Below are positions 1-64,000 of a stretch of 64,000 bases of DNA, in pieces. The stretch is from Escherichia phage BP32, in sequence record OR906198.1; one strand, given 5' to 3'. Below the pieces are notes generated by a model that had not been told where the DNA came from, ran no database searches, and saw only the letters and a list, made by a program, of their open reading frames with translations. How positions within the stretch are numbered: position 1 is the stretch's first letter; each line of letters begins with the position of its first letter. Position numbers and translations under genes: made by a program.

Positions 1-95
1 TAAATGATGTTAATGTTGTTGTATTAAACAAAGAAGAAGCTGTTTTATTAAAGACTTATCTTGATTCTGTCATTCCAACTATGATTTCAAAGTGA
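1..95 (+). CDS. 3' end of an upstream ORF (partial; start lies outside the window)
   Basis: Open frame in codon phase 3 with no stop until TGA at 93-95; followed by GAGGAAA RBS and the ATG at 102. Confidence 0.35.
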   Translation, partial: NDVNVVVLNKEEAVLLKTYLDSVIPTMISK

Positions 96-101
96 GGAAA
101 T

Positions 102-623
102 ATGTTTATTTCAAGTGGAAGTGGTTTAATTCGTGTTGAATTTAAAAATGACATCTTCCTTATTCAAGGAGATGATATTATTAAAATGAGTTATGACGAA
201 ATCAAGAAAATTTGTCACGCTCTTGAAAGTCATGGAAAGGAAAATGCTACTATCGATATAGGTGATTTATGGGTAACGCTTTATGAAGTATCCGAAGGAT
301 TTAACATTGAAGATGAAAATAACATTTTAGCTATTGATAAAAGGACCGATTTGTTTGATGTGTTAAAAGTTTATGAACAGTCAAACGGTGGAAGAAAAGC
401 CGTATTGATTTATCAAAAACCGCATTCATGTGGAACTGCTTCAATCATTTCAAATATTGAAGATGAAACTGATACCTATATGTGTGTTTTGAAAGCTGGT
501 GGTGACCGTCATCCGGATTTTATTTCTATTCGTCAAAACAATGGAGAAATTTCATTATCAAAATCAGAAGCTGAAGCTATGATTAAGTATTTAACAACTG
601 TTACACCTTCAATGAAAGGATAA
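102..623 (+). CDS. hypothetical protein (173 aa), nrdC-distal block
   Basis: Track ORF; ATG preceded by GAGGAAA RBS; tightly packed with the next gene. Confidence 0.7.
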   Translation: MFISSGSGLIRVEFKNDIFLIQGDDIIKMSYDEIKKICHALESHGKENATIDIGDLWVTLYEVSEGFNIEDENNILAIDKRTDLFDVLKVYEQSNGGRKAVLIYQKPHSCGTASIISNIEDETDTYMCVLKAGGDRHPDFISIRQNNGEISLSKSEAEAMIKYLTTVTPSMKG

Positions 624-625
624 TT

Positions 626-1072
626 ATGATTATTAATGAAAACTCTTGGCACGTTCGTATGCATGATTTCTTTTACTGGCAGCGTCCGAATTCTTTGTGT
701 AAATATTTCTGGAAAATGGCGTGGACGTTCTTAGTTATCGGTGTTATTTGCACATCGGGGCTATTAGGTAGTTGGGTGGTAGGACAAGCTATTTTAAGTC
801 AATTTGGTGTTACAGGATTCTGGCTTCTACATGCAGGCGGAACCGTATTTGGTGTACTGATATTTGCTACGATTGTCATTATTGCAGTAGGTATAGCATA
901 TATTGTAGCTAAGATTTCAGGTTTATGGGAAGGAGTCAGGTATGATAGAGCGTGGAAGCGTCAACAAGACGAAGAAAACGGTATTGAACATCCTAAGAGT
1001 GTAATCGTTGAATACCTTAAAGCTAGTAAATCTAAAATCTGCCCTATGATAGAATTTAAGGATGTTAAATGA
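626..1072 (+). CDS. small membrane protein (148 aa, 2-3 predicted TM helices)
   Basis: Track ORF; long hydrophobic stretches (WTFLVIGVICTSGLLGSWVVGQAIL; VFGVLIFATIVIIAVGIAYIVA); starts 3 nt after previous stop. Confidence 0.65.
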   Translation: MIINENSWHVRMHDFFYWQRPNSLCKYFWKMAWTFLVIGVICTSGLLGSWVVGQAILSQFGVTGFWLLHAGGTVFGVLIFATIVIIAVGIAYIVAKISGLWEGVRYDRAWKRQQDEENGIEHPKSVIVEYLKASKSKICPMIEFKDVK

Positions 1073-2079
1073 AAACAGTAATGAAAAGCTATTTTGGTAG
1101 TCATCTTTATGGAACTTCTACTCCAGAATCTGATGTAGATTTCAAAGAAATCTTTGTTCCTCCTGCTCGCGACATTCTTATCGGAAATGTTAAAGAGCAT
1201 ATGAGTAAAAACACTAACAACACATCATCTAAAAACACTAAAGATGATATTGACCATGAACTATACAGTCTTAAGTATTTCTTTAAATTAGCAGCAGATG
1301 GTGAAACTGTAGCATTGGATATGCTCCATACTCCACCTGAACTGGTAGTTAAATCTGATTTGCCTGATGTATGGAAGTTTATTCAAGACAATCGTTCTCG
1401 TTTTTATACGACTAACATGAAATCCTATTTAGGATATGTCCGCAAGCAAGCTTCTAAATACGGTGTCAAGGGTTCTCGTTTGGCTGCATTGCGTGATGTA
1501 TTGAAAGTAGTTAATCAAATCCCTGATCAGTGGGTTGATTATCAAGAAGACGGTTCCATTAAGCAACGTCGTACTAAAGTTGAAGATATTAAGCATCGTC
1601 TTCCAGAGAACGAGTTCTGTGAATGGGTGTTCCATAATCACGAGAAAACAGGCCCGCAAACGTTCTATACTGTGTTGGGTCGTAAATATCAGACAACGCT
1701 TTCTCTTATTGAGCTTAAGCAGTCACTGAACAAATTAGATGCTGAATACGGCGAACGTGCTCGTAAGGCTGAAGCGAATGAGGGCATTGACTGGAAAGCT
1801 CTTAGTCATGCTTGCCGTGGTGGACTCCAACTATTGGAAATTTACAAAACTGGTGATTTGGTTTATCCACTCCAAGATGCTCCATTTATTCTCGACGTGA
1901 AGTTGGGTAAACATCCATTTAAAACTGTTCAAGAGTTTTTGGAAGATGTGGTCGATCAAGTAGAAGCAGCATCCATTGAAGCTTCTAAGAACGGTATGCA
2001 GCAAAAAGTAGACATGAGTTTCTGGGATGACTTCCTTGAGAGGGTTTATCTTGAAAACCACCGAAGTTATTATAAATGA
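1069..2079 (+). CDS. nucleotidyltransferase-fold protein (Pol-beta superfamily-like motif), 336 aa
   Basis: N-terminal YFGSHLYGTSTPESDVDF matches the hG[GS]x(9-13)Dh[DE]h NTase signature; ATGA overlap with upstream gene; terminator follows. Confidence 0.6.
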   Translation: MKTVMKSYFGSHLYGTSTPESDVDFKEIFVPPARDILIGNVKEHMSKNTNNTSSKNTKDDIDHELYSLKYFFKLAADGETVALDMLHTPPELVVKSDLPDVWKFIQDNRSRFYTTNMKSYLGYVRKQASKYGVKGSRLAALRDVLKVVNQIPDQWVDYQEDGSIKQRRTKVEDIKHRLPENEFCEWVFHNHEKTGPQTFYTVLGRKYQTTLSLIELKQSLNKLDAEYGERARKAEANEGIDWKALSHACRGGLQLLEIYKTGDLVYPLQDAPFILDVKLGKHPFKTVQEFLEDVVDQVEAASIEASKNGMQQKVDMSFWDDFLERVYLENHRSYYK

Positions 2080-2082
2080 TAA

Positions 2083-2106
2083 GGGAGCCTTCGGGCTCCC
2101 TTTTTT
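2083..2106 (+). terminator. rho-independent terminator
   Basis: GGGAGCC-TTCG-GGCTCCC hairpin followed by TTTTTT, directly after stop at 2079. Confidence 0.8.
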
Positions 2107-2130
2107 ATTTCAAAAATTTTTCATAAAACT

Positions 2131-2160
2131 GTTTACAAGCATAAAGCTTTATGGTACTAT
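2131..2160 (+). promoter_or_regulatory. T4-type early (sigma70) promoter
   Basis: -35 GTTTAC (2131-2136), 18-bp spacer, -10 TACTAT with upstream TGG; A/T-rich upstream region. Confidence 0.65.
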
Positions 2161-2194
2161 ACAACTATCAACTGATACGGATTTGGAGAATAAA

Positions 2195-3163
2195 ATGAAA
2201 ACTGTAACTATCAATAAAGGTATCTACTTCGGTAAAGAAATCTCTGGAACTTTTGAGCTCTTAGGCGAATGGTTCCCAGATAATGCTCCGGTAGATGCAC
2301 AAGGAGATGGTAAAGTTTTTGTTGAAATTGACGGTAAACGTCGCGGTGTTTGGGTTTACAAATCAGATATTTCATATGATGGTGTAAAAGTTGAAGAAGT
2401 TAAAGAATCATATGAAGATATGAAAACCCGCATTAATAAAAGATTTAATGTTATGGGAATGATGACGAATGGTATTATTAATGGAAATATTCGTTCATTA
2501 ATTATCTCTGGCGCAGCAGGTATTGGTAAAACGTATTCTTTAGATAAAGCTTTAAATAAAGCAAATGATATTGGATACATTGAATATAAAAGCATTAATG
2601 GTAAAATCTCTGGTATTGGTCTTTATGAGCAGCTTTGGAATAATCGTGAAGAGAACTCTGTCCTTTTGATTGATGATGTGGATGTTTTCTCTGATATGGA
2701 CATTCTTAATCTTCTGAAAGCTGCTCTGGACACTGGAGAGACCCGTAAAGTCTGCTGGAGCACTGCATCTTCTTACTTAGAAGAAAAAGGCATTGACCGT
2801 GAGTTTGAATTTAAAGGAACGATTGTTTTTATCACAAACGTTGATATTGACCGCGAATTAGACCGTGGTACTAAACTTGCCCCACACTTACAAGCATTAG
2901 TGTCCCGCTCAGTTTATTTAGATTTGGGTGTTCACACTAATGAAGAAATTATGGTCAGGGTTGAAGATGTTATTCTTTCAACCGACATGATGCAAAAGCG
3001 CGGTCTTTCTGATGAAGAAACTTATAAAGCATTATCATGGATGAAAGTTAATGTTAATCGTTTACGCAATGTTTCACTGCGTACTGCTCTTTATCTTGCT
3101 GACTTTATTATGACCGACAAAAACGGTTGGGAAGAAATTGCTGAGGTTACTCTTCTGAAATAA
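2195..3163 (+). CDS. P-loop NTPase (AAA-like ATPase), 322 aa
   Basis: Walker A GAAGIGKT and Walker B-like VLLIDDVD; ATG after GGAGAATAAA RBS; track ORF 2027 start is an upstream extension through the promoter. Confidence 0.7.
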   Translation: MKTVTINKGIYFGKEISGTFELLGEWFPDNAPVDAQGDGKVFVEIDGKRRGVWVYKSDISYDGVKVEEVKESYEDMKTRINKRFNVMGMMTNGIINGNIRSLIISGAAGIGKTYSLDKALNKANDIGYIEYKSINGKISGIGLYEQLWNNREENSVLLIDDVDVFSDMDILNLLKAALDTGETRKVCWSTASSYLEEKGIDREFEFKGTIVFITNVDIDRELDRGTKLAPHLQALVSRSVYLDLGVHTNEEIMVRVEDVILSTDMMQKRGLSDEETYKALSWMKVNVNRLRNVSLRTALYLADFIMTDKNGWEEIAEVTLLK

Positions 3164-3264
3164 TTCATAAGAGGACTTCTATGACAAAAAGGCAGTTCAG
3201 AAATAGATTATATGGACTGCCATTAAAAAGATGACTAGAATTAAACTGGTGAATGGAGGTAGTG

Positions 3265-3567
3265 ATGTTATACTCAAAGGCTCGTGAAATTTACGAAACT
3301 AAAATTAAAGAAGCAGTATTTCAATTCGCAACGACAATGCGATGGACAAATGACTGGGAGTATTCAAAAAATCATAAGAAGCCCATGGTGACAAGAAAGG
3401 CTCATATGTTAGTGTTAATAGACCGTGAGCAGATTAAAGCCCGAGAAGCCCTCCAGAATCATAAAAAGGCTGCCTTTGAATGGTTTATGGATAATACTGC
3501 TCCTGAGACTAAGAAAGCGGTAAGTGCATGGTTCAGTGGAAAAAATTGTGAAAGAAGTTTCTTTTAG
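3265..3567 (+). CDS. hypothetical protein (100 aa)
   Basis: Track ORF; ATG at 3265 follows GGAGG with 5-nt spacer. Confidence 0.5.
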   Translation: MLYSKAREIYETKIKEAVFQFATTMRWTNDWEYSKNHKKPMVTRKAHMLVLIDREQIKAREALQNHKKAAFEWFMDNTAPETKKAVSAWFSGKNCERSFF

Positions 3568-3569
3568 TT

Positions 3570-3599
3570 GTTTACAAGACTGTTCCTCTGTGGTACTAT
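3570..3599 (+). promoter_or_regulatory. T4-type early promoter (cassette copy 1)
   Basis: -35 GTTTAC, -10 TACTAT; 57-58 bp cassette nearly identical to 56752-56808. Confidence 0.65.
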
Positions 3600-3627
3600 A
3601 CAACTATCAACTACGGAGGAACAGAAA

Positions 3628-4155
3628 ATGAACGCTAAAGATATTTTCAACTTGGTAAATTACAACGATGGTAAATTTAAATCTGAAGCACAAAGCAAGT
3701 TCTTTAACGACATCTCAATCGGAGGTGAAATCACTGTTGATGGAGGACAAATTTACAAATCCCGTTGGAATTGGATCGTTATTATTGATGAGATCGGTAT
3801 TGTAGAAATTTACAAGAATACGAATAAAAATAGTACATTACACTGGTCTCGTGATACTAACGAACAGTACAAAAAGGATAAAGCATCTAAATTATCTCGT
3901 GTAACTCAAGAAGATATTGAGTTCATCAAGAAAGATATTTTAATGTATGATAACTTAATTGCTGAAGAGCAAGCTGTTATTGATAAATTTGACGAGATTA
4001 AAGCTTCTCGTGAAATTCCTGATTTTATGAAAGAATCAGTAAATGAACGATACACTCTCATTTCAGAGCGTATTGAAACTTACAAAAAGCAAAGAGCTGA
4101 ACGCCAAAATACTCTTCGGAAGTTTGAAGAACGGTTAAAGACGGTACTCGCATAA
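3628..4155 (+). CDS. hypothetical protein (175 aa)
   Basis: ATG after ACGGAGGAACAGAAA leader; track ORF 3568 start is a TTG extension through the promoter. Confidence 0.65.
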   Translation: MNAKDIFNLVNYNDGKFKSEAQSKFFNDISIGGEITVDGGQIYKSRWNWIVIIDEIGIVEIYKNTNKNSTLHWSRDTNEQYKKDKASKLSRVTQEDIEFIKKDILMYDNLIAEEQAVIDKFDEIKASREIPDFMKESVNERYTLISERIETYKKQRAERQNTLRKFEERLKTVLA

Positions 4156-4181
4156 CCGCTTTATACCAAGGATGGTATAAT
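4153..4181 (+). promoter_or_regulatory. candidate extended -10 promoter
   Basis: TGGTATAAT with weak -35; upstream of the 4211 gene. Confidence 0.4.
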
Positions 4182-4210
4182 GGTTCTAAGCCCTTTTAAT
4201 TGAGATTATT

Positions 4211-4618
4211 ATGAAACAGCTGATAATTAAAAGATTGAATTTATTGATATGTTGTTTATGTGTAGTAGTTGCATATGGTTATTACGCAATTAATGATTAT
4301 ATGCATTATAAAGATTATGATGTTACTGTAGTTAATACCATTACAGGAACACAAGGAAAAGGGTCTAGTTTATCGTTTATTGCCGTATATGAACTCAAAG
4401 ACGGTTATAGATTTAGTGAATATATTTCACCAGAGATGTATTCGTCAATAGAAAAAGGTGATAATATTACTGTAAGTTTACGTCCTTTCGACGTAAAACA
4501 GACATTGTTTGATAATATTGTTTGGTTCTTTGGAATGGTATTAGTTCAATCTGTGTGTGGTGCTTATATAGTCTTTTCCATCATATTCTGTGTATTTAGT
4601 AAAATTGAAATTGAGTGA
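4211..4618 (+). CDS. membrane protein (135 aa)
   Basis: Track ORF; N- and C-terminal hydrophobic segments. Confidence 0.6.
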   Translation: MKQLIIKRLNLLICCLCVVVAYGYYAINDYMHYKDYDVTVVNTITGTQGKGSSLSFIAVYELKDGYRFSEYISPEMYSSIEKGDNITVSLRPFDVKQTLFDNIVWFFGMVLVQSVCGAYIVFSIIFCVFSKIEIE

Positions 4619-4625
4619 GGAAAAT

Positions 4626-5513
4626 ATGTCAGTCGTAATTAATAATGTCAATGCAGTAATTAAATCTTTAGTTAATAAAAAATCAAATGAATGGACTGTA
4701 CTTCAACACGACGAGTCAGATAAATTTTTTCATAAATTTAACCCAGTACTAAATTTAAATGTTATTGATAAAGATGTTCACGCCGAAATTTTAGATAAGT
4801 TTAAAGTTGATATTGGATTTGGATTAGAAAAACATTTACAACGAACAAACGGGTCTGGAATGCTTTTATCTAATCGCATCATGAAAGCCCTTAATAAAAT
4901 TGGAGCGTTGTCTCGCATTAACGCGAGTGAAATTCTTCGCAATTATAATAAAGGATATGACCTTTATGGTCGACTAATGCCGAAATTATCATTTGACCAA
5001 ATGATCGCAGATTTGTGGGAAAATCAACGACGATTATTAGCATTAGGCGCTCGATTAGCTAAAGGTCTAGATAAACAAATGATTTTTAAAACTAATAATA
5101 CAGAAGACCTTAAATGCTTTAAATTTAGTACTCGTGGAGATGATTATTACGTCAGAGCTCGCTCTACAGATTATGTTAATATGGGGCATCATCTCTGTTT
5201 AGCTTTTGAAATTTTAAAAGAAGCTGGAACATTAGAATATGTGTCTGGTGCTAAATGTCCGATTGGTTCAAGTTGTATTTTAATTTATCGCCCGGATGAA
5301 TCCAGTTCAACTAAATTGCCTACAAAACCTGTACCAGTTCATAGTAATGAAAAACATTCTGAACAAATTGATTATTTTAATAAGCAAATTGAAGAGCTGA
5401 ATATTTCTATTCAACAATATGACGATGAAATCTTTAGACTATCCGGATTGAGTAGTAAAGCTAAATCTGAACGTGAAAAATTAATTAAAATTGTTGATTT
5501 ACTTAAATCTTAA
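4626..5513 (+). CDS. hypothetical protein with C-terminal coiled coil; member 1 of a tandem paralogue array
   Basis: ATG after GAGTGAGGAAAAT RBS; C-terminal heptad-like segment; internal motif LLALGARLAKG resembles paralogues. Confidence 0.65.
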   Translation: MSVVINNVNAVIKSLVNKKSNEWTVLQHDESDKFFHKFNPVLNLNVIDKDVHAEILDKFKVDIGFGLEKHLQRTNGSGMLLSNRIMKALNKIGALSRINASEILRNYNKGYDLYGRLMPKLSFDQMIADLWENQRRLLALGARLAKGLDKQMIFKTNNTEDLKCFKFSTRGDDYYVRARSTDYVNMGHHLCLAFEILKEAGTLEYVSGAKCPIGSSCILIYRPDESSSTKLPTKPVPVHSNEKHSEQIDYFNKQIEELNISIQQYDDEIFRLSGLSSKAKSEREKLIKIVDLLKS

Positions 5514-5521
5514 GGAACACC

Positions 5522-6550
5522 ATGAAAACTCGTTCTCAAATTGAAGATATGGTTCGTAATGCCAGTTATACTCGTGATGTTATGACATTTTTGTGTGAAA
5601 ATAATTTAGACCTTAATAAAGTTAATTGTTCCATTCACGCCTTTAAACATCTGAATAGCAGTGAATGGGTGCGTAATTTTAGCGAAGCAGGGTATATTAC
5701 ACAAATGACGGCTCGTGAGCAGCTCACTGATTTCTGTAAAACTATCGATTATAAAAATCCTCTATTTGTTCAAGGCGTTGGTCAAAGTAAGGTCGATTTA
5801 TCATCTGGATTTTTTAATCCAAATCATTATCGTATTGAATGGAGATTTATTGCTCTGTTCCGCAAGCAACTAAAACAAATTTTATCAACTGCGAGTCGAT
5901 TAAAAGGTTCTGATATTAACTTAAAGAATCTGAAATTTGATGGTTATACTCTTCAGATGGAAGTAAGACCATTAAAAGAAAATAATAGAACTGCACGAAT
6001 TAGCTTTAAACCTAATACAAAAAATTCTCTTTCAATTTGTGAATGCCTTAAATCGCAGTTGACAGAAGCATTTAAGTATATGGATGTTGTTGCTGCTGTC
6101 CAGTCTAAGATTTCACAGCGTTTCGAACTATTTAAATTAGACACAACAACATATAAACTTGATATGATCGTTTCATTTAAATACGATTTTTTGAGAAAGG
6201 ACGAAGTCACACAAGAGAAAAAGCAGGAAGTGCAAGATAACTTAAATTTAAATTTATCCAATTACTCATCAAACGATCCTAAATTTTGGATGTATAGTTC
6301 AGGTAATAAAGATGCATGGAAATTCAATAAAGTGAATTTTCTTCCTATTGAAAATCCGAGTCTTAAACCTGTTGAAAAATGGCATGCAGATGCGATTGAA
6401 AAGTCTATCAAGGCAGTAGATGATGAACTCGTTAAAGCAACTAATGAAGTGTTAGAAGCTGAAAAGATGCTAGAAAAAGCTCAAGAAAAAGTCAAAAATC
6501 TCACGAAGCAACGTTCTAAACTGAACAATGCACTAAATGCACTGAACTAG
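5522..6550 (+). CDS. hypothetical protein with C-terminal coiled coil; paralogue array member 2 (342 aa)
   Basis: Track ORF; N-terminus MKTR..; motif FRKQLKQILSTASRL shared with next gene. Confidence 0.7.
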   Translation: MKTRSQIEDMVRNASYTRDVMTFLCENNLDLNKVNCSIHAFKHLNSSEWVRNFSEAGYITQMTAREQLTDFCKTIDYKNPLFVQGVGQSKVDLSSGFFNPNHYRIEWRFIALFRKQLKQILSTASRLKGSDINLKNLKFDGYTLQMEVRPLKENNRTARISFKPNTKNSLSICECLKSQLTEAFKYMDVVAAVQSKISQRFELFKLDTTTYKLDMIVSFKYDFLRKDEVTQEKKQEVQDNLNLNLSNYSSNDPKFWMYSSGNKDAWKFNKVNFLPIENPSLKPVEKWHADAIEKSIKAVDDELVKATNEVLEAEKMLEKAQEKVKNLTKQRSKLNNALNALN

Positions 6551-6579
6551 TTTACTTTACCACAGGGATGTGGTATAAT
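6550..6579 (+). promoter_or_regulatory. T4-type early promoter
   Basis: -35 GTTTAC, spacer TTTACCACAGGGATGTGG, -10 TATAAT. Confidence 0.65.
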
Positions 6580-6607
6580 GTTCTTACTTTCTACTGAGGA
6601 GATTAAT

Positions 6608-7609
6608 ATGACTCGTAACGAATATATCAAATCATTCAATAGCGTTATTGATGATAAAGCTATACCGATGTTTGGCCAAAATAGCGTTCTTTCTATTATC
6701 AATCAATGGCTCAATAGTGTTGATGCAGGTATTGTTTCTTCTACTAAATTTATTCATGAAATTCGTAAAATTTCTAGTCGTGTAGATAAAGATGTTATCA
6801 AGAAAACCTTTAAAGAGTCTCGTCTTCTTTCATATTTGGTTAATCGGGATATTCTTGGTAATTTTGGGAAAGAAATTAAACGAACCAAAGATGTAGTAGG
6901 ATATAATTGGTTCGGTGATGTTAATACTTATCATCTTAATACTAAAGAAGACCCTGAGAATATTTTTACTCGTCGTTGGGTTAGTGAATTTAGGAGTTTT
7001 ACGAAGCAAATTCTAAAATCAGCTTCTAAATTATGTTATGGCGATTATCGTCAAATTCATCCCTTAGCTGATGATATGATTATAGCAGAAGAATATGAGC
7101 TTGATAAAAACAAAGTAGCTATTTTTATTAATTACAGATTTTTTACACCAGAAACTAACCAAAGGAATATTAATAAATTTTTCTCAATTGCTAGCACTAT
7201 AACTCGTCAATTAGAGACTGCACTACTTTGTATGGAAACGGTAGAAAATATTCATACTTATCCTTTTAAGAATATGTGCGGCTGGGAAGGATATAAAATT
7301 GTAGTTAGTCTTCGTGAAGTGAAATGTGCTTATTCACCGACTGATAAAGAAATTTACCAACAAAAATGCGAAGAAATTGTGAATACTCCTAAAGAAGAAA
7401 CTACCCTTGAGGAACTAATGGAATGTCTTGATGATTCGCCTGAACCGGTAGAAATTCGTCCAGAAGTTATTGCATTAGAAAAAGCTTATAAAGAAGTTTT
7501 AGAAATTTCTAATAAAGCGCAGAAAGAATATGAGAAGGCTAAAAGGATTTGGGAAGAATCTGTTAATCGCTTGGATCGTCTTGAACAAGCTTTACAGTTA
7601 ATTAAGTAA
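6608..7609 (+). CDS. hypothetical protein with C-terminal coiled coil; paralogue array member 3 (333 aa)
   Basis: ATG after GGAGATTAAT; motif FRSFTKQILKSASKL; own early promoter upstream. Confidence 0.7.
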   Translation: MTRNEYIKSFNSVIDDKAIPMFGQNSVLSIINQWLNSVDAGIVSSTKFIHEIRKISSRVDKDVIKKTFKESRLLSYLVNRDILGNFGKEIKRTKDVVGYNWFGDVNTYHLNTKEDPENIFTRRWVSEFRSFTKQILKSASKLCYGDYRQIHPLADDMIIAEEYELDKNKVAIFINYRFFTPETNQRNINKFFSIASTITRQLETALLCMETVENIHTYPFKNMCGWEGYKIVVSLREVKCAYSPTDKEIYQQKCEEIVNTPKEETTLEELMECLDDSPEPVEIRPEVIALEKAYKEVLEISNKAQKEYEKAKRIWEESVNRLDRLEQALQLIK

Positions 7610-7639
7610 TTTAAAGCCAAGGATGGCTCGGAGTATAAA
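7610..7639 (+). promoter_or_regulatory. candidate promoter (sigma70-like or late-like TATAAAT)
   Basis: TTTAAA ... 18 bp ... TATAAA upstream of the 7662 gene. Confidence 0.35.
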
Positions 7640-7661
7640 TCATTAACTAAGTGAGAAGAAC

Positions 7662-8591
7662 ATGAAAACTCGTAAACATTATATTGATTATTTTGACAGT
7701 CTTATTACTAAACATCGTAATTATCAGATCGGGCACAGAGCAGTAATCAATAATATTCTTCGTGATTTCCTTCAATATGTTGGCCAGGAAAATCATATCT
7801 GTAAAGATACTCAAAACGCTTATTCTCATTCGTTGGGCAATTTGCTTCAATGGTTTAAACGTTCTCGTCTGTTATCTTCTACTGTAGCTAGTGATAACAT
7901 TAAAAACTTTATGAAGCCGAGCTTCATTAAATCTGCGACATCTATAACCGATTTGGTTGAATTTACTATTGTTAACGATGTTAAAAAGACCCATTTGGCT
8001 GATTGGTTATCTACCATTCCTGAAACTAAATTTGCTGATAAATTCGCTTGTCAATTCAATGACCAAGTGAATATGCTTTTTAAGCATGCTCGTAAACTAT
8101 TTACCGCGGGTGATGACCGTACAAATACAGTTCATGTTAAGGACTGGGTTATTGCTGATGAAGTAACACACAAGCCAGGTGGTTCATCAGTATTAATTAA
8201 TATCCAGGTTCCTTATTATTACTCACGTAATCTCGGCACCATGACAGCTAGAGAAATTAATAAGCATAACAAAACTATTCGTTCGTTGTCTTATAAACTC
8301 TGCACGATGGTGGAGATGATGGACGTAGTGGAAATGTATGACGAAACCGAAGATAATGGTTCAATGTTATACAGTTCACGCATTCTAATTAAACTGAAGA
8401 ACCCTAATACGTATAAGCCAGTTGTAAAAGAACCTAAAATAGAAAAGGTTGATAACTTGAGCGAAGAACGTGAATACCTCAAATCTCGACTAGTTGAAGT
8501 TGAAGCTCAGATTGCCGAACACACTAAATTGTTAAAAGCTCTTAATGCAAAAGCAAATGGTTTACGTAATGCTATTGAGGTATTGAAATGA
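7662..8591 (+). CDS. hypothetical protein with C-terminal coiled coil; paralogue array member 4 (309 aa)
   Basis: Track ORF; N-terminus MKTRK..; C-terminal coiled coil. Confidence 0.7.
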   Translation: MKTRKHYIDYFDSLITKHRNYQIGHRAVINNILRDFLQYVGQENHICKDTQNAYSHSLGNLLQWFKRSRLLSSTVASDNIKNFMKPSFIKSATSITDLVEFTIVNDVKKTHLADWLSTIPETKFADKFACQFNDQVNMLFKHARKLFTAGDDRTNTVHVKDWVIADEVTHKPGGSSVLINIQVPYYYSRNLGTMTAREINKHNKTIRSLSYKLCTMVEMMDVVEMYDETEDNGSMLYSSRILIKLKNPNTYKPVVKEPKIEKVDNLSEEREYLKSRLVEVEAQIAEHTKLLKALNAKANGLRNAIEVLK

Positions 8592-8905
8592 AAAAGCGTC
8601 TATTAGAAGATATTGCAGCTTCAAGTAATTCCAGTCTAATTAAAATTATTATGGCTGGTGAAGAAGACGATTTAGAAATGCGTGGAAAGATTCATGGTTG
8701 TGACGATCTAGACTTTAAACCTCCTGCTTGGGATGCCATTATGGCTATGGTTGAACGCCGCGAAAGGGCTTCTAAGAATGTTCCGAACTGCCCAAAATGT
8801 GGTACTAAACAGGTCCAATTGGTCAATTGGCATAAACCAGAACTTGAATATAAATGTCGTCATTGCAAACACCGATTTAACCGAGAAGAAAATGCCCAAG
8901 CGTAA
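8588..8905 (+). CDS. small zinc-ribbon protein (105 aa)
   Basis: CPKCG ... CRHCKH four-cysteine motif; ATGA overlap with upstream gene. Confidence 0.6.
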
Positions 8906-9134
8906 AGAATATATGGAGATTGCTGAAAAAGCAGTCCGTGAATTAGCAATAGCTTATTATAATGAACACGGTAAATTTCCTGATAGATATAGCGTTCTTA
9001 AATCTGCTTTAACTCGTTCATATAAAAATATGCTATCAGAAGTAAGTGATATTATATACAAACATAAAGAACAAACGGGCCAAAGTCTTGATTATGACGA
9101 GACTTTTAAACAAGTACTAGGAATTAAGGAATAA
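8892..9134 (+). CDS. hypothetical protein (80 aa)
   Basis: In-frame ATG at 8892 within track ORF 8733..9134; overlaps upstream gene by 14 nt. Confidence 0.45.
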
Positions 9135-9135
9135 T

Positions 9136-9399
9136 ATGTTTAAAGTATATGGTTATGATAGCAACATCCACAAATGTGTGTATTGCGATAATGCAAAACG
9201 TCTTTTGACTGTGAAGAAACAGCCGTTTGAATTTATCAACATTATGCCGGAAAAAGGTGTTTTTGATGATGAGAAAATTGCTGAACTTCTGACTAAACTA
9301 GGTCGTGACACTCAAATCGGATTGACGATGCCTCAGGTATTTGCTCCTGATGGAAGTCATATTGGTGGATTTGACCAATTGCGGGAATACTTTAAATGA
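9136..9399 (+). CDS. nrdC: phage thioredoxin/glutaredoxin NrdC
   Basis: 87 aa, CVYC redox motif; sequence matches my recall of T4 thioredoxin. Confidence 0.85.
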   Translation: MFKVYGYDSNIHKCVYCDNAKRLLTVKKQPFEFINIMPEKGVFDDEKIAELLTKLGRDTQIGLTMPQVFAPDGSHIGGFDQLREYFK

Positions 9400-9611
9400 T
9401 GCTCGAAGGAACTGATTATATCCATGACTACCGCGGAAGCGCGGTATATGTGGGTGATGAGGTTGCAGTTTATTATGGGTATGGAACTTTGATGACAGCA
9501 AAGGTTATTCAAATTAAAAATGGCCGTGCTAAACTCGAAGTTTATTATTCTAATGGTGAAAAGTCTATTTCTAAATGGAAATACGGCGATTGTATGGTCA
9601 AATTGGGGTAA
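9396..9611 (+). CDS. hypothetical protein (71 aa)
   Basis: Track ORF; ATGA overlap with nrdC stop. Confidence 0.55.
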   Translation: MMLEGTDYIHDYRGSAVYVGDEVAVYYGYGTLMTAKVIQIKNGRAKLEVYYSNGEKSISKWKYGDCMVKLG

Positions 9612-9613
9612 AT

Positions 9614-9784
9614 ATGATTTACGATATTAGTGTATCAAGAACTCCGTCAATGGTTACTATTCCAGCTGAAGAATTAGATCGTCTTCAGAAAATTGAAGAA
9701 CTTCTTTGGGAAATTGAATCTGATTTGCCATCAGGATTAGAATCCTGGATTGATTATGAAGAACTTAATAAATTGCGAAATTAA
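9614..9784 (+). CDS. hypothetical protein (56 aa)
   Basis: ATG at 9614 after GGGGTAA; within track ORF 9575..9784. Confidence 0.4.
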   Translation: MIYDISVSRTPSMVTIPAEELDRLQKIEELLWEIESDLPSGLESWIDYEELNKLRN

Positions 9785-9794
9785 GTGGTGACAA

Positions 9795-10115
9795 ATGACT
9801 ATTGAAAATAAATTAGATGTTGATGCAGTTCTGAGTGAAATCATCGAAGACCATGATGCATTTTCAGAAAACTATGATTTCGATTTTTCGGATTATCTTA
9901 AACCTGTCGAAATAGAAGACTGGGTACAAGATGGCAAATGCCAATATCGGCAGTGTGTTTATTTTAGCCCAAAACATAATGTACATGTTTCCGTAAATGA
10001 ATGCCGTTCAGGTTCTTACCATTCTGACTGGTATTATGCAGTTCCGACTGTTGAATTAGTCGAGCCCCGTGAACGTGTAGTAACTCAGACAATACGAGAA
10101 TGGATTACGCTATAA
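9795..10115 (+). CDS. hypothetical protein (106 aa)
   Basis: Track ORF. Confidence 0.55.
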   Translation: MTIENKLDVDAVLSEIIEDHDAFSENYDFDFSDYLKPVEIEDWVQDGKCQYRQCVYFSPKHNVHVSVNECRSGSYHSDWYYAVPTVELVEPRERVVTQTIREWITL

Positions 10116-10238
10116 AACCTTGGTGGGCGGCTAGATGGGAAACAGTAGAGCCAGAGCCGGAAGAACCGGTTTACACTGATGAAGAAACAGTATATAATGA
10201 ACCAACGATAAATGACTTAATTGATATGGAGATGGGAC

Positions 10239-10685
10239 ATGATTACAGTAGATAAGTGGTTTAGAATTAATCGTGCTGATAAAGGGCTGTGTAATTACTG
10301 GCCGGAACTTAGTGCAGGTACTGTCTTTAAAGTTCGTGAACTCGCAAAAGAATGCGAAGATGATATAGAACCTGATACTGGAATTATTGAAATTGAACTT
10401 TCTGATGGAAAGATTATTAACATCTATGATAAGCCAATTACGTATTGGTGCTTATGGAATACTGAATCAGTAGAAAATGGCGAAATTGAAGAAGTTGTAG
10501 AACGAGCTGATCAAGCTCTTCATAAACCTAAAGCTGGATTTCAGGGTGAACGCATTTCATATGCATTATCTAAATCGGCGTTGAAAAAAGATATTGATGA
10601 TTATGAAGGAAATTTGATGCAAGCTGCGGCAGAATATATTGAATGGCTTGAAACTCAAATTTCTTTTTCTGACCGAGCGTTTTAA
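10239..10685 (+). CDS. hypothetical protein (148 aa) in the T4 pin/49.x position
   Basis: ATG at 10239 preceded by GGAG; track start 10221 is TTG; position relative to gene 49 resembles T4 pin but identity unverified. Confidence 0.5.
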   Translation: MITVDKWFRINRADKGLCNYWPELSAGTVFKVRELAKECEDDIEPDTGIIEIELSDGKIINIYDKPITYWCLWNTESVENGEIEEVVERADQALHKPKAGFQGERISYALSKSALKKDIDDYEGNLMQAAAEYIEWLETQISFSDRAF

Positions 10686-10704
10686 TACTTGAAAATAATA
10701 AATA

Positions 10705-10734
10705 CCCTTATCTATTTAAGGTAAGGGTTTTATT
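10705..10734 (+). promoter_or_regulatory. hairpin overlapping the gene 49 ribosome-binding site (terminator-like, translational control element)
   Basis: CCCTTA ... TAAGGG inverted repeat then TTTTATT immediately 5' of the gene 49 ATG at 10735; the 3' arm carries the AAGG/GGG SD. Confidence 0.5.
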
Positions 10735-11208
10735 ATGTTATTGACTGGCAAATTATACAAAGAAGAAAAACAAAAATTTTATAATGCGCAAAATGGTAAA
10801 TGCTTAATTTGCCAACGAGAACTAAATCCTGATGTTCAAGCTAATCACCTCGACCATGACCATGAATTAAATGGACCAAAAGCAGGAAAGGTACGTGGAT
10901 TGCTCTGTAATCTCTGCAATGCTGCGGAAGGTCAAATGAAGCATAAATTTAATCGTTCTGGCTTAAAGGGACAAGGTGTTGATTATCTTGAATGGTTAGA
11001 AAATTTACTTACTTATTTAAAATCCGATTACACCCAAAATAATATTCACCCTAACTTCGTTGGAGATAAATCAAAGGAATTTTCTCGTTTAGGAAAAGAG
11101 GAAATGATGGCTGAGATGCTTCAAAGAGGATTTGAATATAATGAATCTGACACTAAAACACAATTAATAGCTTCATTTAAGAAGCAGCTTAGAAAGAGTT
11201 TAAAATGA
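10735..11208 (+). CDS. 49: recombination endonuclease VII (Holliday junction resolvase)
   Basis: 157 aa; Cys-rich zinc motif CLICQ ... CNLCN; matches my recall of T4 gp49. Confidence 0.9.
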   Translation: MLLTGKLYKEEKQKFYNAQNGKCLICQRELNPDVQANHLDHDHELNGPKAGKVRGLLCNLCNAAEGQMKHKFNRSGLKGQGVDYLEWLENLLTYLKSDYTQNNIHPNFVGDKSKEFSRLGKEEMMAEMLQRGFEYNESDTKTQLIASFKKQLRKSLK

Positions 11209-13022
11209 CAATTGAAAAAGAAATTGAAGGATTAATTCATAAAACTAATAAAGACCTTTTGAACGAGAATGCTAATAAAGATTCTCGTGTTTTTCCAACT
11301 CAACGGGACCTTATGGCTGGTATTGTGTCTAAACACATTGCCAAAAATATGGTCCCGTCTTTTATTATGAAAGCGCATGAAAGCGGAATTATTCATTTCC
11401 ATGATATTGATTATTCCCCTGCTCTTCCATTTACTAATTGCTGTTTAGTAGATTTAAAAGGAATGCTTGAGAACGGATTTAAGCTCGGTAATGCACAGAT
11501 TGAAACTCCTAAATCAATCGGCGTTGCTACTGCAATTATGGCGCAAATTACTGCACAGGTTGCTTCCCATCAATATGGTGGAACGACTTTTGCGAATGTA
11601 GACAAAGTACTTTCTCCTTATGTTAAACGCACCTATGCAAAACATATTGAAGATGCAGAAAAATGGCAAATCGCTGATGCGCTGAATTACGCCCAGTCTA
11701 AAACAGAAAAAGACGTATACGATGCATTCCAAGCTTATGAATATGAAGTAAATACTCTCTTTAGTTCAAACGGACAAACGCCCTTTGTAACAATTACATT
11801 TGGCACGGGAACTGACTGGACTGAACGAATGATTCAGAAAGCAATTCTGAAAAATCGTATCAAAGGTCTTGGTCGTGATGGGATAACTCCTATTTTCCCT
11901 AAGCTTGTTATGTTCGTTGAAGAGGGTGTTAATCTTTATAAAGACGATCCGAACTATGATATTAAGCAGCTTGCTCTAGAGTGTGCAAGTAAAAGAATGT
12001 ATCCTGACATCATTTCGGCTAAGAACAATAAAGCTATCACAGGTTCATCTATTCCTGTTTCTCCAATGGGTTGCCGCAGTTTCTTAAGTGTATGGAAAGA
12101 TTCGACTGGTAATGAAATTCTTGATGGACGTAATAATCTTGGCGTTGTAACACTGAATCTTCCTCGTATTGCGTTAGATTCTTATATTGGAACACAGTTC
12201 AATGAACAGAAATTTGCCGAATTGTTCAATGAACGAATGGATTTATGTTTTGAAGCTTTGATGTGTAGAATCAGTTCCTTAAAAGGAGTTAAAGCTACTG
12301 TTGCTCCTATTCTTTACCAAGAAGGTGCATTCGGGGTTCGTCTTAAACCTGATGACGATATAATTGAGTTATTTAAAAACGGTAGAAGTTCAGTGTCCCT
12401 AGGATACATTGGTATTCACGAATTGAATATTCTTGTCGGTCGTGATATTGGACAAGAAATTTTAACTAAAATGAATACTCATCTTAAACAATGGACTGAA
12501 AGAACCGGATTTGCTTTTAGTTTATATTCTACTCCTGCTGAAAACCTGTGCTATCGCTTCTGTAAACTTGATACCGAAAAATATGGAAGTGTAAAAGATG
12601 TTACCGATAAAGGCTGGTACACTAACAGTTTCCACGTTTCAGTAGAAGAAAATATTACTCCGTTTGAAAAGATTTCTCGCGAAGCACCGTATCATTTCAT
12701 TGCGACAGGTGGTCACATTTCTTATGTTGAACTTCCTGATATGAAAAATAACCTAAAAGGTCTTGAGGCTGTATGGGATTATGCTGCACAACATTTAGAT
12801 TATTTTGGTGTTAATATGCCAGTAGATAAATGTTTTACATGCGGAAGTACCCATGAAATGACTCCTACTGAAAACGGATTTGTTTGTTCTATTTGTGGAG
12901 AAACTGATCCTAAAAAGATGAACACAATAAGAAGAACATGTGGCTATTTGGGAAATCCGAATGAACGCGGATTTAATCTTGGCAAAAATAAAGAAATCAT
13001 GCATAGGGTTAAACACCAATGA
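11205..13022 (+). CDS. nrdD: anaerobic ribonucleoside-triphosphate reductase
   Basis: 605 aa uninterrupted ORF; C-terminal glycyl-radical region and Cys cluster (CFTCG ... CSICG); ATGA overlap with gene 49. Confidence 0.95.
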   Translation: MTIEKEIEGLIHKTNKDLLNENANKDSRVFPTQRDLMAGIVSKHIAKNMVPSFIMKAHESGIIHFHDIDYSPALPFTNCCLVDLKGMLENGFKLGNAQIETPKSIGVATAIMAQITAQVASHQYGGTTFANVDKVLSPYVKRTYAKHIEDAEKWQIADALNYAQSKTEKDVYDAFQAYEYEVNTLFSSNGQTPFVTITFGTGTDWTERMIQKAILKNRIKGLGRDGITPIFPKLVMFVEEGVNLYKDDPNYDIKQLALECASKRMYPDIISAKNNKAITGSSIPVSPMGCRSFLSVWKDSTGNEILDGRNNLGVVTLNLPRIALDSYIGTQFNEQKFAELFNERMDLCFEALMCRISSLKGVKATVAPILYQEGAFGVRLKPDDDIIELFKNGRSSVSLGYIGIHELNILVGRDIGQEILTKMNTHLKQWTERTGFAFSLYSTPAENLCYRFCKLDTEKYGSVKDVTDKGWYTNSFHVSVEENITPFEKISREAPYHFIATGGHISYVELPDMKNNLKGLEAVWDYAAQHLDYFGVNMPVDKCFTCGSTHEMTPTENGFVCSICGETDPKKMNTIRRTCGYLGNPNERGFNLGKNKEIMHRVKHQ

Positions 13023-13489
13023 ATTATGATAGATTTTATCCTTGCGATTTTGTGAATGGCCCTGGATGCAGGGTCGTTCTTTTCGTTACAGGTTGTTTGC
13101 ATAAATGCGAAGGGTGTTATAATAAATCAACGTGGAATGCTAGAAATGGCGTTCCATTCACTGGTGAAACACTGGAACAATTAATTGAATGTTTGAATAA
13201 TGATTATATAGAAGGATTAACTATAACTGGAGGAGACCCTCTTTATCCTGATAATCGAGATGTTGTTCATTGCATTGTTCAAACAGTAAAAAATCTTTAT
13301 CCAAATAAAAGCATTTGGTTGTGGACAGGATATAAATTTGAAGATATTAAACAACTAGAAATGCTTAAATATGTTGATGTTATTATTGATGGGAAGTATG
13401 AGAAAAATCTTCCGACCAAAAAGCTGTGGCGAGGTTCAGATAATCAGCGACTTTGGTCAAATACCGATGGGGTGTGGAAACATGATTAA
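13019..13489 (+). CDS. nrdG: anaerobic RNR activating protein (radical SAM)
   Basis: 156 aa; CLHKCEGC cluster; ATGA overlap with nrdD. Confidence 0.9.
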   Translation: MNYDRFYPCDFVNGPGCRVVLFVTGCLHKCEGCYNKSTWNARNGVPFTGETLEQLIECLNNDYIEGLTITGGDPLYPDNRDVVHCIVQTVKNLYPNKSIWLWTGYKFEDIKQLEMLKYVDVIIDGKYEKNLPTKKLWRGSDNQRLWSNTDGVWKHD

Positions 13490-13603
13490 ATTGAATTATA
13501 TTATGGACACTATAAATGATATGATTTTTCATTTTGGTCCAGAATTTTATTCGCAGTATAGTTTAGTACTTATCAATGCTTGGTTAATCAATTAAGGGTA
13601 AAT

Positions 13604-13816
13604 ATGTATAAATTTCGTAAAGGTTTAGCTGATTTTCTTACAACCGTAACGTTCTTTTTGTTTATGGCAGTTGGAGCTATTTTCCTTATTCCTTTTATTG
13701 CTATATTTTTCGTGATTAGTTTGATTTCTCCAGAAAAAGGACTATCTTCTAGCGAATTCAATGAGCGTCTGGATAAAATTACTAACAAGCTGAATGCTGC
13801 TCTTAGTAAGGAATAG
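13604..13816 (+). CDS. small membrane protein (70 aa)
   Basis: ATG at 13604 after AAGGGTAA; hydrophobic core FLFMAVGAIFLIPFIAIFFVISLI. Confidence 0.5.
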   Translation: MYKFRKGLADFLTTVTFFLFMAVGAIFLIPFIAIFFVISLISPEKGLSSSEFNERLDKITNKLNAALSKE

Positions 13817-13818
13817 TT

Positions 13819-14127
13819 GTGAAACAAAACAAGATTGAAGTCTATGGAATTCCAGATGAAGTAGGTCGTTGTCCTGGATGTCAATCAGTTACAAAACTTC
13901 TAAAGGAGCTCAATGCTCCTTTTACTTTCTATAAAGTTCTTACAAATAATGGTAAGATTGAGTATGATCGTCCACTGATTGTATCTCTTGCTAAACGAGC
14001 TGGATTCACATCTCTTAACATTCGTTATCCAGTCATTTTCATCAATGATTCTAGACAAAAGAACATTAAACACTTCAAAGAAACTCTCATTTCACTTGGA
14101 TATGATAGAGATATCATAGAAGATTAA
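13819..14127 (+). CDS. nrdH: glutaredoxin-like protein NrdH
   Basis: 102 aa; CPGC redox motif; GTG start; terminator downstream. Confidence 0.8.
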   Translation: MKQNKIEVYGIPDEVGRCPGCQSVTKLLKELNAPFTFYKVLTNNGKIEYDRPLIVSLAKRAGFTSLNIRYPVIFINDSRQKNIKHFKETLISLGYDRDIIED

Positions 14128-14130
14128 GAT

Positions 14131-14150
14131 GGGCCCTCTGGGCCTTTCTT
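14131..14150 (+). terminator. weak rho-independent terminator after nrdH
   Basis: GGCCC-TCT-GGGCC short hairpin followed by TTTCTTTC. Confidence 0.4.
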
Positions 14151-14225
14151 TCTCACATTCTGTATATTACCATTCTAAGCTATCGTTCCCTTCTTATCAT
14201 TCCCTAAAATAATTTTCACAAAGTT

Positions 14226-14255
14226 GTTTACAAGAAGTTTAAACTGTGGTATTAT
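14226..14255 (+). promoter_or_regulatory. T4-type early promoter
   Basis: -35 GTTTAC, -10 TATTAT with upstream TGTGG. Confidence 0.6.
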
Positions 14256-14285
14256 TAACATATGAATTGCCTTTGAGGATTTGAT

Positions 14286-14468
14286 ATGGTTGTGGTTGAT
14301 AAAGAAATTAAAAAGGGACAATATTATTTTATTAATGGTAATGTTGTTCGTGTTACTTATGTAAACGGTTTTGAAGTTTATTATCTTATACTCAAGTTAC
14401 ATAAACAGATGATTTGTGATCGTGCTGTATTTAGTTCAGTTGCTAAGGAAATTAAACTCCATGGGTAA
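14286..14468 (+). CDS. hypothetical protein (60 aa)
   Basis: Track ORF downstream of an early promoter. Confidence 0.5.
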   Translation: MVVVDKEIKKGQYYFINGNVVRVTYVNGFEVYYLILKLHKQMICDRAVFSSVAKEIKLHG

Positions 14469-14754
14469 AACGTATCGTCGTAAAGATTTAAAAGTACGTG
14501 ATTATGACTATTTCGGAAAGCGTAAAGCTCCTGATGGTGTAAGTCATAAAGATATGGTTGAAAACATTTTTCGCTCTGATAAATGGCGTAGAATGAAAGG
14601 CATTGATTCAGAAGTTAAAGATGAGTTAAATCGTCAATTGCGTGGTGAAGTAAGAAAGTTGAAAAAATCAGTTTACATTGACGATGATTTTGATTACAAT
14701 ACTTCTCAACGAGTTGCTAAGCGTAAATCAAACGAGTGCTATCGTTACAGCTGA
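14461..14754 (+). CDS. hypothetical basic protein (97 aa)
   Basis: In-frame ATG at 14461 within track ORF 14416..14754; Lys/Arg-rich. Confidence 0.5.
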   Translation: MGKTYRRKDLKVRDYDYFGKRKAPDGVSHKDMVENIFRSDKWRRMKGIDSEVKDELNRQLRGEVRKLKKSVYIDDDFDYNTSQRVAKRKSNECYRYS

Positions 14755-14761
14755 GGAAAAT

Positions 14762-14893
14762 ATGAATATCAAACGCATGCTTTTTAAACAAGGATTATAC
14801 ACTTTAAATATTGCTCCAAAAGGCGATACGACCAAGTGGTCAGTAAATGACTGGATTAAATTCATTGATGAAAACGGTAACTGGAAAATTTAA
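14762..14893 (+). CDS. hypothetical small protein (43 aa)
   Basis: ATG after GAGGAAAAT RBS; within track ORF 14678..14893. Confidence 0.45.
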   Translation: MNIKRMLFKQGLYTLNIAPKGDTTKWSVNDWIKFIDENGNWKI

Positions 14894-15094
14894 ATGAATC
14901 CTGAATCTAAATTATCACAACGAATTGCCGAAGCTCGTCGTCAGTTCTTTGAAAATATGATAGCCCAAGGTATTGATGACGAAGTTTTTCTGAACTGGTT
15001 TTGGAATCACAAATATTCAAGCTGTTCAGGGGCAATATTAATATCAGCCGCAATGATGTATGAAGGCTGGAAAGGTGCCAAACAGTTTAGCTAA
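14894..15094 (+). CDS. hypothetical protein (66 aa)
   Basis: Track ORF; terminator immediately downstream. Confidence 0.55.
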   Translation: MNPESKLSQRIAEARRQFFENMIAQGIDDEVFLNWFWNHKYSSCSGAILISAAMMYEGWKGAKQFS

Positions 15095-15112
15095 GGGCTT
15101 CGGCCCTTTTTG
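15093..15112 (+). terminator. rho-independent terminator
   Basis: AAGGGC-TTCG-GCCCTT hairpin plus T-run. Confidence 0.75.
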
Positions 15113-15146
15113 GATAATAAAATTTTAACGCAATTGAGGATAATGT

Positions 15147-15473
15147 ATGACTATTCAAATTAAAAACGCCATCAATTCTTATGCATATGATAAAGTAGTT
15201 TCTCTGCTAGAAAAAGGCGATATTGTAACTCCTCAAATTTTGGATAAATGGGAAAAAGAGCTTCATCAGACGATGAAACAGAATGATCAGAAGATTGGAC
15301 GAAATACTGTCCGTGAATTGATGGTTCAATATATCTTGTCAGAATTTGATGTTAAAGCTTTTGGTGTAGAATCTAAAGCTTATCAAAAGCATGAAATTTC
15401 TGATAAAACTATTCGTCGTATGAAAAATCAACGCAAGAAAAAATTTGCTGATCTGAAAATTACTAAGGTATGA
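15147..15473 (+). CDS. hypothetical protein (108 aa)
   Basis: Track ORF; RBS GAGGATAATGT upstream. Confidence 0.6.
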   Translation: MTIQIKNAINSYAYDKVVSLLEKGDIVTPQILDKWEKELHQTMKQNDQKIGRNTVRELMVQYILSEFDVKAFGVESKAYQKHEISDKTIRRMKNQRKKKFADLKITKV

Positions 15474-15691
15474 ATATGAATGAAGCTCTTATTAACGATT
15501 TGCGTCTTGCCGGATATGAAGTAAATACTAATGGCATTGGTTTAACTCAAATTGAAGGAAACGGATTCATCCTTGAGTATGAATTTAGCCAATGGTGGTT
15601 ATATGCTAATTATGGCGAATTAATTGAATATGTCGATCAATTTGATTCACTAGATGCAGCTCTTGAAGCGGCTAAGTTGATGAATACATGA
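15470..15691 (+). CDS. hypothetical protein (73 aa)
   Basis: Track ORF; ATGA overlap with upstream gene. Confidence 0.55.
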   Translation: MNMNEALINDLRLAGYEVNTNGIGLTQIEGNGFILEYEFSQWWLYANYGELIEYVDQFDSLDAALEAAKLMNT

Positions 15692-15957
15692 AATTTATTA
15701 ATATTTCTATTACTATTGAAAATTATGGAATTTTCTATGTTGACCAATATATGAAAATTTCATTTTTCCCAAATAAGACTGGTGTTGGATATTGGGAAAG
15801 CCATGTTTCTGAATTAAATGAAAGTGAATATGTTAGCACACATGAAAAGTTTTTAGACTTTTTATATCATGCTGATTTAACTAGTCATTACATAGATATT
15901 CATGAATTTAAAAAGATGATGGAGAAAGTGTTCCAAGCATACTGTTTACTTAGATAA
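15688..15957 (+). CDS. hypothetical protein (89 aa)
   Basis: Track ORF; ATGA overlap with upstream gene. Confidence 0.5.
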   Translation: MKFINISITIENYGIFYVDQYMKISFFPNKTGVGYWESHVSELNESEYVSTHEKFLDFLYHADLTSHYIDIHEFKKMMEKVFQAYCLLR

Positions 15958-16035
15958 CTGATATCCTCTATGCTTTAAGATAGATCTTCAAATATTATGA
16001 TATAATAGATCTATGAATTGAGCTAAGAGGTGAAA

Positions 16036-16593
16036 ATGTCAGAAACTAAGCCTAAATATAATTACGTAAACAATAAAGAGCTTTTACAAGCTATTATTGA
16101 TTGGAAAACAGAATTAGCAAATAATAAAGACCCAAATAAAGTAGTTCGTCAGAATGATACTATCGGATTAGCCATTATGCTTATTGCAGAAGGCTTATCT
16201 AAACGTTTCAACTTTTCAGGATACACCCAGTCTTGGAAACAAGAAATGATTGCAGATGGTATAGAAGCTTCTATTAAGGGGCTTCATAATTTTGACGAAA
16301 CGAAATATAAAAACCCACATGCATATATAACTCAAGCTTGTTTTAATGCATTCGTCCAACGTATTAAAAAAGAACGTAAGGAAGTTGCAAAGAAATATAG
16401 TTACTTCGTTCACAATGTCTATGACAGTCGTGACGACGATATGGTTGCGTTAGTAGATGAAACTTTTATTCAAGACATTTACGATAAAATGACGCATTAC
16501 GAAGAATCAACCTATAGAACACTAGGGGCTGAAAAGAAAAGTGTTGTAGACGATTCTCCTAGTTTGGATTTTTTATATGAGGCTAACGATTAA
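16036..16593 (+). CDS. 55: late-transcription sigma factor gp55
   Basis: 185 aa from ATG at 16036 ([20 protein letters not shown]...) matches my recall of T4 gp55; RBS GAGGTGAAA. Confidence 0.9.
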
Positions 16594-16795
16594 CCTCTCC
16601 GGATTCTTGGAAGAAATACCCGAAGTTGAAGCTATTCCCTATTTACTTAAAATGTATCTCAGGGAAGTTTTAGCTCTTGACATTGATATTGATCCAGAAA
16701 ATCCGTATGATACCGCTTTTAAATCTAATGGTGTAGAATTAAACTATCGGTATCATTTAACAGATGATGATTTTTATTTTATATTAGAGAAATAA
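16577..16795 (+). CDS. hypothetical protein (72 aa)
   Basis: Track ORF; overlaps gene 55 3' end by 17 nt. Confidence 0.45.
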
Positions 16796-16796
16796 T

Positions 16797-17114
16797 ATGA
16801 CTGATAAACCCGAAATTAATGATGAAGTGGAAAAGCTTATTTCTTCTATTGAAGAAAAGAACCGTCTTGAAGCAGAAAGAAAAGCAAATAAGTTATTGTC
16901 TAAAAATAAACGCGAACTGAACCGTCTTTATAAACACGCTCAAATTGCAGCTGAAAACAATAATTTTGCTCAATACGAATATGCTATCAAGAAAAGTCGG
17001 GATATTCTAAAACAGCCATATAATGATGAACTCATTAGTATTCTTTGGAAGACTACTAGATCACAGATTGAGGATATGATTGATGCTTACACACGTAAAA
17101 TTCAAGCGTCTTAA
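16797..17114 (+). CDS. hypothetical protein (105 aa)
   Basis: Track ORF. Confidence 0.6.
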   Translation: MTDKPEINDEVEKLISSIEEKNRLEAERKANKLLSKNKRELNRLYKHAQIAAENNNFAQYEYAIKKSRDILKQPYNDELISILWKTTRSQIEDMIDAYTRKIQAS

Positions 17115-17286
17115 AATTAATGCAGGATTTACTGAATCTTTGAATGGTCATCTTTGTGTGAAAATTTCTGAAAAAGAATACCATGATAGTTCAATTAAAG
17201 AAGTTAATCCTCCTATTGTAAGAGCAGACCCTAATATGAAAGTGTGGGTTGATTCTTATCAAGTCAAAAAATGGTGGCAACTGTGA
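17080..17286 (+). CDS. hypothetical protein (68 aa)
   Basis: Track ORF; overlaps upstream gene. Confidence 0.45.
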   Translation: MMLTHVKFKRLKINAGFTESLNGHLCVKISEKEYHDSSIKEVNPPIVRADPNMKVWVDSYQVKKWWQL

Positions 17287-17289
17287 AAG

Positions 17290-17463
17290 ATGAACACCCA
17301 GACTTCTGAAATAGATTATAATAAAATTCGTTCCTCTAAAGTAGAAATGATGAGACGTTTTAAAGAGTCTCATGATAAAGCTAAAGCAGAAGGAACTATA
17401 ACATATAAGCGTATAAAATTTAGAAGCTCTAATGAGCCTCTGTATGGCGTATTATGTGGATAG
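17290..17463 (+). CDS. hypothetical small protein (57 aa)
   Basis: Hand-translated ORF MNTQTSEIDYNKIRSS...; stop codon lies in a GC hairpin at 17462-17477. Confidence 0.35.
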   Translation: MNTQTSEIDYNKIRSSKVEMMRRFKESHDKAKAEGTITYKRIKFRSSNEPLYGVLCG

Positions 17464-17481
17464 GAGCCTCGGCTCCTATAT

Positions 17482-17505
17482 TGCTTTATAAATTTTTGGT
17501 AAAAT
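17482..17505 (+). promoter_or_regulatory. candidate MotA-dependent middle promoter for alpha-gt
   Basis: MotA-box-like TTGCTTTA about 13 bp upstream of TAAAAT. Confidence 0.45.
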
Positions 17506-17529
17506 AAACCAAAACAATGAGGATATTAA

Positions 17530-18732
17530 ATGAAAGTATGCATTTTTATGGCTCGAGGTCTTGAAGGTTGTGGTGTAACTAAATTTTCTCTTGAGCAACG
17601 TGATTGGTTTATTAAAAATGGTCATGAAGTAACTTTGGTTTATGCTAAAGATAAATCATTTACTCGTAATTGCGCGCATGATTATAAGTCATTTTCAATT
17701 CCAGTTTTATTGGCAAAAGAATACGATAAAACACTTAAGCTGGTAAATGATTGTGATATTCTAATTATCAATTCAGTTCCTGCTACTTCAGTAGAAGAAG
17801 ACACTATTAATAACTATAAAAAAATTATTGATAACATTAAACCTTCGGTTCGTGTTGTAGTTTATCAGCATGACCATTCTTCTCTTTCTTTGCGCCGAAA
17901 TTTGGGATTAGAAGAAACTGTTCGTCGAGCTGATGTTATTTTTAGCCATTCTGATAATGGTGATTTTAATAAAGTTCTGATGAAAGAATGGTATCCGGAA
18001 ACTGTTTCTCTGTTTGATGATATTGAAGAAGCACCGACCGTATATAACTTTCAGCCTCCTATGGATATTGCGAAGGTTCGATCAACCTACTGGAAAGATG
18101 TTTCTGAAATTAACATGAATATCAACCGTTGGATTGGTCGTACTACTACATGGAAAGGCTTTTATCAGATGTTTGATTTTCACGAAAAACATCTTAAACC
18201 TGCAGGACTAAGTACTATTATGGAAGGTCTGGAACGTTCTCCAGCTTTCATTCCTATTAAAGAAAAAGGAATTCCATACGAGTATTATCGTCTTCATCAA
18301 GTAGACCAAATTAAAATTGCTCCTAATTTGCCGACGCAAATTCTCGACCGTTATGTAAATAGCGAAATGCTTGAACGCATGAGTAAATCCGGATTTGGTT
18401 ATCAGCTGAGTAAGTTGGACAAAAAATATCTACAACGTTCTTTAGAATATACTCATCTCGAGCTTGGTGCATGTGGAACAATTCCGGTATTTTGGAAATC
18501 TACGGGCGAAAATTTAAAATTCCGTGTTGATAACACTCCGTTAATTTCTCATGATAGCGGTATCGTTTGGTTTGATGAAAATGACATGGAATCAACATTT
18601 GAACGTATTAAAGAACTGTCATCTGACCGAGCTCTTTATGACCGCGAACGTGAAAAAGCTTATGAATTTTTGTATCAGCATCAAGATTCAAGCTTCTGCT
18701 TTAAAGAACAGTTTGACATTATTACAAAATAA
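17530..18732 (+). CDS. agt: DNA alpha-glucosyltransferase
   Basis: 400 aa; near-identical to my recall of T4 alpha-gt (CIFMARGLEGCGVTKFSLEQRDWFIKNGHEV...). Confidence 0.9.
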   Translation: MKVCIFMARGLEGCGVTKFSLEQRDWFIKNGHEVTLVYAKDKSFTRNCAHDYKSFSIPVLLAKEYDKTLKLVNDCDILIINSVPATSVEEDTINNYKKIIDNIKPSVRVVVYQHDHSSLSLRRNLGLEETVRRADVIFSHSDNGDFNKVLMKEWYPETVSLFDDIEEAPTVYNFQPPMDIAKVRSTYWKDVSEINMNINRWIGRTTTWKGFYQMFDFHEKHLKPAGLSTIMEGLERSPAFIPIKEKGIPYEYYRLHQVDQIKIAPNLPTQILDRYVNSEMLERMSKSGFGYQLSKLDKKYLQRSLEYTHLELGACGTIPVFWKSTGENLKFRVDNTPLISHDSGIVWFDENDMESTFERIKELSSDRALYDREREKAYEFLYQHQDSSFCFKEQFDIITK

Positions 18733-18752
18733 AGGGCTTCGGCCCTTTAGCT
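18731..18752 (+). terminator. rho-independent terminator after alpha-gt
   Basis: AAAGGGC-TTCG-GCCCTTT hairpin; T-run interrupted. Confidence 0.6.
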
Positions 18753-18771
18753 TTATACGGAGTTTGATATA

Positions 18772-18912
18772 ATGATATTCCTTGGATATGTGATACTTTT
18801 TCTAGCGTTTTATCTATTCACTAGAGCATGTTGGATTGGGTTCTTTAGCACCCCAGATGGATTTATTTCAATAATTTTATTTTGCATTTCAATGACGGTT
18901 CTTGATATATGA
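18772..18912 (+). CDS. small hydrophobic peptide (46 aa)
   Basis: Hand-translated ORF MIFLGYVILFLAFYLF...; ATGA overlap with the downstream GIY-YIG gene. Confidence 0.3.
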   Translation: MIFLGYVILFLAFYLFTRACWIGFFSTPDGFISIILFCISMTVLDI

Positions 18913-19532
18913 AAAAATATATAACTTATTTAACAATATATAGTGGAGATAAACTTCCTCCTTTTTATATTGGATCTACATCTTTAGATAGGCATTTAGC
19001 CGGATATCATGGATCAGTTTTATCTAAAAAGTATAAGAAAATTTATAATGAAGAACTTTCAAATAACCCACATTTATTTGATTCATGCATTTTAGATGAA
19101 TTTGATACGCGCGAAGAAGCTATTAAATGCGAGCTATATTATCAACGTTTGCATGATGCGGTTAAAAATCCATTATTCTTTAATATGTCATATGCTGCTC
19201 CAAAAGGTTCATTTGGAAGAGATATTAAAGGACAAAATCATCCATTATATGGTTCTCATAATTGTAAAGGAAACATACATTCACATGACCCATTAACAGG
19301 AAAATCTGCCTTTTTACCGTATATTCCAGAAGGTTATGTAAAAGGAAGGTCAAATAAATTTAAAGCTTCATCACATAATAAAGGTAAAAAATGGTATAAT
19401 AACGGAGTTAAGCAAATGTTATGTCATGAACCTCCTGGTCCTGAATGGACAAAGGGAAAAATTAAAGAACTAGTTTCAAAAGCAGCTAAATTAGGATGGA
19501 AAAGACACCATGAAAATACTAAACTTGGGTGA
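18909..19532 (+). CDS. GIY-YIG family endonuclease, seg-like (putative homing endonuclease)
   Basis: N-terminal YITYLTIYSGDKLPPFYIGSTS ... R ... E ... N resembles the GIY-(x8-11)-YIG catalytic module; C-terminal KKWYNNG resembles NUMOD-type DNA-binding motifs of T4 Seg proteins. Confidence 0.6.
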   Translation: MKKYITYLTIYSGDKLPPFYIGSTSLDRHLAGYHGSVLSKKYKKIYNEELSNNPHLFDSCILDEFDTREEAIKCELYYQRLHDAVKNPLFFNMSYAAPKGSFGRDIKGQNHPLYGSHNCKGNIHSHDPLTGKSAFLPYIPEGYVKGRSNKFKASSHNKGKKWYNNGVKQMLCHEPPGPEWTKGKIKELVSKAAKLGWKRHHENTKLG

Positions 19533-20529
19533 TTGGCATTTAGGCGTTAAAGCTGATGATGAGTGGATTCGCGGTATTCAAATTGATGGAATTAAGCAAG
19601 CGATAGAATATTCTAAGAAAAATGGAATTACGGTATGGATTCAATACGGTGATATTTTTGATGTACGAAAAGCGATCACGCATAAAACTATGGAGTTTGC
19701 TCGTGAAATAGTTCAAATGCTTGATGGCGCTGGAATCACATTACATACTATTGTAGGAAATCACGATCTCCACTATAAAAATGTAATGCATCCAAACGCT
19801 TCTACTGAGCTTTTGGCTAAATATCCTAATGTTAAAGTATATGATAAGCCTACTACAGTAGATTTTGACGGATGTTTGATTGATTTAATTCCTTGGATGT
19901 GTGAAGAAAATACTGGTGAAATTCTTGAACACATCAAAACTTCATCTGCTTCTTTTTGTGTTGGTCACTGGGAGCTGAATGGATTTTATTTTTATAAAGG
20001 AATGAAATCTCACGGTCTTGAACCTGATTTCCTTAAGACTTATAAAGAGGTTTGGTCTGGTCACTTCCATACTATCTCTGAGGCTGCTAACGTCAAATAT
20101 ATTGGGACACCATGGACACTAACTGCAGGTGACGAGAATGACCCTCGCGGGTTCTGGATGTTTGATACAGAAACAGAACGAATGGAATTTATTCCAAACA
20201 ACACTACCTGGCATCGTCGAATTCAATATCCATTTAAGGGAAAAATTGACTATAAAGATTTTACAAATCTATCAGTACGTGTTATAGTAACTGAGGTAGA
20301 CAAAAATCTGACGAAGTTCGAATCTGAACTAGAAAAAGTTGTGCATTCATTACGAGTTGTGTCAAAGATTGATAACTCTGTTGAGTCAGATGATAGTGAA
20401 GAAGTTGAAGTTCAATCTCTTCAGACGTTGATGGAAGAATATATTAATGCAATTCCAGACATCACTGATTCTGATCGCGAAGCACTTATTCAATATGCAA
20501 ATCAGTTATATGTAGAGGCAACACAATGA
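19510..20529 (+). CDS. 47: recombination nuclease subunit gp47 (Mre11-like)
   Basis: 339 aa; phosphoesterase motifs GDWHLG, GNHD; matches my recall of T4 gp47. Confidence 0.9.
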   Translation: MKILNLGDWHLGVKADDEWIRGIQIDGIKQAIEYSKKNGITVWIQYGDIFDVRKAITHKTMEFAREIVQMLDGAGITLHTIVGNHDLHYKNVMHPNASTELLAKYPNVKVYDKPTTVDFDGCLIDLIPWMCEENTGEILEHIKTSSASFCVGHWELNGFYFYKGMKSHGLEPDFLKTYKEVWSGHFHTISEAANVKYIGTPWTLTAGDENDPRGFWMFDTETERMEFIPNNTTWHRRIQYPFKGKIDYKDFTNLSVRVIVTEVDKNLTKFESELEKVVHSLRVVSKIDNSVESDDSEEVEVQSLQTLMEEYINAIPDITDSDREALIQYANQLYVEATQ

Positions 20530-20789
20530 CTTTTGATGAATTTAAAAATGTTATGATGAGTCAGCATTTTGAATGCGAAGTAAAAGATGATATTGGGCAT
20601 AAAGAAATTATTGAATATTGGTTTGAACCGTTAGAGGTTGAAGATAATTGTATTAAAAAGGTTACGGTCTGCACTGACTGGGCTGTATCTTTTAACTTCA
20701 ACATTTTAGATAATGACACACCTAAATCATTACAAGATATGGCTGTATCTTGTATTAAGGATGCATACTGTGAAGTTTTCGACATTTGA
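20526..20789 (+). CDS. hypothetical protein (87 aa)
   Basis: Track ORF; ATGA overlap with gene 47. Confidence 0.55.
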   Translation: MTFDEFKNVMMSQHFECEVKDDIGHKEIIEYWFEPLEVEDNCIKKVTVCTDWAVSFNFNILDNDTPKSLQDMAVSCIKDAYCEVFDI

Positions 20790-20976
20790 CATTAACGATG
20801 AATTCATAGCAAATATTGATTACACCGAAGAAGATTCTAGATATGTTGGAATAATTTATATCACATCAAAAGCAGCACAAGGTGTTGTTTGCATGGCTGA
20901 ATTTGATGAATACTTTTTAGATTATGATGATATGATAGAATGGTCTAAAAGATACATTAAAAGGAATCTTTTGTGA
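20761..20976 (+). CDS. hypothetical protein (71 aa)
   Basis: In-frame ATG within track ORF 20713..20976; GTGA overlap with gene 46 start. Confidence 0.4.
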   Translation: MHTVKFSTFDINDEFIANIDYTEEDSRYVGIIYITSKAAQGVVCMAEFDEYFLDYDDMIEWSKRYIKRNLL

Positions 20977-22655
20977 AGAATTTTAAACTAAACCGAGTTA
21001 GGTATCAAAATATAATGTCAGTAGGTGGAAATCCTATTGACATTCAATTAGATAAGGTTCAAAAAACTCTTATTACTGGACGAAATGGTGGTGGTAAGTC
21101 TACTATGTTAGAAGCCATCACATTTGGGCTTTTTGGCAAGCCATTTCGTGATGTAAAGAAAGGTCAATTAATAAACAGCACAAATAAGAAAGAGCTTTTA
21201 GTTGAACTGTGGATGGAATATGATGAGAAAAAGTACTATATCAAAAGAGGACAAAAACCAAATGTTTTCGAAATCACCGTTAACGGTACACGTCTTAATG
21301 AATCTGCCAGCAGTAAAGATTTCCAAGCAGAATTTGAACAGCTTATCGGAATGTCATACGCCAGTTTCAAACAGATCGTCGTACTCGGCACGGCTGGATA
21401 TACCCCTTTTATGGGCCTATCCACTCCTGCAAGAAGAAAACTCGTCGAAGACCTGCTCGAGGTAGGAACATTAGCTGAAATGGATAAGCTTAATAAAGCA
21501 CTAATACGTGAATTAAATTCACAAAACCAAGTGCTTGATGTTAAAAAAGATAGTATTATCCAACAAATTAAAATATATAATGATAATGTTGAACGCCAGA
21601 AAAAATTGTCTGGTGACAATCTTACTCGTCTGCAGAATATGTATGATGATTTGGCAAAGGAAGCTAGAACGCTAAAATCGGAAATAGAAGAAGCTAATGA
21701 AAGATTAGTTAATATTGTTTTAGATGAAGACCCGACTGATGCATTTAATAAAATCGGTCAAGAAGCATTTTTAATTAAATCAAAAATTGACTCGTATAAT
21801 AAAGTCATTAATATGTATCACGAAGGTGGATTATGTCCAACCTGTTTGTCACAATTAAGTTCCGGTGATAAAGTTGTTTCTAAAATTAAAGATAAAGTTT
21901 CTGAATGCACCCATTCGTTTGAACAGCTTTCAACACATCGTGATAATTTAAAAGTTCTTGTTGATGAATACCGAGATAATATTAAAACCCAGCAGACGTT
22001 GGCGAATGATATTCGCAATAAAAAGCAATCCTTAATCACGACAGTAGATAAAGCTAAAAAGGTTAAAGCGGCTATAGAAAAAGCATCATCCGAGTTTATT
22101 GACCATGCTGATGAAATAGCACTGCTTCAAGAAGAACTTGATAAAATTGTTAAGACAAAAACTAATTTAGTAATGGAAAAATACCATAGAGGAATTTTGA
22201 CTGATATGCTCAAAGATTCTGGTATTAAAGGTGCTATTATTAAAAAGTACATTCCATTATTTAATAAGCAAATTAACCATTATCTTAAAATAATGGAAGC
22301 GGATTATGTGTTTACATTAGATGAAGAATTTAATGAGACAATTAAATCCCGTGGTCGTGAAGATTTTAGTTATGCTTCATTTAGTGAAGGTGAAAAAGCA
22401 CGAATTGATATTGCTCTTTTATTTACTTGGCGTGATATTGCTTCTATCGTATCTGGGGTTAGTATTAGTACATTAATTCTTGATGAAGTGTTTGACGGGT
22501 CATTTGATGCCGAAGGTATTAAAGGTGTAGCTAATATTATAAATTCAATGAAAAATACTAATGTTTTTATAATTTCGCATAAAGACCATGACCCGCAAGA
22601 ATATGGTCAACATCTTCAAATGAAGAAAGTTGGTCGATTTACTGTAATGGTTTAA
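20973..22655 (+). CDS. 46: recombination nuclease subunit gp46 (Rad50-like ATPase)
   Basis: 560 aa; Walker A GRNGGGKST; central coiled coil with CPTC zinc hook; matches my recall of T4 gp46. Confidence 0.9.
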   Translation: MKNFKLNRVRYQNIMSVGGNPIDIQLDKVQKTLITGRNGGGKSTMLEAITFGLFGKPFRDVKKGQLINSTNKKELLVELWMEYDEKKYYIKRGQKPNVFEITVNGTRLNESASSKDFQAEFEQLIGMSYASFKQIVVLGTAGYTPFMGLSTPARRKLVEDLLEVGTLAEMDKLNKALIRELNSQNQVLDVKKDSIIQQIKIYNDNVERQKKLSGDNLTRLQNMYDDLAKEARTLKSEIEEANERLVNIVLDEDPTDAFNKIGQEAFLIKSKIDSYNKVINMYHEGGLCPTCLSQLSSGDKVVSKIKDKVSECTHSFEQLSTHRDNLKVLVDEYRDNIKTQQTLANDIRNKKQSLITTVDKAKKVKAAIEKASSEFIDHADEIALLQEELDKIVKTKTNLVMEKYHRGILTDMLKDSGIKGAIIKKYIPLFNKQINHYLKIMEADYVFTLDEEFNETIKSRGREDFSYASFSEGEKARIDIALLFTWRDIASIVSGVSISTLILDEVFDGSFDAEGIKGVANIINSMKNTNVFIISHKDHDPQEYGQHLQMKKVGRFTVMV

Positions 22656-22710
22656 TTTATAAGAGATTATGCTTTAATTTATTAGAGTATAATCTCTATG
22701 GAGGAAAAAC

Positions 22711-22899
22711 ATGGAATATTCAACTGGACAGCATCTATTAACTATTCCTGAAATAAAACGATATATTCTGAGAAATAATTTTTCTAATGAAGAGCATATA
22801 GTTACTGAATCTATGCTTAAGAATGCATTTAAAGCAGAATATACGAAAATAATGTCCAACAGAAATGAAGCTTGGACTGTTACTGATTATTATGACTAA
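22711..22899 (+). CDS. hypothetical protein (62 aa)
   Basis: Track ORF; RBS GGAGGAAAAAC upstream. Confidence 0.55.
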   Translation: MEYSTGQHLLTIPEIKRYILRNNFSNEEHIVTESMLKNAFKAEYTKIMSNRNEAWTVTDYYD

Positions 22900-22908
22900 A
22901 GGTGTATT

Positions 22909-23298
22909 ATGACTAAAATTACTGTGAATTATACTGTTGATGTAAAAGATATTCAGCCAAAACACGTGCGTTCTGAATCAAATCCACAAAACCAAAATAA
23001 AATTCGTCGAGCATGGGTTTTGTCTCTTTCTGATAACGCGATGGAAGTTATTCAGAACAAAATTAAATCTGCACCTGCTCGTCATGCGTATTATGAAGCT
23101 ATCGATCGTGAAGTGAGTGATAAATGGATTGAACTGATGCGCAAACATACGACAGAATCTCTAAACGCTGGTGCTAAATTTATTATGACTTCATGTGGTG
23201 AACGCCTTGAAGATGATTATTGCGGTAATGCAGATGAACGTCTAATTGTTGCTGCTCAAATTGTTGCGGAAACAATTGCTGCTGATTTTAATCGTTAA
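22909..23298 (+). CDS. rpbA: RNA polymerase-binding protein RpbA
   Basis: 129 aa; position between 46 and 45 and length match T4 rpbA. Confidence 0.75.
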
Positions 23299-23322
23299 TT
23301 GCTTTATTAAATTAGTTATAAA
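23299..23322 (+). promoter_or_regulatory. candidate MotA-dependent middle promoter for gene 45
   Basis: MotA-box-like TTGCTTTA about 12 bp upstream of TATAAA. Confidence 0.45.
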
Positions 23323-23353
23323 ATTAAATCTCATTTGAATTGAAGGAAATTAC

Positions 23354-24040
23354 ATGAAACTGTCTAAAGATACTACTGCTCTGCTTAAAAATTTCGCTAC
23401 TATTAACTCTGGTATTATGCTTAAATCCGGTCAATTTATTATGACTCGCGCGGTTAATGGTACAACTTATGCGGAAGCAAATATTTCTGACACTATTGAT
23501 TTTGATGTAGCAATTTACGATTTGAACGGTTTTCTCGGTATTCTGTCTCTAGTTAATGATGATGCAGAAATTTCCCAGTCAGAAGATGGTAATATTAAAA
23601 TTGCTGATGCCCGTTCAACAATTTTTTGGCCAGCAGCCGATCCGAGTACAGTAGTTGCTCCTAATAAACCAATTCCATTCCCGGTAGCATCTGTTGTTAC
23701 TGAAATTAAAGCTGAAGACCTTCAACAGCTATTGCGTGTATCTCGTGGTCTGCAGATTGATACAATTGCTATCACAGTAAAAGAAGGTAAAATCGTAATT
23801 AACGGTTTTAATAAAGTAGAAGATTCTGCTTTGACTCGTGTTAAATATTCTTTGACTCTTGGTGATTATGATGGTGAAAATACATTTAATTTCATTATCA
23901 ATATGGCAAATATGAAAATGCAACCAGGAAATTATAAACTGCTGCTCTGGGCAAAAGGTAAACAAGGCGCTGCTAAATTTGAAGGTGAACATGCGAATTA
24001 TGTAGTAGCTCTTGAAGCTGATTCTACCCACGACTTTTAA
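23354..24040 (+). CDS. 45: sliding clamp gp45
   Basis: 228 aa; matches my recall of T4 gp45 (MKLSKDTTALLKNFATINSGIMLKSG...). Confidence 0.92.
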   Translation: MKLSKDTTALLKNFATINSGIMLKSGQFIMTRAVNGTTYAEANISDTIDFDVAIYDLNGFLGILSLVNDDAEISQSEDGNIKIADARSTIFWPAADPSTVVAPNKPIPFPVASVVTEIKAEDLQQLLRVSRGLQIDTIAITVKEGKIVINGFNKVEDSALTRVKYSLTLGDYDGENTFNFIINMANMKMQPGNYKLLLWAKGKQGAAKFEGEHANYVVALEADSTHDF

Positions 24041-24041
24041 T

Positions 24042-24066
24042 AAAGGGCTTCGGCCCTTTATAATTT
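24042..24066 (+). terminator. rho-independent terminator after gene 45
   Basis: AAAGGGC-TTCG-GCCCTTT hairpin followed by A/T-rich stretch. Confidence 0.65.
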
Positions 24067-24091
24067 ACACTAAAACTTGAATGAGGAAATT

Positions 24092-25051
24092 ATGATTACT
24101 GTAAATGAAAAAGAACACATTCTTGAACAGAAATATCGTCCATCTACTATCGATGAATGTATTCTTCCCGCCTTTGATAAAGAAACCTTTAAATCTATTA
24201 CAAGTAAAGGTAAGATTCCACATATTATTCTTCATTCTCCTTCTCCAGGAACAGGTAAAACAACCGTAGCAAAAGCATTGTGTCATGATGTAAATGCTGA
24301 TATGATGTTTGTGAATGGCTCAGATTGTAAAATTGATTTCGTTCGCGGTCCTTTGACCAATTTTGCTAGCGCAGCTTCATTTGATGGTCGTCAAAAAGTA
24401 ATCGTTATTGATGAATTTGACCGTTCAGGGTTAGCAGAGTCTCAGCGACATCTTCGTTCCTTTATGGAAGCTTATAGTTCAAACTGTAGTATTATTATTA
24501 CTGCTAACAATATTGATGGTATTATTAAACCACTTCAGTCACGCTGTCGAGTTATTACATTCGGTCAACCGACCGATGAAGATAAAATTGAAATGATGAA
24601 GCAGATGATTCGTCGATTGACTGAAATCTGTAAGCATGAAGGAATTGCTATAGCTGATATGAAAGTTGTAGCAGCTTTGGTTAAAAAGAATTTTCCTGAT
24701 TTTCGTAAAACTATTGGTGAGCTCGATAGTTATTCATCTAAAGGTGTTTTGGATGCTGGTATTTTATCACTGGTTACTAACGATCGTGGTGCTATTGATG
24801 ATGTTCTTGAATCTCTCAAAAATAAAGATGTTAAACAGCTCAGAGCTTTAGCACCAAAATATGCAGCTGATTATTCGTGGTTCGTAGGTAAACTTGCCGA
24901 AGAAATCTATACACGTGTAACTCCACAGAGTATTATTCGTATGTATGAAATTGTTGGTGAAAATAACCAGTATCATGGAATTGCGGCTAATACGGAATTA
25001 CATTTAGCATATCTTTTCATTCAATTGGCATGCGAAATGCAGTGGAAGTGA
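24092..25051 (+). CDS. 44: clamp loader large subunit gp44
   Basis: 319 aa from [17 protein letters not shown]; Walker A GTGKTT; matches my recall of T4 gp44. Confidence 0.92.
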
Positions 25052-25052
25052 T

Positions 25053-25616
25053 ATGAGCTTATTTGAAGATGATATTCAATTAAACGAGCATCAAGTTGCT
25101 TGGTATTCAAAAGATTGGACAGCTGTCCAATCTGCTGCTGATTCTTTTAAAGAAAAAGTTGAAAATGAATTTTTTGAAATAATTGGAGCTATCAATAATA
25201 AAATTAAATGCTCTATTGCTCAAAAAGATTATTCAAAATACATGGTTGAGAATGCATTATCACAATTTCCGGAGTGCATGCCAGCTGTATATGCTATGAA
25301 TTTAATTGGATCAGGTTTAAGCGATGAAGCCCATTTTAATTATCTGATGGCTGCTGTTCCTCGGGGTAAAAGATATGGTAAATGGGCAAAACTGGTTGAA
25401 GATTCTACCGAAGTATTGATTATTAAGTTACTTGCTAAGCGGTATCAAGTTAATACAAATGATGCAATTAACTATAAATCAATTCTTACTAAAAATGGAA
25501 AACTTCCTTTAGTATTAAAAGAACTAAAAGGTTTAGTCACGGATGATTTTTTGAAAGAAGTGACTAAGAATGTAAAAGAACAGAAACAACTCAAAAAACT
25601 AGCATTGGAATGGTAA
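25053..25616 (+). CDS. 62: clamp loader small subunit gp62
   Basis: 187 aa; immediately downstream of 44, as in T4. Confidence 0.88.
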
Positions 25617-25617
25617 A

Positions 25618-25986
25618 ATGATTGAAATTACTCTTAAAAAACCTGAAGATTTTCTGAAAGTAAAAGAAACCTTGACTCGTATGGGAATTGCTAATAATAA
25701 AGATAAAGTTCTGTATCAGTCCTGCCACATTCTTCAGAAAAAAGGACTATACTATATCGTTCATTTTAAAGAAATGCTTCGTATGGATGGTCGTCAAGTT
25801 GAAATGACAGAAGAAGATGAAGTTCGTCGTGATTCGATTGCATGGCTGTTAGAAGATTGGGGACTGATTGAAATCGCTCCCGGTCAAAGAACTTTTATGA
25901 AAGATTTAACTAATAACTTCCGAGTTATTTCTTTTAAGCAAAAACATGAATGGAAACTCGTTCCTAAATATACGATTGGTAATTAA
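25618..25986 (+). CDS. regA: translational repressor RegA
   Basis: 122 aa; position and length match T4 regA; terminator follows. Confidence 0.88.
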   Translation: MIEITLKKPEDFLKVKETLTRMGIANNKDKVLYQSCHILQKKGLYYIVHFKEMLRMDGRQVEMTEEDEVRRDSIAWLLEDWGLIEIAPGQRTFMKDLTNNFRVISFKQKHEWKLVPKYTIGN

Positions 25987-25988
25987 GC

Positions 25989-26010
25989 AAGGGGCTTCGG
26001 CCCCTTATTT
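25989..26010 (+). terminator. rho-independent terminator after regA
   Basis: AAGGGGC-TTCG-GCCCCTT hairpin followed by ATTT. Confidence 0.65.
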
Positions 26011-26064
26011 GGAGTATAATATATCAAGAGCCTAATAACTCGGGCTATAAACTAAGGAATATCT

Positions 26065-28761
26065 ATGAAAGAATTTTATATCTCTATTGAAACAGTCGGA
26101 AATAGCATTGTTGAACGTTATATTGATGAAAATGGAAAGGAACGTACTCGTGAAGTAGAATATCTTCCGACTATGTTTAGGCATTGTAAGGAAGAGTCAA
26201 AATACAAAGACATTTATGGTAAAAATTGCGCTCCTCAAAAATTTCCATCAATGAAAGATGCCCGAGATTGGATGAAACGAATGGAAGACATCGGTCTCGA
26301 AGCTCTTGGTATGAACGATTTTAAACTCGCTTATATCAGTGATACATATGGTTCAGAAATTGTTTATGACCGAAAATTTGTTCGTGTAGCTAACTGTGAC
26401 ATTGAGGTTACTGGTGATAAATTTCCTGACCCAATGAAAGCAGAATATGAAATTGATGCTATCACACATTATGATTCAATTGACGACCGTTTTTACGTCT
26501 TTGATTTGTTGAATTCAATGTACGGTTCAGTATCAAAATGGGATGCAAAGTTAGCTGCTAAGCTTGACTGTGAAGGTGGTGATGAAGTTCCTCAAGAAAT
26601 TCTTGACCGAGTAATTTATATGCCATTTGATAATGAGCGTGATATGCTCATGGAATATATTAATCTCTGGGAACAGAAACGACCTGCTATTTTTACCGGT
26701 TGGAATATTGAGGGATTTGACGTTCCGTATATCATGAATCGTGTTAAAATGGTTCTCGGTGAACGTAGTATGAAACGCTTCTCTCCAATCGGTCGAGTAA
26801 AATCTAAACTAATTCAAAATATGTACGGTAGCAAAGAAATTTATTCTATTGATGGCGTATCTATTCTTGATTATTTAGATTTGTACAAGAAATTCGCATT
26901 TACTAATTTGCCATCGTTCTCTTTGGAATCAGTTGCTCAGCATGAAACCAAAAAAGGTAAATTACCGTACGATGGTCCTATTAATAAACTTCGTGAGACT
27001 AATCATCAACGATACATTAGTTATAACATCATTGACGTAGAATCAGTTCAAGCAATTGATAAAATTCGTGGGTTTATCGATCTAGTTTTAAGTATGTCTT
27101 ATTATGCTAAAATGCCTTTTTCTGGTGTAATGAGTCCTATTAAAACTTGGGATGCTATTATTTTTAACTCACTGAAAGGTGAACATAAGGTTATTCCTCA
27201 ACAAGGTTCGCACGTTAAACAAAGTTTTCCAGGTGCATTTGTGTTTGAACCTAAACCGATTGCTCGTCGATACATTATGAGTTTTGACTTGACGTCTCTG
27301 TATCCTAGCATTATTCGTCAGGTTAACATTAGTCCTGAGACTATTCGTGGACAGTTTAAAGTTCATCCAATTCATGAATATATCGCAGGAACAGCTCCTA
27401 AGCCAAGTGATGAATATTCTTGTTCTCCGAATGGATGGATGTATGATAAGCATCAAGAAGGTATCATTCCAAAGGAAATCGCTAAAGTATTTTTCCAGCG
27501 TAAAGATTGGAAAAAGAAAATGTTCGCTGAAGAAATGAATGCCGAAGCTATTAAAAAGATTATTATGAAAGGTGCAGGGTCTTGTTCAACTAAACCAGAA
27601 GTTGAACGATATGTTAAGTTCAATGATGATTTCTTAAACGAATTATCGAATTACACTGAATCTGTTCTTAATAGTCTGATCGAAGAATGTGAAAAAGCAG
27701 CTACACTTGCTAACACAAATCAGCTGAACCGTAAAATTCTTATTAACAGTCTTTATGGTGCTCTTGGTAACATTCATTTCCGCTATTATGATTTGCGAAA
27801 TGCTACTGCTATCACAATTTTTGGTCAAGTTGGTATTCAGTGGATTGCTCGTAAAATTAATGAATATCTGAATAAAGTATGTGGAACTGATGGTGAAGAT
27901 TTCATCGCAGCAGGTGATACTGATTCGGTATATGTTTGTGTAGATAAAGTAATTGAAAAAGTAGGTCTTGACCGCTTTAAAGAACAAAATGATTTAGTTG
28001 AATTCATGAATCAGTTCGGTAAGAAAAAGATGGAACCTATGATTGATGTTGCATATCGTGAGTTATGTGATTATATGAATAACCGCGAGCATCTGATGCA
28101 TATGGACCGTGAAGCTATTTCTTGTCCTCCGCTTGGTTCAAAGGGTGTTGGTGGATTTTGGAAAGCGAAAAAGCGTTATGCTCTGAACGTTTATGATATG
28201 GAAGATAAGCGATTTGCTGAACCGCATCTAAAAATCATGGGTATGGAAACTCAACAGAGCTCAACACCAAAAGCAGTACAAGAAGCTCTCGAAGAAAGTA
28301 TTCGTCGTATTCTTCAGGAAGGTGAAGAGTCTGTCCAAGAATACTACAAGAACTTTGAGAAAGAATATCGTCAACTTGACTATAAAGTTATTGCTGAAGT
28401 AAAAACTGCGAACGATATAGCGAAATATGATGATAAAGGTTGGCCAGGATTTAAATGCCCGTTCCACATTCGTGGGGTGCTAACTTATCGTCGAGCTGTT
28501 AATGGTTTAGGTGTAGCTCCAATTTTGGATGGAAATAAGGTAATGGTTCTTCCATTACGTGAAGGAAATCCATTTGGTGATAAGTGCATTGCTTGGCCGT
28601 CGGGTACGGAACTTCCAAAAGAAATTCGTTCTGATGTACTGTCTTGGATTGACTACTCAACTTTGTTCCAAAAATCGTTTGTTAAACCGCTTGCGGGCAT
28701 GTGTGAATCGGCAGGTATGGACTATGAGGAAAAAGCTTCGTTAGACTTCCTGTTTGGCTGA
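26065..28761 (+). CDS. 43: DNA polymerase gp43
   Basis: 898 aa; family-B polymerase motifs (exo FDIE, pol DTDS) ; length equals T4 gp43. Confidence 0.95.
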   Translation: MKEFYISIETVGNSIVERYIDENGKERTREVEYLPTMFRHCKEESKYKDIYGKNCAPQKFPSMKDARDWMKRMEDIGLEALGMNDFKLAYISDTYGSEIVYDRKFVRVANCDIEVTGDKFPDPMKAEYEIDAITHYDSIDDRFYVFDLLNSMYGSVSKWDAKLAAKLDCEGGDEVPQEILDRVIYMPFDNERDMLMEYINLWEQKRPAIFTGWNIEGFDVPYIMNRVKMVLGERSMKRFSPIGRVKSKLIQNMYGSKEIYSIDGVSILDYLDLYKKFAFTNLPSFSLESVAQHETKKGKLPYDGPINKLRETNHQRYISYNIIDVESVQAIDKIRGFIDLVLSMSYYAKMPFSGVMSPIKTWDAIIFNSLKGEHKVIPQQGSHVKQSFPGAFVFEPKPIARRYIMSFDLTSLYPSIIRQVNISPETIRGQFKVHPIHEYIAGTAPKPSDEYSCSPNGWMYDKHQEGIIPKEIAKVFFQRKDWKKKMFAEEMNAEAIKKIIMKGAGSCSTKPEVERYVKFNDDFLNELSNYTESVLNSLIEECEKAATLANTNQLNRKILINSLYGALGNIHFRYYDLRNATAITIFGQVGIQWIARKINEYLNKVCGTDGEDFIAAGDTDSVYVCVDKVIEKVGLDRFKEQNDLVEFMNQFGKKKMEPMIDVAYRELCDYMNNREHLMHMDREAISCPPLGSKGVGGFWKAKKRYALNVYDMEDKRFAEPHLKIMGMETQQSSTPKAVQEALEESIRRILQEGEESVQEYYKNFEKEYRQLDYKVIAEVKTANDIAKYDDKGWPGFKCPFHIRGVLTYRRAVNGLGVAPILDGNKVMVLPLREGNPFGDKCIAWPSGTELPKEIRSDVLSWIDYSTLFQKSFVKPLAGMCESAGMDYEEKASLDFLFG

Positions 28762-28774
28762 TAGAATAAATCTA

Positions 28775-28796
28775 GGGACCTCCGGGTCCCTTTTTC
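28775..28796 (+). terminator. rho-independent terminator after gene 43
   Basis: GGGACC-TCCG-GGTCCC hairpin followed by TTTTT. Confidence 0.8.
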
Positions 28797-28878
28797 ATAC
28801 AAGTAATATAAATCTATACTTAGGAAAAATAGATGATTCTGGGCCCTTTGAATTCATTAAAAATTTTTTCACAAAATG

Positions 28879-28908
28879 GTTTACATCCCGGTTCCTTTAT
28901 GGTACTAT
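28879..28908 (+). promoter_or_regulatory. T4-type early promoter
   Basis: -35 GTTTAC, -10 TACTAT; leader nearly identical to that at 2161-2194. Confidence 0.65.
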
Positions 28909-28942
28909 ATAACTATCAACTGATACGGATTTGGAGAATGAA

Positions 28943-29323
28943 ATGAAAATCGCTATTTTGGTTATTGCATTGGGTCTTACTGGTTGTGTAGCTCAAGGAC
29001 CAGTAGTAAATCAGTCTGATGTAGGAAAAATTGTAAACTGTTCAAGCAAATTTTATAATCCTAATGTTAAGTGTTATAAAGAAGCTCCAAAACAGACAGT
29101 AGAACAAATGCAGGCGAATTTTGACGAAGCTATTCGTCCAGATGAATCTGCCCAAGCATATCGTAATTCAGATGTAATTACACGCGAAGAAAAAATTGAA
29201 AGCTACTGCGCTGAACTTTGGGCTAATTGGGCTAATAATTACCAATGGCGTACTGGTAAAAATGCTCCGATGGAGTATGTAGTGAATTCTTATAATTCAT
29301 GTGTAAAAAATTTGACTAAGTGA
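28943..29323 (+). CDS. lipoprotein (imm.1-position), 126 aa
   Basis: Signal peptide with lipobox LTGC; ATG at 28943 after GGAGAATGAA; own early promoter. Confidence 0.65.
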   Translation: MKIAILVIALGLTGCVAQGPVVNQSDVGKIVNCSSKFYNPNVKCYKEAPKQTVEQMQANFDEAIRPDESAQAYRNSDVITREEKIESYCAELWANWANNYQWRTGKNAPMEYVVNSYNSCVKNLTK

Positions 29324-29330
29324 GGAAAAC

Positions 29331-29582
29331 ATGGAAACTTTAGTAGCAGGTTCAATTTTTATGGTTTTAGTTTCAGGCGTGTTGGCTATTATTATATACA
29401 TGCTTCCATGGTTCATCGCCTTGATGCGTGGGTCAAAATCGACAGTAGGAATCTTTTTTACATCTTTACTGTTTAACTGGTCAATCATTGGTTGGTTTAT
29501 TACATTTATTTGGTCAATTGCGGGTGAAACCAAAAAGTCTGCACAGCCAAATCAAGTAATTATCATCAGAGAGAAGGAATGA
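29331..29582 (+). CDS. imm: superinfection immunity membrane protein Imm
   Basis: 83 aa, two TM segments; position between 43 and 42 and length match T4 imm. Confidence 0.7.
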   Translation: METLVAGSIFMVLVSGVLAIIIYMLPWFIALMRGSKSTVGIFFTSLLFNWSIIGWFITFIWSIAGETKKSAQPNQVIIIREKE

Positions 29583-29728
29583 AAAGCAAAATTATAGCAG
29601 TGTTGCTTTTAATCTTGATGATTATAATAAGTATATACTATAGTGTAACGGTTCCTTGCATGATTCCAACTATTATTTTAGGTTGGGGTTTATTACTGTT
29701 ACAAGTTAAATATGAATGTATCAATTGA
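29579..29728 (+). CDS. small membrane peptide (49 aa)
   Basis: Hand-translated ORF MKSKIIAVLLLILMIIISIYY...; ATGA overlap with imm stop. Confidence 0.35.
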   Translation: MKSKIIAVLLLILMIIISIYYSVTVPCMIPTIILGWGLLLLQVKYECIN

Positions 29729-29735
29729 GGTTTAA

Positions 29736-30476
29736 ATGATTAGTGACTCTATGACAGTTGAAGAAATCCGTCTTCATTTGGGGCTTGCATTAAAAGAAAA
29801 AGATTTCGTAGTTGATAAAACTGGTGTTAAAACTATTGAAATTATTGGCGCATCATTTGTAGCAGATGAACCGTTTATTTTTGGCGCTCTTAATGATGAA
29901 TACATTCAGCGTGAACTTGAATGGTATAAATCTAAGAGCTTGTTTGTTAAAGATATTCCAGGTGAAACACCAAAGATTTGGCAGCAGGTAGCATCTTCTA
30001 AAGGCGAAATTAACTCGAATTATGGTTGGGCTATCTGGTCAGAAGATAACTATGCTCAGTATGATATGTGTTTAGCTGAACTTGGTCAAAATCCTGATTC
30101 TCGGCGTGGTATCATGATTTATACTCGTCCATCCATGCAGTTTGACTACAACAAAGATGGTATGTCAGATTTCATGTGTACGAATACAGTACAGTATCTG
30201 ATTCGTGATAAGAAAGTCAATGCAGTAGTTAACATGCGCTCAAATGACGTGGTCTTCGGATTCCGCAATGATTATGCGTGGCAAAAATACGTACTAGATA
30301 AATTAGTATCTGATTTGAATGCAGGTGATTCAACTCGTCAGTATAAAGCAGGTTCCATTATATGGAATGTCGGAAGCCTTCACGTGTATTCTCGTCATTT
30401 TTATTTGGTCGACCATTGGTGGAAAACTGGCGAAACTCATATTGCGAAAAAAGATTATAATGGTGAGTGGAAATGA
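29736..30476 (+). CDS. 42: dCMP hydroxymethylase gp42
   Basis: 246 aa; thymidylate-synthase-like fold; length and position match T4 gp42. Confidence 0.9.
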   Translation: MISDSMTVEEIRLHLGLALKEKDFVVDKTGVKTIEIIGASFVADEPFIFGALNDEYIQRELEWYKSKSLFVKDIPGETPKIWQQVASSKGEINSNYGWAIWSEDNYAQYDMCLAELGQNPDSRRGIMIYTRPSMQFDYNKDGMSDFMCTNTVQYLIRDKKVNAVVNMRSNDVVFGFRNDYAWQKYVLDKLVSDLNAGDSTRQYKAGSIIWNVGSLHVYSRHFYLVDHWWKTGETHIAKKDYNGEWK

Positions 30477-31315
30477 TTCAATTCGTAATTCCAAGCTATC
30501 AACGTGTAGGGGCAGTTTCTGCCCTTGATATGTTTCCATCTGATTATGAACCACATATTGTAGTACGTGAACATGAAGAAAAAGCTTATTATGACGCTTA
30601 CGGGTCTAGAGCTAAAATTATAACTATTCCTGATGATGTCAATGGAATTGCTGGTACTCGTAAAGCGATTACTGATATGTATGCAGGTCAGCGAATTTGG
30701 ATGATTGATGATGATACTACTATTCGTATGAGTTCAATGCGAAAGAAAGATGATCGTCGCTGCGTAGATAAAATTAATCAGTTAACTCGTGAACAATTCT
30801 ATGAATTGATTCAATACGTTGAAGATGCCATGGATTGCGGGTATTATCACGGTCATGCTCGTTTACCTATTTTTAAAATTACTTCATCTTGGGGTAATTA
30901 TCGTGAAAATTCATATGGATTCACGAATACATGGTATGACCTTGGAAAACTTACAACAGAACAAATTGGGTATGGAAAAATTGATTTATGCGAAGATATG
31001 TATGCATTTCTCAATTTAATTAATCAAGGTTATCCGCATTTGGCCTTGTTCAAATATCTGGTTGTATCCGGAAAAGCACAGGCTCCCGGTGGATGCAGCT
31101 CAATTCGTAGTAATTCTAAGCATAATAGAGCTCTTGAGCAAATCAATAAAGAGTTTCCAGAGCAAGCTCGTTGGAAAACTTCTAATATTGAAAAACGAAA
31201 ATCATTAGGTGAAGAAGACGAGCCATTAAAGGTTCTTCGCATGTGTGTTTCGCGCAAAGAAAAGTCAGAAGCGTTTCATAAGTTTAATGCTATTCATCCA
31301 ATAGCAGTTGATTAA
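30473..31315 (+). CDS. putative DNA glucosyltransferase in the beta-gt locus (not T4 beta-gt-like; possibly T2/T6 beta-alpha-gt type)
   Basis: 280 aa from ATG at 30473 (ATGA overlap with gene 42); sits where T4 has beta-gt (351 aa) but does not resemble my recall of T4 beta-gt. Confidence 0.55.
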   Translation: MIQFVIPSYQRVGAVSALDMFPSDYEPHIVVREHEEKAYYDAYGSRAKIITIPDDVNGIAGTRKAITDMYAGQRIWMIDDDTTIRMSSMRKKDDRRCVDKINQLTREQFYELIQYVEDAMDCGYYHGHARLPIFKITSSWGNYRENSYGFTNTWYDLGKLTTEQIGYGKIDLCEDMYAFLNLINQGYPHLALFKYLVVSGKAQAPGGCSSIRSNSKHNRALEQINKEFPEQARWKTSNIEKRKSLGEEDEPLKVLRMCVSRKEKSEAFHKFNAIHPIAVD

Positions 31316-31392
31316 TGCCTAAATTTATTGTGTTATAATTACCCTATCTTTAACCAGTGAGGAAAATATAATGATGCCTATGGAAAAAATGA

Positions 31393-32574
31393 ATGTCTAT
31401 TGCAGATTTAAAATCCCGTTTGATTAAAGCTTCCACTTCTAAAATGACTGCTGAACTGACTACATCTAAATTCTTTAATGAAAAGGATGTAATCCGTACA
31501 AAAATTCCAATGCTCAATATCGCTATTTCCGGCGCGATTGATGGTGGTATGCAGTCTGGTTTAACCATTTTTGCAGGTCCTTCTAAACACTTTAAATCAA
31601 ATATGTCTTTGACTATGGTTGCGGCGTATTTGAACAAATATCCTGATGCGGTTTGTCTATTTTATGATAGCGAATTTGGTATTACTCCAGCTTATTTGCG
31701 ATCCATGGGAGTTGACCCGGAACGAGTAATTCATACACCAATCCAGTCAGTTGAACAACTGAAAATTGATATGGTGAATCAGCTTGAAGCTATTGAGCGC
31801 GGTGAAAAAGTTATTGTATTCATCGACTCAATCGGTAATATGGCTTCTAAGAAAGAAACGGAAGATGCCTTGAATGAAAAATCTGTGGCAGATATGACTC
31901 GTGCTAAATCACTGAAGTCATTATTCCGTATTGTTACTCCTTATTTTAGTATTAAAAACATTCCATGTGTTGCGGTTAACCATACAATTGAAACAATTGA
32001 AATGTTTAGTAAAACCGTGATGACAGGTGGTACAGGCGTAATGTATTCGGCTGATACTGTATTCATTATCGGTAAGCGTCAGATTAAAGATGGTTCTGAT
32101 CTTCAGGGGTATCAATTTGTTCTAAATGTAGAAAAATCTCGTACCGTCAAAGAAAAAAGTAAATTCTTTATTGATGTTAAATTTGACGGTGGTATCGATC
32201 CTTATTCTGGATTGTTAGATATGGCTCTTGAATTAGGATTTGTAGTAAAACCTAAAAATGGTTGGTATGCTCGTGAATTTCTTGACGAAGAAACCGGCGA
32301 GATGATTCGCGAAGAAAAATCTTGGCGCGCAAAAGATACCAATTGCACTACATTCTGGGGTCCTTTATTTAAGCATCAACCATTCCGAGATGCTATTAAA
32401 CGTGCTTATCAGTTAGGTGCTATTGATAGTAATGAAATTGTTGAAGCTGAAGTCGACGAATTGATTAACTCAAAGGTTGAAAAATTTAAATCTCCAGAAA
32501 GTAAAAGTAAATCAGCAGCTGATTTAGAAACTGACCTAGAACAGTTAAGTGGTATGGAAGAATTTAATGAATAA
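31393..32574 (+). CDS. uvsX: RecA-like recombinase UvsX
   Basis: 393 aa; near-identical to my recall of T4 UvsX (ADLKSRLIKASTSKMTAELT ... Walker A GPSKHFKS). Confidence 0.92.
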   Translation: MSIADLKSRLIKASTSKMTAELTTSKFFNEKDVIRTKIPMLNIAISGAIDGGMQSGLTIFAGPSKHFKSNMSLTMVAAYLNKYPDAVCLFYDSEFGITPAYLRSMGVDPERVIHTPIQSVEQLKIDMVNQLEAIERGEKVIVFIDSIGNMASKKETEDALNEKSVADMTRAKSLKSLFRIVTPYFSIKNIPCVAVNHTIETIEMFSKTVMTGGTGVMYSADTVFIIGKRQIKDGSDLQGYQFVLNVEKSRTVKEKSKFFIDVKFDGGIDPYSGLLDMALELGFVVKPKNGWYAREFLDEETGEMIREEKSWRAKDTNCTTFWGPLFKHQPFRDAIKRAYQLGAIDSNEIVEAEVDELINSKVEKFKSPESKSKSAADLETDLEQLSGMEEFNE

Positions 32575-32905
32575 AGATGATTTAGATTTAGAAATTATCG
32601 ATGAATCCCCCTCTTCGGAGGGGGAAGAAGAAAGAAAAGAACGTCTTTTTAATGAATCTCTTAAGATAATTAAATCTGCCATGGAAAATGTTATCCAGGA
32701 GATTGTCATTAAACTAGAAGATGGTTCTACACACATTGTGTATGTGACAAAATTAGATTGGGTTGATGGAAAAGTCGTAATGGACTTTGCTGTTCTTGAC
32801 CAAGAAAGAAAAGCTGAGTTAGCTCCTCATGTAGAAAAATGTATTACAATGCAACTACAAGATGCATTTAATAAAAGGTCAAAGAAAAAATTTAAATTCT
32901 TTTAA
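32567..32905 (+). CDS. 40: head vertex assembly protein gp40
   Basis: 112 aa from ATG at 32567 (track start 32549 is GTG); position between uvsX and 41 as in T4; overlaps uvsX stop. Confidence 0.65.
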   Translation: MNKDDLDLEIIDESPSSEGEEERKERLFNESLKIIKSAMENVIQEIVIKLEDGSTHIVYVTKLDWVDGKVVMDFAVLDQERKAELAPHVEKCITMQLQDAFNKRSKKKFKFF

Positions 32906-32914
32906 GGAGTAAGT

Positions 32915-34342
32915 GTGGTAGAAATTATTCTTTCTCATCTCATATTTGATCAAGCTTATTTTTCAAAAGTTTGGCCATATATGGATTCAGAATATTTTGA
33001 AAGTGGTCCAGCTAAAAATACATTCAAATTAATTAAATCTCATGTTAATGAGTACCATAGCGTTCCATCTATTAATGCGTTAAATGTTGCATTAGAAAAT
33101 AGTTCATTTACTGAAACAGAATATTCTGGTGTAAAAACACTTATTTCAAAACTAACCGATTCTCCGGAAGACCACAGCTGGTTAGTAAAAGAAACAGAAA
33201 AATATGTTCAGCAAAGGGCGATGTTTAATGCTACGTCTAAAATAATTGAAATTCAAACTAATGCTGAGCTTCCTCCGGAAAAACGAAATAAGAAAATGCC
33301 AGATGTAGGTGCTATTCCTGACATCATGCGCCAAGCATTATCAATTTCATTTGATAGCTACGTTGGTCATGATTGGATGGATGACTACGAAGCACGTTGG
33401 CTATCTTATATGAATAAAGCTCGTAAGGTTCCATTTAAACTCAAAATTCTAAATAAAATTACTAAAGGCGGAGCTGAAACTGGAACACTGAACGTTTTAA
33501 TGGCTGGTGTTAACGTCGGTAAGTCATTAGGTCTGTGTTCATTAGCAGCAGATTATTTGCAGCTCGGACATAATGTTCTTTACATTTCCATGGAAATGGC
33601 AGAAGAAGTTTGTGCTAAGCGTATTGATGCTAATATGCTTGATGTTTCTCTTGATGACATTGATGATGGGCATATTTCTTACGCTGAATATAAAGGAAAA
33701 ATGGAAAAATGGCGTGAGAAATCTACTCTTGGACGTTTAATCGTTAAACAGTATCCTACTGGTGGAGCAGACGCTAATACATTTCGGTCGCTTTTAAATG
33801 AATTAAAGCTCAAGAAGAATTTTGTTCCAACAATCATTATTGTTGACTATCTAGGTATTTGTAAATCTTGCCGCATCAGAGTTTATTCAGAAAATAGTTA
33901 CACAACTGTTAAAGCTATCGCAGAAGAATTACGTGCTCTGGCTGTTGAAACCGAAACTGTTCTTTGGACTGCAGCACAGGTTGGTAAACAAGCTTGGGAT
34001 TCTTCTGATGTTAACATGAGCGATATTGCAGAATCTGCCGGTCTTCCAGCAACAGCCGATTTTATGCTTGCGGTCATTGAAACCGAGGAGTTAGCAGCTG
34101 CTGAACAACAACTCATTAAGCAAATCAAATCACGATATGGTGATAAGAATAAATGGAATAAGTTTTTGATGGGTGTTCAAAAAGGAAATCAGAAATGGGT
34201 AGAAATTGAACAAGATTCTACTCCAACTGAAGTGAACGAAGTGGCAGGTTCACAGCAGATTCAAGCTGAGCAGAATCGCTATCAAAGAAACGAATCCGCT
34301 CGAGCTCAGTTAGATGCTTTGGCAAATGAATTAAAATTTTAG
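32915..34342 (+). CDS. 41: replicative DNA helicase gp41
   Basis: 475 aa; Walker A GVNVGKS; matches my recall of T4 gp41; GTG start after AAGGAG. Confidence 0.92.
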   Translation: MVEIILSHLIFDQAYFSKVWPYMDSEYFESGPAKNTFKLIKSHVNEYHSVPSINALNVALENSSFTETEYSGVKTLISKLTDSPEDHSWLVKETEKYVQQRAMFNATSKIIEIQTNAELPPEKRNKKMPDVGAIPDIMRQALSISFDSYVGHDWMDDYEARWLSYMNKARKVPFKLKILNKITKGGAETGTLNVLMAGVNVGKSLGLCSLAADYLQLGHNVLYISMEMAEEVCAKRIDANMLDVSLDDIDDGHISYAEYKGKMEKWREKSTLGRLIVKQYPTGGADANTFRSLLNELKLKKNFVPTIIIVDYLGICKSCRIRVYSENSYTTVKAIAEELRALAVETETVLWTAAQVGKQAWDSSDVNMSDIAESAGLPATADFMLAVIETEELAAAEQQLIKQIKSRYGDKNKWNKFLMGVQKGNQKWVEIEQDSTPTEVNEVAGSQQIQAEQNRYQRNESARAQLDALANELKF

Positions 34343-34371
34343 TTTACAAGCTGACAAGACTATGGTATAGT
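34342..34371 (+). promoter_or_regulatory. T4-type early promoter
   Basis: -35 GTTTAC overlapping the gene 41 stop, -10 TATAGT flanked by inverted repeat CAAGACT / AGTCTTG. Confidence 0.6.
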
Positions 34372-34401
34372 AGTCTTGTTGGTTAAATTGGGGAAATTAT
34401 T

Positions 34402-34593
34402 ATGGAATTAGCAAAGATTGTTTTTATTGGCTGGTTTGAAAATGGTAATATGTTTACCAAAGAAATCACTATGGATGTGTCTGATAAAGATCAAATTCTA
34501 TGGGTCACTTCACAACTTGCTGAAGTTAATAAAGCTTTAGTTAAAGCATTTGTTAATGATAAAAAAGTTTTTGAATCTGATTGGCGAGGGTAA
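34402..34593 (+). CDS. small protein in the T4 dmd (61.5) position
   Basis: 63 aa directly downstream of gene 41; T4 Dmd is about 60 aa; identity by position only. Confidence 0.45.
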   Translation: MELAKIVFIGWFENGNMFTKEITMDVSDKDQILWVTSQLAEVNKALVKAFVNDKKVFESDWRG

Positions 34594-34594
34594 T

Positions 34595-34837
34595 ATGCAT
34601 ACGGTTTTATTTAAACCTACTCCGTATAATGTTAGGAAAAATACTCAATTCAAAGCACTTGTTGCAGATACGTGGGAATTGGTGTTAGATATTCCAGCAG
34701 AAGAAAGTCCTCCATTTGGTCGAGTGGAATTTATTAAGTTTGCTGTGCGCCCTACGAAGCGACAGATTCGTCAATGCAAAAGATACTTTCGTAAAATCGT
34801 CAAGTTAGAGAAACAGTTATTGATGCTAGTAAAATAG
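34595..34837 (+). CDS. hypothetical protein (80 aa), 61.x block
   Basis: In-frame ATG at 34595 within track ORF 34550..34837. Confidence 0.5.
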   Translation: MHTVLFKPTPYNVRKNTQFKALVADTWELVLDIPAEESPPFGRVEFIKFAVRPTKRQIRQCKRYFRKIVKLEKQLLMLVK

Positions 34838-34839
34838 TA

Positions 34840-34869
34840 GTTTACAAGCTGATAGAGTTGTGTTATAGT
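34840..34869 (+). promoter_or_regulatory. T4-type early promoter
   Basis: -35 GTTTAC, -10 TATAGT flanked by inverted repeat GCTGATAG / CTATCAGC. Confidence 0.6.
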
Positions 34870-34900
34870 AATTCTATCAGCTAATCGCGGAGAAAAGAAA

Positions 34901-35155
34901 ATGATGCTAGTTAATAGAGAATATCAGTTTAAATCAGAAGAAGATTTGGAAAAATTCGCAAGTGGTTGTGAACTGAATAGACGCACAGCTAAAGTCATAG
35001 GATTAAAACCCTTTACAGTTCTAGATTGTGAAGTTTCTAAATTCCGCAGAGGGTGTTCTATTAGCGGTCATGCTCTGGTTGATGGGAACACATTTTTCTT
35101 TGTTTTTAGCGTCAGAGAACTTTTATTGATTAACGAACTTGAGGAAATAAAATAG
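34901..35155 (+). CDS. hypothetical protein (84 aa), 61.x block
   Basis: Track ORF; own early promoter. Confidence 0.55.
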   Translation: MMLVNREYQFKSEEDLEKFASGCELNRRTAKVIGLKPFTVLDCEVSKFRRGCSISGHALVDGNTFFFVFSVRELLLINELEEIK

Positions 35156-35212
35156 TTTACTTTTGTTGGAAATTGAGATACTATATAAACATAAACTACT
35201 GAGGAGATTATC

Positions 35213-35506
35213 ATGAAAAAATTTGTTTTTGCTGCAATTTTTGCTTTGGCTTCTTGTACTGCTCAGCCTGCTATGGCGGGTTATGATAAAGATTTGTGCG
35301 AATGGTCTATGACTGCAGATCAGACTGAGGTTGAAACTCAGATTGAAGCAGATATTATGAATATCGTTGAGCGTGATCGCCCTGAAATGAAAGCTGAAGT
35401 ACAAAAACAGCTTAAGTCTGGTGGTGTAATGCAGTATAATTACGTTTTGTATTGCGATAAAAACTTCAATAATAAAAATATCATCGCTGAAGTGGTAGGT
35501 GAATAA
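35213..35506 (+). CDS. sp: periplasmic spackle protein Sp (lysozyme inhibitor)
   Basis: 97 aa with signal peptide MKKFVFAAIFALASCTAQPAMA; length and locus match T4 sp. Confidence 0.7.
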   Translation: MKKFVFAAIFALASCTAQPAMAGYDKDLCEWSMTADQTEVETQIEADIMNIVERDRPEMKAEVQKQLKSGGVMQYNYVLYCDKNFNNKNIIAEVVGE

Positions 35507-35518
35507 TTAGAGGTTAAT

Positions 35519-35683
35519 ATGAAAACATATAAAGAATTTATCAAAGAAGATATGGTCGCTGGAGATTCAGGTGGTAATCCTGAAAATATCTCTACTGGAA
35601 CAACATCAGGTGCTGTAGTAAATAAAGGCCCTGAACAGATTCCTAAAAAGAAAAAAGAGGAATCTAAAGAAAAAGAAGAGTAA
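35519..35683 (+). CDS. hypothetical small acidic/basic protein (54 aa)
   Basis: Hand-translated ORF MKTYKEFIKEDMVAGDSGG...; ends 2 nt before the gene 61 ATG. Confidence 0.4.
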   Translation: MKTYKEFIKEDMVAGDSGGNPENISTGTTSGAVVNKGPEQIPKKKKEESKEKEE

Positions 35684-35685
35684 AA

Positions 35686-36714
35686 ATGTCATCAATACCT
35701 TGGATTGATAATGAGTTTGCATATCGTGCATTAGCTCATTTACCTAAATTCACACAAGTAAATAATAGTTCAACTTTTAAATTACGGTTTAGATGCCCTG
35801 TTTGTGGAGATTCAAAAACCGACCAAAATAAAGCCCGTGGATGGTATTACGGTGATAATAATGAAGGAAATATTCATTGTTATAACTGCAACTATCATGC
35901 ACCAATCGGAATATATTTAAAGGAGTTTGAACCCGATTTATATCGTGAGTATATCTTTGAAATAAGAAAAGAAAAAGGTAAAAGTCGTCCAGTAGAAAAA
36001 CCTAAAGAACTTCCTAAACAACCTGAGAAGAAAATAATTAAATCTCTTCCGTCATGCATTAGATTAGATAAACTGGCGGAAGACCATCCAATTATAAAAT
36101 ACGTAAAAGCTCGCTGTATTCCAAAGGATAAATGGAAATATCTTTGGTTTACAACCGAATGGCCTAAATTAGTTAATAGCATAGCACCAGGAACATACAA
36201 AAAGGAAATACCTGAGTCTCGTCTTGTTATTCCAATTTATAATGCTAATGGAAAAGCCGAGTCTTTTCAAGGACGTGCATTAAAGAAAGATGCTCCTCAA
36301 AAATATATCACCATCAAAGCTTATCCTGAGGCAACAAAAATCTATGGAGTTGAACGAGTTAAAGATGGTGATGTATATGTTCTAGAAGGACCTATAGATT
36401 CACTTTTTATTGAAAATGGTATAGCTATTACAGGTGGTCAATTAGACCTAGAAATTGTTCCATTTAAAGATAGACGTGTATGGGTTTTAGATAATGAACC
36501 TCGTCACCCTGATACTATTAAACGAATGACTAAATTAGTTGATGCAGGAGAAAGGGTTATGTTTTGGGATAAATCTCCCTGGAAATCAAAAGATGTTAAT
36601 GATATGATTAGAAAGGAAGGTGCAACCCCTGAACAAATTATGGAATATATGAAAAATAATATTGCCCAAGGGTTGATGGCTAAAATGCGGCTATCTAAAT
36701 ATGCTAAGATTTAA
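35686..36714 (+). CDS. 61: DNA primase gp61
   Basis: 342 aa; N-terminal zinc ribbon CPVCGDS ... CYNC and TOPRIM-like core; length equals T4 gp61. Confidence 0.9.
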   Translation: MSSIPWIDNEFAYRALAHLPKFTQVNNSSTFKLRFRCPVCGDSKTDQNKARGWYYGDNNEGNIHCYNCNYHAPIGIYLKEFEPDLYREYIFEIRKEKGKSRPVEKPKELPKQPEKKIIKSLPSCIRLDKLAEDHPIIKYVKARCIPKDKWKYLWFTTEWPKLVNSIAPGTYKKEIPESRLVIPIYNANGKAESFQGRALKKDAPQKYITIKAYPEATKIYGVERVKDGDVYVLEGPIDSLFIENGIAITGGQLDLEIVPFKDRRVWVLDNEPRHPDTIKRMTKLVDAGERVMFWDKSPWKSKDVNDMIRKEGATPEQIMEYMKNNIAQGLMAKMRLSKYAKI

Positions 36715-36911
36715 ATTAACCCAACTAAAGCAAATGCTAAATCTACGAATGTATCAAGAGTAATTACTGGAATACTAACGCCATGAGCAATAGCAACTGG
36801 CGATAAAACAAAATTCCAAAGTAAAATTCCTATCATAGCAGAAATAGTAAAAGCTATACGTTTTTTATTACCTTTGATGGCATTAACAAGTGCCATTAAT
36901 TTTTGTACCAT
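36711..36911 (-). CDS. small membrane protein (66 aa), convergent with gene 61
   Basis: Minus-strand track ORF with strong SD (AAAGGAGG, 7-nt spacer) and two hydrophobic segments; no counterpart in my recall of this T4 locus. Confidence 0.5.
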   Translation of the reverse strand: MVQKLMALVNAIKGNKKRIAFTISAMIGILLWNFVLSPVAIAHGVSIPVITLDTFVDLAFALVGLI

Positions 36912-36960
36912 GCGTCGTCCTCCTTTAAATTAAATATTTATCGCAAATTTTACAAAATTT

Positions 36961-36990
36961 GTTTACTTTCTCAGCTTGTTGTGGTATTAT
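36961..36990 (+). promoter_or_regulatory. T4-type early promoter of the nuclease-like gene
   Basis: -35 GTTTAC, -10 TATTAT; inverted repeat CTCAGC (spacer) / GCTGAG (next to SD). Confidence 0.6.
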
Positions 36991-37015
36991 AAAATAAACT
37001 GCTGAGGATAATATA

Positions 37016-38355
<1,340 letters not shown>

Positions 38356-38413
38356 CTGCTTATATTCAAATGATATAATTATTTAACTTATTAATGAATT
38401 GAAAGGAAAAATA

Positions 38414-38932
38414 ATGGCTTACTTTAATGAATGTTCACAACTGATTGAAGGCGCTGATAAAGCTCAAAACGAATACTGGGATATTCTCGGTGATGAAAAA
38501 GACCCGCTGCAGGTTATGCTTGATATGCAGAAATCTTTACAGGTTCGTTTAGCTAAAGATAAACCTGAATATAACCGTCATCCTGATGATTTGGCTACTG
38601 CTGGTGAAGTTGTTGATTGGCTACGTAATCAGAAAGATTATATTGACGATGAATTCCGTGAACTTCTGACATCTCTTGGCGGTATGAGCAATGGCGAAAA
38701 AGATGCATCTGCTGTATGGAAGCCTTGGAAAGCTCAACACGGTGAACGCCGCGAAACTCTAATTACTGATTTGTCTCCACAAGACCAGTTGGAAATTAAA
38801 TTCGAAATGATTGATATTCTTCATTTCGTTCTGAACATGTTCCAAGGTCTTGGTCTTACGGCTGAAGAAATCTTTAAACTTTATTATCTGAAAAATGCTG
38901 AAAACTTCGCTCGTCAAGACCGAGGTTATTAA
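38414..38932 (+). CDS. 56: dCTP/dCDP pyrophosphatase gp56
   Basis: 171 aa from MAYFNECSQLIEGADKAQNEYWD; length and sequence match my recall of T4 gp56. Confidence 0.88.
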   Translation: MAYFNECSQLIEGADKAQNEYWDILGDEKDPLQVMLDMQKSLQVRLAKDKPEYNRHPDDLATAGEVVDWLRNQKDYIDDEFRELLTSLGGMSNGEKDASAVWKPWKAQHGERRETLITDLSPQDQLEIKFEMIDILHFVLNMFQGLGLTAEEIFKLYYLKNAENFARQDRGY

Positions 38933-38976
38933 TAGCTCGTTTATTTAAACGACGACTTAAAAGCCGTGAGAATTAT

Positions 38977-38984
38977 TATAAATA
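38977..38984 (+). promoter_or_regulatory. T4 late promoter for soc
   Basis: Exact TATAAATA about 30 nt upstream of the soc ATG. Confidence 0.6.
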
Positions 38985-39014
38985 ATCATGTAATTTAAAT
39001 AAAAGGAGAATTAC

Positions 39015-39260
39015 ATGGCTAGTACTCGCGGTTATGTTAATATCAAAACATTTGAGCAGAAATTAGATGGAAATAAGAAAATTGAAGGAAAGGAAATTTC
39101 AGTAGCTTTCCCTCTTTATTCTGACGTTCACAAAATTTCTGGCGCTCATTACCAGACATTCCCTTCAGAAAAAGCAGCATATACTACTGTATATGAAGAA
39201 AATCAGCGTACTGAATGGATTGCTGCAAACGAAGATTTGTGGAAAGTAACTGGCGGTTAA
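39015..39260 (+). CDS. soc: small outer capsid protein Soc
   Basis: 81 aa; MASTRGYVNIKTFEQKLDGNKKIEGKE matches my recall of T4 Soc; late promoter upstream, terminator downstream. Confidence 0.92.
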   Translation: MASTRGYVNIKTFEQKLDGNKKIEGKEISVAFPLYSDVHKISGAHYQTFPSEKAAYTTVYEENQRTEWIAANEDLWKVTGG

Positions 39261-39266
39261 TAATTC

Positions 39267-39292
39267 AAGGACTTCTTCGGGAGTCCTTTTTT
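39267..39292 (+). terminator. rho-independent terminator after soc
   Basis: AAGGACTTC-TTCG-GGAGTCCTT hairpin followed by TTTTTT. Confidence 0.8.
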
Positions 39293-39358
39293 CATTTAAA
39301 CGGTTTACTTTCCAAAATGAGTATGGTATAATAGAATTATCTTATAGAGGAGAGCGCT

Positions 39359-39565
39359 ATGTTAAATCGTTGGATTAAACCAAATGAAGATTTAGATATT
39401 ATCATTTCACGACATGTAATGAAGAAATATGAACTACAGCCATGGTCTACAGAAGTTGTTGTGCATTCATTTATGATGTACGCAGATGGTTCTGTCGAAT
39501 TTAACGCAGAGATTCGATATGATTATGGTGAGAAGCAAGTTGAATTCAAGAGAGGCTTTTTGTAA
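39359..39565 (+). CDS. hypothetical protein (68 aa)
   Basis: Track ORF; RBS AGAGGAGAG upstream. Confidence 0.55.
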   Translation: MLNRWIKPNEDLDIIISRHVMKKYELQPWSTEVVVHSFMMYADGSVEFNAEIRYDYGEKQVEFKRGFL

Positions 39566-39906
39566 TGTTTATCTTTAATTGGTTTAAAAATTTCTTTACA
39601 GATTTTTTCTCTACAGCTCCTGGAGAAGGTGTAGTTCCTATTTCAAACGACTACCTTCCTTTAACTGTAGTTGAATATGTTTATATGGGAGATGGAACAG
39701 TAGAAGCAGTTACTATGACTTATGAAGAAGCCCAAGAATATTATAAAAATCCTTGGCGCTGGTCAACACCTACTACATCATCTAATACACAGAATACACA
39801 GTCTAGTTCTGATTCATATGACACTAATGTTCCTGTTCATGTATGGACGGGCGATTCGTGTGGAAGTTCTTGTGATTCTAGTTGTTCATCTACATCTTGT
39901 GATTGA
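39565..39906 (+). CDS. hypothetical protein with Cys/Ser-rich C-terminal tail (113 aa)
   Basis: Track ORF; C-terminus [15 protein letters not shown]. Confidence 0.55.
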
Positions 39907-39914
39907 GGAAAATT

Positions 39915-40400
39915 ATGGAAGCGATTTTGTTTGAAATGTATATTAGCAGTAATAGCATGTCGTTTGCTAAAGATGTTCCAATTACCGTAGCAGTAATGAT
40001 TGATAAAAGATATGATAATAGCATGTATCTAGTAGAAGATTTTATTTCAATGCCAGTTCCAGAAGATGTTGAAATAAAACTTAAAAAGATCGGAATTATT
40101 GAAACTGTACGAAATTCTCCATTTATGTCAATTCAAGCATTTACTAAATCTAACTATATTGATGTTGCTGAAGCATATTATAACAATAAACCGCTGCCAT
40201 TATATTCATATGATTCAATATATGACTGGAAAATAGATAAGGGAAATAAATTTATAATTACGGAAGAAAATGCGCTATCATATTTTATTACTTCTTTATG
40301 GAATAATTTAAATCCAAATTTGCTAAAAATTCATAAATTTGATGATGCTCCTACTGTTGTTTTAGGTAAAATAAATGAAAGTTCTGAAGAAAATGTTTGA
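39915..40400 (+). CDS. hypothetical protein (161 aa)
   Basis: ATG at 39915 after GAGGAAAATT; track start 39903 is TTG. Confidence 0.55.
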
Positions 40401-40578
40401 ATGGTTCAGTAGACCAAACTCAATGTACATTGATGATGGTTGGGTTGAACAAGCAAATAAAGAAATGCAGAACGAATCGGAAGAATGGATGAAATCAATG
40501 ATTAGTGCTGAGAAAGAAAAGAAATTAGAACGCTCAGCTCTTAAATTGATGAGAGACATCTATGGGGATAAATCATGA
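40375..40578 (+). CDS. hypothetical protein (67 aa)
   Basis: Track ORF; overlaps upstream gene. Confidence 0.4.
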
Positions 40579-40739
40579 ACAGAGATATGACGTTAGAAGA
40601 GGCCAAGGCTAAAGCAAATGAAGCATTGGATTTGCTTCTTAAAATTGGCAGTAAAATGATGGAAGAAAATGAGAAATATATCCAGGAAAACAAAATTCTT
40701 GACGGTCCATTAGTAGGCAAAAGGAAATCACATGATTGA
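40575..40739 (+). CDS. hypothetical small protein (54 aa)
   Basis: Hand-translated [22 protein letters not shown]...; ATGA overlap upstream. Confidence 0.35.
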
Positions 40740-41202
40740 AGTAGCAAAACATTATTCAATAGAATTTATGTCTAAAGAAGGTAAATCAGTAAATACGCTT
40801 GACAAAAAGTGCTCATTAATTATTCCTTTGGCAGAAAATCCGGATATTTTAATTAAAGATATAAAAGAAAGAAAATATCCAGAAAATGTTATCCTAATTA
40901 TAAAGCATACTGAAGATATTTTGCAGAATACTGATTCACCATTTTCTTCTTCTGAGGCTTTAACTATCAAAGGCTATAAAAGAGCTCATGAATATGGTCT
41001 TTTTAGCCTGTTTGAAGATGATAAGGTTAAATTAGCGAGTCAACCTTTTAAAAGTAAAACATTCATTATTGAAGATATTAAAGATATAAATGCATTTGTT
41101 AAGATGGTCTGGGCTCATTTTGATGTTGGACTACGCTGGAGAATGTCCGAAGAAGAAAGAAAGACTATTGAAACTAATCGTTATTTTGGTTTTTATCGCT
41201 AG
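40732..41202 (+). CDS. hypothetical protein (156 aa)
   Basis: Track ORF. Confidence 0.55.
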
Positions 41203-41210
41203 GAATTAAT

Positions 41211-41393
41211 ATGGATTTATTTGAGATGTTAGAAGATAATCATTCTACGAATATCCAGAATGATTCTAGTGATTATAAGAAAGAATACCGTATAGTATTA
41301 CAGAATTATGGAATTGAAGCCCCAGATGCTCTTCTAGAAGAACTAGCTTCATACCATCTTGACCCTCCGCCCTGGGCTCCCTGGGCAAAATAA
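41211..41393 (+). CDS. hypothetical protein (60 aa)
   Basis: Track ORF. Confidence 0.45.
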   Translation: MDLFEMLEDNHSTNIQNDSSDYKKEYRIVLQNYGIEAPDALLEELASYHLDPPPWAPWAK

Positions 41394-41460
41394 TTCAAAA
41401 AGTTGTTTACTTTCCTTTCTAACGATGATATGATAGCTTCTGAAGTATATGGAGGCTATC

Positions 41461-42084
41461 ATGATTATTAATCTTGCAGATGTTGAACAGTTATCTATAA
41501 AAGCTGAAAGCGTTGATTTTCAATATGATATGTATAAAAAGGTCTGTGAAAAATTTACTGACTTTGAACAGTCAGTTCTTTGGCAATGTATGGAAGCCAA
41601 AAAGAATGAAGCTCTTCACCGGCAATTGAATAAAATCGTTAAAAAGCATTTAACTAAATCACCTTATCAGCTATATCGTGGTATATCAAAATCGACAAAA
41701 GAGCTCATTAAAGATTTACAAGTCGGAGAAGTGTTTTCAACGAACAGAGTAGATTCATTTACTACTAGTTTGCACACAGCATGTGGTTTTTCTTATGTTG
41801 AGTATTTCACTGAAATAATATTTCGCTTAAAAACTGATAAAGCTTTTAATTATTCTGACCATATCAGCGATATTATACTTTCTTCTCCTAATACTGAGTT
41901 TAAGTATACATATGAAGATACTGATGGATTAGATTCAGAACGTACTGATAACTTAATGATGATTGTGCGTGAACAAGAATGGATGATTCCAATTGGAAAG
42001 TATAAAATAACTTCTATTTCAAAAGAAAAATTACACGATTCATTTGGAACATTTAAAGTGTATGATATTGAGGTAGTTGAATGA
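41461..42084 (+). CDS. modB: ADP-ribosyltransferase ModB
   Basis: 207 aa from MIINLADVEQ; paralogue of the downstream ModA; RBS GGAGG. Confidence 0.8.
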   Translation: MIINLADVEQLSIKAESVDFQYDMYKKVCEKFTDFEQSVLWQCMEAKKNEALHRQLNKIVKKHLTKSPYQLYRGISKSTKELIKDLQVGEVFSTNRVDSFTTSLHTACGFSYVEYFTEIIFRLKTDKAFNYSDHISDIILSSPNTEFKYTYEDTDGLDSERTDNLMMIVREQEWMIPIGKYKITSISKEKLHDSFGTFKVYDIEVVE

Positions 42085-42683
42085 AATATTCAGCAATGCA
42101 ATTAAAAGATTTTAAAATCAAATCAATGGATGCATCGGTGCGTGCTTCTATTCGTGAAGAATTACTTTCTGAAGGATTTAATTTATCTGAAATTGAACTT
42201 TTAATTCATTGTATTACTAATAAGCCAGACGATCATTCTTGGTTAAATGAAATAATCAAATCTCGTTTGGTTCCAAACGATAAACCTCTTTGGAGAGGTG
42301 TTCCAGTTGAGACTAAGCAGGTGTTAAATCAAGGAATTGATATTATTACATTTGATAAAGTAGTATCAGCTTCATATGATAAAAATATAGCTCTACATTT
42401 TGCTTCTGGATTAGAATACAACACACAAGTTATTTTTGAATTCAAAGCTCCTATGGTATTTAATTTCCAGGAGTATGCTATAAAAGCTCTACGTTGTAAA
42501 GAATATAGTCCAAGTTTTAAGTTTCCAGATAGCCATCGCTATCGTAATATGGAATTAGTTTCAGATGAACAAGAAGTAATGATACCAGCTGGAAGTGTAT
42601 TTAGAATTGCGGATAGATATGAGTATAAAAAGTATTCAACATACACTATCTATACTCTTGACTTTGAAGGATTTAATCTATAA
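42081..42683 (+). CDS. modA: ADP-ribosyltransferase ModA
   Basis: 200 aa; matches my recall of T4 ModA (MKYSAMQLKDFKIKSMDASVRASIREELL...). Confidence 0.85.
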   Translation: MKYSAMQLKDFKIKSMDASVRASIREELLSEGFNLSEIELLIHCITNKPDDHSWLNEIIKSRLVPNDKPLWRGVPVETKQVLNQGIDIITFDKVVSASYDKNIALHFASGLEYNTQVIFEFKAPMVFNFQEYAIKALRCKEYSPSFKFPDSHRYRNMELVSDEQEVMIPAGSVFRIADRYEYKKYSTYTIYTLDFEGFNL

Positions 42684-42738
42684 TGGAAGGACTTAGATTC
42701 ATTATACCATGAAAGTTTTAAAGCATTTTCATAAAGTT

Positions 42739-42768
42739 GTTTACAAGCTGAAGTAAAAATGATATAGT
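42739..42768 (+). promoter_or_regulatory. T4-type early promoter
   Basis: -35 GTTTAC, -10 TATAGT upstream of the srd-position gene. Confidence 0.6.
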
Positions 42769-42798
42769 ATAAGTAGTTAACCCGTCCGTGAGAAAAAT

Positions 42799-43545
42799 AT
42801 GAAACTGACTAATAATCAAATTCGTAAAATTAAACGTCGTCTAGAGCATACTCAGGCATCTGCTAAAAGACGTTCTAAAGATTTTAACTTAGACTTTAAT
42901 TACATTAAAAATATTTTAGATCAGAAAGTTTGCGCTTACTCGGGAGAACCTTTTGATAATCGTATTGAAGGAGAGAAATTATCATTAGAACGTTTTGATA
43001 ATAACGTTGGATACATTAAAGGGAATGTTATTGCAGTAAAGAAAAAGTATAATACATTTCGTTCTGATTATACTTTAGAAGAGTTGATTGAAAAGCGTGA
43101 TTTATTTGCTTTGCGAATTGGTCGTTCATCTGCGAAAAAAGTTCATAAACTAAATTTAGATGAAAAGAAATGGGCTAAAATCAAAAAGACTTATAATCAA
43201 ATTAAATCTATACAGAAAAAACGTGAAAACCGAATTGAGCACATTTCTCAGCTTTCTAAATCAAAACAAACTTCTGACGTTAAGCTAACGATTATAGCAC
43301 TTAAAGCTCGTATTGATGGTTCTCGTATAGCAGAAGGTGCTGAAGTTGTTAAATTGAACGTTCTTCTTAAAGGCTCGGATTGGAAAACTGTGAAAAAGTT
43401 GTCAGAAGCAGAAATGCAATATGATATGTGTGATAAAATTATTCAAGGTATAGAGCGGTATCAAAACTTGTCTTTTATTGATAAACTTAAACTGAAAAGA
43501 GGATACCCGCTAAATTGTTCAATTTTTAAACTTATCCGAGGATAA
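42799..43545 (+). CDS. srd: Srd-like protein (T4 srd position)
   Basis: 248 aa; lies between mod genes and dda as T4 srd does; identity by position and size. Confidence 0.55.
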   Translation: MKLTNNQIRKIKRRLEHTQASAKRRSKDFNLDFNYIKNILDQKVCAYSGEPFDNRIEGEKLSLERFDNNVGYIKGNVIAVKKKYNTFRSDYTLEELIEKRDLFALRIGRSSAKKVHKLNLDEKKWAKIKKTYNQIKSIQKKRENRIEHISQLSKSKQTSDVKLTIIALKARIDGSRIAEGAEVVKLNVLLKGSDWKTVKKLSEAEMQYDMCDKIIQGIERYQNLSFIDKLKLKRGYPLNCSIFKLIRG

Positions 43546-43546
43546 T

Positions 43547-43858
43547 ATGTTTTATGTATATGCGATAGTGTATAGAGATAAAGATGGATTTGCGGTGCCT
43601 GTTCCTCTTGATGAACATCGCCCTGCTGTATTTTTTGAAAGGGAGATTGCTGATAAAGTATTTACAACTCTTAAAGAGCAGTATCAACTAGCTTTAGGTA
43701 TGGGAATTCCGAGATTAGTTGAGACTCCACGTAAGTTTTGGTTTAATAAAATAGAAGTTAAACATGTTAAGCCTGATGTAGACACACAAAGATTATATCG
43801 GCGAATTTTAGATACTGGGCGTATTGTTAGTATACCAATTGCAGGGAATTTACGATGA
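43547..43858 (+). CDS. hypothetical protein (103 aa), dda.1 position
   Basis: Track ORF directly upstream of dda. Confidence 0.6.
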   Translation: MFYVYAIVYRDKDGFAVPVPLDEHRPAVFFEREIADKVFTTLKEQYQLALGMGIPRLVETPRKFWFNKIEVKHVKPDVDTQRLYRRILDTGRIVSIPIAGNLR

Positions 43859-45174
43859 CATTTGATGATTTGACCGAAGGCCAGAAAAATGCCTTTAACA
43901 TTGTTATGAGGGCTATTAAAGAAAAGAAACACCATGTAACTATTAATGGACCTGCTGGTACTGGTAAGACTACTCTTACTAAGTTCATCATTGAAGCTTT
44001 AATATCTACAGGCGAAACTGGAATTATTTTAGCAGCTCCTACACATGCAGCTAAAAAGATTCTTTCAAAACTATCGGGGAAAGAAGCGAGTACTATTCAC
44101 AGTATTCTCAAAATTAACCCAGTAACATACGAAGAAAACGTTCTTTTTGAACAAAAAGAAGTACCGGATTTAGCTAAATGCAGGGTATTAATCTGCGACG
44201 AAGTGTCAATGTATGATAGAAAGCTATTTAAAATTCTGCTTTCAACTATCCCGCCGTGGTGTACTATAATTGGAATAGGCGATAATAAGCAAATTAGACC
44301 TGTTGACCCAGGAGAAAACACTGCTTATATCAGTCCGTTCTTTACGCACAAAGACTTTTATCAGTGTGAACTCACCGAAGTTAAACGCAGTAATGCTCCT
44401 ATTATTGATGTAGCTACTGATGTTCGTAACGGTAAGTGGATTTATGATAAAATTATTGATGGGCATGGAGTACGTGGATTTACTGGTGATACCGCTTTAC
44501 GCGATTTTATGGTAAATTATTTTTCAATCGTAAAATCACTAGATGATTTGTTTGAAAATCGTGTAATGGCATTTACGAATAAATCTGTTGATAAGTTGAA
44601 TAGCATTATTCGCAAAAAGATTTTTGAAACCGATAAAGATTTTATCGTTGGTGAAATTATTGTAATGCAGGAACCATTAATTAAAACATATAAAATTGAT
44701 GGAAAGCCTGTGTCAGAAATTATTTTTAATAACGGACAATTAGTTCGTATTATAGAAGCAGAGTATACATCAACATTTGTTAAAGCTCGTGGTGTTCCTG
44801 GAGAATATCTAATTCGTCATTGGGATTTAACAGTAGAAACTTACGGCGATGATGAATATTATCGTGAAAAGATTAAAATAATTTCATCTGATGAAGAGCT
44901 GTATAAGTTTAACTTATTTTTAGGTAAAACGGCAGAAACTTATAAAAATTGGAATAAAGGCGGAAAAGCTCCGTGGAGCGATTTTTGGGATGCTAAATCA
45001 CAGTTTAGTAAAGTGAAAGCACTTCCTGCGTCAACATTCCATAAAGCTCAGGGCATGTCTGTAGATCGTGCTTTCATCTATACACCTTGTATTCATTATG
45101 CAGATGCTGAACTAGCACAGCAGCTTCTTTATGTTGGTGTAACACGTGGTCGTTATGATGTGTTTTATGTATGA
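43855..45174 (+). CDS. dda: DNA helicase Dda (SF1)
   Basis: 439 aa; Walker A GPAGTGKTT; length equals T4 Dda. Confidence 0.9.
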   Translation: MTFDDLTEGQKNAFNIVMRAIKEKKHHVTINGPAGTGKTTLTKFIIEALISTGETGIILAAPTHAAKKILSKLSGKEASTIHSILKINPVTYEENVLFEQKEVPDLAKCRVLICDEVSMYDRKLFKILLSTIPPWCTIIGIGDNKQIRPVDPGENTAYISPFFTHKDFYQCELTEVKRSNAPIIDVATDVRNGKWIYDKIIDGHGVRGFTGDTALRDFMVNYFSIVKSLDDLFENRVMAFTNKSVDKLNSIIRKKIFETDKDFIVGEIIVMQEPLIKTYKIDGKPVSEIIFNNGQLVRIIEAEYTSTFVKARGVPGEYLIRHWDLTVETYGDDEYYREKIKIISSDEELYKFNLFLGKTAETYKNWNKGGKAPWSDFWDAKSQFSKVKALPASTFHKAQGMSVDRAFIYTPCIHYADAELAQQLLYVGVTRGRYDVFYV

Positions 45175-45195
45175 TTAAATTTGAGGAAGCTATTC

Positions 45196-45441
45196 GTGGA
45201 AATAACTAAAGACCAGTTTTATCTACTTCAAGATAAAGTGAGCGAAATATATGAAATAGCTTATAGTAAAAATCGCAAAAACGTGAAAATTGAATCAGGC
45301 AAGTTAATGCTTCAATTGGAAGAAATCGAACGAGATTTGATTGCGTTAGAATTCTTTTGCGGTGAAGTGAAAACTGTCACAATCAGTGATTATGTTTTAG
45401 GTGAAATTAGCCATCTTTATAAGGCGATTATTAATGATTGA
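45196..45441 (+). CDS. hypothetical protein (about 81 aa), paralogue of next gene
   Basis: Track ORF 45181..45441; start uncertain (TTG 45181 or GTG 45196); shares LEEIE/QKD ... DY ... G ... I pattern with next ORF. Confidence 0.4.
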   Translation: MEITKDQFYLLQDKVSEIYEIAYSKNRKNVKIESGKLMLQLEEIERDLIALEFFCGEVKTVTISDYVLGEISHLYKAIIND

Positions 45442-45676
45442 ATTAAGTTTACATCAGTTTAAATCTCTTATGACAAATGTTAAAGCTGTCATTGAGGAAA
45501 ATCCAGGACCTGATAATGTTACTATTCGCGAAAAAGCTTCAAAGATAGTATACAGTCTTGAAGAGATACAAAAAGATATTGAATCTATGGCAAAATTTAT
45601 TGATGAGCCCATTAATAAAGTTTATATCCAAGATTATACTGTAGGTCAAATTCGCGATTTAGCAAGGAAAATTTAA
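45434..45676 (+). CDS. hypothetical protein (80 aa), paralogue of previous gene
   Basis: In-frame ATG at 45434 within track ORF 45401..45676. Confidence 0.45.
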   Translation: MIELSLHQFKSLMTNVKAVIEENPGPDNVTIREKASKIVYSLEEIQKDIESMAKFIDEPINKVYIQDYTVGQIRDLARKI

Positions 45677-46359
45677 TGTTTGATTTTATTATAGATTTTG
45701 AAACAATGGGAAGTGGTGAAAAGGCAGCTGTTATTGATTTGGCTGTTATTGCCTTTGACCCTAATCCAGAAGTAGTTGAAACATTCGATGAATTAGTTTC
45801 GCGCGGCATTAAAATCAAATTTGATTTAAAAAGTCAAAAAGGACATCGTCTTTTTACTAAAAGCACTATCGAATGGTGGAAAAATCAGTCTCCTGAAGCT
45901 CGAAAAAATATTGCACCGTCAGATGAAGATGTAAGCACTATCGATGGTATTGTAAAATTTAATGATTACATCAATGCACATAACATCGATCCTTGGAAAT
46001 CTCAAGGCTGGTGCCGTGGAATGTCGTTTGATTTTCCAATTTTAGTCGATCTCATTCGCGATATTCAACGTCTTAATGGCGTTTCTGAGAATGAACTTGA
46101 CACATTTAAGTTAGAACCGTGTAAATTCTGGAATCAGCGTGATATTCGTACCAGAATTGAAGCACTTCTCCTTGTTCGTGATATGACCACGTGTCCTCTT
46201 CCAAAAGGAACTTTAGATGGATTCGTTGCACATGATTCTATTCATGACTGTGCGAAAGACATCCTGATGATGAAGTATGCTTTGCGATATGCTATGGGTC
46301 TTGAAGATGCTCCGTCAGAGGAAGAGTGCGATCCTCTATCTCTTCCAACAAAACGATAA
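45676..46359 (+). CDS. dexA: exonuclease A (DEDD 3'-5' exonuclease)
   Basis: 227 aa; N-terminal acidic motif DFETMG typical of DnaQ-like exonucleases; length equals T4 DexA. Confidence 0.85.
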   Translation: MFDFIIDFETMGSGEKAAVIDLAVIAFDPNPEVVETFDELVSRGIKIKFDLKSQKGHRLFTKSTIEWWKNQSPEARKNIAPSDEDVSTIDGIVKFNDYINAHNIDPWKSQGWCRGMSFDFPILVDLIRDIQRLNGVSENELDTFKLEPCKFWNQRDIRTRIEALLLVRDMTTCPLPKGTLDGFVAHDSIHDCAKDILMMKYALRYAMGLEDAPSEEECDPLSLPTKR

Positions 46360-46365
46360 AAAGTT

Positions 46366-46395
46366 GTTTACTTCCTCGGTTAGTTGTGGTATTAT
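46366..46395 (+). promoter_or_regulatory. T4-type early promoter
   Basis: -35 GTTTAC, -10 TATTAT with upstream TGTGG. Confidence 0.6.
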
Positions 46396-46422
46396 AACAC
46401 CATAGCTACTGAGGATAATAAA

Positions 46423-46923
46423 ATGAAAATTTATCGTGTTGAATCATCTTTTAGTATTCTTAATTGTGAAGATGCTATAACAATACGTCGAAATCTTTGT
46501 GTTCAAATAACGCCATACAGGAGTATAATAGATTCATGGAGCGAAGAGTGGTTATTACACGTAGGTTATGACAGACCTAATTTTATGCATCATAGCGATG
46601 ATAATAAAAGAATTCCTTTACCACACGAAGATAAACTATTAGTTAAAAACGCTAATATAGTAATTAATACTAAGTTCAAGAAAGATTATGTTGGAGTAGA
46701 ATATCATATTCCAGGATGGTTTATAGCTCTTTATCATTTTGCTTTCGCTAGTGAATATGATATGATGAGATGGTTCACACGAGAAGAGCGGGAAGAATTA
46801 TCTTCTAAAGGATTTTATCTCGCTGTATACGAAGTTTCTGAAGATGAAGTTATCATTGGCGGGCACCAAGTAATGTTCCGCAAATCGCATGCTGAACTCA
46901 TAGATTTTATTGAAATGAGATAA
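46423..46923 (+). CDS. hypothetical protein (166 aa), T4 motB position
   Basis: ATG at 46423 after GAGGATAATAAA; T4 MotB is about 162 aa; identity by position only. Confidence 0.5.
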   Translation: MKIYRVESSFSILNCEDAITIRRNLCVQITPYRSIIDSWSEEWLLHVGYDRPNFMHHSDDNKRIPLPHEDKLLVKNANIVINTKFKKDYVGVEYHIPGWFIALYHFAFASEYDMMRWFTREEREELSSKGFYLAVYEVSEDEVIIGGHQVMFRKSHAELIDFIEMR

Positions 46924-46925
46924 TT

Positions 46926-47468
46926 ATGAAATTTAATTATAATCCTGAATACATACCAAATCCGGTAGCTAAACTGATTGATTTTGATGTTGTAAGCACT
47001 TATGTATGCCCTGTTAAACCACTGGAAATTAAGGAACCTACTATGACTACCGCTATTGAAATCGGCAAAACCTACAAACTGGTTGAACCTGAAATTAAAA
47101 CTAATGCCTTGATTTCCGGCCATAAAACTCTGACTGATGTTTTTGGCGAAGGCGAATTTACTGTTGAAGACTTTGAAAAAAGTAAATGGTTTACTAAATC
47201 TTATATTGTACACGGTCGTCGTTTAGACAATAACAAAATAGAGAAAATCCTGGTTTATGAAGCAGAGTTCATCCTGTTCCAAGAAGTTGAAGAACAAGAC
47301 CCTACAGACCTTCTAACTCGTGCGGTAGCTATCAAGACTCCATTTATTTCAGTCTGTGGTTGGGTAACAGACCAGTGGATTGAAGATGGTGTTGAACTTC
47401 TGAACGTTGTTCATGCAGGTGATTTTAGTGTAGTACCTCGTAGTGCGGTGGTAGCTATTTTGAATTAA
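46926..47468 (+). CDS. hypothetical protein (180 aa), paralogue of next gene
   Basis: Track ORF; C-terminus VTDQWIEDGVELLNVVHAGDFSVVP resembles next ORF. Confidence 0.6.
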   Translation: MKFNYNPEYIPNPVAKLIDFDVVSTYVCPVKPLEIKEPTMTTAIEIGKTYKLVEPEIKTNALISGHKTLTDVFGEGEFTVEDFEKSKWFTKSYIVHGRRLDNNKIEKILVYEAEFILFQEVEEQDPTDLLTRAVAIKTPFISVCGWVTDQWIEDGVELLNVVHAGDFSVVPRSAVVAILN

Positions 47469-47470
47469 TA

Positions 47471-47500
47471 GTTTACAAACTCTTGGGACCAGAGTATAAT
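47471..47500 (+). promoter_or_regulatory. T4-type early promoter
   Basis: -35 GTTTAC, -10 TATAAT flanked by GGACC / GGTCC inverted repeat. Confidence 0.6.
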
Positions 47501-47544
47501 GGTCCTGTGGAGTATAAAATCTTTTTAACAAGTGAGAGATAACT

Positions 47545-48033
47545 ATGATTATTAATATTGGTGAAATTGCTCGTGTATCTGATAAATCCCGTTCTAAAGC
47601 AGCAGGAAAATTGGTTGAAATTGTAAGCATTCAGCTTAAACGTGGTGTTAAAGACGAAGATTCTGAAGTAAAAGTGCGTATCATTCCTAAAGATGGAAAG
47701 TCTAAACCTCAGTTTGGCTATGTTCGTGCGAAATTTCTTGAATCTGCGTTTTTGAAAGCTGTTCCTGCTAAAGGAATTGAAACGATTGATACTTCGCATG
47801 TAGGTGTAGACTTTAAGTGGAAACTCGGTCAGGCTATTAAGTTCATTGCTCCCTGTGAATTTAAATTTATCAAAGATGATGGTGTGGCTGTTTATACTCG
47901 CGCTATGTGCGCATACATTACCGATCAGTGGGTAGAAGACGGTGTTAAGCTGTATAATGTGGTATTTTTAGGAACATACAAAGTCATTCCTGAAAGCTGG
48001 ATTAAACACTATAGCAAAGCTCTCTATGCATAA
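47545..48033 (+). CDS. hypothetical protein (162 aa), paralogue of previous gene
   Basis: Track ORF; C-terminus ITDQWVEDGVKLYNVVFLGTYKVIP. Confidence 0.6.
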   Translation: MIINIGEIARVSDKSRSKAAGKLVEIVSIQLKRGVKDEDSEVKVRIIPKDGKSKPQFGYVRAKFLESAFLKAVPAKGIETIDTSHVGVDFKWKLGQAIKFIAPCEFKFIKDDGVAVYTRAMCAYITDQWVEDGVKLYNVVFLGTYKVIPESWIKHYSKALYA

Positions 48034-48057
48034 AGTTTAAAATTTTTTCATAAAACT

Positions 48058-48087
48058 ATATACATCAGTAGTTGATTATGGTACTAT
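48058..48087 (+). promoter_or_regulatory. early promoter variant with 13-bp perfect inverted repeat
   Basis: -35-like ATATAC, -10 TACTAT; ATCAGTAGTTGAT (48064-48076) and ATCAACTACTGAT (48094-48106) flank the -10. Confidence 0.5.
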
Positions 48088-48130
48088 ATCAATATCAACT
48101 ACTGATACAGAAAACAACTTGGAGAATAAA

Positions 48131-48400
48131 ATGGAAAACTTAATTATCATCGAACAATCTTTCAACGATTATGGTATGGCTTACGGTTATCGTGCGATAA
48201 TGGAAGATTCTCGTGGATGTGTTATCGATATTGCTGAATGTAAAGATTTACTGCAGCTTTTGAAGATTGTTCGTAAAAATTGGGATTGTGAAAACATTAA
48301 AGTTCGTGTTGTAACGGAAGAAGAAACTGTTTTTCATGATGTAAAATTTGCCAAAGGTGCTGCTACTATTCTGAAACGCATCGCTCCACTGTTCAATTAA
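48131..48400 (+). CDS. hypothetical protein (89 aa)
   Basis: ATG at 48131 after GGAGAATAAA; track start 48119 is TTG. Confidence 0.6.
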   Translation: MENLIIIEQSFNDYGMAYGYRAIMEDSRGCVIDIAECKDLLQLLKIVRKNWDCENIKVRVVTEEETVFHDVKFAKGAATILKRIAPLFN

Positions 48401-48413
48401 TGAGGAAATTGTA

Positions 48414-48629
48414 ATGAAACGTAAAACTGTTCAGAATTGCACTAATGACGAATTTGAAGATGTATTATTTGATCCAGATTTGGTAGTGGTTCAAAAGGAA
48501 CATACTGTTAAGTTTACTCACTTGACTTCGGTTTATGTGTATGAAAAGGTTGGTGATAAACAACCAATTTACGGTGTATTTCGTGAAATTACTGAAGATG
48601 GCACAACTTACTGGAAGGAAATTTATTAA
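48414..48629 (+). CDS. hypothetical protein (71 aa)
   Basis: Track ORF; RBS GAGGAAATTGTA. Confidence 0.55.
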
Positions 48630-49048
48630 TGGCTATTAAATTTGAAGTTAATAAATGGTATCAATTTAAAAATAAACAAGCTCAAGAAAATTTTATTAAA
48701 GACCATACTGATAACGGAATCTATGCACGACGTTTAGGTATAGAACCTTTTAAAATTTTAGATGTTGACTATTACGGGCGTCCTACTAAAATTGTGACAT
48801 CTACTGGCACAATTGGATATTCAACATGTGGTACAGTCATTGACGAAAACTTTATCTGGCTCTCTACTAACGAAGCTGAGTTCTTTGATGAAGTTGAAAA
48901 TCCATACCAGGCTGCTGAAGAACAAGAGCAGGAAGAGCAAGAACAAATAGAAGATTTCACAGAATTCCCGGTAATGAAAGTTACTATTGAAAATAATGAA
49001 CAGGCATGGTCCTTGTATCAGATGTTGAAAGCACACTTTAAGGAATAA
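48629..49048 (+). CDS. hypothetical acidic protein (139 aa)
   Basis: Track ORF; acidic [10 protein letters not shown] stretch. Confidence 0.6.
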
Positions 49049-49050
49049 TT

Positions 49051-49227
49051 ATGCCAATGTATGATTATAAATGCCAATCCGAAGATTGTGGGCATGAATA
49101 TGAAAAAATTAAAAAGATTTCTGAACGAGAAAATGATGTTTGCCCTAAATGTCATCGTTTGTCTACTCGTCGGCCTTCTGCTCCTAAGCATGTGAATGGT
49201 GGATTTTACGACTTACTTAAAGGGTAA
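49051..49227 (+). CDS. small zinc-ribbon protein (58 aa)
   Basis: Hand-translated MPMYDYKCQSEDCGHEYE ... CPKCH: paired CxxC motifs. Confidence 0.45.
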   Translation: MPMYDYKCQSEDCGHEYEKIKKISERENDVCPKCHRLSTRRPSAPKHVNGGFYDLLKG

Positions 49228-49229
49228 TT

Positions 49230-49601
49230 ATGTTTAAAATCGGTAAGAAATATCGTGTTCGCGAAGGTGAAGAAAAGAAATATCTACTTTCTTCTATTTA
49301 TAGGAATAGTTCTATTAATACTGTAATATCTACAAGCGAATTTATCGTTGAAGATATGAAAGGTCATAATGTTACAATGATTAGTACAGCATCTGGAAAT
49401 GATGGAAAAATTCTTCACAGCTTTCAGAGTAATGTTCTAATTTATGATGAAGAATTTGACTTCTTCGAAGAAGTTACAGAAGATTTTGATTTTGGATGCA
49501 CCATCACTATGAAATCTGGTGACCCTCTTTCATTTACGGTTAAAGATGAAAGAAGTCGCTTGAGAATTATTAGTCTTCTTCAAGCCATTAAATTTGAGTG
49601 A
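49230..49601 (+). CDS. hypothetical protein (123 aa)
   Basis: Track ORF. Confidence 0.6.
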   Translation: MFKIGKKYRVREGEEKKYLLSSIYRNSSINTVISTSEFIVEDMKGHNVTMISTASGNDGKILHSFQSNVLIYDEEFDFFEEVTEDFDFGCTITMKSGDPLSFTVKDERSRLRIISLLQAIKFE

Positions 49602-49605
49602 AATT

Positions 49606-49866
49606 ATGAAATATGTTAATCGTTCTATCGCGGCATTAGTATTAGCAGTATCTTTAGTAGGATGTACTGATGCTGATAATGCAACCAAAGTTTTGTCTTC
49701 AAGTGGGTTTACTAATATTGAAATCACTGGATACAATTGGTTTGGTTGCTCTGAAAATGATTTCCAACACACTGGATTTCGTGCTATTGGACCTACTGGG
49801 CAGAAAGTAGAAGGAACCGTGTGTTCTGGTCTATTCTTCAAGGATTCGACTATCCGTTTTAAATAA
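49606..49866 (+). CDS. lipoprotein (86 aa)
   Basis: ATG at 49606; signal peptide with lipobox LVGC; terminator downstream. Confidence 0.6.
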   Translation: MKYVNRSIAALVLAVSLVGCTDADNATKVLSSSGFTNIEITGYNWFGCSENDFQHTGFRAIGPTGQKVEGTVCSGLFFKDSTIRFK

Positions 49867-49885
49867 AAGGCCTTCGGGCCTTTAG
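49867..49885 (+). terminator. rho-independent terminator
   Basis: AAGGCC-TTCG-GGCCTT hairpin followed by TAGCTTT. Confidence 0.55.
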
Positions 49886-49935
49886 CTTTATGATTACTGG
49901 AGTATAATATTCCCGAAACCAAACGAGGATAAGTG

Positions 49936-51753
49936 ATGATTAAGAATGAAATTAAAATTCTGAGCGATATTGAACATATCAAAAAGCGTAGCGGCATGTA
50001 CATTGGCTCTTCCGCTAATGAAATGCATGAGCGCTTTCTGTTTGGTAAATGGGAAAGTGTTCAGTATGTACCTGGTCTTGTTAAGCTTATTGATGAAATT
50101 ATTGATAACTCAGTAGATGAAGGTATTCGTACTAAGTTTAAATTCGCAAATAAAATTAATGTTACTATCAAAAACAATCAAGTAACAGTTGAAGATAACG
50201 GTCGTGGTATTCCACAAGCGATGGTTAAAACACCTACTGGTGAAGAAATTCCTGGTCCAGTTGCTGCCTGGACTATTCCAAAAGCAGGTGGTAACTTTGG
50301 TGATGATAAAGAACGCGTCACCGGTGGTATGAATGGTGTTGGTTCTAGTTTAACTAACATTTTTTCTGTGATGTTTGTCGGTGAAACCGGCGATGGTCAA
50401 AATAATATTGTAGTTCGTTGTTCAAATGGCATGGAAAATAAATCGTGGGAAACTATTCCTGGAAAATGGAAAGGAACTCGCGTTACTTTCATTCCCGATT
50501 TTATGTCATTTGAAACTAATGAGCTATCTCAGGTTTATCTTGACATTACACTAGATCGTCTCCAGACACTTGCGGTAGTTTATCCTGATATTCAATTTAC
50601 CTTTAACGGTAAAAAGGTTCAGGGTAATTTTAAGAAATATGCACGCCAATATGATGAACACGCTATCGTTCAAGAACAAGAAAATTGTTCTATTGCGGTT
50701 GGTCGTTCACCTGATGGTTTTCGTCAATTAACATACGTCAATAACATTCATACTAAGAATGGTGGCCATCACATTGACTGCGTTATGGATGATATTTGTG
50801 AAGACCTTATTCCACAAATCAAACGTAAATTCAAAATTGATGTAACTAAAGCACGTGTCAAAGAATGTTTGACTATCGTTATGTTTGTTCGTGATATGAA
50901 AAACATGCGATTTGATTCTCAAACTAAAGAGCGTCTGACTTCTCCATTTGGTGAAATCCGTAGTCATATTCAGCTTGATGCTAAAAAGATTTCACGTGCT
51001 ATTTTGAATAATGAAGCAATTTTAATGCCAATCATTGAAGCTGCCTTGGCTCGTAAATTGGCGGCAGAAAAAGCAGCAGAAACTAAAGCAGCTAAAAAGG
51101 CCTCTAAAGCTAAGGTTCATAAACACATTAAAGCGAATCTTTGCGGTAAAGATGCTGACACTACTCTTTTCTTGACTGAGGGTGATTCTGCTATCGGATA
51201 TCTTATTGATGTTCGTGATAAAGAACTTCATGGTGGTTATCCATTACGCGGTAAAGTTCTTAACAGCTGGGGTATGTCATATGCTGATATGCTTAAAAAC
51301 AAAGAACTGTTTGATATTTGCGCAATCACTGGATTAGTTCTTGGCGAAAAAGCTGAAAACTTGAATTATCATAATATTGCTATTATGACCGATGCTGATC
51401 ATGATGGTCTAGGAAGCATTTATCCTTCTCTGCTCGGATTTTTTAGTAATTGGCCAGAACTGTTTGAACAAGGAAGAATTCGCTTTGTCAAAACTCCTGT
51501 AATCATCGCTCAGGTCGGTAAAAAACAAGAATGGTTTTATACAGTCGCTGAATATGAGAGTGCCAAAGATGCTCTACCTAAACATAGCATCCGTTATATT
51601 AAGGGGCTTGGCTCTTTGGAAAAATCTGAATATCGCGAGATGATTCAAAACCCAGTATATGATGTTGTTAAACTTCCTGAGAATTGGAAAGAGCTTTTTG
51701 AAATGCTCATGGGAGATAATGCTGACCTTCGTAAAGAATGGATGAGCCAGTAG
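49936..51753 (+). CDS. 39: DNA topoisomerase II large subunit gp39, fused T2/T6 type (covers T4 gp39 plus gp60)
   Basis: 605 aa from MIKNEIKILSDIEHIKKRSGMYIGS; GyrB-like ATPase plus TOPRIM in one ORF, whereas T4 gp39 is shorter with a separate gene 60. Confidence 0.9.
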   Translation: MIKNEIKILSDIEHIKKRSGMYIGSSANEMHERFLFGKWESVQYVPGLVKLIDEIIDNSVDEGIRTKFKFANKINVTIKNNQVTVEDNGRGIPQAMVKTPTGEEIPGPVAAWTIPKAGGNFGDDKERVTGGMNGVGSSLTNIFSVMFVGETGDGQNNIVVRCSNGMENKSWETIPGKWKGTRVTFIPDFMSFETNELSQVYLDITLDRLQTLAVVYPDIQFTFNGKKVQGNFKKYARQYDEHAIVQEQENCSIAVGRSPDGFRQLTYVNNIHTKNGGHHIDCVMDDICEDLIPQIKRKFKIDVTKARVKECLTIVMFVRDMKNMRFDSQTKERLTSPFGEIRSHIQLDAKKISRAILNNEAILMPIIEAALARKLAAEKAAETKAAKKASKAKVHKHIKANLCGKDADTTLFLTEGDSAIGYLIDVRDKELHGGYPLRGKVLNSWGMSYADMLKNKELFDICAITGLVLGEKAENLNYHNIAIMTDADHDGLGSIYPSLLGFFSNWPELFEQGRIRFVKTPVIIAQVGKKQEWFYTVAEYESAKDALPKHSIRYIKGLGSLEKSEYREMIQNPVYDVVKLPENWKELFEMLMGDNADLRKEWMSQ

Positions 51754-51782
51754 TTTACTTTACCACAAGGATGTGGTATAAT
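51753..51782 (+). promoter_or_regulatory. T4-type early promoter
   Basis: -35 GTTTAC overlapping the gene 39 stop, spacer TTTACCACAAGGATGTGG, -10 TATAAT. Confidence 0.65.
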
Positions 51783-51807
51783 TAATTGGGCAAATGAGGA
51801 TATTGAA

Positions 51808-52011
51808 ATGAAATCATATAGAGTAAATTTAGAACTTTTTGATAAAGCAGTTCATCGAGAATATAGAATCATTCAACGCTTTTTCGATATGGGAGAAGCC
51901 GAAGAGTTTAAAAACCGCTTTAAGGATATTAGAGATAAAATTCAATCTGACACCGCAACTAAAGATGAACTACTAGAAGTTGCTGAAGTTATTAAACGCA
52001 ATATGAATTAA
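51808..52011 (+). CDS. hypothetical protein (67 aa), rIIA.1 position
   Basis: Track ORF between 39 and rIIA. Confidence 0.55.
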
Positions 52012-52021
52012 TGAGGAAATT

Positions 52022-54199
52022 ATGATTATCACCACTGAAAAAGAAACAATTCTTGGTAATGGTTCTAAATCAAAAGCATTTAGCATCACAGCATCTCCTA
52101 AAGTATTTAAAATTCTATCATCTGATTTGTACACAAACAAGATTCGCGCAGTAGTCCGTGAATTGATTACCAACATGATTGATGCCCATGCTCTTAATGG
52201 AAATCCTGAAAAATTTATCATACAAGTTCCAGGACGATTAGATCCGCGATTTGTTTGTCGAGATTTTGGTCCGGGTATGAGCGATTTTGATATTCAGGGT
52301 GATGATAATTCTCCTGGGTTGTATAATTCATACTTCAGTTCATCTAAGGCTGAATCCAACGATTTCATTGGCGGATTTGGTTTAGGTTCTAAATCTCCGT
52401 TTAGTTATACTGATACATTTAGTATTACTTCGTACCATAAAGGTGAAATTCGCGGTTATGTAGCTTACATGGATGGTGACGGTCCGCAAATTAAACCTAC
52501 ATTCGTAAAAGAAATGGGTCCAAATGATAAAACTGGTATTGAAATCGTAGTTCCAGTTGAAGAAAAAGATTTTAGAAACTTTGCTTATGAAGTTTCTTAT
52601 ATCATGCGACCATTCAAAGATTTAGCTATCATTAACGGTCTTGACCGCGAAATTGATTATTTTCCGGATTTTGATGACTATTACGGTGTAAATCCAGAAA
52701 GATACTGGCCAGATCGTGGTGGATTGTATGCTATCTATGGCGGCATTGTTTATCCTATCGAAGGTGTTATTAGAGATCGTAACTGGTTAAGCATCCGCAA
52801 TGAAGTGAATTATATTAAGTTTCCAATGGGTTCACTTGATATTGCTCCATCGCGTGAGGCTCTTTCACTAGATGATCGTACTCGTAAAAATATTATTGAG
52901 CGTGTTAAAGAGCTCAGTGAGAAGGCATTTAATGAAGATGTAAAACGATTTAAAGAATCTACATCTCCTCGTCATACATACCGTGAATTGATGAAGATGG
53001 GATATTCTGCTCGAGATTATATGATTAGCAATTCGGTCAAATTCACGACTAAAAATCTGTCATATAAAAAGATGCAAAGCATGTTTGAACCTGACAGTAA
53101 GTTATGTAATGCAGGAGTTGTGTATGAAGTAAATCTTGACCCTCGACTGAAACGCATTAAGCAAAGCCATGAAACTTCAGCCGTTGCATCAAGTTATCGT
53201 CTGTTTGGTATTAACACAACAAAAATTAATATCGTTATTGATAATATTAAAAACCGCGTTAATATTGTCCGTGGATTAGCACGTGCATTAGATGATAGCG
53301 AATTTAATAACACCTTAAATATTCATCACAATGAGCGTCTTCTGTTTATTAATCCGGAAGTAGAATCACAGATTGATTTACTCCCTGATATTATGGCAAT
53401 GTTTGAAAGTGATGAAGTTAACATTCATTATTTGTCAGAAATTGAAGCTTTAGTTAAAAGTTATATTCCAAAGGCAGTAAAAAGTACAGCTCCTCGTCCT
53501 AAAACTGCCACTGCATTTAAGTTTGAAATTAAAGACGGGCGTTGGGAAAAAGAGGAATTGTTTACGCTCACATCAGAAGCAGATGAAATTACTGGTTATG
53601 TAGCATACATGCATCGTTCTGATATTTTCTCTATGGATGGTACTACATCGCTTTGTCATCCATCTACGAATATTTTGATTCGTATGGCTAATCTTATTGG
53701 CATTAATGAATTTTATGTTATTCGTCCGCTTTTGCAGAAAAAGGTAAAAGAACTTGGTCAGTGCCAATGTATTTTTGAAACTTTGCGTGATTTATATGTA
53801 GATGCTTTTGATGATGTAGATTATGATAAGTATGTAGGTTATTCAAGTTCAGCTAAACGATATATTGATAAAATTATTAAGTATCCTGAACTAGATTTTA
53901 TGATGAAGTACTTCAGTGTAGATGAAGTTTCTGAAGAATATACACGACTCGCTAATATGGTTAGTTCATTACAGGGTGTATATTTCAACGGTGGAAAAGA
54001 TACCATCGGTCATGACATCTGGACAGTAACTAATCTTTTTGATGTATTATCAAATAATGCTTCAAAAAACAGTGATAAAATGGTTGCTGAGTTTACCAAG
54101 AAATTCCGTATTGTTTCCGACTTCATCGGTTATCGCAACTCTTTAAGTGATGATGAAGTTTCCCAAATCGCTAAAACTATGAAGGCCCTTGCGGCCTAA
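52022..54199 (+). CDS. rIIA: rIIA protein
   Basis: 725 aa; N-terminal GHKL-like ATPase motifs; length equals T4 rIIA; followed by rIIB. Confidence 0.93.
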
Positions 54200-54210
54200 T
54201 AAGGAAAATT

Positions 54211-55149
54211 ATGTACAATATTAAATGCCTGACCAAAAACGAACAAGCTGAAATTGTCAAACTGTATTCAAGTGGTAATTATACCCAGCAGGAATTGGCT
54301 GATTGGCAAGGTGTATCGGTTGACACAATCCGTCGTGTTTTGAAAAATGCTGAAGAAGTTGAGCGCTCCAAAGTTACCATTAGCGGTGACATTACAGTTG
54401 AAGTTAAGAGTGATGTAGCTATTGCTCCAGTTGCTAAATCTGACATTATTTGGAATGCATCTAAAAAATTCATTTCAATTACTGTTGATGGCGTAACTTA
54501 TAACGCAACTCCTAATACTCATTCAAACTTCCAGGAAATTCTTAATCTGCTTGTTGCAGATAAATTGGAAGAAGCGGCACAAAAAATTAATGTTCGTCGC
54601 GCTGTTGAAAAATATATTTCCGGTGATGTTCGAATTGAAGGTGGAAGCCTGTTCTATCAAAATATTGAATTGCGGTCTGGTTTAGTTGATCGTATTCTTG
54701 ATTCGATGGAAAAAGGTGAAAACTTTGAATTTTATTTTCCGTTCTTGGAAAATCTGCTGGAAAACCCAAGCCAAAAAGCAGTATCTCGACTCTTTGATTT
54801 CTTGGTAGCAAACGATATTGAAATTACAGAAGACGGCTACTTCTATGCTTGGAAAGTAGTTCGCAGCAATTACTTTGACTGTCACTCAAATACCTTTGAT
54901 AACAGTCCTGGTAAAGTAGTTAAAATGCCACGTACTCGTGTGAATGACGATGATACACAAACTTGTTCTCGTGGTCTGCATGTGTGTTCTAAATCTTATA
55001 TTCGTCACTTTGGCAGTTCAACCAGCCGAGTTGTAAAAGTTAAAGTACATCCTCGCGATGTAGTATCAATTCCAATTGATTACAACGATGCTAAAATGCG
55101 TACCTGCCAATACGAAGTAGTTGAAGACGTTACTGAACAATTTAAATAA
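54211..55149 (+). CDS. rIIB: rIIB protein
   Basis: 312 aa; length and position match T4 rIIB. Confidence 0.93.
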   Translation: MYNIKCLTKNEQAEIVKLYSSGNYTQQELADWQGVSVDTIRRVLKNAEEVERSKVTISGDITVEVKSDVAIAPVAKSDIIWNASKKFISITVDGVTYNATPNTHSNFQEILNLLVADKLEEAAQKINVRRAVEKYISGDVRIEGGSLFYQNIELRSGLVDRILDSMEKGENFEFYFPFLENLLENPSQKAVSRLFDFLVANDIEITEDGYFYAWKVVRSNYFDCHSNTFDNSPGKVVKMPRTRVNDDDTQTCSRGLHVCSKSYIRHFGSSTSRVVKVKVHPRDVVSIPIDYNDAKMRTCQYEVVEDVTEQFK

Positions 55150-55163
55150 GGGCTTCGGCCCTT
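55148..55163 (+). terminator. terminator-like hairpin after rIIB (no clear T-run)
   Basis: AAGGGC-TTCG-GCCCTT including the rIIB stop codon. Confidence 0.45.
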
Positions 55164-55177
55164 AACTAAGGAAAATT

Positions 55178-55372
55178 ATGTTAGGTTATCAAGCACGAGT
55201 AAAAGAAGAATACGATCAATTAATGCTCAAAATTAATGCACTGAGCAAATTTTTAGAAAGCACAAAGTTTCTAACTATTAATGAAGTTGAACAAGAATTG
55301 CTGCTTTCACAGTTTATCTCAATGAAATCTTACGCAGATTGTTTAGAGAAAAGAATTGCACAATTCAAATAA
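55178..55372 (+). CDS. hypothetical protein (64 aa)
   Basis: Track ORF flanked on both sides by near-identical hairpins. Confidence 0.6.
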   Translation: MLGYQARVKEEYDQLMLKINALSKFLESTKFLTINEVEQELLLSQFISMKSYADCLEKRIAQFK

Positions 55373-55374
55373 TT

Positions 55375-55398
55375 AAGGGGCTTCGGCCCTTTTGTTTT
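55375..55398 (+). terminator. rho-independent terminator
   Basis: AAGGGGC-TTCG-GCCCTT hairpin followed by TTTGTTTT. Confidence 0.7.
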
Positions 55399-55408
55399 AA
55401 GGAAAATT

Positions 55409-55735
55409 ATGATTTATTGTATGAATATCGGTGATTCCGACATAAAAGAAATTTCTCTACACGGTAATCATCACGCTAATATTGTGTACTGCAATAAATT
55501 CGAGTTTGGACATGAAAAACTTGGAGTTCTTTACTGCAATGATGTTATAGTCATGGATAAAAAGAATCTCGATGAACTTGATCGTAATTCTTTAGATGAA
55601 AATGATCGAATTTATTATGGTACTCTTAAAGTATATAACGCTTATCTTAGTGGTAAAAAGGAAAGTCTAAATGCAGAAAACGAATCCAGGTTTACAGAGA
55701 CTATTTCAGATTCCGACATTTACCCTATCGAATAG
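55409..55735 (+). CDS. hypothetical protein (108 aa)
   Basis: Track ORF; RBS AAGGAAAATT. Confidence 0.55.
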   Translation: MIYCMNIGDSDIKEISLHGNHHANIVYCNKFEFGHEKLGVLYCNDVIVMDKKNLDELDRNSLDENDRIYYGTLKVYNAYLSGKKESLNAENESRFTETISDSDIYPIE

Positions 55736-56228
55736 TGACTTGACTAGTGAAATGAAGGTCAAAATTGCTGATACAGCAAGATACTCTTTAAAACAAAACC
55801 CGAACCAGGATAAAGCAGAAGTTATCGAAAGATGCCGTATCGCTGTGTACGCAGAGTTTTTTGTAGCAGATTGGCTAAGCGGGTATGTCAACAAAGGCCA
55901 AGAGGATGTTAATGATCCGTATACATACGCATGGGATGTATTGGCACATCCAAAATACTGCGGGCTTCGTGTAGAAGTTAAGACACATCAAACTGACTCA
56001 CGTTGGATTTCGGTAACAACAGGATGCAGCGGAGAGTATCCATACGGTTCTGGAATAAATCTAGGGCCCATTCTGAATCATCAAGTCGCTGACTGTATAA
56101 TTATATTCAACACTAAAGAAATTCATCCAGGTGTCATCCAGTACACTCCGAAGTTCATCGGTGATAGAGAAGACCTTCGTAAGGTTGTAAGAAAAAGCAA
56201 CTACAACGGATGGTATCTTTCTATTTAA
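55671..56228 (+). CDS. denB: endonuclease IV DenB (start uncertain)
   Basis: 185 aa track ORF, same length as T4 DenB and near rIIB; the 5' 65 nt overlap the upstream gene, so the true start may be downstream. Confidence 0.55.
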   Translation: MQKTNPGLQRLFQIPTFTLSNSDLTSEMKVKIADTARYSLKQNPNQDKAEVIERCRIAVYAEFFVADWLSGYVNKGQEDVNDPYTYAWDVLAHPKYCGLRVEVKTHQTDSRWISVTTGCSGEYPYGSGINLGPILNHQVADCIIIFNTKEIHPGVIQYTPKFIGDREDLRKVVRKSNYNGWYLSI

Positions 56229-56245
56229 AAAATTTTCACAAAACA

Positions 56246-56275
56246 GTTTACATACCACAAGGACCGTGGTACTAT
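56246..56275 (+). promoter_or_regulatory. T4-type early promoter
   Basis: -35 GTTTAC, spacer with CCACAAGGACCGTGG, -10 TACTAT. Confidence 0.65.
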
Positions 56276-56302
56276 ACAACTATCAGCTACGGAGGAGTAA
56301 AA

Positions 56303-56566
56303 ATGAAATTTAAATTTTATTACGCTAAACATAAAATAACTGATGAGTTTGTGTCAGTTGAATATTCTAGCGACGATGAAGGTATGATTTATACTCGCTT
56401 GGGACTATCGCATTGGGAGTCTGATACGCCTTATTTTTCAACTCCCGAAGAAATTACACGCTTAGTTAATGGTCATATGAATGACCACTGGAATGTAATT
56501 CTTTCAGATAGTCTTAAAGCGGCTATTAATAGTAATGAAATGAAAATCGCTGAGATTGAACTATGA
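56303..56566 (+). CDS. hypothetical protein (87 aa)
   Basis: ATG at 56303 after ACGGAGGAGTAAAA; track start 56210 runs through the promoter. Confidence 0.6.
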   Translation: MKFKFYYAKHKITDEFVSVEYSSDDEGMIYTRLGLSHWESDTPYFSTPEEITRLVNGHMNDHWNVILSDSLKAAINSNEMKIAEIEL

Positions 56567-56649
56567 GTTCATTGTGGTGGTGTTTCGTTTGGTTAATTAG
56601 TATTCCATTAATTTGTTTAACATTTACTTTTATGATGAGGTTATTATGA
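56563..56649 (+). CDS. hydrophobic micropeptide (28 aa)
   Basis: Hand-translated MSSLWWCFVWLISIPLICLTFTF...; ATGA overlaps on both sides. Confidence 0.3.
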   Translation: MSSLWWCFVWLISIPLICLTFTFMMRLL

Positions 56650-56744
56650 AAATTTTAAATTCTGTACTTATTGCTTGTGCGTGGTGGGTTGCGCAAGTTT
56701 CGGCAGTAGTGATTGGTATTCACATTTATTACGAATATTTTTAA
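56646..56744 (+). CDS. hydrophobic micropeptide (32 aa)
   Basis: Hand-translated MKILNSVLIACAWWVAQVSAVVIGIHIYYEYF. Confidence 0.3.
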   Translation: MKILNSVLIACAWWVAQVSAVVIGIHIYYEYF

Positions 56745-56751
56745 AAAAGTT

Positions 56752-56781
56752 GTTTACAAGACTGTTCCTCTGTGGTATTAT
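56752..56781 (+). promoter_or_regulatory. T4-type early promoter (cassette copy 2)
   Basis: -35 GTTTAC, -10 TATTAT; cassette nearly identical to 3570-3627. Confidence 0.6.
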
Positions 56782-56808
56782 TACCCTATCAACTACGGAG
56801 GAACAGAA

Positions 56809-56922
56809 ATGAAAAAGATTGTTAAAGCTATATGGAATGTAGTTATAATACTAGTAGTTTTGAGTATATTCCCAATCGTTTTAATGATTGATGTATTAAA
56901 CGCTTACTTTGGATTTATATGA
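56809..56922 (+). CDS. hydrophobic micropeptide (37 aa)
   Basis: ATG after ACGGAGGAACAGAA leader; MKKIVKAIWNVVIILVVLSIFPIVLMIDVL. Confidence 0.45.
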   Translation: MKKIVKAIWNVVIILVVLSIFPIVLMIDVLNAYFGFI

Positions 56923-56929
56923 GGAAAAT

Positions 56930-57127
56930 ATGAAGCGTAAACGCAGTGCTTTTACATTTATTGAATGGTTTTTCGATAATATTTTTCCAGCTTTATTCAT
57001 TTTCATGCTGATTTTCGCCTTAGGTTCAGTTGTAGTTGGAATCTATTTGATGGCAGTTGTCGGAATGGATATTCACCAAAATGGTTTGAAATCTGTGGTT
57101 GAAACAATTTGGAATGGTGTAAAATGA
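56930..57127 (+). CDS. small membrane protein (65 aa)
   Basis: ATG at 56930 after GAGGAAAAT; hydrophobic core. Confidence 0.5.
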   Translation: MKRKRSAFTFIEWFFDNIFPALFIFMLIFALGSVVVGIYLMAVVGMDIHQNGLKSVVETIWNGVK

Positions 57128-57234
57128 TGAATTTGCTGAGCGGTTGGTTTTATATTCTCATGTTTTACATTGGCGCAAATTTCCCATATTGGATGGGATG
57201 GTCAACAACTGCATTTGGATTTTATACTCCTTGA
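57124..57234 (+). CDS. hydrophobic micropeptide (36 aa)
   Basis: Hand-translated MMNLLSGWFYILMFYIGANFPYWMGW...; ATGA overlap. Confidence 0.3.
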   Translation: MMNLLSGWFYILMFYIGANFPYWMGWSTTAFGFYTP

Positions 57235-57242
57235 GGTGAATT

Positions 57243-57458
57243 ATGAAAATTTTTAAAGATGTAAAAGTTGGTGAAATTTTCTGTTTAGATAATGGTGATC
57301 AGTTAATTCGTATTTCGCCTCTTAAGAGCACCAGCGAGAAAATGACAGTTAATGCTACTTTAGCAAATAACAGTAATGAACGTTTCTGTATTGAAAATGA
57401 TACTGAAACTTATACTGTAGAAGAGTTTTGGGAATTGAGCGTCGACTGCGACGATTAA
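57243..57458 (+). CDS. hypothetical protein (71 aa)
   Basis: Track ORF; RBS GAGGTGAATT. Confidence 0.6.
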   Translation: MKIFKDVKVGEIFCLDNGDQLIRISPLKSTSEKMTVNATLANNSNERFCIENDTETYTVEEFWELSVDCDD

Positions 57459-57517
57459 TTTATCGGCCGTGTGTATTCATGCGGCCTTGGAGTAGAAAAT
57501 AATTAGAGGAAATTAAA

Positions 57518-57973
57518 ATGAAATATATGACTGTTACTGATCTGAATAATGCAGGTGCTACTGTTATTGGTACAATCAAGGGCGGTGAATGGGTTTTTGG
57601 AACTCCGCATAAAGACATTTTGTCTAAACCTGGATTTTACTTTTTAGTGAGCAAATTTGGTGGTCCATTTGATAGTCCGTGTGTATCTGCACGATTTTAT
57701 GTAGGTAATCAGCGTTCTAAGCAAGGATTCAGTGCAGTTCTAAGTCATATTCGTCAGCGTCGGTCTCAGCTTGCGCGTACTATTGCAAATAACAATGTTC
57801 CATACACGGTATTTTATCTACCTGCTTCTAAGATGAAACCTCTGACGACGGGATTTGGAAAGGGTCAGTTAGCTTTAGCGTTTACTCGTAATCATCATTC
57901 TGAGTATCAAACACTTGAAGAAATGAACCGTATGTTGGCTGATAACTTTAAATTTGTTTTGCAGGCATATTAA
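57518..57973 (+). CDS. ndd: nucleoid disruption protein Ndd
   Basis: 151 aa; length and locus (upstream of stp/ac/52) match T4 ndd. Confidence 0.8.
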
Positions 57974-58053
57974 TGAGTAATTTCCATAACGAACATGTGA
58001 TGCAGTTCTATCGTAACAATCTTAAAACTAAAGGCGTCTTCGGACGCCAGTGA
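57973..58053 (+). CDS. stp: Stp peptide (26 aa)
   Basis: Hand-translated [26 protein letters not shown] matches my recall of T4 Stp; start overlaps ndd stop. Confidence 0.6.
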
Positions 58054-58060
58054 GGAAAAT

Positions 58061-58216
58061 GTGAATATTGCAAAATTATTAGGAGTTATTTCATTTATTT
58101 GTTGGATAGTAGCATGTGTTTTAACTATCTGTATAGATGCTAGCAGTGTATTTTCGCAAGCTTTAGCTCAGGGTATGTGTGCATATTTAACATTTGCGTT
58201 GTTATCTAATGATTAA
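58061..58216 (+). CDS. ac: acriflavine-resistance membrane peptide Ac (51 aa)
   Basis: GTG start after GAGGAAAAT; hydrophobic 51-aa product in the T4 ac position. Confidence 0.5.
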   Translation: MNIAKLLGVISFICWIVACVLTICIDASSVFSQALAQGMCAYLTFALLSND

Positions 58217-58349
58217 GAAAATCTTGGGCTATTCATTAGCCCTTGCTACTTTATTGGTAGCACTATATTATGGAGTAATGTTCGGATTAATTCAAGTCGT
58301 GCTTTTCATTTCTGATGTTATTATGGCACTACATTCACTAGTATGGTAA
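58209..58349 (+). CDS. small membrane peptide (46 aa)
   Basis: Hand-translated MIKKILGYSLALATLLVALYYGVMFG...; overlaps ac 3' end out of frame. Confidence 0.35.
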   Translation: MIKKILGYSLALATLLVALYYGVMFGLIQVVLFISDVIMALHSLVW

Positions 58350-58353
58350 ATTT

Positions 58354-59682
58354 ATGCAACTGAATAATCGCGATTTAAAAAGTATCATTGATAATGAAGC
58401 ATTGGCTTATGCTATGTACACGGTTGAAAATCGTGCTATTCCAAATATGATTGATGGATTTAAGCCAGTTCAACGATTTGTTATCGCTCGAGCTCTTGAT
58501 TTGGCACGGGGAAATAAAGATAAGTTTCACAAACTCGCTTCTATTGCAGGTGGTGTAGCTGACCTTGGATATCATCATGGCGAAAACTCTGCACAAGATG
58601 CGGGGGCTTTGATGGCTAACACTTGGAATAATAACTTTCCTTTGTTAGATGGTCAAGGAAACTTTGGTTCTCGTACCGTTCAAAAAGCAGCGGCAAGCCG
58701 TTATATTTTTGCTCGTGTAAGTAAAAATTTCTATAACGTATATAAAGATACTGAATATGCTCCGGTACATCAAGATAAAGAACACATTCCTCCTGCTTTC
58801 TATTTGCCTATTATTCCTACTGTTCTTCTTAATGGTGTTTCCGGTATTGCAACTGGTTATGCAACTTACATTCTTCCTCATAGTGTTTCTTCTGTCAAGA
58901 AAGCTGTACTACAAGCTCTTCAAGGAAAGAAAGTAACTAAACCGAAGGTAGAATTCCCAGAATTTCGTGGTGAAGTCGTTGAGATTGACGGGCAATATGA
59001 AATTCGTGGAACATATAAGTTTACTTCACGAACTCAAATGAATATCACTGAGATTCCGTATAAGTATGATCGTGAAACTTATGTGAGTAAAATCTTAGAC
59101 CCGCTTGAAGATAAGGGCTTCATTACATGGGATGATGCTTGCGGTGAGCATGGTTTTGGCTTCAAAGTTAAATTCCGCAAAGAATATTCTTTGAGTGATA
59201 ACGAAGAAGAACGCCATGCAAAAATTATGAAAGACTTTGGGTTGATTGAGCGTCGTTCCCAAAATATTACAGTCATCAACGAGAAAGGAAAGTTACAAGT
59301 TTACGATAACGTAGTTGATTTAATTAAAGACTTCGTTGAAGTTCGTAAAACTTATGTCCAAAAGCGAATTGATAACAAAATCAAAGAAACTGAATCAGCA
59401 TTTCGTTTAGCCTTTGCCAAGGCGCATTTCATTAAGAAAGTAATTTCAGGTGAAATTGTTGTGCAGGGTAAAACTCGCAAAGAACTGACCGAAGAACTTT
59501 CTAAAATTGAGATGTATTCTTCTTATGTCGATAAACTAGTCGGAATGAATATTTTTCATATGACTTCCGACGAAGCAAAGAAACTTGCTGAAGAAGCTAA
59601 AACTAAGAAAGAAGAAAACGAATATTGGAAAACTACTGATGTAGTTACAGAATACACTAAAGATTTAGAGGAAATCAAATGA
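58354..59682 (+). CDS. 52: DNA topoisomerase II medium subunit gp52 (GyrA-like)
   Basis: 442 aa; active-site region AASRYIFARV; length equals T4 gp52. Confidence 0.9.
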   Translation: MQLNNRDLKSIIDNEALAYAMYTVENRAIPNMIDGFKPVQRFVIARALDLARGNKDKFHKLASIAGGVADLGYHHGENSAQDAGALMANTWNNNFPLLDGQGNFGSRTVQKAAASRYIFARVSKNFYNVYKDTEYAPVHQDKEHIPPAFYLPIIPTVLLNGVSGIATGYATYILPHSVSSVKKAVLQALQGKKVTKPKVEFPEFRGEVVEIDGQYEIRGTYKFTSRTQMNITEIPYKYDRETYVSKILDPLEDKGFITWDDACGEHGFGFKVKFRKEYSLSDNEEERHAKIMKDFGLIERRSQNITVINEKGKLQVYDNVVDLIKDFVEVRKTYVQKRIDNKIKETESAFRLAFAKAHFIKKVISGEIVVQGKTRKELTEELSKIEMYSSYVDKLVGMNIFHMTSDEAKKLAEEAKTKKEENEYWKTTDVVTEYTKDLEEIK

Positions 59683-59828
59683 GTCCATTCATTGGTATTA
59701 CAAGCGCGGCGTTAGTATCTGGCGGCATTTTACTAGCGGGTTTAGGTGTTGTTCCAGCCGTAGCAGGAGGTCTTCTTGCGTTCGGCATTCAACGCGTTAT
59801 CATGACAGTTATCACAGTCATGCAGTAA
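59679..59828 (+). CDS. small membrane peptide (49 aa)
   Basis: Hand-translated MSPFIGITSAALVSGGILLAGLGVV...; ATGA overlap with gene 52; terminator follows. Confidence 0.4.
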   Translation: MSPFIGITSAALVSGGILLAGLGVVPAVAGGLLAFGIQRVIMTVITVMQ

Positions 59829-59833
59829 TTTTA

Positions 59834-59860
59834 GGGAGAGCCGAGGCTCTCCCTTTTTAT
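59834..59860 (+). terminator. rho-independent terminator after the gene 52 block
   Basis: GGGAGAGCC ... GGCTCTCCC hairpin followed by TTTTT. Confidence 0.8.
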
Positions 59861-59882
59861 TTTAAAATTTTTTCACAAAACG

Positions 59883-59912
59883 GTTTACAACCAAAGCATA
59901 CTGTGGTACTAT
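59883..59912 (+). promoter_or_regulatory. T4-type early promoter for motA
   Basis: -35 GTTTAC, -10 TACTAT; upstream A/T tract AAAATTTTTTCACAAAA. Confidence 0.65.
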
Positions 59913-59953
59913 ACAACTATCAACTACTGATACAGAATTACGGAGATTAGAAA

Positions 59954-60589
59954 ATGTCTAAAGTAACTTACATCATCAAAGCTTCTAACGATGTTCTGAA
60001 TGAAAAAACTGCTGCGATTTTAATTACCATTGCTAAGAAAGATTTCATTACAGCTGCAGAAGTTCGTGAGGTGCATCCAGATTTAGGTAATGCAGTAGTT
60101 AATAGTAATATTGGGGTATTGATTAAAAAAGGCCTAGTGGAGAAATCCGGTGATGGATTAATCATTACAGGTGAAGCTCAGGATATTATTTCAAATGCGG
60201 CAACTTTATACGCACAGGAAAACGCTCCTGAACTGCTGAAAAAACGAGCAACTCGTAAAGCTCGCGAAATTACTTCTGATATGGAAGAAGATAAAGACTT
60301 CATGTTAAAACTTTTAGATGAAAATGGATTTGTTCTTAAAAAAGTTGAAACTTATCGTAGTAACTATCTCGCTATTTTAGAAAAACGCACTCACGGAATT
60401 CGCAATTTTGAAATTAACAACAATGGAAATATGCGAATTTTTGGATACAAAATGATGGAACATCATATTCAGAAATTTACTGATATCGGAATGTCATGTA
60501 AAATCGCTAAAAACGGTAATGTGTATCTTGACATTAAACGCTCGGCAGAAAACATTGAAGCTGTAATCACCGTAGCATCTGAACTGTGA
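59954..60589 (+). CDS. motA: middle-transcription activator MotA
   Basis: 211 aa; near-identical to my recall of T4 MotA. Confidence 0.92.
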   Translation: MSKVTYIIKASNDVLNEKTAAILITIAKKDFITAAEVREVHPDLGNAVVNSNIGVLIKKGLVEKSGDGLIITGEAQDIISNAATLYAQENAPELLKKRATRKAREITSDMEEDKDFMLKLLDENGFVLKKVETYRSNYLAILEKRTHGIRNFEINNNGNMRIFGYKMMEHHIQKFTDIGMSCKIAKNGNVYLDIKRSAENIEAVITVASEL

Positions 60590-60599
60590 GGAATAAATA

Positions 60600-60929
60600 A
60601 TGAACAAGTTAGAAATTATCAATGAACTTCGTCGTTGTGCAGAACCCACTCAAGAGGGGTGGGATATCTGGTACCATGGAGCTTATCTTGGAACTATCGT
60701 AAAGATTAAGACTGGCAAATACATGATTATTCGTGAAAGTAAAGATGCTCCAGTAGGTATTCGCAATAATTTCATGGCAGCGATAAGTTCCTTTACGGAT
60801 TCAGCTTACGAAATTTACCTTGCTGATTATAAAGAATTCCAGGAATCTCAACCGGTTATTCGCTCAATTGGTGTTAATAAAGCTCAACAGAAAACTTTGT
60901 GGCAACGTATTAAAGGATGGTTTAAATGA
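60600..60929 (+). CDS. hypothetical protein (109 aa), motA.1 position
   Basis: Track ORF. Confidence 0.6.
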
Positions 60930-61387
60930 ATCCATTTATTAATCGTTTAAAAATGCTGAATGTTCCTTTATCTCGTGAAACTCCAGAAAGTCTTGTTCAA
61001 AAATTTAAAGCACATGGTTATAAATACACAGAAGAAGATATTCTTGCAGAAGTTCCGGAAATTTGTTGGCAAACCGCATACTGGGATGAAAACCAAAAGT
61101 ACCAACGACGGATTGTTTGCGCAGCCAACCGTTTTAAATTAAAAGATGGACGAACTCTTGTTATTCCAGGTGCTCGTCATTATTCTAAAGATATGGCAGC
61201 AGTTTTAGATGTAGTTAAACCCCAATTAGTTACTCAGCAAGTTTGTGATGATGACCAAGGGTTTATTGACCAATATAGTAATTATTGGACACGTGAAGAA
61301 GCAATGATTATTGCAACTTACGCTGGACAAGTACGTATTGAACGCGGCGTTAGTGAAAAAGAACTTTACTCTGAGGACCTTTACTAA
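60926..61387 (+). CDS. hypothetical protein (153 aa)
   Basis: Track ORF; ATGA overlap. Confidence 0.6.
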
Positions 61388-61683
61388 TGAATATTAAAAA
61401 GTTTCAAATTGATGGAATTACTAATCAAATCCAGGCGTTGGAATATGCCAATAAAATGATGTCAACTAATTGGGGAATTTATGCTAATGAACCTGCATTT
61501 CAGTTTTGTGATATGGAATTAACTAAAAAGCTCGTAGGAAAAAATTATGTATGTCCATTTAGTTCCCCAATAAATGGAATGTTAAAACCTGCTTTACGCG
61601 ATCTTTATATTGCGATGAACGAAGAGATGATAAAAGAGCTAAAACGTCAACTGAAGGTGATTCAATTTGGCCAGGGAAATTAA
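61387..61683 (+). CDS. hypothetical protein (98 aa)
   Basis: Track ORF. Confidence 0.55.
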   Translation: MNIKKFQIDGITNQIQALEYANKMMSTNWGIYANEPAFQFCDMELTKKLVGKNYVCPFSSPINGMLKPALRDLYIAMNEEMIKELKRQLKVIQFGQGN

Positions 61684-61885
61684 TTCAAAATCCGATTATT
61701 TTAACTCTCTCAATGATAAAGATAAAAATCTAATACGGCATTTTATTGTTGAGATGGGATATACTGACACACGTGATTTAAGAGAACATATATTTGAATG
61801 TGGTGTAGCTAAAAAGTTTTCATTCACATGCAAATGTTTAAGAGAGGTAATTCAGCATTATGAACAATTTAGTCGCAAAACATAA
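61667..61885 (+). CDS. hypothetical protein (72 aa)
   Basis: Track ORF; overlaps upstream gene. Confidence 0.45.
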   Translation: MAREINSKSDYFNSLNDKDKNLIRHFIVEMGYTDTRDLREHIFECGVAKKFSFTCKCLREVIQHYEQFSRKT

Positions 61886-61968
61886 TTTTAATAGAGCTTC
61901 TGTCCATAAAGATAAGAAGAAAGCGTTTAAAGAATCTAATCGCAAACAGAAACATAAGGGGAAGGTCT

Positions 61969-62247
61969 ATGATTATTGATTCTCAATCTGTGGTTCAATA
62001 CACAATCAAAATTGATATTCTAGAAAAGCTATATAAGTTTCTACCAAATCTATATCACTCAATTGTCAATGAATTAGTTGAAGAATTACATCTCGAGAAT
62101 AATGATTTCTTGGTTGGAACTTATAAAGACCTCTCAAAAGCAGGATATTTTTACGTAATTCCAGCTCCAGGAAAAAGTATTGATGATGTATTAAAAACTA
62201 TAATGATTTACGTCCATGATTACGAAATTGAAGATTATTTCGAATGA
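61969..62247 (+). CDS. arn: Arn-like protein (anti-restriction nuclease inhibitor position)
   Basis: 92 aa acidic protein between motA and asiA, same length and locus as T4 Arn; identity not verified. Confidence 0.5.
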   Translation: MIIDSQSVVQYTIKIDILEKLYKFLPNLYHSIVNELVEELHLENNDFLVGTYKDLSKAGYFYVIPAPGKSIDDVLKTIMIYVHDYEIEDYFE

Positions 62248-62396
62248 GTCATAATCTTGAAAAGGTAATCGAGCATAATGTAGCTCAGGAACGCGAGTCG
62301 TTCAAGGAATTCGTAGAAAAAATTTTTAAAGAAAATAACACAGACCAGTTTACAAATCAAGTGTCTGATGATATTATAATAAAGTCAACTAATTGA
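62244..62396 (+). CDS. hypothetical small protein (50 aa)
   Basis: Hand-translated MSHNLEKVIEHNVAQERESF...; ATGA overlap with upstream stop. Confidence 0.3.
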   Translation: MSHNLEKVIEHNVAQERESFKEFVEKIFKENNTDQFTNQVSDDIIIKSTN

Positions 62397-62408
62397 GTGG
62401 TATAGTTA

Positions 62409-62681
62409 ATGAATAAAAACATTGATACAGTTCGTGAAATTATTACTGTTGCGTCTATTTTGATTAAATTTTCCAGAGAAGATATTGTTGAGAATCGTGC
62501 TAATTTTATTGCATTTCTGAATGAGATTGGAGTAACGCATGAAGGTAGAAAGTTAAATCAGAATTCATTCCGTAAAATTGTTTCTGAATTAACCCAAGAA
62601 GATAAGAAAACCCTCATCGACGAATTCAACGAGGGTTTTGAGGGTGTATATCGATATCTAGAGATGTATACAAACAAATAA
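62409..62681 (+). CDS. asiA: anti-sigma70 factor AsiA
   Basis: 90 aa; MNKNIDTVREIITVASILIKFSREDIVENRANFIAFL matches my recall of T4 AsiA. Confidence 0.92.
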   Translation: MNKNIDTVREIITVASILIKFSREDIVENRANFIAFLNEIGVTHEGRKLNQNSFRKIVSELTQEDKKTLIDEFNEGFEGVYRYLEMYTNK

Positions 62682-63338
62682 TTATTTAGCCCTTCCTAAT
62701 ATTCTGGCCGCCTGAGAACATATTGATTCAAGGCGGTCATTACTTATATGATCATTTCTATACCAGTACATGGTTATTGTTCCAGCATAGATATTATCCA
62801 AGTTAAAATATGGACAACTGTACATGTAATTTATTTCAGGAGTAGGCTTTTTAGTTGGCAAAAAAGCAAATTTTGAGTCAGAATAATAATGACGTCCATT
62901 TAAATGAACTGTATATTCATCCATAGTTTTATCAACAGGATATCCTCCAAGTGATTTTTCGCTTATTGTTGAAGGTAATTTTCCTTCATATGCTATAATA
63001 TCAACAAAATAGTTTAAGTTTTTAGGGCGGAAAGAATACACCGCACTAAAGTCTGCCTCAGATGATATGTGAACTATCTGGAGTTGTTCCAGGGCGACAG
63101 ATTCAAAGCGTGCATTTCTTTCCTTTTCAATAATTTCACTGTATGTTTCATACTTTGATTGCTTATAGTACTCAAAGAAACTATCTCCCCTATACCAAAC
63201 AATCGCCATCATAAATAAAAGAATTACGACAGCTACTCGGGAAGCAAGAACCTTCCCGGTAGCGTTATCTTTGAACAAGCGATCTAGAACACCCAACAGA
63301 ATATCAGAGGGCGAAAATGATATTCTAGGTGCTGCCAT
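62682..63338 (-). CDS. t: holin T
   Basis: 218 aa on minus strand; matches my recall of T4 holin; strong SD AAGGAGGG. Confidence 0.92.
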   Translation of the reverse strand: MAAPRISFSPSDILLGVLDRLFKDNATGKVLASRVAVVILLFMMAIVWYRGDSFFEYYKQSKYETYSEIIEKERNARFESVALEQLQIVHISSEADFSAVYSFRPKNLNYFVDIIAYEGKLPSTISEKSLGGYPVDKTMDEYTVHLNGRHYYSDSKFAFLPTKKPTPEINYMYSCPYFNLDNIYAGTITMYWYRNDHISNDRLESICSQAARILGRAK

Positions 63339-63368
63339 AGACCCTCCTTTTAAGGATATTTATTCAAA

Positions 63369-64000
63369 TTATACTCTTGGACCATATATTGCTCCAACGT
63401 TTTGCCATGTCGGTGTAGACCCTATGACGGCATAACCAGCAGCACCGCCATCGTATTCATATCCTTGACCACGAATATTACATCTACCTCCTGCGGAGCC
63501 AACTTCACCACCAGACCCGCCGCTATAGATACCGTTCACAGACCCTGCGCCAGGCGCAGAAATAGTACCAGCAGTTGCTCCTGATTGCATATCAATAGAT
63601 CCGCCCGGCGCGCCAAACGGACGACCGCCACCACCGCCAAAGGTCAATCTCATTTGTGAAAAAGGAGAATAATATCCGCCGCCGCCGCCGCCACCGCCGC
63701 CAGCAATAGCTCCGCCATTATTAATTCTTAGTCTCCCACCAATATCATTTTGAATACAATGACCCCCAGCTGAGCCAGGACTATTGCTACCGCCATTACC
63801 GCCACGGCCATACATCGTTACACCATGTATATTCAGTTGAACATATTCATTCGGTGTATCTCCGTACATGAAGAATAAAGGAACATCTTTAGAATATGAT
63901 ACTAAATCTCCAGTGATATTAAACACTATAGGTGCACTACCTGCCTCAAAACATCTATCTCGGAACCATTGGCCATTGAAGTTATGGTCTGCTCCAAGCG
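63369..64000 (-). CDS. 38: long tail fibre tip adhesin gp38, T2/T6 type (partial; N-terminus beyond window end)
   Basis: Minus-strand frame open to the window edge; poly-glycine motifs ([16 protein letters not shown]) separated by variable segments. Confidence 0.75.

Follow-up and report, generated by a model that had tools for sequence, protein, structure and literature searches.

The compact stem-loop that lies just past the uvsX stop codon, within the 5′ part of gene 40, is probably a sense-strand mRNA element that marks where a stable uvsX transcript ends and shields this 3′ end. It was analysed in a 64,000-nt stretch of Escherichia phage BP32 DNA (the window); its structure, stability, selection as an RNA structure, conserved position and link to the uvsX end were worked out here, and the in vivo 3′ end comes from the T4 literature. 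The phage is a T2/T6-like Tequatrovirus, in which genes 42, ba-gt, uvsX, 40 and 41 follow one another on the + strand. The uvsX open reading frame (31393–32574, +) encodes a RecA-like recombinase of 393 aa, in agreement with the T4 annotation and that of the 98.9% identical relative vB_EcoM_P8 (‘recombination and repair protein UVSX’). Gene 40 (32567–32905, +) is an open reading frame of 112 aa, annotated in T4 and vB_EcoM_P8 as a head vertex assembly chaperone, and is followed by gene 41 (32915–34342, +), which starts with GTG and, by its open reading frame and the annotation of relatives, encodes the replicative helicase. In the sequence and its open reading frames, the gene 40 ATG and the uvsX stop codon overlap in ATGAATAA (32567–32574, +), leaving no intergenic room, and so the hairpin stands ∼30 nt downstream, in gene 40.

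The hairpin occupies 32606–32625 on the + strand, where the DNA letters TCCCCCTC-TTCG-GAGGGGGA correspond to the RNA UCCCCCUC-UUCG-GAGGGGGA, i.e. an 8-bp stem capped by a C(UUCG)G tetraloop, as indicated by the sequence, the folds and the identity with T4. The UUCG loop (32614–32617, +) is closed by the pair C32613-G32618, and the stem is composed of six G-C and two U-A pairs, with the outermost U-A formed by 32606 and 32625. A preliminary description of this DNA had given CCCCCTC-TTCG-GAGGGGG, which was confirmed at 32607–32613, 32614–32617 and 32618–32624; the 7-bp stem that it named does pair but is not purely G/C, consisting of six G-C pairs and one U-A pair, and an additional U-A extends it to 8 bp. 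Its location past the uvsX stop (TAA, 32572–32574) was right as well, with the count of 33 nt corrected to 32 nt for the 7-bp stem or 31 intervening nt for the 8-bp stem, and the placing in the first 20 codons of gene 40 agrees with codons 14–20 (TCC CCC TCT TCG GAG GGG GAA; 32606–32626, +), which are translated as SPSSEGE. A 26-nt fold yielded −16.7 kcal/mol and 87% of the ensemble, and the 20-nt core yielded −15.9 kcal/mol, by far the strongest compact stem-loop of 32400–33000, the runner-up reaching −11.2 with a long loop. No T-run was found 3′ of the hairpin, where the letters are AGAAGAAAGA, and a terminator scan of the sequence did not call it, consistent with the earlier remark that it is not a classical terminator; an Rfam search of 32500–32700 at E≤1 matched no family.

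Codon choice in the stem is exceptional for the phage, in that five of its seven codons are minor ones (TCC, CCC, TCG, GAG and GGG), four of which each account for ≤6.4% of the codons used for their amino acid: CCC makes up 2.2% of Pro, GGG 6.4% of Gly, GAG 15% of Glu, and TCG and TCC 5.4% of Ser each. The SPSSEGE peptide is dictated by the stem, with the amino acids a by-product. When codons 1–37 of gene 40 were recoded synonymously with the phage's own codon usage, only one of 5000 versions matched the observed stem anywhere in the segment, and the same resampling in eleven other lineages returned 2–847 matches of 5000; since the stem itself has shaped the peptide, this comparison is conservative. 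The AlphaFold2 model of gp40 (mean pLDDT 81.5) has a low-confidence coil at residues 1–19 and its first long helix from residue 20, so the hairpin-encoded residues would fall into a tail or linker that tolerates arbitrary sequence. The long gp40 forms have an acidic D-L-x-x-L-D/E-x-F motif in common, N-terminal to the hairpin-encoded part, which argues that the N-terminal extension of gp40 is genuinely coding.

UUCG hairpins are a general feature of this DNA. CTTCGG occurs 35 times in the 64-kb window versus 12.4 expected, a three-fold enrichment, and of the strong UUCG hairpins (stem of at least 6 bp), 12 are on the + strand and one is on the − strand. All of the ten other + strand hairpins that were checked are intergenic and lie 0–59 nt past the stop of a + strand open reading frame, about half of them with a T-run, so that the gene 40 hairpin is the sole in-gene member of the strong + strand set. 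Sites of UUCG hairpins in the window include 2081–2102, 15093–15108, 24040–24061, 25989–26006 and 55375–55392, and most are of the AAGGGC-UUCG-GCCCUU type. A strong hairpin on the − strand, AAAACCCUCGUUGAAUUCGUCGAUGAGGGUUUU (−18.0 kcal/mol, 62607–62639), is located within a + strand open frame.

A comparison of about 75 uvsX-40 junctions, taken from annotated phage records and IMG/VR contigs and anchored on the conserved gp40 motif A-M-x-x-V-x-Q-E, revealed that the stem has been replaced repeatedly at a constant place. As gp40 is too divergent for a single all-clade alignment, four sub-alignments were used instead, and a MAFFT alignment of the bare 20-nt hairpins was discarded, because it matched G-runs by sequence and not by structure. 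In nearly every lineage a G/C-rich hairpin ends 27–75 nt before the gp40 anchor, and it exceeds every other compact hairpin of the locus in stability in 23 of 26 representative loci (1–3.3 kb each). At least eight distinct stem sequences, some with reversed polarity, were found at the equivalent place in other Tevenvirinae genera. The T4-type hairpin, that of the window included, is UCCCCCUC-UUCG-GAGGGGGA; Mosigvirus has UCCCCUUC-UUCG-GAAGGGGA, a synonymous double change, with a UUUG loop (Ser to Leu) in one contig, and Karamvirus has CCCCCUC-UCAG-GAGGGGG or the same stem with a UAAG loop. Klebsiella phages carry either UCUCCCUC-GGAA-GAGGGAGA or CUCCCCUU-GAAG-AAGGGGAG, the latter offset by 1 nt in the reading frame. 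The polarity is reversed in Gaprivervirus, GAGGGAGC-UAAG-GCUCCUUC, and in Dhakavirus and Kanagawavirus, GAGGGUC-CUAGU-GACCCUC, where a GAGGGCC/GGCCCUC variant was reached via a G-U intermediate with an Asp-to-Gly change, and a loop variant turns Pro-Ser into His-Tyr. Roskildevirus has CCUCCCC-UUCG-GGGGAGG and Tegunavirus GAGGCUCC-GAAA-GGAGCUUC.

Loops among these relatives thus range over UUCG, UUUG, UCAG, UAAG, GGAA, GAAG, GAAA and CUAGU while the stems remain paired, and the encoded peptides (SPSSEGE, TPSQEGE, SPSEEGD, APLEEGE, AEGAKAPS, EGPSDPR, SSPSGEA and EAPKGAS) share only those features that the stems impose. Whether relatives would conserve the stem or merely the amino acids had been set as a check by the preliminary description, and it is the stem that they keep, not the peptide. 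The hairpin is therefore selected as an RNA structure, with sequence and peptide free to change. Formal covariation inside the closest clade (T4, Mosig, Karam and Klebsiella types) is modest: 88.5% paired, two pairs have double changes, and 12 of 500 shuffles equalled this count. The weakness arises because the C-run can pair with the G-run in several registers, giving a slid stem, and the weight of the argument accordingly falls on the stem replacement between clades, together with the ranking within each locus and the synonymous resampling. G-U pairs occur in several stems and would be A-C mismatches on the opposite strand, and these pairs, together with UUCG and GNRA loops on the + strand only, point to an RNA rather than a DNA element. 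In one contig (L010, IMGVR_UViG_2974573174_000001, about 1500–1520) the hairpin has lost one C from its C-run relative to the near-identical L008 and L009, shifting the gene 40 frame, which is probably a homopolymer sequencing error.

The position of the hairpin relative to the genes differs between two forms of gene 40. In long-gp40 phages gene 40 starts 99–123 nt ahead of the anchor, with its start codon overlapping the uvsX stop, and contains the hairpin, which in all of them begins 38–70 nt past the start codon. In short-gp40 phages gene 40 starts 39–51 nt ahead of the anchor, and the hairpin stands in the intergenic space between uvsX and gene 40; it ends 52–55 nt before the anchor in the L059–L066 group, as in the T4 type, and 61–75 nt before it in JC221, AP1 and Krischvirus. 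The intergenic hairpins include GGGGGC-loop-GCCCCC and UAUGGGGC-UUCG-GCCCCAUA in the L059–L066 group, AAAGGGGC-UACGU-GCCCCUUU-UUCAU in Krischvirus and GGGGC-GUAAU-GCCCC-UUUUUU in JC221. Krischvirus KFS-EC provides a natural experiment, in that a homing endonuclease gene stands between uvsX and gene 40, and the hairpin is found directly past the uvsX stop, with none at gene 40. In that locus (L078, Escherichia virus KFS-EC, 500–1300, − strand) the endonuclease gene starts ∼12 nt past the U-run of the hairpin.

Almost all hairpin-bearing loci have uvsX directly upstream, and the hairpin is weak or absent in two Acinetobacter-phage loci without uvsX upstream. AP1 and L070, which are large, Aeromonas-type, T4-like phages, have a hairpin before gene 40 with a different upstream gene, so that the link could be to whatever gene precedes gene 40, or to gene 40 itself. 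Judged from these sequences, the association of the hairpin with uvsX is strong but not exclusive.

In T4, an in vivo RNA 3′ end directly downstream of a stem-loop, within the 358 bp 5′ of gene 41, is reported by Hinton's group (Hinton 1989, J Biol Chem 264:14432 and 14440, as cited and redrawn by Kim et al. 2025, PMC12152347). The 358-bp region (‘41 5′UR’), which Kim et al. used as a reporter leader, covers both the end of uvsX, with its stop codon, and the beginning of gene 40 (PMC12152347). We found the identical 18-nt core in T4 (NC_000866.4) at 22330–22347, within gene 40 (22049–22393) and within the 358-bp region, and a search of that region in the window yielded it as the sole strong stem-loop, by which the gene 40 hairpin is inferred to be the published one. 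It is thus almost certainly the stem-loop described in T4 as the end of the uvsX transcript. The suggestion that the hairpin serves as a 3′ stabiliser or processing site for uvsX mRNA gains support from this 3′ end (PMC12152347) in a phage with the identical hairpin. According to the same paper, rho mutants have more RNA that stops at this site, the gene 41 mRNA level depends on RNA running past the hairpin, and GoF(D25Y) restores RNA reaching into gene 41, acting by RNA stabilisation (PMC12152347). In the current view of Hinton's group, T4 3′ ends of this sort belong to stable RNA, and the effects of GoF(D25Y) and Rop are post-transcriptional; Patterson-West et al. is cited among the already-known T4 work. 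A literature search found no report pairing uvsX with UUCG, or uvsX and gene 40 with a hairpin. The element and its 3′ end are already described in T4 (1989), and as a discovery the hairpin is therefore minor.

The 3′ end would be made by exonuclease blocking rather than by termination, which would result in differential expression of the genes on either side. Transcripts from upstream promoters would traverse uvsX into genes 40 and 41, and in some of them an end would arise further downstream, through Rho where gene 40 RNA is poorly translated or through cleavage by an endonuclease. These RNAs would then be trimmed in the 3′-to-5′ direction by exonucleases of the host (PNPase, RNase II and RNase R) until the C(UUCG)G stem-loop halts the enzymes, leaving a complete, translatable uvsX message. 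The remaining transcripts would read through and supply genes 40 and 41, because a hairpin without a U-tract is at best a weak terminator. In this way the supply of the abundant recombinase might become independent of that of gp40 and gp41, of which less is required. Placed ∼30 nt past the overlapping codons, the hairpin would also stand just outside the ribosome-binding region of gene 40, which would be kept unstructured.

A partial terminator or pause site, i.e. an attenuator that stops or pauses some of the polymerases, thereby reducing the transcription that reaches genes 40 and 41, is an unlikely reading with some evidence behind it. A T-run follows the hairpin in several of the intergenic copies of short-gp40 phages and gives them a classical look, as in JC221 (the six U of the hairpin above) and Krischvirus (GCCCCUUUUUCAU), and the increase in RNA ending at the T4 site in rho mutants (PMC12152347) would fit. 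Against it, a T-run directly after the stem is absent in about half of the intergenic orthologues and in all in-gene copies; here the letters are AGAAGAAAGA and the terminator scan is silent, and Hinton's group reads the T4 3′ ends as those of stable RNA with post-transcriptional effects of GoF(D25Y) and Rop. A classical intrinsic terminator was rejected, as the G/C-rich stem-loop is present and the U-tract (≥4–5 U within ∼8 nt) is not.

Translational control is less probable again. The hairpin at codons 14–20 would slow ribosomes that have just initiated and thereby limit the yield of a head-assembly protein from early and middle transcripts, which would suit a late-function gene in a replication and recombination operon, and the distance of 38–70 nt from the gene 40 start in all long-gp40 phages is just beyond the initiation footprint. 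However, the hairpin is upstream of the gene 40 start in short-gp40 phages and separated from gene 40 by a whole gene in KFS-EC, an 8-bp stem is easily unwound by an elongating ribosome, and the ten other strong UUCG hairpins of the window are all post-stop and intergenic. The option of modulated gene 40 translation, raised in the preliminary description, has accordingly become less likely, the hairpin lying outside gene 40 in short-gp40 phages and with uvsX in KFS-EC.

We consider it quite improbable that the hairpin is a 5′-end protector, generated by an endonuclease cut in the AU-rich GAUUUAGAUUUAGAAAUUAUCGAUGAA just upstream and shielding the gene 41 mRNA from RNase E, in the manner of the 5′ stem-loops of T4 gene 32 and E. 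coli ompA mRNAs. The 358-nt region does confer GoF(D25Y)-dependent stabilisation on a downstream reporter RNA (PMC12152347), and a 5′ CUUCGG hairpin is reported to stabilise T4 gene 32 mRNA (PMC8948821). Yet what is described beside the stem-loop is a 3′ end, not a 5′ end (PMC12152347), and in KFS-EC the hairpin has remained next to uvsX, a long way from genes 40 and 41. That the palindrome arose by chance, or that it acts in the DNA alone (as a cruciform, a recombination signal or a PeSL-type shuffling signal) and has no function in RNA, is largely refuted and hardly credible: the complementary strand folds too (−15.0 versus −15.9 on the sense strand), but synonymous resampling matched the stem once in 5000, relatives show compensatory changes and G-U pairs, UUCG hairpins are strand-biased 12:1 in the window, and a promoter-like site at 32500–32700 and a late-promoter box nearby are absent.

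Three further identities were tried and rejected. For a PeSL (promoter-early stem-loop) cassette, no promoter-like site was found on the + strand at ∼32000–32900 and no late-promoter box near it. For a recoding signal, of which T4 gene 60 is the frameshift/bypass hairpin example, the upstream AUUAUCGAUGAA has no X XXY YYZ motif, no other + strand open reading frame of ≥40 aa overlaps gene 40, and gp40 is in frame in all relatives. A RegB site is suggested by GGAG at the loop-stem junction here, but GGAG is missing in Mosigvirus (UUCGGAAGGGG) and is therefore not a conserved feature.

With a message-end hairpin for uvsX as the preferred reading, its place inside the next gene may reflect a wider T4-type design rule, on which we hold the balance even: where stop and start codons overlap, the message-end hairpin would be written into the first 10–25 codons of the downstream gene, ∼30 nt past the stop, with the RNA constraining the protein. 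In vB_EcoM_P8 (L079, 1–40651), five of the six in-gene hairpins with ΔG ≤−12 lie 32–58 nt past a gene start, although the first 90 nt of genes hold only about 17% of the coding bases, and three of these five near-start hairpins begin 30–31 nt past an overlapping upstream stop, at nrdD/nrdG, gene 42/ba-gt and uvsX/40. Where two genes abut, the second may thus regularly house a message-end hairpin near its 5′ end.

The other hairpins of this kind were located in the window as follows. The nrdG hairpin, GAAUGGCCCUG-GAUG-CAGGGUCGUUC (−17.5 kcal/mol, window 13054–13079, nrdG codons 12–21), starts 31 nt past the nrdD stop (about 13022), which overlaps the nrdG start; it is kept in T4-, Karam- and Klebsiella-type phages, with a compensatory change of GGCCCUG/CAGGGUC to GGUCCUG/CAGGACC (Val to Thr), and RB43-like phages have a different nrdG hairpin at +7 to +9 with −16 to −18 kcal/mol. 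The ba-gt hairpin, UAGGGGCAG-UUU-CUGCCCUUG (−12.0 kcal/mol, window 30507–30527, codons 12–18), starts 30 nt past the gene 42 stop (30476), which overlaps the start of the ba-glucosyltransferase gene, and is called by a terminator-like scan. Gene 62, for the small subunit of the clamp loader, contains a perfect palindromic hairpin, AGAUUGGAC-AGCU-GUCCAAUCU (−11.9 to −12.8 kcal/mol, window 25112–25133, codons about 20–27), situated 59 nt past the gene 44 stop.

If the design rule is true, an ancestral intergenic terminator or stabiliser of uvsX would have been overprinted by the N-terminal extension of gp40, or the extension would have been lost later in some lineages, and under either history the hairpin persisted in both forms of gene 40. 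The gene 40 hairpin is a clean natural case of RNA structure overriding protein sequence, the gp40 linker being whatever the stem encodes. It also bears on the old T4 problem of the failure of gene 41 mRNA in rho(nusD) hosts and its rescue by goF mutations; the comparison shows that the sampled Tevenvirinae genera have kept the stem-loop found at this RNA end, and that it travels with uvsX. Annotators and codon-optimisers are warned that the message-end signal of one phage gene can lie within the 5′ end of the gene that follows. The comparative findings added here are that stems have been replaced between genera, that the hairpin may be intergenic or in-gene and that a homing endonuclease gene has served as a natural experiment, with a +30 rule as a possibility; no new kind of element is involved, and the addition to a known one is modest.

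Compared with known systems, the hairpin resembles intrinsic terminators in being a G/C-rich stem-loop at a gene end, with a U-run in some orthologues, and differs from them in having no U-tract here. The REP sequences of E. coli malE-malF and the hairpins of Rhodobacter puf block 3′ exonucleases, so that the upstream segment outlives the downstream one and mRNA levels differ along the operon; like them, the gene 40 hairpin is a stable hairpin after an upstream cistron, whereas they stand in untranslated spacers and it is translated. The C(UUCG)G hairpins of T4 are said to be unusually stable thermodynamically and to block reverse transcriptase. Tuerk et al. 1988 (PNAS 85:1364; cited through PMC8948821) is the early source on UUCG hairpins of T4 mRNAs, and with these the hairpin shares the C-G-closed UUCG loop, the G/C stem and the transcribed strand; it follows a stop codon by 31 nt but lies, with its C-run/G-run stem, inside the next coding region, the ten others of the window being intergenic and of the AAGGGC-UUCG-GCCCUU form. 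The nearest counterpart is the T4 uvsX-40-41 stem-loop, with the same genes, the same position, an identical 18-nt core and no difference of substance; the phages themselves differ in that the segA homing endonuclease gene, present in T4 between b-gt and uvsX, is absent here (window 31316–31392), and that gp40 is two residues shorter, 112 aa versus the 114 aa of T4 (DLDLDL).

Follow-up and report, generated by a model that had tools for sequence, protein, structure and literature searches.

Promoter-embedded hairpins that sequester the Shine-Dalgarno (SD) sequence of immediate-early genes are probably the best explanation for a set of inverted repeats found in a T4-like phage, as judged from sequence comparison and RNA folding models. 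In these repeats, the 5' arm lies in the -35/-10 spacer of an early promoter and the 3' arm overlaps the SD of the gene that the promoter serves. This interpretation is well supported by predicted structure and sequence comparison for three of the four sites considered here and for the regB and alc genes of phage T4, and it is plausible for the fourth site, whose promoter begins at position 36961.

The window, meaning the entire 64,000-nt stretch of DNA that was analysed, comes from a T4-like phage of the genus Tequatrovirus and shares 96-98% identity with other members, Escherichia phages LYE-01 and vB_EcoM-G28 among them. Its + strand is the early-transcription strand. Nineteen good T4-type early promoters are present on this strand. 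They consist of GTTTAC, 18 nt and TAnnnT, mostly with a TGn element and an A/T-rich upstream region, and each is followed 25-45 nt downstream by an SD and an ATG. Transcription starts were placed from the promoter consensus. The open reading frames (ORFs) behind the four repeat-bearing promoters were named by comparison with T4 (NC_000866), which identifies 3628-4155 as the ortholog of nrdC.8, 46423-46923 as that of motB.2, and 56809-56922 as that of ndd.4. The remaining ORF (37016-37576) encodes 186 amino acids, is placed between gene 61 and dam, and has no T4 counterpart; a PDB sequence search with this protein returned no match. A search of the whole window with Rfam 15 gave no matches at the gathering score. 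The promoters and repeat arms are as follows.

3570..3599, + strand: early promoter of the nrdC.8 ortholog
3580..3594, + strand: 5' arm CUGUUCCUCUGUGGU of a 15-bp helix, nrdC.8
3610..3624, + strand: 3' arm ACUACGGAGGAACAG over the GGAGG SD, nrdC.8 (ATG at 3628)
36961..36990, + strand: early promoter of the 36961 site, with the -35 box GTTTAC at 36961-36966 and a TGn-extended -10 box TATTAT at 36985-36990
36968..36975, + strand: 5' arm UUCUCAGC, in the -35/-10 spacer and missing from local-promoter transcripts
37001..37008, + strand: 3' arm GCUGAGGA, serving as the SD (GAGGA; GGAU RegB-type motif; ATG at 37016)
46366..46395, + strand: early promoter of the motB.2 ortholog, which immediately follows the stop codon of dexA at 46357-46359
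46373..46390, + strand: 5' side of a two-part helix, motB.2, comprising UCCUCGGU (46373-46380) and the inner AGUUGUGGU (46382-46390)
46399..46415, + strand: 3' side of the same helix, comprising the inner ACCAUAGCU (46399-46407) and ACUGAGGA (46408-46415), the latter being the SD and GGAU motif of motB.2 (ATG at 46423)
56752..56781, + strand: early promoter of the ndd.4 ortholog, a near-identical copy of the 3570 cassette
56762..56776, + strand: 5' arm of a 15-bp helix, ndd.4
56792..56806, + strand: 3' arm over the GGAGG SD, ndd.4 (ATG at 56809)

A preliminary description of this DNA had reported shorter perfect repeats at the same four places, and these are present at the positions given for them: CTCAGC (36970-36975) with GCTGAG (37001-37006), CTGTTCCTC (3580-3588) with GAGGAACAG (3616-3624), the same pair again at 56762-56770 and 56798-56806, and CCTCGG (46374-46379) with CTGAGG (46409-46414). 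Its account of where the arms fall also holds at every site, in that each 5' arm is located between the GTTTAC -35 box and the TAnnnT -10 box, and each 3' arm covers an SD that precedes the ATG by 8-12 nt. The -10 box is therefore carried in the loop and the SD in the 3' arm at all four sites. Moreover, the 5' arms reside upstream of any possible start of their own promoters, and transcripts initiated locally consequently lack them. Counting G-U pairs extends the helices beyond that first description, to 15 pairs at the 3570 site (-23.2 kcal/mol), 15 at 56752 (-22.6 to -23.2 kcal/mol), 8 + 9 at 46366 (-23.7 kcal/mol), and 8 at 36961 (-12.1 kcal/mol), where a 25-nt loop contains the -10 box. 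The 3570 and 56752 sites are near-identical cassettes and the 36961 cassette is a paralog of that of motB.2 (80% identity), and therefore the window holds two independent helix families rather than four.

To compare the two kinds of transcript, read-through segments extending from the -35 box to 17-20 nt beyond the ATG were folded together with 200 shuffles of each. The 3570, 56752 and 46366 segments gave z scores of -5.5, -4.5 and -4.6, respectively, and no shuffle was as good. Local RNAs, taken to start approximately 7 nt after the -10 box, are predicted to be essentially unstructured (0 to -2.3 kcal/mol). On passing from local to read-through RNA, the mean predicted unpaired probability of the SD falls from 0.77 to 0.00 for 3570, from 0.76 to 0.00 for 56752, and from 0.85 to 0.15-0.29 for the 36961 site, and these values are unchanged when 0 or 300 nt of upstream RNA are added. 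The SD core is predicted to be paired in the read-through RNAs of both the 46366 and 36961 sites. Thus, in the folding models, the comparison of 5' ends that the preliminary description had proposed as a check yields an open leader in local RNA and a buried SD in read-through RNA, with burial complete at 3570, 56752 and 46366 and extensive at 36961. Nor are the hairpins thermodynamically negligible, even at the 36961 site. When folded in the same manner, the validated regulatory hairpins of T4 give context MFE values of -19.4 (e), -20.7 (I-TevI), -19.8 (49) and -11.7 kcal/mol (soc), and the early-promoter hairpins, at -12 to -24 kcal/mol, equal or exceed them in stability.

Chance complementarity was assessed further by shuffling only the spacer and recalculating the energy of the duplex between spacer and TIR. 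Among the 19 early promoters of the window, two reach p <= 0.0005 (3570 and 56752) and one reaches 0.033 (46366). Shuffled spacers retain the same pyrimidine-rich composition and still pair in part with the purine-rich SD (control unpaired probabilities of 0.21-0.30), which makes this control conservative when applied to unpaired probabilities, and uninformative in that form for the 36961 and 46366 sites.

The same design recurs in T4 itself. When 27 T4 early promoters were scored in the same way as those of the window, by spacer-TIR complementarity against shuffled spacers, four (regB, ndd.4, alc and nrdC.8) reached p < 0.01, where 0.27 would be expected. The duplex at regB extends over 14-15 bp. 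Two additional promoters, those of motB.2 and 30.8, reached p < 0.05, and alt.-3 (p = 0.066) and e.8 (p = 0.077) are borderline. By this enrichment, the pattern as a class lies well beyond chance. The T4 genes that we count as carrying the spacer-SD design are regB, alc, nrdC.8, ndd.4, motB.2 and alt.-3.

Orthologous promoters of Mosigvirus, Moonvirus, Gelderlandvirus and JS98-like phages (the last label being tentative) keep the spacer-SD pairing, even though the sequences of the arms differ. Pairing registers for regB were taken from RNAduplex runs on each sequence, because a MAFFT alignment misplaced the 3' arms. The 5' and 3' arms and duplex energies (dG) are listed below.

regB, T4: UUUUCCUCUUGACU with AGUUAAGAGGAGAA, -21.4 kcal/mol
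regB, Av-05 and phiC120 (Mosigvirus): UUCUCCUCUAGUUG with CAACUAGAGGAGAA, -23.2 kcal/mol
regB, Merlin (Moonvirus): UCUCCUGUAAG with CUUACAGGAGA, -20.9 kcal/mol
alc, T4: CCUCGUGUUGUGU with ACAUAACAUGAGG, -21.3 kcal/mol
alc, STML-198 (Gelderlandvirus) and a relative: AUCYCCGUUURGUU with AACCAAACGGAGAU, -16.7 and -20.0 kcal/mol
motB.2, T4-like: UCCUCGGU with ACUGAGGA, -17.4 kcal/mol
motB.2, JS98-like: UUCUCCUCAUG with CAUGAGGAGAA, -18.1 kcal/mol
nrdC.8, T4-like: CUGUUCCUCUGUGG with CUACGGAGGAACAG, -20.0 to -23.8 kcal/mol
nrdC.8, L011 and L012: AUCUCCAGUAG with CUACUGGAGGU, -17.3 and -11.1 kcal/mol

Variable bases lie on either side of the SD core, and both arms change. Eight divergent cassettes were tested singly, and six of them reached significance (p = 0.003-0.025), the exceptions being L012 (p = 0.12) and the L007 type, whose hairpin is confined to the -10 region. 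When the spacers of 11 cassettes were paired with the TIRs of all 11, the spacer's own TIR was its best partner (rank 1 of 11) in 10 cases, and mean energies were -18.9 kcal/mol on the diagonal of the matrix and -10.0 +/- 2.7 kcal/mol elsewhere (permutation p <= 1e-5). As the cassettes had been selected for their pairing, the test informs on specificity and not on prevalence. Among close relatives, single-base differences within the helices are compatible with wobble pairing, as is seen for ndd.4 in T4 versus the window, for alc in L046, and for dmd in L071.

These comparisons also bear on the level at which the repeats might act. With one arm on each side of the -10 box at all sites, the repeats could in principle form a DNA cruciform, or a palindromic site for a protein, that tunes the promoter. 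Internal G-U pairs outnumber A-C mismatches by 17 to 3, however, and duplex energies are always stronger for the sense strand than for the antisense strand in both window and T4 promoters, which indicates that the selected object is the sense RNA rather than the DNA or an antisense transcript. In addition, the arms covary without preserving any motif and are separated by loops of 10-25 nt, which is unlike a protein-binding site. On the strength of the G-U bias and the arm covariation we rejected the DNA palindrome or protein-binding site, and consider any such DNA-level element extremely improbable.

The 36961 site, which served as the lead example of the preliminary description, is the weakest of the four, whereas the other three are solid. 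Its read-through segment folds with z = -1.73 (13 of 200 shuffles are as good), and its spacer-shuffle p values are 0.085 for energy and 0.31 for run length. Scans of IMG/VR and metagenomes for orthologs of the 37016 gene yielded three and two loci, and seven to eight orthologous promoters could be compared (those of T2, PM107, Ptacy1496, Lutter, in which the promoter is annotated, and three metagenomic or IMG/VR contigs). No covariation was found among them, as the arms are invariant and the three variable positions all fall outside the arms, and this comparison is accordingly uninformative on covariation. The values for this site would fit an accidental match between its pyrimidine-rich spacer, TTTCTCAGC, and the purine-rich SD. 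A comparison with the paralogous motB.2 cassette points the other way. Of eight pairs, five are identical, two carry one-sided changes (U-G to C-G and A-U to G-U) and one carries a compensatory change (C-G to U-A), such that all three differences within the helix preserve pairing, but the covariation score observed is attained by 56 of 500 shuffles as well. Furthermore, the best partner of this spacer among the 11 cassettes is its own TIR. Chance complementarity is excluded for the class as a whole, and we regard it as very unlikely even for this single site. The probability that the helix at the 36961 site is functional is roughly one half by our estimate, whereas that for the helix class is much higher.

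If these hairpins do sequester the SD, the -35/-10 spacer, which is the sole sequence-free part of a T4-type sigma-70 early promoter, would encode the anti-SD arm. RNA arriving from upstream early promoters or from MotA-dependent middle promoters would carry both arms and, while still being transcribed, would fold locally into a hairpin that loops the -10 box and buries the SD. RNA made from the gene's own promoter would start beyond the 5' arm, leaving the ribosome-binding site open and efficient. The downstream gene would then be translated solely while its own early promoter is firing, in the first minutes of infection, and the masked gene would be skipped by ribosomes on longer early and middle transcripts. 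A more speculative extension is that the untranslated gene body invites Rho termination, which would link this design to the attenuator idea put forward for the promoter stem-loops discussed below. We infer own-promoter-only translation, read-through in the window phage and the effect on RegB described below from these models and from what is known of T4.

Read-through into these genes is plausible. T4 early promoters are off within about 2-5 minutes of infection (PMC3014915), and middle RNA derives partly from extended early transcripts and partly from MotA-dependent promoters (PMC2988021). Mapped T4 middle promoters are located upstream of regB (Pvs.7), motB.2 (Pdex.2 and Pdda.1), nrdC.8 (PmobD), ndd.4 (PrIIB1 and PrIIB2) and alc (PnrdB) (PMC2988021, Table 1). 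Additional middle promoters are found immediately after nrdC.8 (PnrdC.7) and inside or right after ndd.4 (Pndd.3) (PMC2988021, Table 1), as if nrdC.8 and ndd.4 were skipped in the middle mode. Time-resolved omics data for T4 place RegB synthesis early. In the window, a scan for intrinsic terminators found none between the upstream promoters and the 3570 or 46366 sites. A terminator-like hairpin followed by a T-run is located at 36874-36899, 60 nt upstream of the 36961 promoter, and may reduce read-through into it. [quoted passage not shown] A point against the model is that ribosomes could load before the helix completes folding.

The SD-type helices have a second predicted consequence that was absent from the preliminary description. 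Every one of them contains a GGAG or GGAU motif, which is the target of the phage endoribonuclease RegB. This enzyme needs its GGAG/U target in single-stranded form, and secondary structure readily inhibits it (PMC3014915, PMC1702504). The buried motif should therefore be protected at internal SDs of long transcripts. Most T4 middle transcripts are RegB-resistant (PMC3014915), and in vivo the GGAU of T4 motB.2 is cut and the GGAG of nrdC.8 only moderately so (PMC1702504). On the opposing side, structures that block RegB in vitro can still be cut in vivo, possibly on nascent RNA (Durand et al., PMC1702504). Each of these findings, apart from the last, would also fit a scheme in which the helix was selected mainly to protect the RegB motif. 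Under such a scheme, long early and middle polycistronic RNAs would remain uncut and escape degradation, expression of distal genes would be preserved, and the masked gene would go untranslated as a side effect. Against this, the same helix necessarily blocks 30S binding, which makes the two effects inseparable from sequence alone, and many early SDs with perfect RegB sites (e.g. that of motA) have no protecting arm. Selection mainly for RegB protection seems decidedly unlikely to us as the primary explanation.

Sequestration of the SD with release by the gene's own promoter has precedents among T4-type phages. Ribosome-binding-site-sequestering hairpins are known for the T4 genes e, soc, 49, I-TevI, I-TevII, I-TevIII and segB, and for mobE of phage Aeh1 (PMC3014915, PMC2988022). 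As is predicted here, transcripts that come from upstream promoters form a local hairpin in which the SD and/or AUG is buried, the relieving promoter is located in or at the 5' arm such that its own transcripts lack that arm, and the stabilities are comparable. However, the relieving promoter in the known cases is late or middle (PMC3014915), and a review by Edgell et al. states that genes regulated in this manner 'are all late genes' (PMC2988022). Their promoters are gp55-dependent (TATAAATA) or of the middle type, whereas those described here are GTTTAC-N18-TAnnnT sigma-70 early promoters whose -35/-10 spacer is filled by the 5' arm. The gated genes in the present case (regB, alc, motB.2, nrdC.8 and ndd.4) are immediate-early, and the prediction is translation confined to the early phase instead of the late phase. 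Because both the promoter class and the timing are opposite, the arrangement would work like the e/I-TevI class without being a member of it. A similar distinction applies to the structured GGAG sites at which T4 mRNAs resist RegB (Durand et al. 2006; Uzan and Miller 2010), where GGAG or GGAU likewise lies inside a helix and is expected to escape cleavage. Those structures were described as constitutive, for example terminators and introns, whereas the present ones would depend on the promoter used. Hairpins between an early-promoter spacer and an SD are undescribed in reviews of T4 post-transcriptional control and prereplicative transcription, in a five-genome comparison, and in the full-text literature that was covered, although an earlier mention in older literature is conceivable.

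We assign somewhat less than an even chance to the proposal that T4-type phages of at least five genera use the early-promoter spacer as an anti-SD arm that creates a window of own-promoter-only translation for genes including those for RegB and Alc, with the helix also shielding the SD from RegB and the untranslated gene body possibly serving as a Rho target that might insulate transcription units. If true, this would be a temporal mirror of late-gene gating, and an unrecognised general layer of the early-to-middle switch. The shut-off of T4 early protein synthesis is explained only in part, through the silencing of early promoters and the cleavage of early mRNAs by RegB (PMC3014915). Long early and middle transcripts still cross these genes after their own promoters stop, and the proposed gating would explain why protein is absent from such transcripts. 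The gated set would include an RNase (RegB) and a killer of host transcription (Alc), both potentially harmful if their synthesis were prolonged. For annotation and engineering, it would follow that early-promoter spacers of T4-type phages are not neutral and that expression of a gene depends on the promoter from which its RNA originates. The spacer can be mutated while the coding sequence, the -35 box and the -10 box are left intact.

Not all hairpins anchored in early-promoter spacers reach the SD. A census of spacer-dependent hairpins at z < -2 identified 8 among the 19 window promoters and 11 among the 27 T4 promoters, and these fall into two sharp classes, with the 3' arm either on the SD or flush with the -10 box and none in between. 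In the second (-10-only) class, the 3' arm begins immediately after the -10 hexamer and the loop is 6-8 nt long, versus 10-25 nt in the SD type. Examples occur at dmd, motB, ipI, e.7 and mobD.2 of T4 and at 34342, 34840 and 47471 of the window, and about half of all spacer-anchored hairpins leave the SD untouched. The preliminary description had viewed the repeats as a built-in switch that couples translation to promoter choice. Anatomy, predicted folding and covariation argue for this view, but its lead example at 36961 is insignificant when taken alone and many of the hairpins miss the SD altogether.

This wider set of promoter-embedded hairpins recalls the promoter-early stem-loops (PeSLs) of phages RB49 and phi1 (Arbiol et al. 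2010, PMC2839356). PeSLs likewise accompany strong sigma-70-like early promoters with an AT-rich upstream region that are followed by an SD and ATG, and they too sit in the -35/-10 interval or overlap the -10 box. Cassette-like duplication and exchange may be a further shared trait, as suggested by the paralogous 3570/56752 and 36961/46366 pairs and by the L009 nrdC.8 cassette, which has an ndd.4-type loop. PeSL stems are typically GGGG...CCCC and have been read as terminators or attenuators and as recombination sites, and pairing with the SD was not proposed (PMC2839356). Perhaps what has been selected is a generic stem-loop around the early -10 box, whose role would be to attenuate or insulate transcripts, to stabilise the 3' ends of upstream mRNAs, or to act as a cassette for recombination. 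As the -10 box and the ATG are only about 25 nt apart, the SD would be overlapped incidentally. The sizeable share of hairpins that miss the SD fits this idea, as do the duplicated cassettes, the functions reported for PeSLs, and the fate of two promoters. The motB hairpin is -10-only in a JS98-like phage as well, where its arms are different, and the nrdC.8 promoter of the L007/L010 lineage has exchanged its SD-masking helix for a -10-only one.

However, several features of the SD-type hairpins would be difficult to reconcile with an incidental overlap. They lack both the G4/C4-rich stems and the U-tract, the SD itself serves as their 3' arm, and their arms show covariation with the bases that flank it. 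Their longer loops would be costly unless the SD is the target, and the positions of the 3' arms are bimodal. Hairpin class is mostly stable for a given gene, and in every sampled lineage where regB, alc and motB.2 are preceded by an early promoter, they carry the SD type. Of 11 early promoters surrounding motA in three other genera, none was of the SD type at p < 0.01 and several were -10-only or intra-spacer, which indicates that SD masking depends on the gene instead of accompanying every promoter hairpin as a by-product. We thus consider incidental overlap rather unlikely, although the -10-only hairpins and the switch in L007/L010 indicate that a more general function of promoter hairpins exists, and SD masking is one class within a wider habit of embedding stem-loops in promoters. 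Intrinsic termination by the hairpins themselves was evaluated from the sequence and rejected, as they are followed by A-rich sequence and an ATG rather than a U-tract, and a terminator scan found none here. An additional variant, with both arms contained within the spacer, takes the form ACCACA/UGUGGU at 6550 and 51753; the 56246 sequence has it as UACCAC/GUGGUA.

Two early-promoter cassettes, each comprising a promoter and its leader, are near-identical at positions 3570-3630 and 56752-56811 of the window and precede unrelated genes, the orthologs of nrdC.8 and ndd.4, respectively. A second near-identical pair (2161-2197 and 28909-28945) is likewise located before unrelated genes. The BP32 nrdC.8 and ndd.4 cassettes are closer to one another than either is to its own T4 ortholog, and the nrdC.8 cassette of one comparison locus (L009) carries the ndd.4-type loop. 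This near-identity and the loop found in L009 suggest that cassettes have been exchanged by gene conversion or recombination. In this respect they resemble the promoter-early stem-loops (PeSLs) of RB49 and phi1, for which recombination between cassettes has also been proposed (PMC2839356).

Further features of early promoters and leaders have the following positions.

Features of early promoters and leaders in the window
56794-56811, ndd.4 start region
41429-41463, modB leader hairpin (13 bp, -15.4 kcal/mol)
34349-34363/34370-34384, -10-adjacent hairpin, dmd promoter
34847-34860/34869-34882, -10-adjacent hairpin, early promoter
47479-47491/47500-47513, -10-adjacent hairpin, motB promoter
6558-6575, intra-spacer inverted repeat ACCACA(N4)TGTGGT, promoter 6550
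51761-51778, intra-spacer inverted repeat ACCACA(N4)TGTGGT, promoter 51753
56255-56272, intra-spacer inverted repeat TACCAC(N6)GTGGTA, promoter 56246

The annotated start of T4 ndd.4 (NC_000866 166749-166764, locus L026) is an ATG that resides within the SD region (CTATGGAGG), and an alternative ATG lies five codons downstream. The downstream codon is properly spaced from the GGAGG SD and is the likelier start. The modB SD (GGAGG) is buried in a hairpin situated wholly downstream of the -10 box, and therefore local transcripts carry this structure as well. Durand et al. note a structured modB RNA that RegB, the T4 RNase that cleaves GGAG and GGAU, still cuts in vivo (PMC1702504).

The three -10-adjacent hairpins (13-15 bp) place the 5ʹ arm within the promoter spacer and the 3ʹ arm directly after the -10 hexamer, leaving a loop of 6-8 nt, with the SD outside the structure. 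They are far from random (z of -3 to -4.4), and the motB-promoter helix is kept in a JS98-like phage with differing arm sequences. The three intra-spacer repeats use the TGn/extended -10 region as their 3ʹ arm; comparable intra-spacer stems occur in promoters of the Gelderlandvirus STML-198 and the Moonvirus Merlin (L078:6977 and L079:1959).

Two further features surround the early promoter at 36961-36990.

Features near the early promoter at 36961-36990
36874-36899, + strand, terminator-like hairpin (11 pairs, then TTTTTGT)
37016-37576, + strand, 186-aa ORF (1-base overlap with the dam start at 37576)

The hairpin is on the early strand, inside an ORF of the late strand that is itself small (36711-36911). 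It precedes the promoter by 60 nt and could limit read-through from gene 61. The 186-aa ORF is missing in T4 and found in T2 and many Tequatroviruses. A PDB sequence search with this ORF gave no match, and its Pfam matches, to the restriction endonucleases DpnII (GATC) and BanI, are weak and sub-threshold (E = 0.002-0.005). It contains D72...E85-x-K87, a motif typical of PD-(D/E)xK nucleases, and is immediately followed by dam, the GATC methylase gene. The ORF may be left over from a restriction-modification pair or be a variant form of one.

Follow-up and report, generated by a model that had tools for sequence, protein, structure and literature searches.

Sequence evidence that the ndd.6–ndd.2 micro-genes of a T4-like phage are genuine, conserved early genes

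In the reference genome of phage T4 (NC_000866), a run of very small genes, ndd.6, ndd.5, ndd.4, ndd.3/ndd.2a and ndd.2 (T4p275-T4p270), lies in the interval between denB and ndd, and two others, 52.1 (T4p265) and motA.1 (T4p263), lie beside gene 52. Transcription data assign T4 ndd.2 to ndd.6 to the early class (PMC9697503, Table S2). [quoted passage not shown] 2010, PMC2839356), and the T4 membrane protein Ac is assumed to interact with or block the AcrAB-TolC pump (PMC13250531).

The 64,000-nt stretch of Escherichia phage BP32 analysed here (the window; OR906198.1) almost certainly carries the ndd.6–ndd.2 micro-gene cluster of a T4-like phage of the genus Tequatrovirus. The cluster region is 97% identical to Tequatrovirus genomes, its proteins are 89-98% identical to the T4 region by tblastn, and there are one-to-one T4 counterparts of ndd.6, ndd.5, ndd.4, ndd.3 plus ndd.2a (a single gene here), ndd.2, 52.1 and motA.1. 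The genes run in the order denB, 87-aa gene, ndd.6, ndd.5, ndd.4, 65-aa gene, ndd.2, ndd.1, ndd (Table 1), and what they share with T4 is their place (the denB-ndd interval or beside gene 52), their overlaps and the early promoter, with protein identities of 89-100%. Every ORF matches a PHROG family, with E-values of 2e-16 to 3e-30 (families 8851, 5011, 3098, 2401, 4135, 3595 and 3487 for the micro-genes), and two of the micro-ORFs have Pfam families as well, DUF7248 for the 65-aa gene and DUF7396 for 52.1. These DUF and PHROG matches are full length and above the curated cut-offs, and the families, which have no assigned function, show no difference from the window proteins. Where PHROG labels them 'outer membrane protein' or 'periplasmic protein', these are location predictions inherited from the T4 record and are not experimental.

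A preliminary description of this DNA had pointed to five ORFs of 28, 32, 37, 65 and 36 aa ahead of ndd and to hydrophobic peptides on both sides of gene 52. All five ORFs are found with those sizes and coordinates, and the flanking peptides are real, 52.1 overlapping ac by 8 nt and motA.1 overlapping the gene 52 stop in an ATGA. The ATGA overlaps described within the cluster join the 87-aa gene to the 28-aa ORF, the 28-aa to the 32-aa ORF and the 65-aa to the 36-aa ORF, and the 37-aa ORF is indeed preceded by a cassette promoter of the sigma-70/T4-early type. The implied novelty does not hold: the cluster was correctly spotted but has long been catalogued in phage T4, where all of these genes are annotated in the reference genome, in addition to the PHROG families for all and the Pfam DUFs for two. 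That such genes are routinely missed by annotation is true of some only. Among 15 annotated Tequatrovirus records, all 15 include the 65-aa gene, 14 include ndd.5 and 13 include ndd.2, but 9 include ndd.4 and 3 include ndd.6. The description had overlooked a sixth small gene, ndd.1, which encodes a soluble protein of 71 aa and separates the cluster from ndd.

Table 1. Features of the micro-gene cluster and its surroundings, in window coordinates.
Feature	Position	Strand	Details
Early promoter of the 87-aa gene/ndd.6/ndd.5 unit	56247..56275	+	TTTACA-17-TACTAT with TG (promoter scan)
87-aa gene, soluble, early	56303..56566	+	phrog_2390; probably translationally coupled to ndd.6
ndd.6 homologue, 28 aa, one hydrophobic helix	56563..56649	+	phrog_8851, E=2e-16; 92% identity to T4 ndd.6
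ndd.5 homologue, 32 aa, one hydrophobic helix, GAGG SD	56646..56744	+	phrog_5011, E=4e-26
Early promoter cassette before ndd.4	56753..56781	+	TTTACA-17-TATTAT plus TG extension; best-scoring promoter match of the region
15-bp RNA hairpin, -10 box in loop	56762..56806	+	predicted fold
ndd.4 homologue, 37 aa	56809..56922	+	phrog_3098; N-terminal lysines, then one long helix
65-aa gene, DUF7248	56930..57127	+	Pfam PF23906, E=4e-20, full length
ndd.2 homologue, 36 aa (35 from second ATG)	57124..57234	+	phrog_4135
ndd.1 homologue, 71 aa, soluble	57243..57458	+	T4 and PHROG matches
ndd, nucleoid disruption protein	57518..57973	+	96% identity to T4 Ndd
stp, 26 aa	57973..58053	+	100% identity to T4 Stp
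ac, 51-aa membrane protein, acridine sensitivity	58061..58216	+	96% identity to T4 Ac
52.1 homologue, 46 aa, hydrophobic, DUF7396	58209..58349	+	PF24129, E=3.5e-23
Gene 52, topoisomerase II subunit	58354..59682	+	99% identity to T4 gp52
motA.1 homologue, 49 aa, Gly/Ala-rich, hydrophobic	59679..59828	+	phrog_3487
Intrinsic terminator closing the transcription unit	59833..59854	+	9-bp GC-rich stem, then T-run

T4 lacks the 87-aa gene that precedes ndd.6 in the window, and the last 8 codons of that gene remain in T4 as an ORF overlapping the ndd.6 start. Where the window has a single 65-aa frame, the T4 record is split into ndd.3 and ndd.2a. This split traces to one base, near position 166,625, that is missing only from the original reference sequence, through either a sequence error or a mutation of that stock. 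The start of ndd.4 also differs, being an ATG served by an SD in the window (37 aa), whereas the T4 annotation begins at an ATG inside the SD (42 aa).

Membrane helices are predicted both from Kyte-Doolittle hydropathy and by AlphaFold2. The best 19-residue Kyte-Doolittle means lie at 2.2-3.05 in four of the five ORFs, enough for a bilayer-spanning helix, and 'strongly hydrophobic' is a fair description of these four; the 36-aa ndd.2 is only moderately so, an aromatic-rich and uncharged protein with a maximum of 1.17, borderline for a membrane helix. It has a motif of its own, N-x-P-Y-W-x-G, kept in 14 of 36 loci, as ndd.6 has a motif W-C-x-x-W-x-x-x-I-P-x-x-C that is kept in other genera. The ndd.5 protein, which bears the label 'outer membrane protein', is confined to Tequatrovirus; read by eye, L-I-A-C at residues 8-11 fits the lipobox pattern, with a would-be signal peptide of only 10 residues and a remainder of 22 residues that is itself a hydrophobic helix. 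The lead gene of the conserved set, ndd.4, encodes a protein with an Asp28 that is invariant in the alignment and an AlphaFold2 model consisting of a single helix at residues 2-36 (pLDDT 92.8). In the 65-aa protein a basic N-terminus is followed by a TM helix and then by a conserved C-terminal helix with G-L-K...W-x-G, and AlphaFold2 models it as helices 6-17, 19-51 and 53-63. It matches DUF7248 with 71.9 bits (cut-off 27) over residues 6-63 and profile positions 4-57 of 58, residues G52, L53, K54 and G63 are invariant, and its homologues fall into 112 database clusters, exclusively from T4-like phages. The 52.1 protein matches DUF7396 with 81.9 bits (cut-off 27) over positions 1-46 of 46. The curated defence and counter-defence models of PADLOC gave no significant match for the cluster proteins; a resemblance of ndd.4 to KwaA (E=0.008, 13.8 bits, TM segment only) was judged to be composition noise.

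The best overall explanation of the locus, which we consider quite likely, is that of real early micro-genes with products proposed to be membrane peptides acting on the envelope. Their mode of action is held more tentatively: they may be single-helix inner-membrane microproteins acting on envelope proteins, a mechanism that rests on analogy. During the first minutes of infection the peptides would enter the inner membrane, with the basic N-terminus of ndd.4 and of the 65-aa protein on the cytoplasmic side, and would contact host or competitor envelope proteins helix to helix; the outcome would be a conditional advantage, for example in envelope take-over or counter-defence. The analogy is with T4 Ac and with regulators of the type of AcrZ, a small protein that binds AcrB. 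These are likewise helical peptides of about 50 aa or fewer, and Ac is encoded in the same early operon, but there is no sequence similarity and the likeness extends no further than the suggested mode of action. A role for the peptides in anchoring Ndd was rated unlikely, because cloned ndd by itself disrupts the nucleoid.

The preliminary description had put the peptides forward as candidates for host take-over or superinfection exclusion. They could be dedicated superinfection-exclusion or lysis-timing factors, comparable to T4 Imm and Sp or to a holin-antiholin pair. T4 Imm and Sp are also early, small and membrane-directed, but we regard this proposal as improbable: their sequences show no relationship to a named PHROG or Pfam family, and the genes imm, sp, t, rI and rIII already explain exclusion and lysis inhibition in T4 on genetic grounds. 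The knock-downs argue in the same direction, as CRISPRi-ART targeting of each gene in T4 is scored 'Not Fit', with no measurable effect on fitness in the laboratory host (PMC11879866, supplementary file 15). The main texts on HIDEN-SEQ and CRISPRi-ART do not mention these genes, which the CRISPRi-ART supplement covers.

The genes are divided between two early transcription units: the first is read from the promoter ahead of the 87-aa gene and also contains ndd.6 and ndd.5, and the second is read from the cassette promoter through ndd.4, the 65-aa gene, ndd.2, ndd.1, ndd, stp, ac, 52.1, gene 52 and motA.1, up to the terminator at 59833. There are 12 similar early-promoter cassettes on the + strand of the window, the promoter of the first unit among them, and the ndd.4 promoter with its SD recurs almost verbatim at window position 3571. 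Coupled translation is probable for ndd.6, ndd.2 and 52.1, since they are without a good SD and overlap the preceding stop; in ndd.6, which has no strong SD of its own, the start overlaps the upstream stop as ATGA. It could then be supposed that translation itself matters and not its products, the ORFs serving as leaders or couplers that hold ribosomes on the polycistronic early message and adjust the expression of ndd and gene 52. Overlaps of ATGA or 8 nt at four junctions, three ORFs without an SD of their own and a T4 remnant that still overlaps the ndd.6 start after loss of the 87-aa gene would all suit such a role. It is nevertheless highly improbable, because the amino-acid sequence is kept (Asp28 in ndd.4; G-L-K...G in DUF7248) and pN/pS is low, and because ndd has a good SD of its own, 60 nt downstream of ndd.1.

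The hairpin ahead of ndd.4 pairs the promoter spacer (56762-56776) with the ndd.4 SD region (56792-56806), with a dG of -24.1 kcal/mol and a z of -4.4, and none of 200 shuffles folds as well. The hairpin can form on read-through RNA alone; RNA starting downstream of the ndd.4 promoter is unstructured. In these predicted folds, the ndd.4 SD is sequestered on read-through RNA and free on RNA from its own promoter. We compared lineages by per-sequence folds and shuffles instead of a consensus fold, and in all 14 lineages tested the MFE fold pairs the ndd.4 SD (z <= -2.5 in 12), mostly with the promoter -35/spacer region and via sequences that differ between lineages. From the MAFFT-aligned upstream regions of ndd.4, RNAalifold derived no consensus structure, because the offset of the anti-SD arm varies among genera, and Rfam has no match inside the cluster. 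The arrangement resembles the PeSL cassettes in its strong early promoter and stem-loop adjoining small genes, in its near-identical copy elsewhere in the genome and in a gene-content difference from T4 at a cassette junction (PMC2839356). It differs from them in having the downstream gene's ribosome-binding site as the 3' arm of the stem and in lacking a T-run after it, which gives it the appearance of a translational gate more than of a terminator; the terminator scan does not list the stem.

A stronger form of the membrane-peptide reading would unite ndd.4, the DUF7248 protein and ndd.2 in a single conserved membrane module of the immediate-early class, led by ndd.4 and directed at a single host envelope target. 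Such a module would be found in T4-like phages of Enterobacterales, with ndd.4 always first and the partners either spaced 7-10 nt downstream or in a 4-nt overlap. Only transcripts from the module's own promoter would be translated, since on read-through RNA the promoter spacer masks the ribosome site, and the three peptides would assemble into one small hetero-oligomer acting in the first minutes of infection. We think this unlikely.

Judged from their conservation, the micro-ORFs are genuine genes, not products of chance. Nearly every Tequatrovirus sequence (about 20 of 21) keeps the frames intact, and the variants pooled over the micro-ORFs in 21 such sequences comprise 59 synonymous and 31 non-synonymous changes, giving a pN/pS of 0.13 (binomial p=1e-20). 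This purifying selection on frames conserved in related phages is the reverse of the outcome that the preliminary description had named as speaking against its ORFs. By gene, pN/pS is 0.08 for the 65-aa gene, 0.12 for ndd.5 and 0.13 for ndd.2, and the alternative frames of these three show no such bias (pN/pS >=0.7 or zero synonymous variants). Within the genus, ndd.4 has only 9 variants, with a pN/pS of 0.5, and the selection signal of ndd.6 is not distinguishable from frame +1; the coding status of these two therefore rests mainly on conservation across genera. Homologues in other genera occupy the same position at 31 of 36 loci for ndd.4 and for 52.1, 18 for the 65-aa gene, 14 for ndd.2 and 13 for ndd.6, with order and spacing (7-10 nt or -4 nt) kept, and the dN of ndd.4 is close to that of Ndd while dS is saturated. 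Natural frameshifts are occasional, in ndd.2 of slur11 and ECO4 and at the ndd.6 C-terminus in one IMG/VR contig. When the 672-nt region was shuffled 2000 times with dinucleotides preserved, a mean of 0.69 hydrophobic ATG-ORFs arose, against 4 observed, and coverage as high as the 73.5% observed arose in just 0.1% of shuffles (P=0.001).

At the level of protein, time-resolved shotgun proteomics of T4 has no peptide from ndd.2 to ndd.6 (Class_P = NA), and ndd.1 was detected early in infection (PMC9697503). Among the ndd.2 to ndd.6 products, SVVETIWNGVK from the 65-aa protein is the only tryptic peptide of ordinary size, the others giving zero or one very hydrophobic peptide of 26-36 residues, and with so few suitable peptides the missing detection is weak counter-evidence. 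A reading of the micro-ORFs as non-functional relics, or as frames left open by chance in intergenic DNA whose AT-richness favours T-rich codons and with them hydrophobic residues, is a very remote prospect: hydrophobic out-of-frame ORFs do exist in the genome (for example 58757-58936 inside gene 52), and proteomics and knock-downs are both silent, but a selective bias specific to the annotated frames of the 65-aa gene, ndd.5 and ndd.2, frames open in nearly every genome, coverage seldom reached by shuffles and homologues with invariant residues in genera with saturated synonymous sites effectively refute it.

The cluster reveals no new kind of system. The evidence that these are true genes, namely invariant residues and conserved order, tells annotators to retain the micro-genes, of which ndd.6 and ndd.4 are often dropped. 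They form part of the large 'dark matter' of early T4 functions, unexplained genes that are conserved and under selection yet dispensable in the laboratory, and ndd.4, DUF7248 and 52.1 are the best candidates for targeted work on how T4-like phages may manipulate the host envelope.

The hydrophobic micro-ORFs that the preliminary description placed before ndd and beside gene 52 are all present with the lengths and coordinates it claimed, as are its ATGA overlaps (87-aa gene with 28-aa ORF, 28-aa with 32-aa, 65-aa with 36-aa), and strong hydrophobicity holds for four of the five before ndd; the 36-aa one lacks charged residues and is rich in aromatic ones. By sequence, they are the T4 genes ndd.6, ndd.5, ndd.4, ndd.3/ndd.2a and ndd.2, and the two similar peptides flanking gene 52 correspond to 52.1 and motA.1 (T4 and window micro-genes are 89-100% identical by tblastn). 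The genes follow one another as at the end of the T4 map when it is read along the early strand (rIIB, denB.1, denB, ndd.6 to ndd.1, ndd, stp, ac, 52.1, 52, motA.1, motA), and for 56200-57520 there are 496 matching phage records, 80-99% identical (best match, 97.4%), nearly all of them Tequatrovirus phages of Escherichia, Shigella, Yersinia or Salmonella. A PHROG family was found for every micro-ORF, and Pfam assigns the 65-aa ORF to DUF7248 and 52.1 to DUF7396, both far over curated cut-offs. With such counterparts in T4, PHROG and Pfam, the ORFs are known entries, listed as proteins of unknown function, and none is new in kind. That annotation routinely misses them is true of some, with ndd.6 called in 3 and ndd.4 in 9 of 15 annotated Tequatrovirus records, but not of ndd.2 (13), ndd.5 (14) or the 65-aa gene (15); the PEC04 annotation also lacks 52.1 and motA.1, and the T4 reference record annotates all these micro-genes.

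Micro-genes and neighbouring features in the window
Feature	Position	Strand	Remarks
12-mer ATGAAAATCGCT	28943		start of cassette-led gene
Early promoter	56247	+	before 87-aa gene
87-aa gene	56303-56566		upstream of ndd.6
12-mer ATGAAAATCGCT	56540		codon 80 of 87-aa gene
ndd.6	56563-56649		28 aa
ndd.5	56646-56744		32 aa
Early promoter	56753	+	before ndd.4; TTTACA-17-TATTAT with TG; region's best promoter match
Hairpin arm	56762-56776		promoter spacer
Hairpin arm	56792-56806		ndd.4 SD region
ndd.4	56809-56922		37 aa
65-aa gene	56930-57127		ndd.3/ndd.2a in T4
ndd.2	57124-57234		36 aa
52.1	58209-58349
59-aa ORF	58757-58936		+1 frame inside gene 52
motA.1	59679-59828
Strong terminator	59833-59854		after motA.1
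Early promoter	59884	+	before motA

In a time-resolved transcriptome and proteome of T4, ndd.2, ndd.2a, ndd.3, ndd.4, ndd.5, ndd.6, ac and stp have RNA class 'early' and protein class 'NA' (undetected), and Ndd and Ndd.1 are seen as early proteins (PMC9697503, Table S2). The absence of ndd.2-ndd.6 peptides is weak negative evidence, because the sequences give few ordinary tryptic peptides: ndd.2 is without any Lys or Arg, ndd.6, ndd.5 and ndd.4 have one very hydrophobic tryptic peptide apiece (26-31 residues), and the 65-aa protein alone has a normal one. When targeted by CRISPRi-ART in T4, motA.1, 52.1, ac, stp, ndd and each of ndd.1 to ndd.6 score 'Not Fit', and gene 52 scores 'Fit' (PMC11879866, supplementary file 15), so all the former are dispensable in a laboratory host. 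The preliminary description was right to see real membrane-peptide genes here, and the host-takeover or superinfection-exclusion function it suggested for them stays a candidate role; that these dispensable genes encode dedicated exclusion or lysis factors strikes us as unlikely.

On its + strand the window has 12 early promoters of T4 type (TTTAC-N-TGGTAYTAT). As proposed, ndd.4 is promoter-driven, sitting behind the best match with its own GGAGG Shine-Dalgarno (SD), in a cassette that from -35 box through SD is nearly identical to one at 3571. On read-through RNA from upstream, promoter spacer and SD region pair over 15 bp in a hairpin (dG -24.1 kcal/mol, z -4.4) equalled by 0 of 200 shuffles; RNA starting downstream of the promoter folds without structure. 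The SD is paired in the minimum-energy fold in 14 of 14 lineages (z <= -2.5 in 12), and in other genera its partner is mostly the promoter -35/spacer region with differing sequences (for example, CATCTCC/GGAGATG instead of TTCCTC/GAGGAA). The cassette fits the promoter-early stem-loop cassettes described in T4-type phages (PMC2839356) and, as modelled, looks like a translational gate; judging from the folding, ndd.4 would be translated solely off its own-promoter transcript.

The check that the preliminary description set, in-frame conservation in related phages, comes out in its favour, since frames, residues and motifs are conserved across the genus and beyond. An iterated profile search of 36 IMG/VR loci retrieved through their Ndd (46-95% identical) found homologues of ndd.4 and 52.1 in 31 loci each, of the 65-aa gene in 18, ndd.2 in 14, ndd.6 in 13 and motA.1 in 8, with those of ndd.5 confined to the 5 closest. 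Asp28 of ndd.4 is invariant among 15 diverse aligned sequences, and conservation extends to G52-L53-K54 and G63 of the 65-aa protein, N-x-P-Y-W-x-G of ndd.2, W-C-x-x-W-x-x-x-I-P-x-x-C of ndd.6 and L-F-I-S-D-V-I...W of 52.1; dN of ndd.4, against loci with saturated synonymous sites, is ~0.30 and equals that of Ndd. Leader ORFs, of which translation alone would matter, are a quite improbable explanation of genes with such residues. The order across genera is constant: ndd.4 leads, at 7-10 nt come the 65-aa gene and/or ndd.2 (overlapping, where both are found in this order, by 4 nt, or 1 nt if ndd.2 uses its second ATG), then ndd.1 where present, and ndd last. The first ndd.2 ATG (window 57124-57130) is ATA in several relatives (loci L004, L005, L040, L042), where the 65-aa gene stop is TAA and initiation is from the second ATG, giving 35 aa. 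The 87-aa gene and ndd.6 co-occur in a second genus-level group too (L008-L014). Against that group, 52.1 has 89-93% protein identity and dS ~0.5 and stp is 80-100% identical, and the adjacent gp52 is 70-81% identical with saturated dS (~1.9), which suggests that lineages exchanged the stp-52.1 segment by recombination fairly recently, or that the sequence immediately before gene 52 is under extra constraint at the nucleotide level.

Four hydrophobic ATG-ORFs are observed against a mean of 0.69, at the same threshold, in 2000 dinucleotide-preserving shuffles of the ORF region, just 0.1% of which match the observed ORF coverage, and the region's minus strand has none. When the window is aligned with 20 other Tequatrovirus sequences (two T4 records, T6, RB10, PEC04, IMG/VR contigs and others), all five frames are open in nearly every one of the 21, the exceptions being the T4 reference, ndd.2 frameshifts in slur11 and ECO4, and one frameshift at the last codons of ndd.6. 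Variable sites in the five genes are 59 synonymous and 31 non-synonymous against a synonymous expectation of 20% (pooled pN/pS = 0.13; binomial p=1e-20), and the two alternative frames of the 65-aa gene, ndd.5 and ndd.2 have no such bias (pN/pS >=0.7, or no synonymous variants). Within the genus, ndd.4 varies too little (3 synonymous and 6 non-synonymous variants), and for ndd.6 the signal fails to separate its own frame from frame +1, so the coding case for these two rests on the cross-genus evidence. That the ORFs arose by chance is hardly credible. The very hydrophobic 59-aa ORF inside gene 52 recurs in every related locus only because gene 52 is conserved; hydrophobic alternative-frame ORFs of an AT-rich genome can thus mimic conservation.

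The T4 split into ndd.3 (26 aa) and ndd.2a (40 aa) comes from one absent base just past the ATG of the 65-aa gene (ATGAAGCGT at 56930-56945, ATGAACGT in the 166620-166630 region of NC_000866). The base is absent only in X75802, AF158101 and NC_000866, which are one original sequence, and present in T4T HM137666, KJ477684, KJ477685, OZ209023, OZ209057 and ~460 other records, so ndd.3 is probably spurious, and the loss is a sequencing error in the reference or else a mutation specific to that stock. The CRISPRi-ART supplement lists ndd.3 as a PHROG singleton (PMC11879866, supplementary file 15). T4 ndd.4 (166764) is annotated as 42 aa from an ATG within the SD (ATGGAGG); the product is likely the 37-aa form, since the window has ACG in place of that ATG and the downstream SD-served ATG is common to all genera. 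The 87-aa gene is absent from T4, where the leader of the other cassette (28943 type) is fused upstream of ndd.6 at the 12-mer, and what is left is a mini-ORF of 8 codons (MKIAEIEL) with a stop that still overlaps the start of ndd.6; this resembles a cassette-mediated recombination event in which translational coupling was kept.

AlphaFold2 models from small alignments give ndd.4 a single unbroken helix (residues 2-36, mean pLDDT 92.8) and the 65-aa protein three helices, a short one at the N-terminus, a long one at 19-51 and a C-terminal one at 53-63 (overall pLDDT 75; ~90 in the core of 19-51). By the positive-inside rule, the Lys/Arg-rich N-termini of both are predicted to be cytoplasmic, and the conserved Asp28 of ndd.4 and the G-L-K...W-N-G helix of the 65-aa protein to be on the side of the periplasm. 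In T4-derived annotation, the labels 'outer membrane protein' and 'periplasmic protein' are location predictions, and for single-hydrophobic-helix peptides of 28-37 residues an inner-membrane location is far more likely. Residues 8-11 of ndd.5 (window 56646-56680) are L-I-A-C, a match to the lipobox pattern that may be the source of the former label; lipoprotein processing seems unlikely, because the would-be signal peptide has 10 residues only and the remainder is a hydrophobic helix.

DUF7248 is restricted to T4-like phages of Enterobacterales (112 clusters), its named matches being T4-like phages or bacterial-labelled records that are phage-genome-sized contigs or short partial fragments. 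We tentatively favor, as a general mechanism, accessory microproteins acting on host envelope proteins in the membrane, because the genes are expressed early, their products each have one predicted membrane helix with invariant polar or charged residues at the predicted membrane edge, and they are strongly conserved yet laboratory-dispensable and confined to T4-like Enterobacterales phages. The closest precedent is Ac of the same operon, a 51-aa protein that renders infected cells acriflavine-sensitive, for which an interaction with the AcrAB-TolC pump is assumed (PMC13250531). Inside the membrane, such microproteins would bind proteins of the host envelope and so help the phage under particular host or competition conditions.
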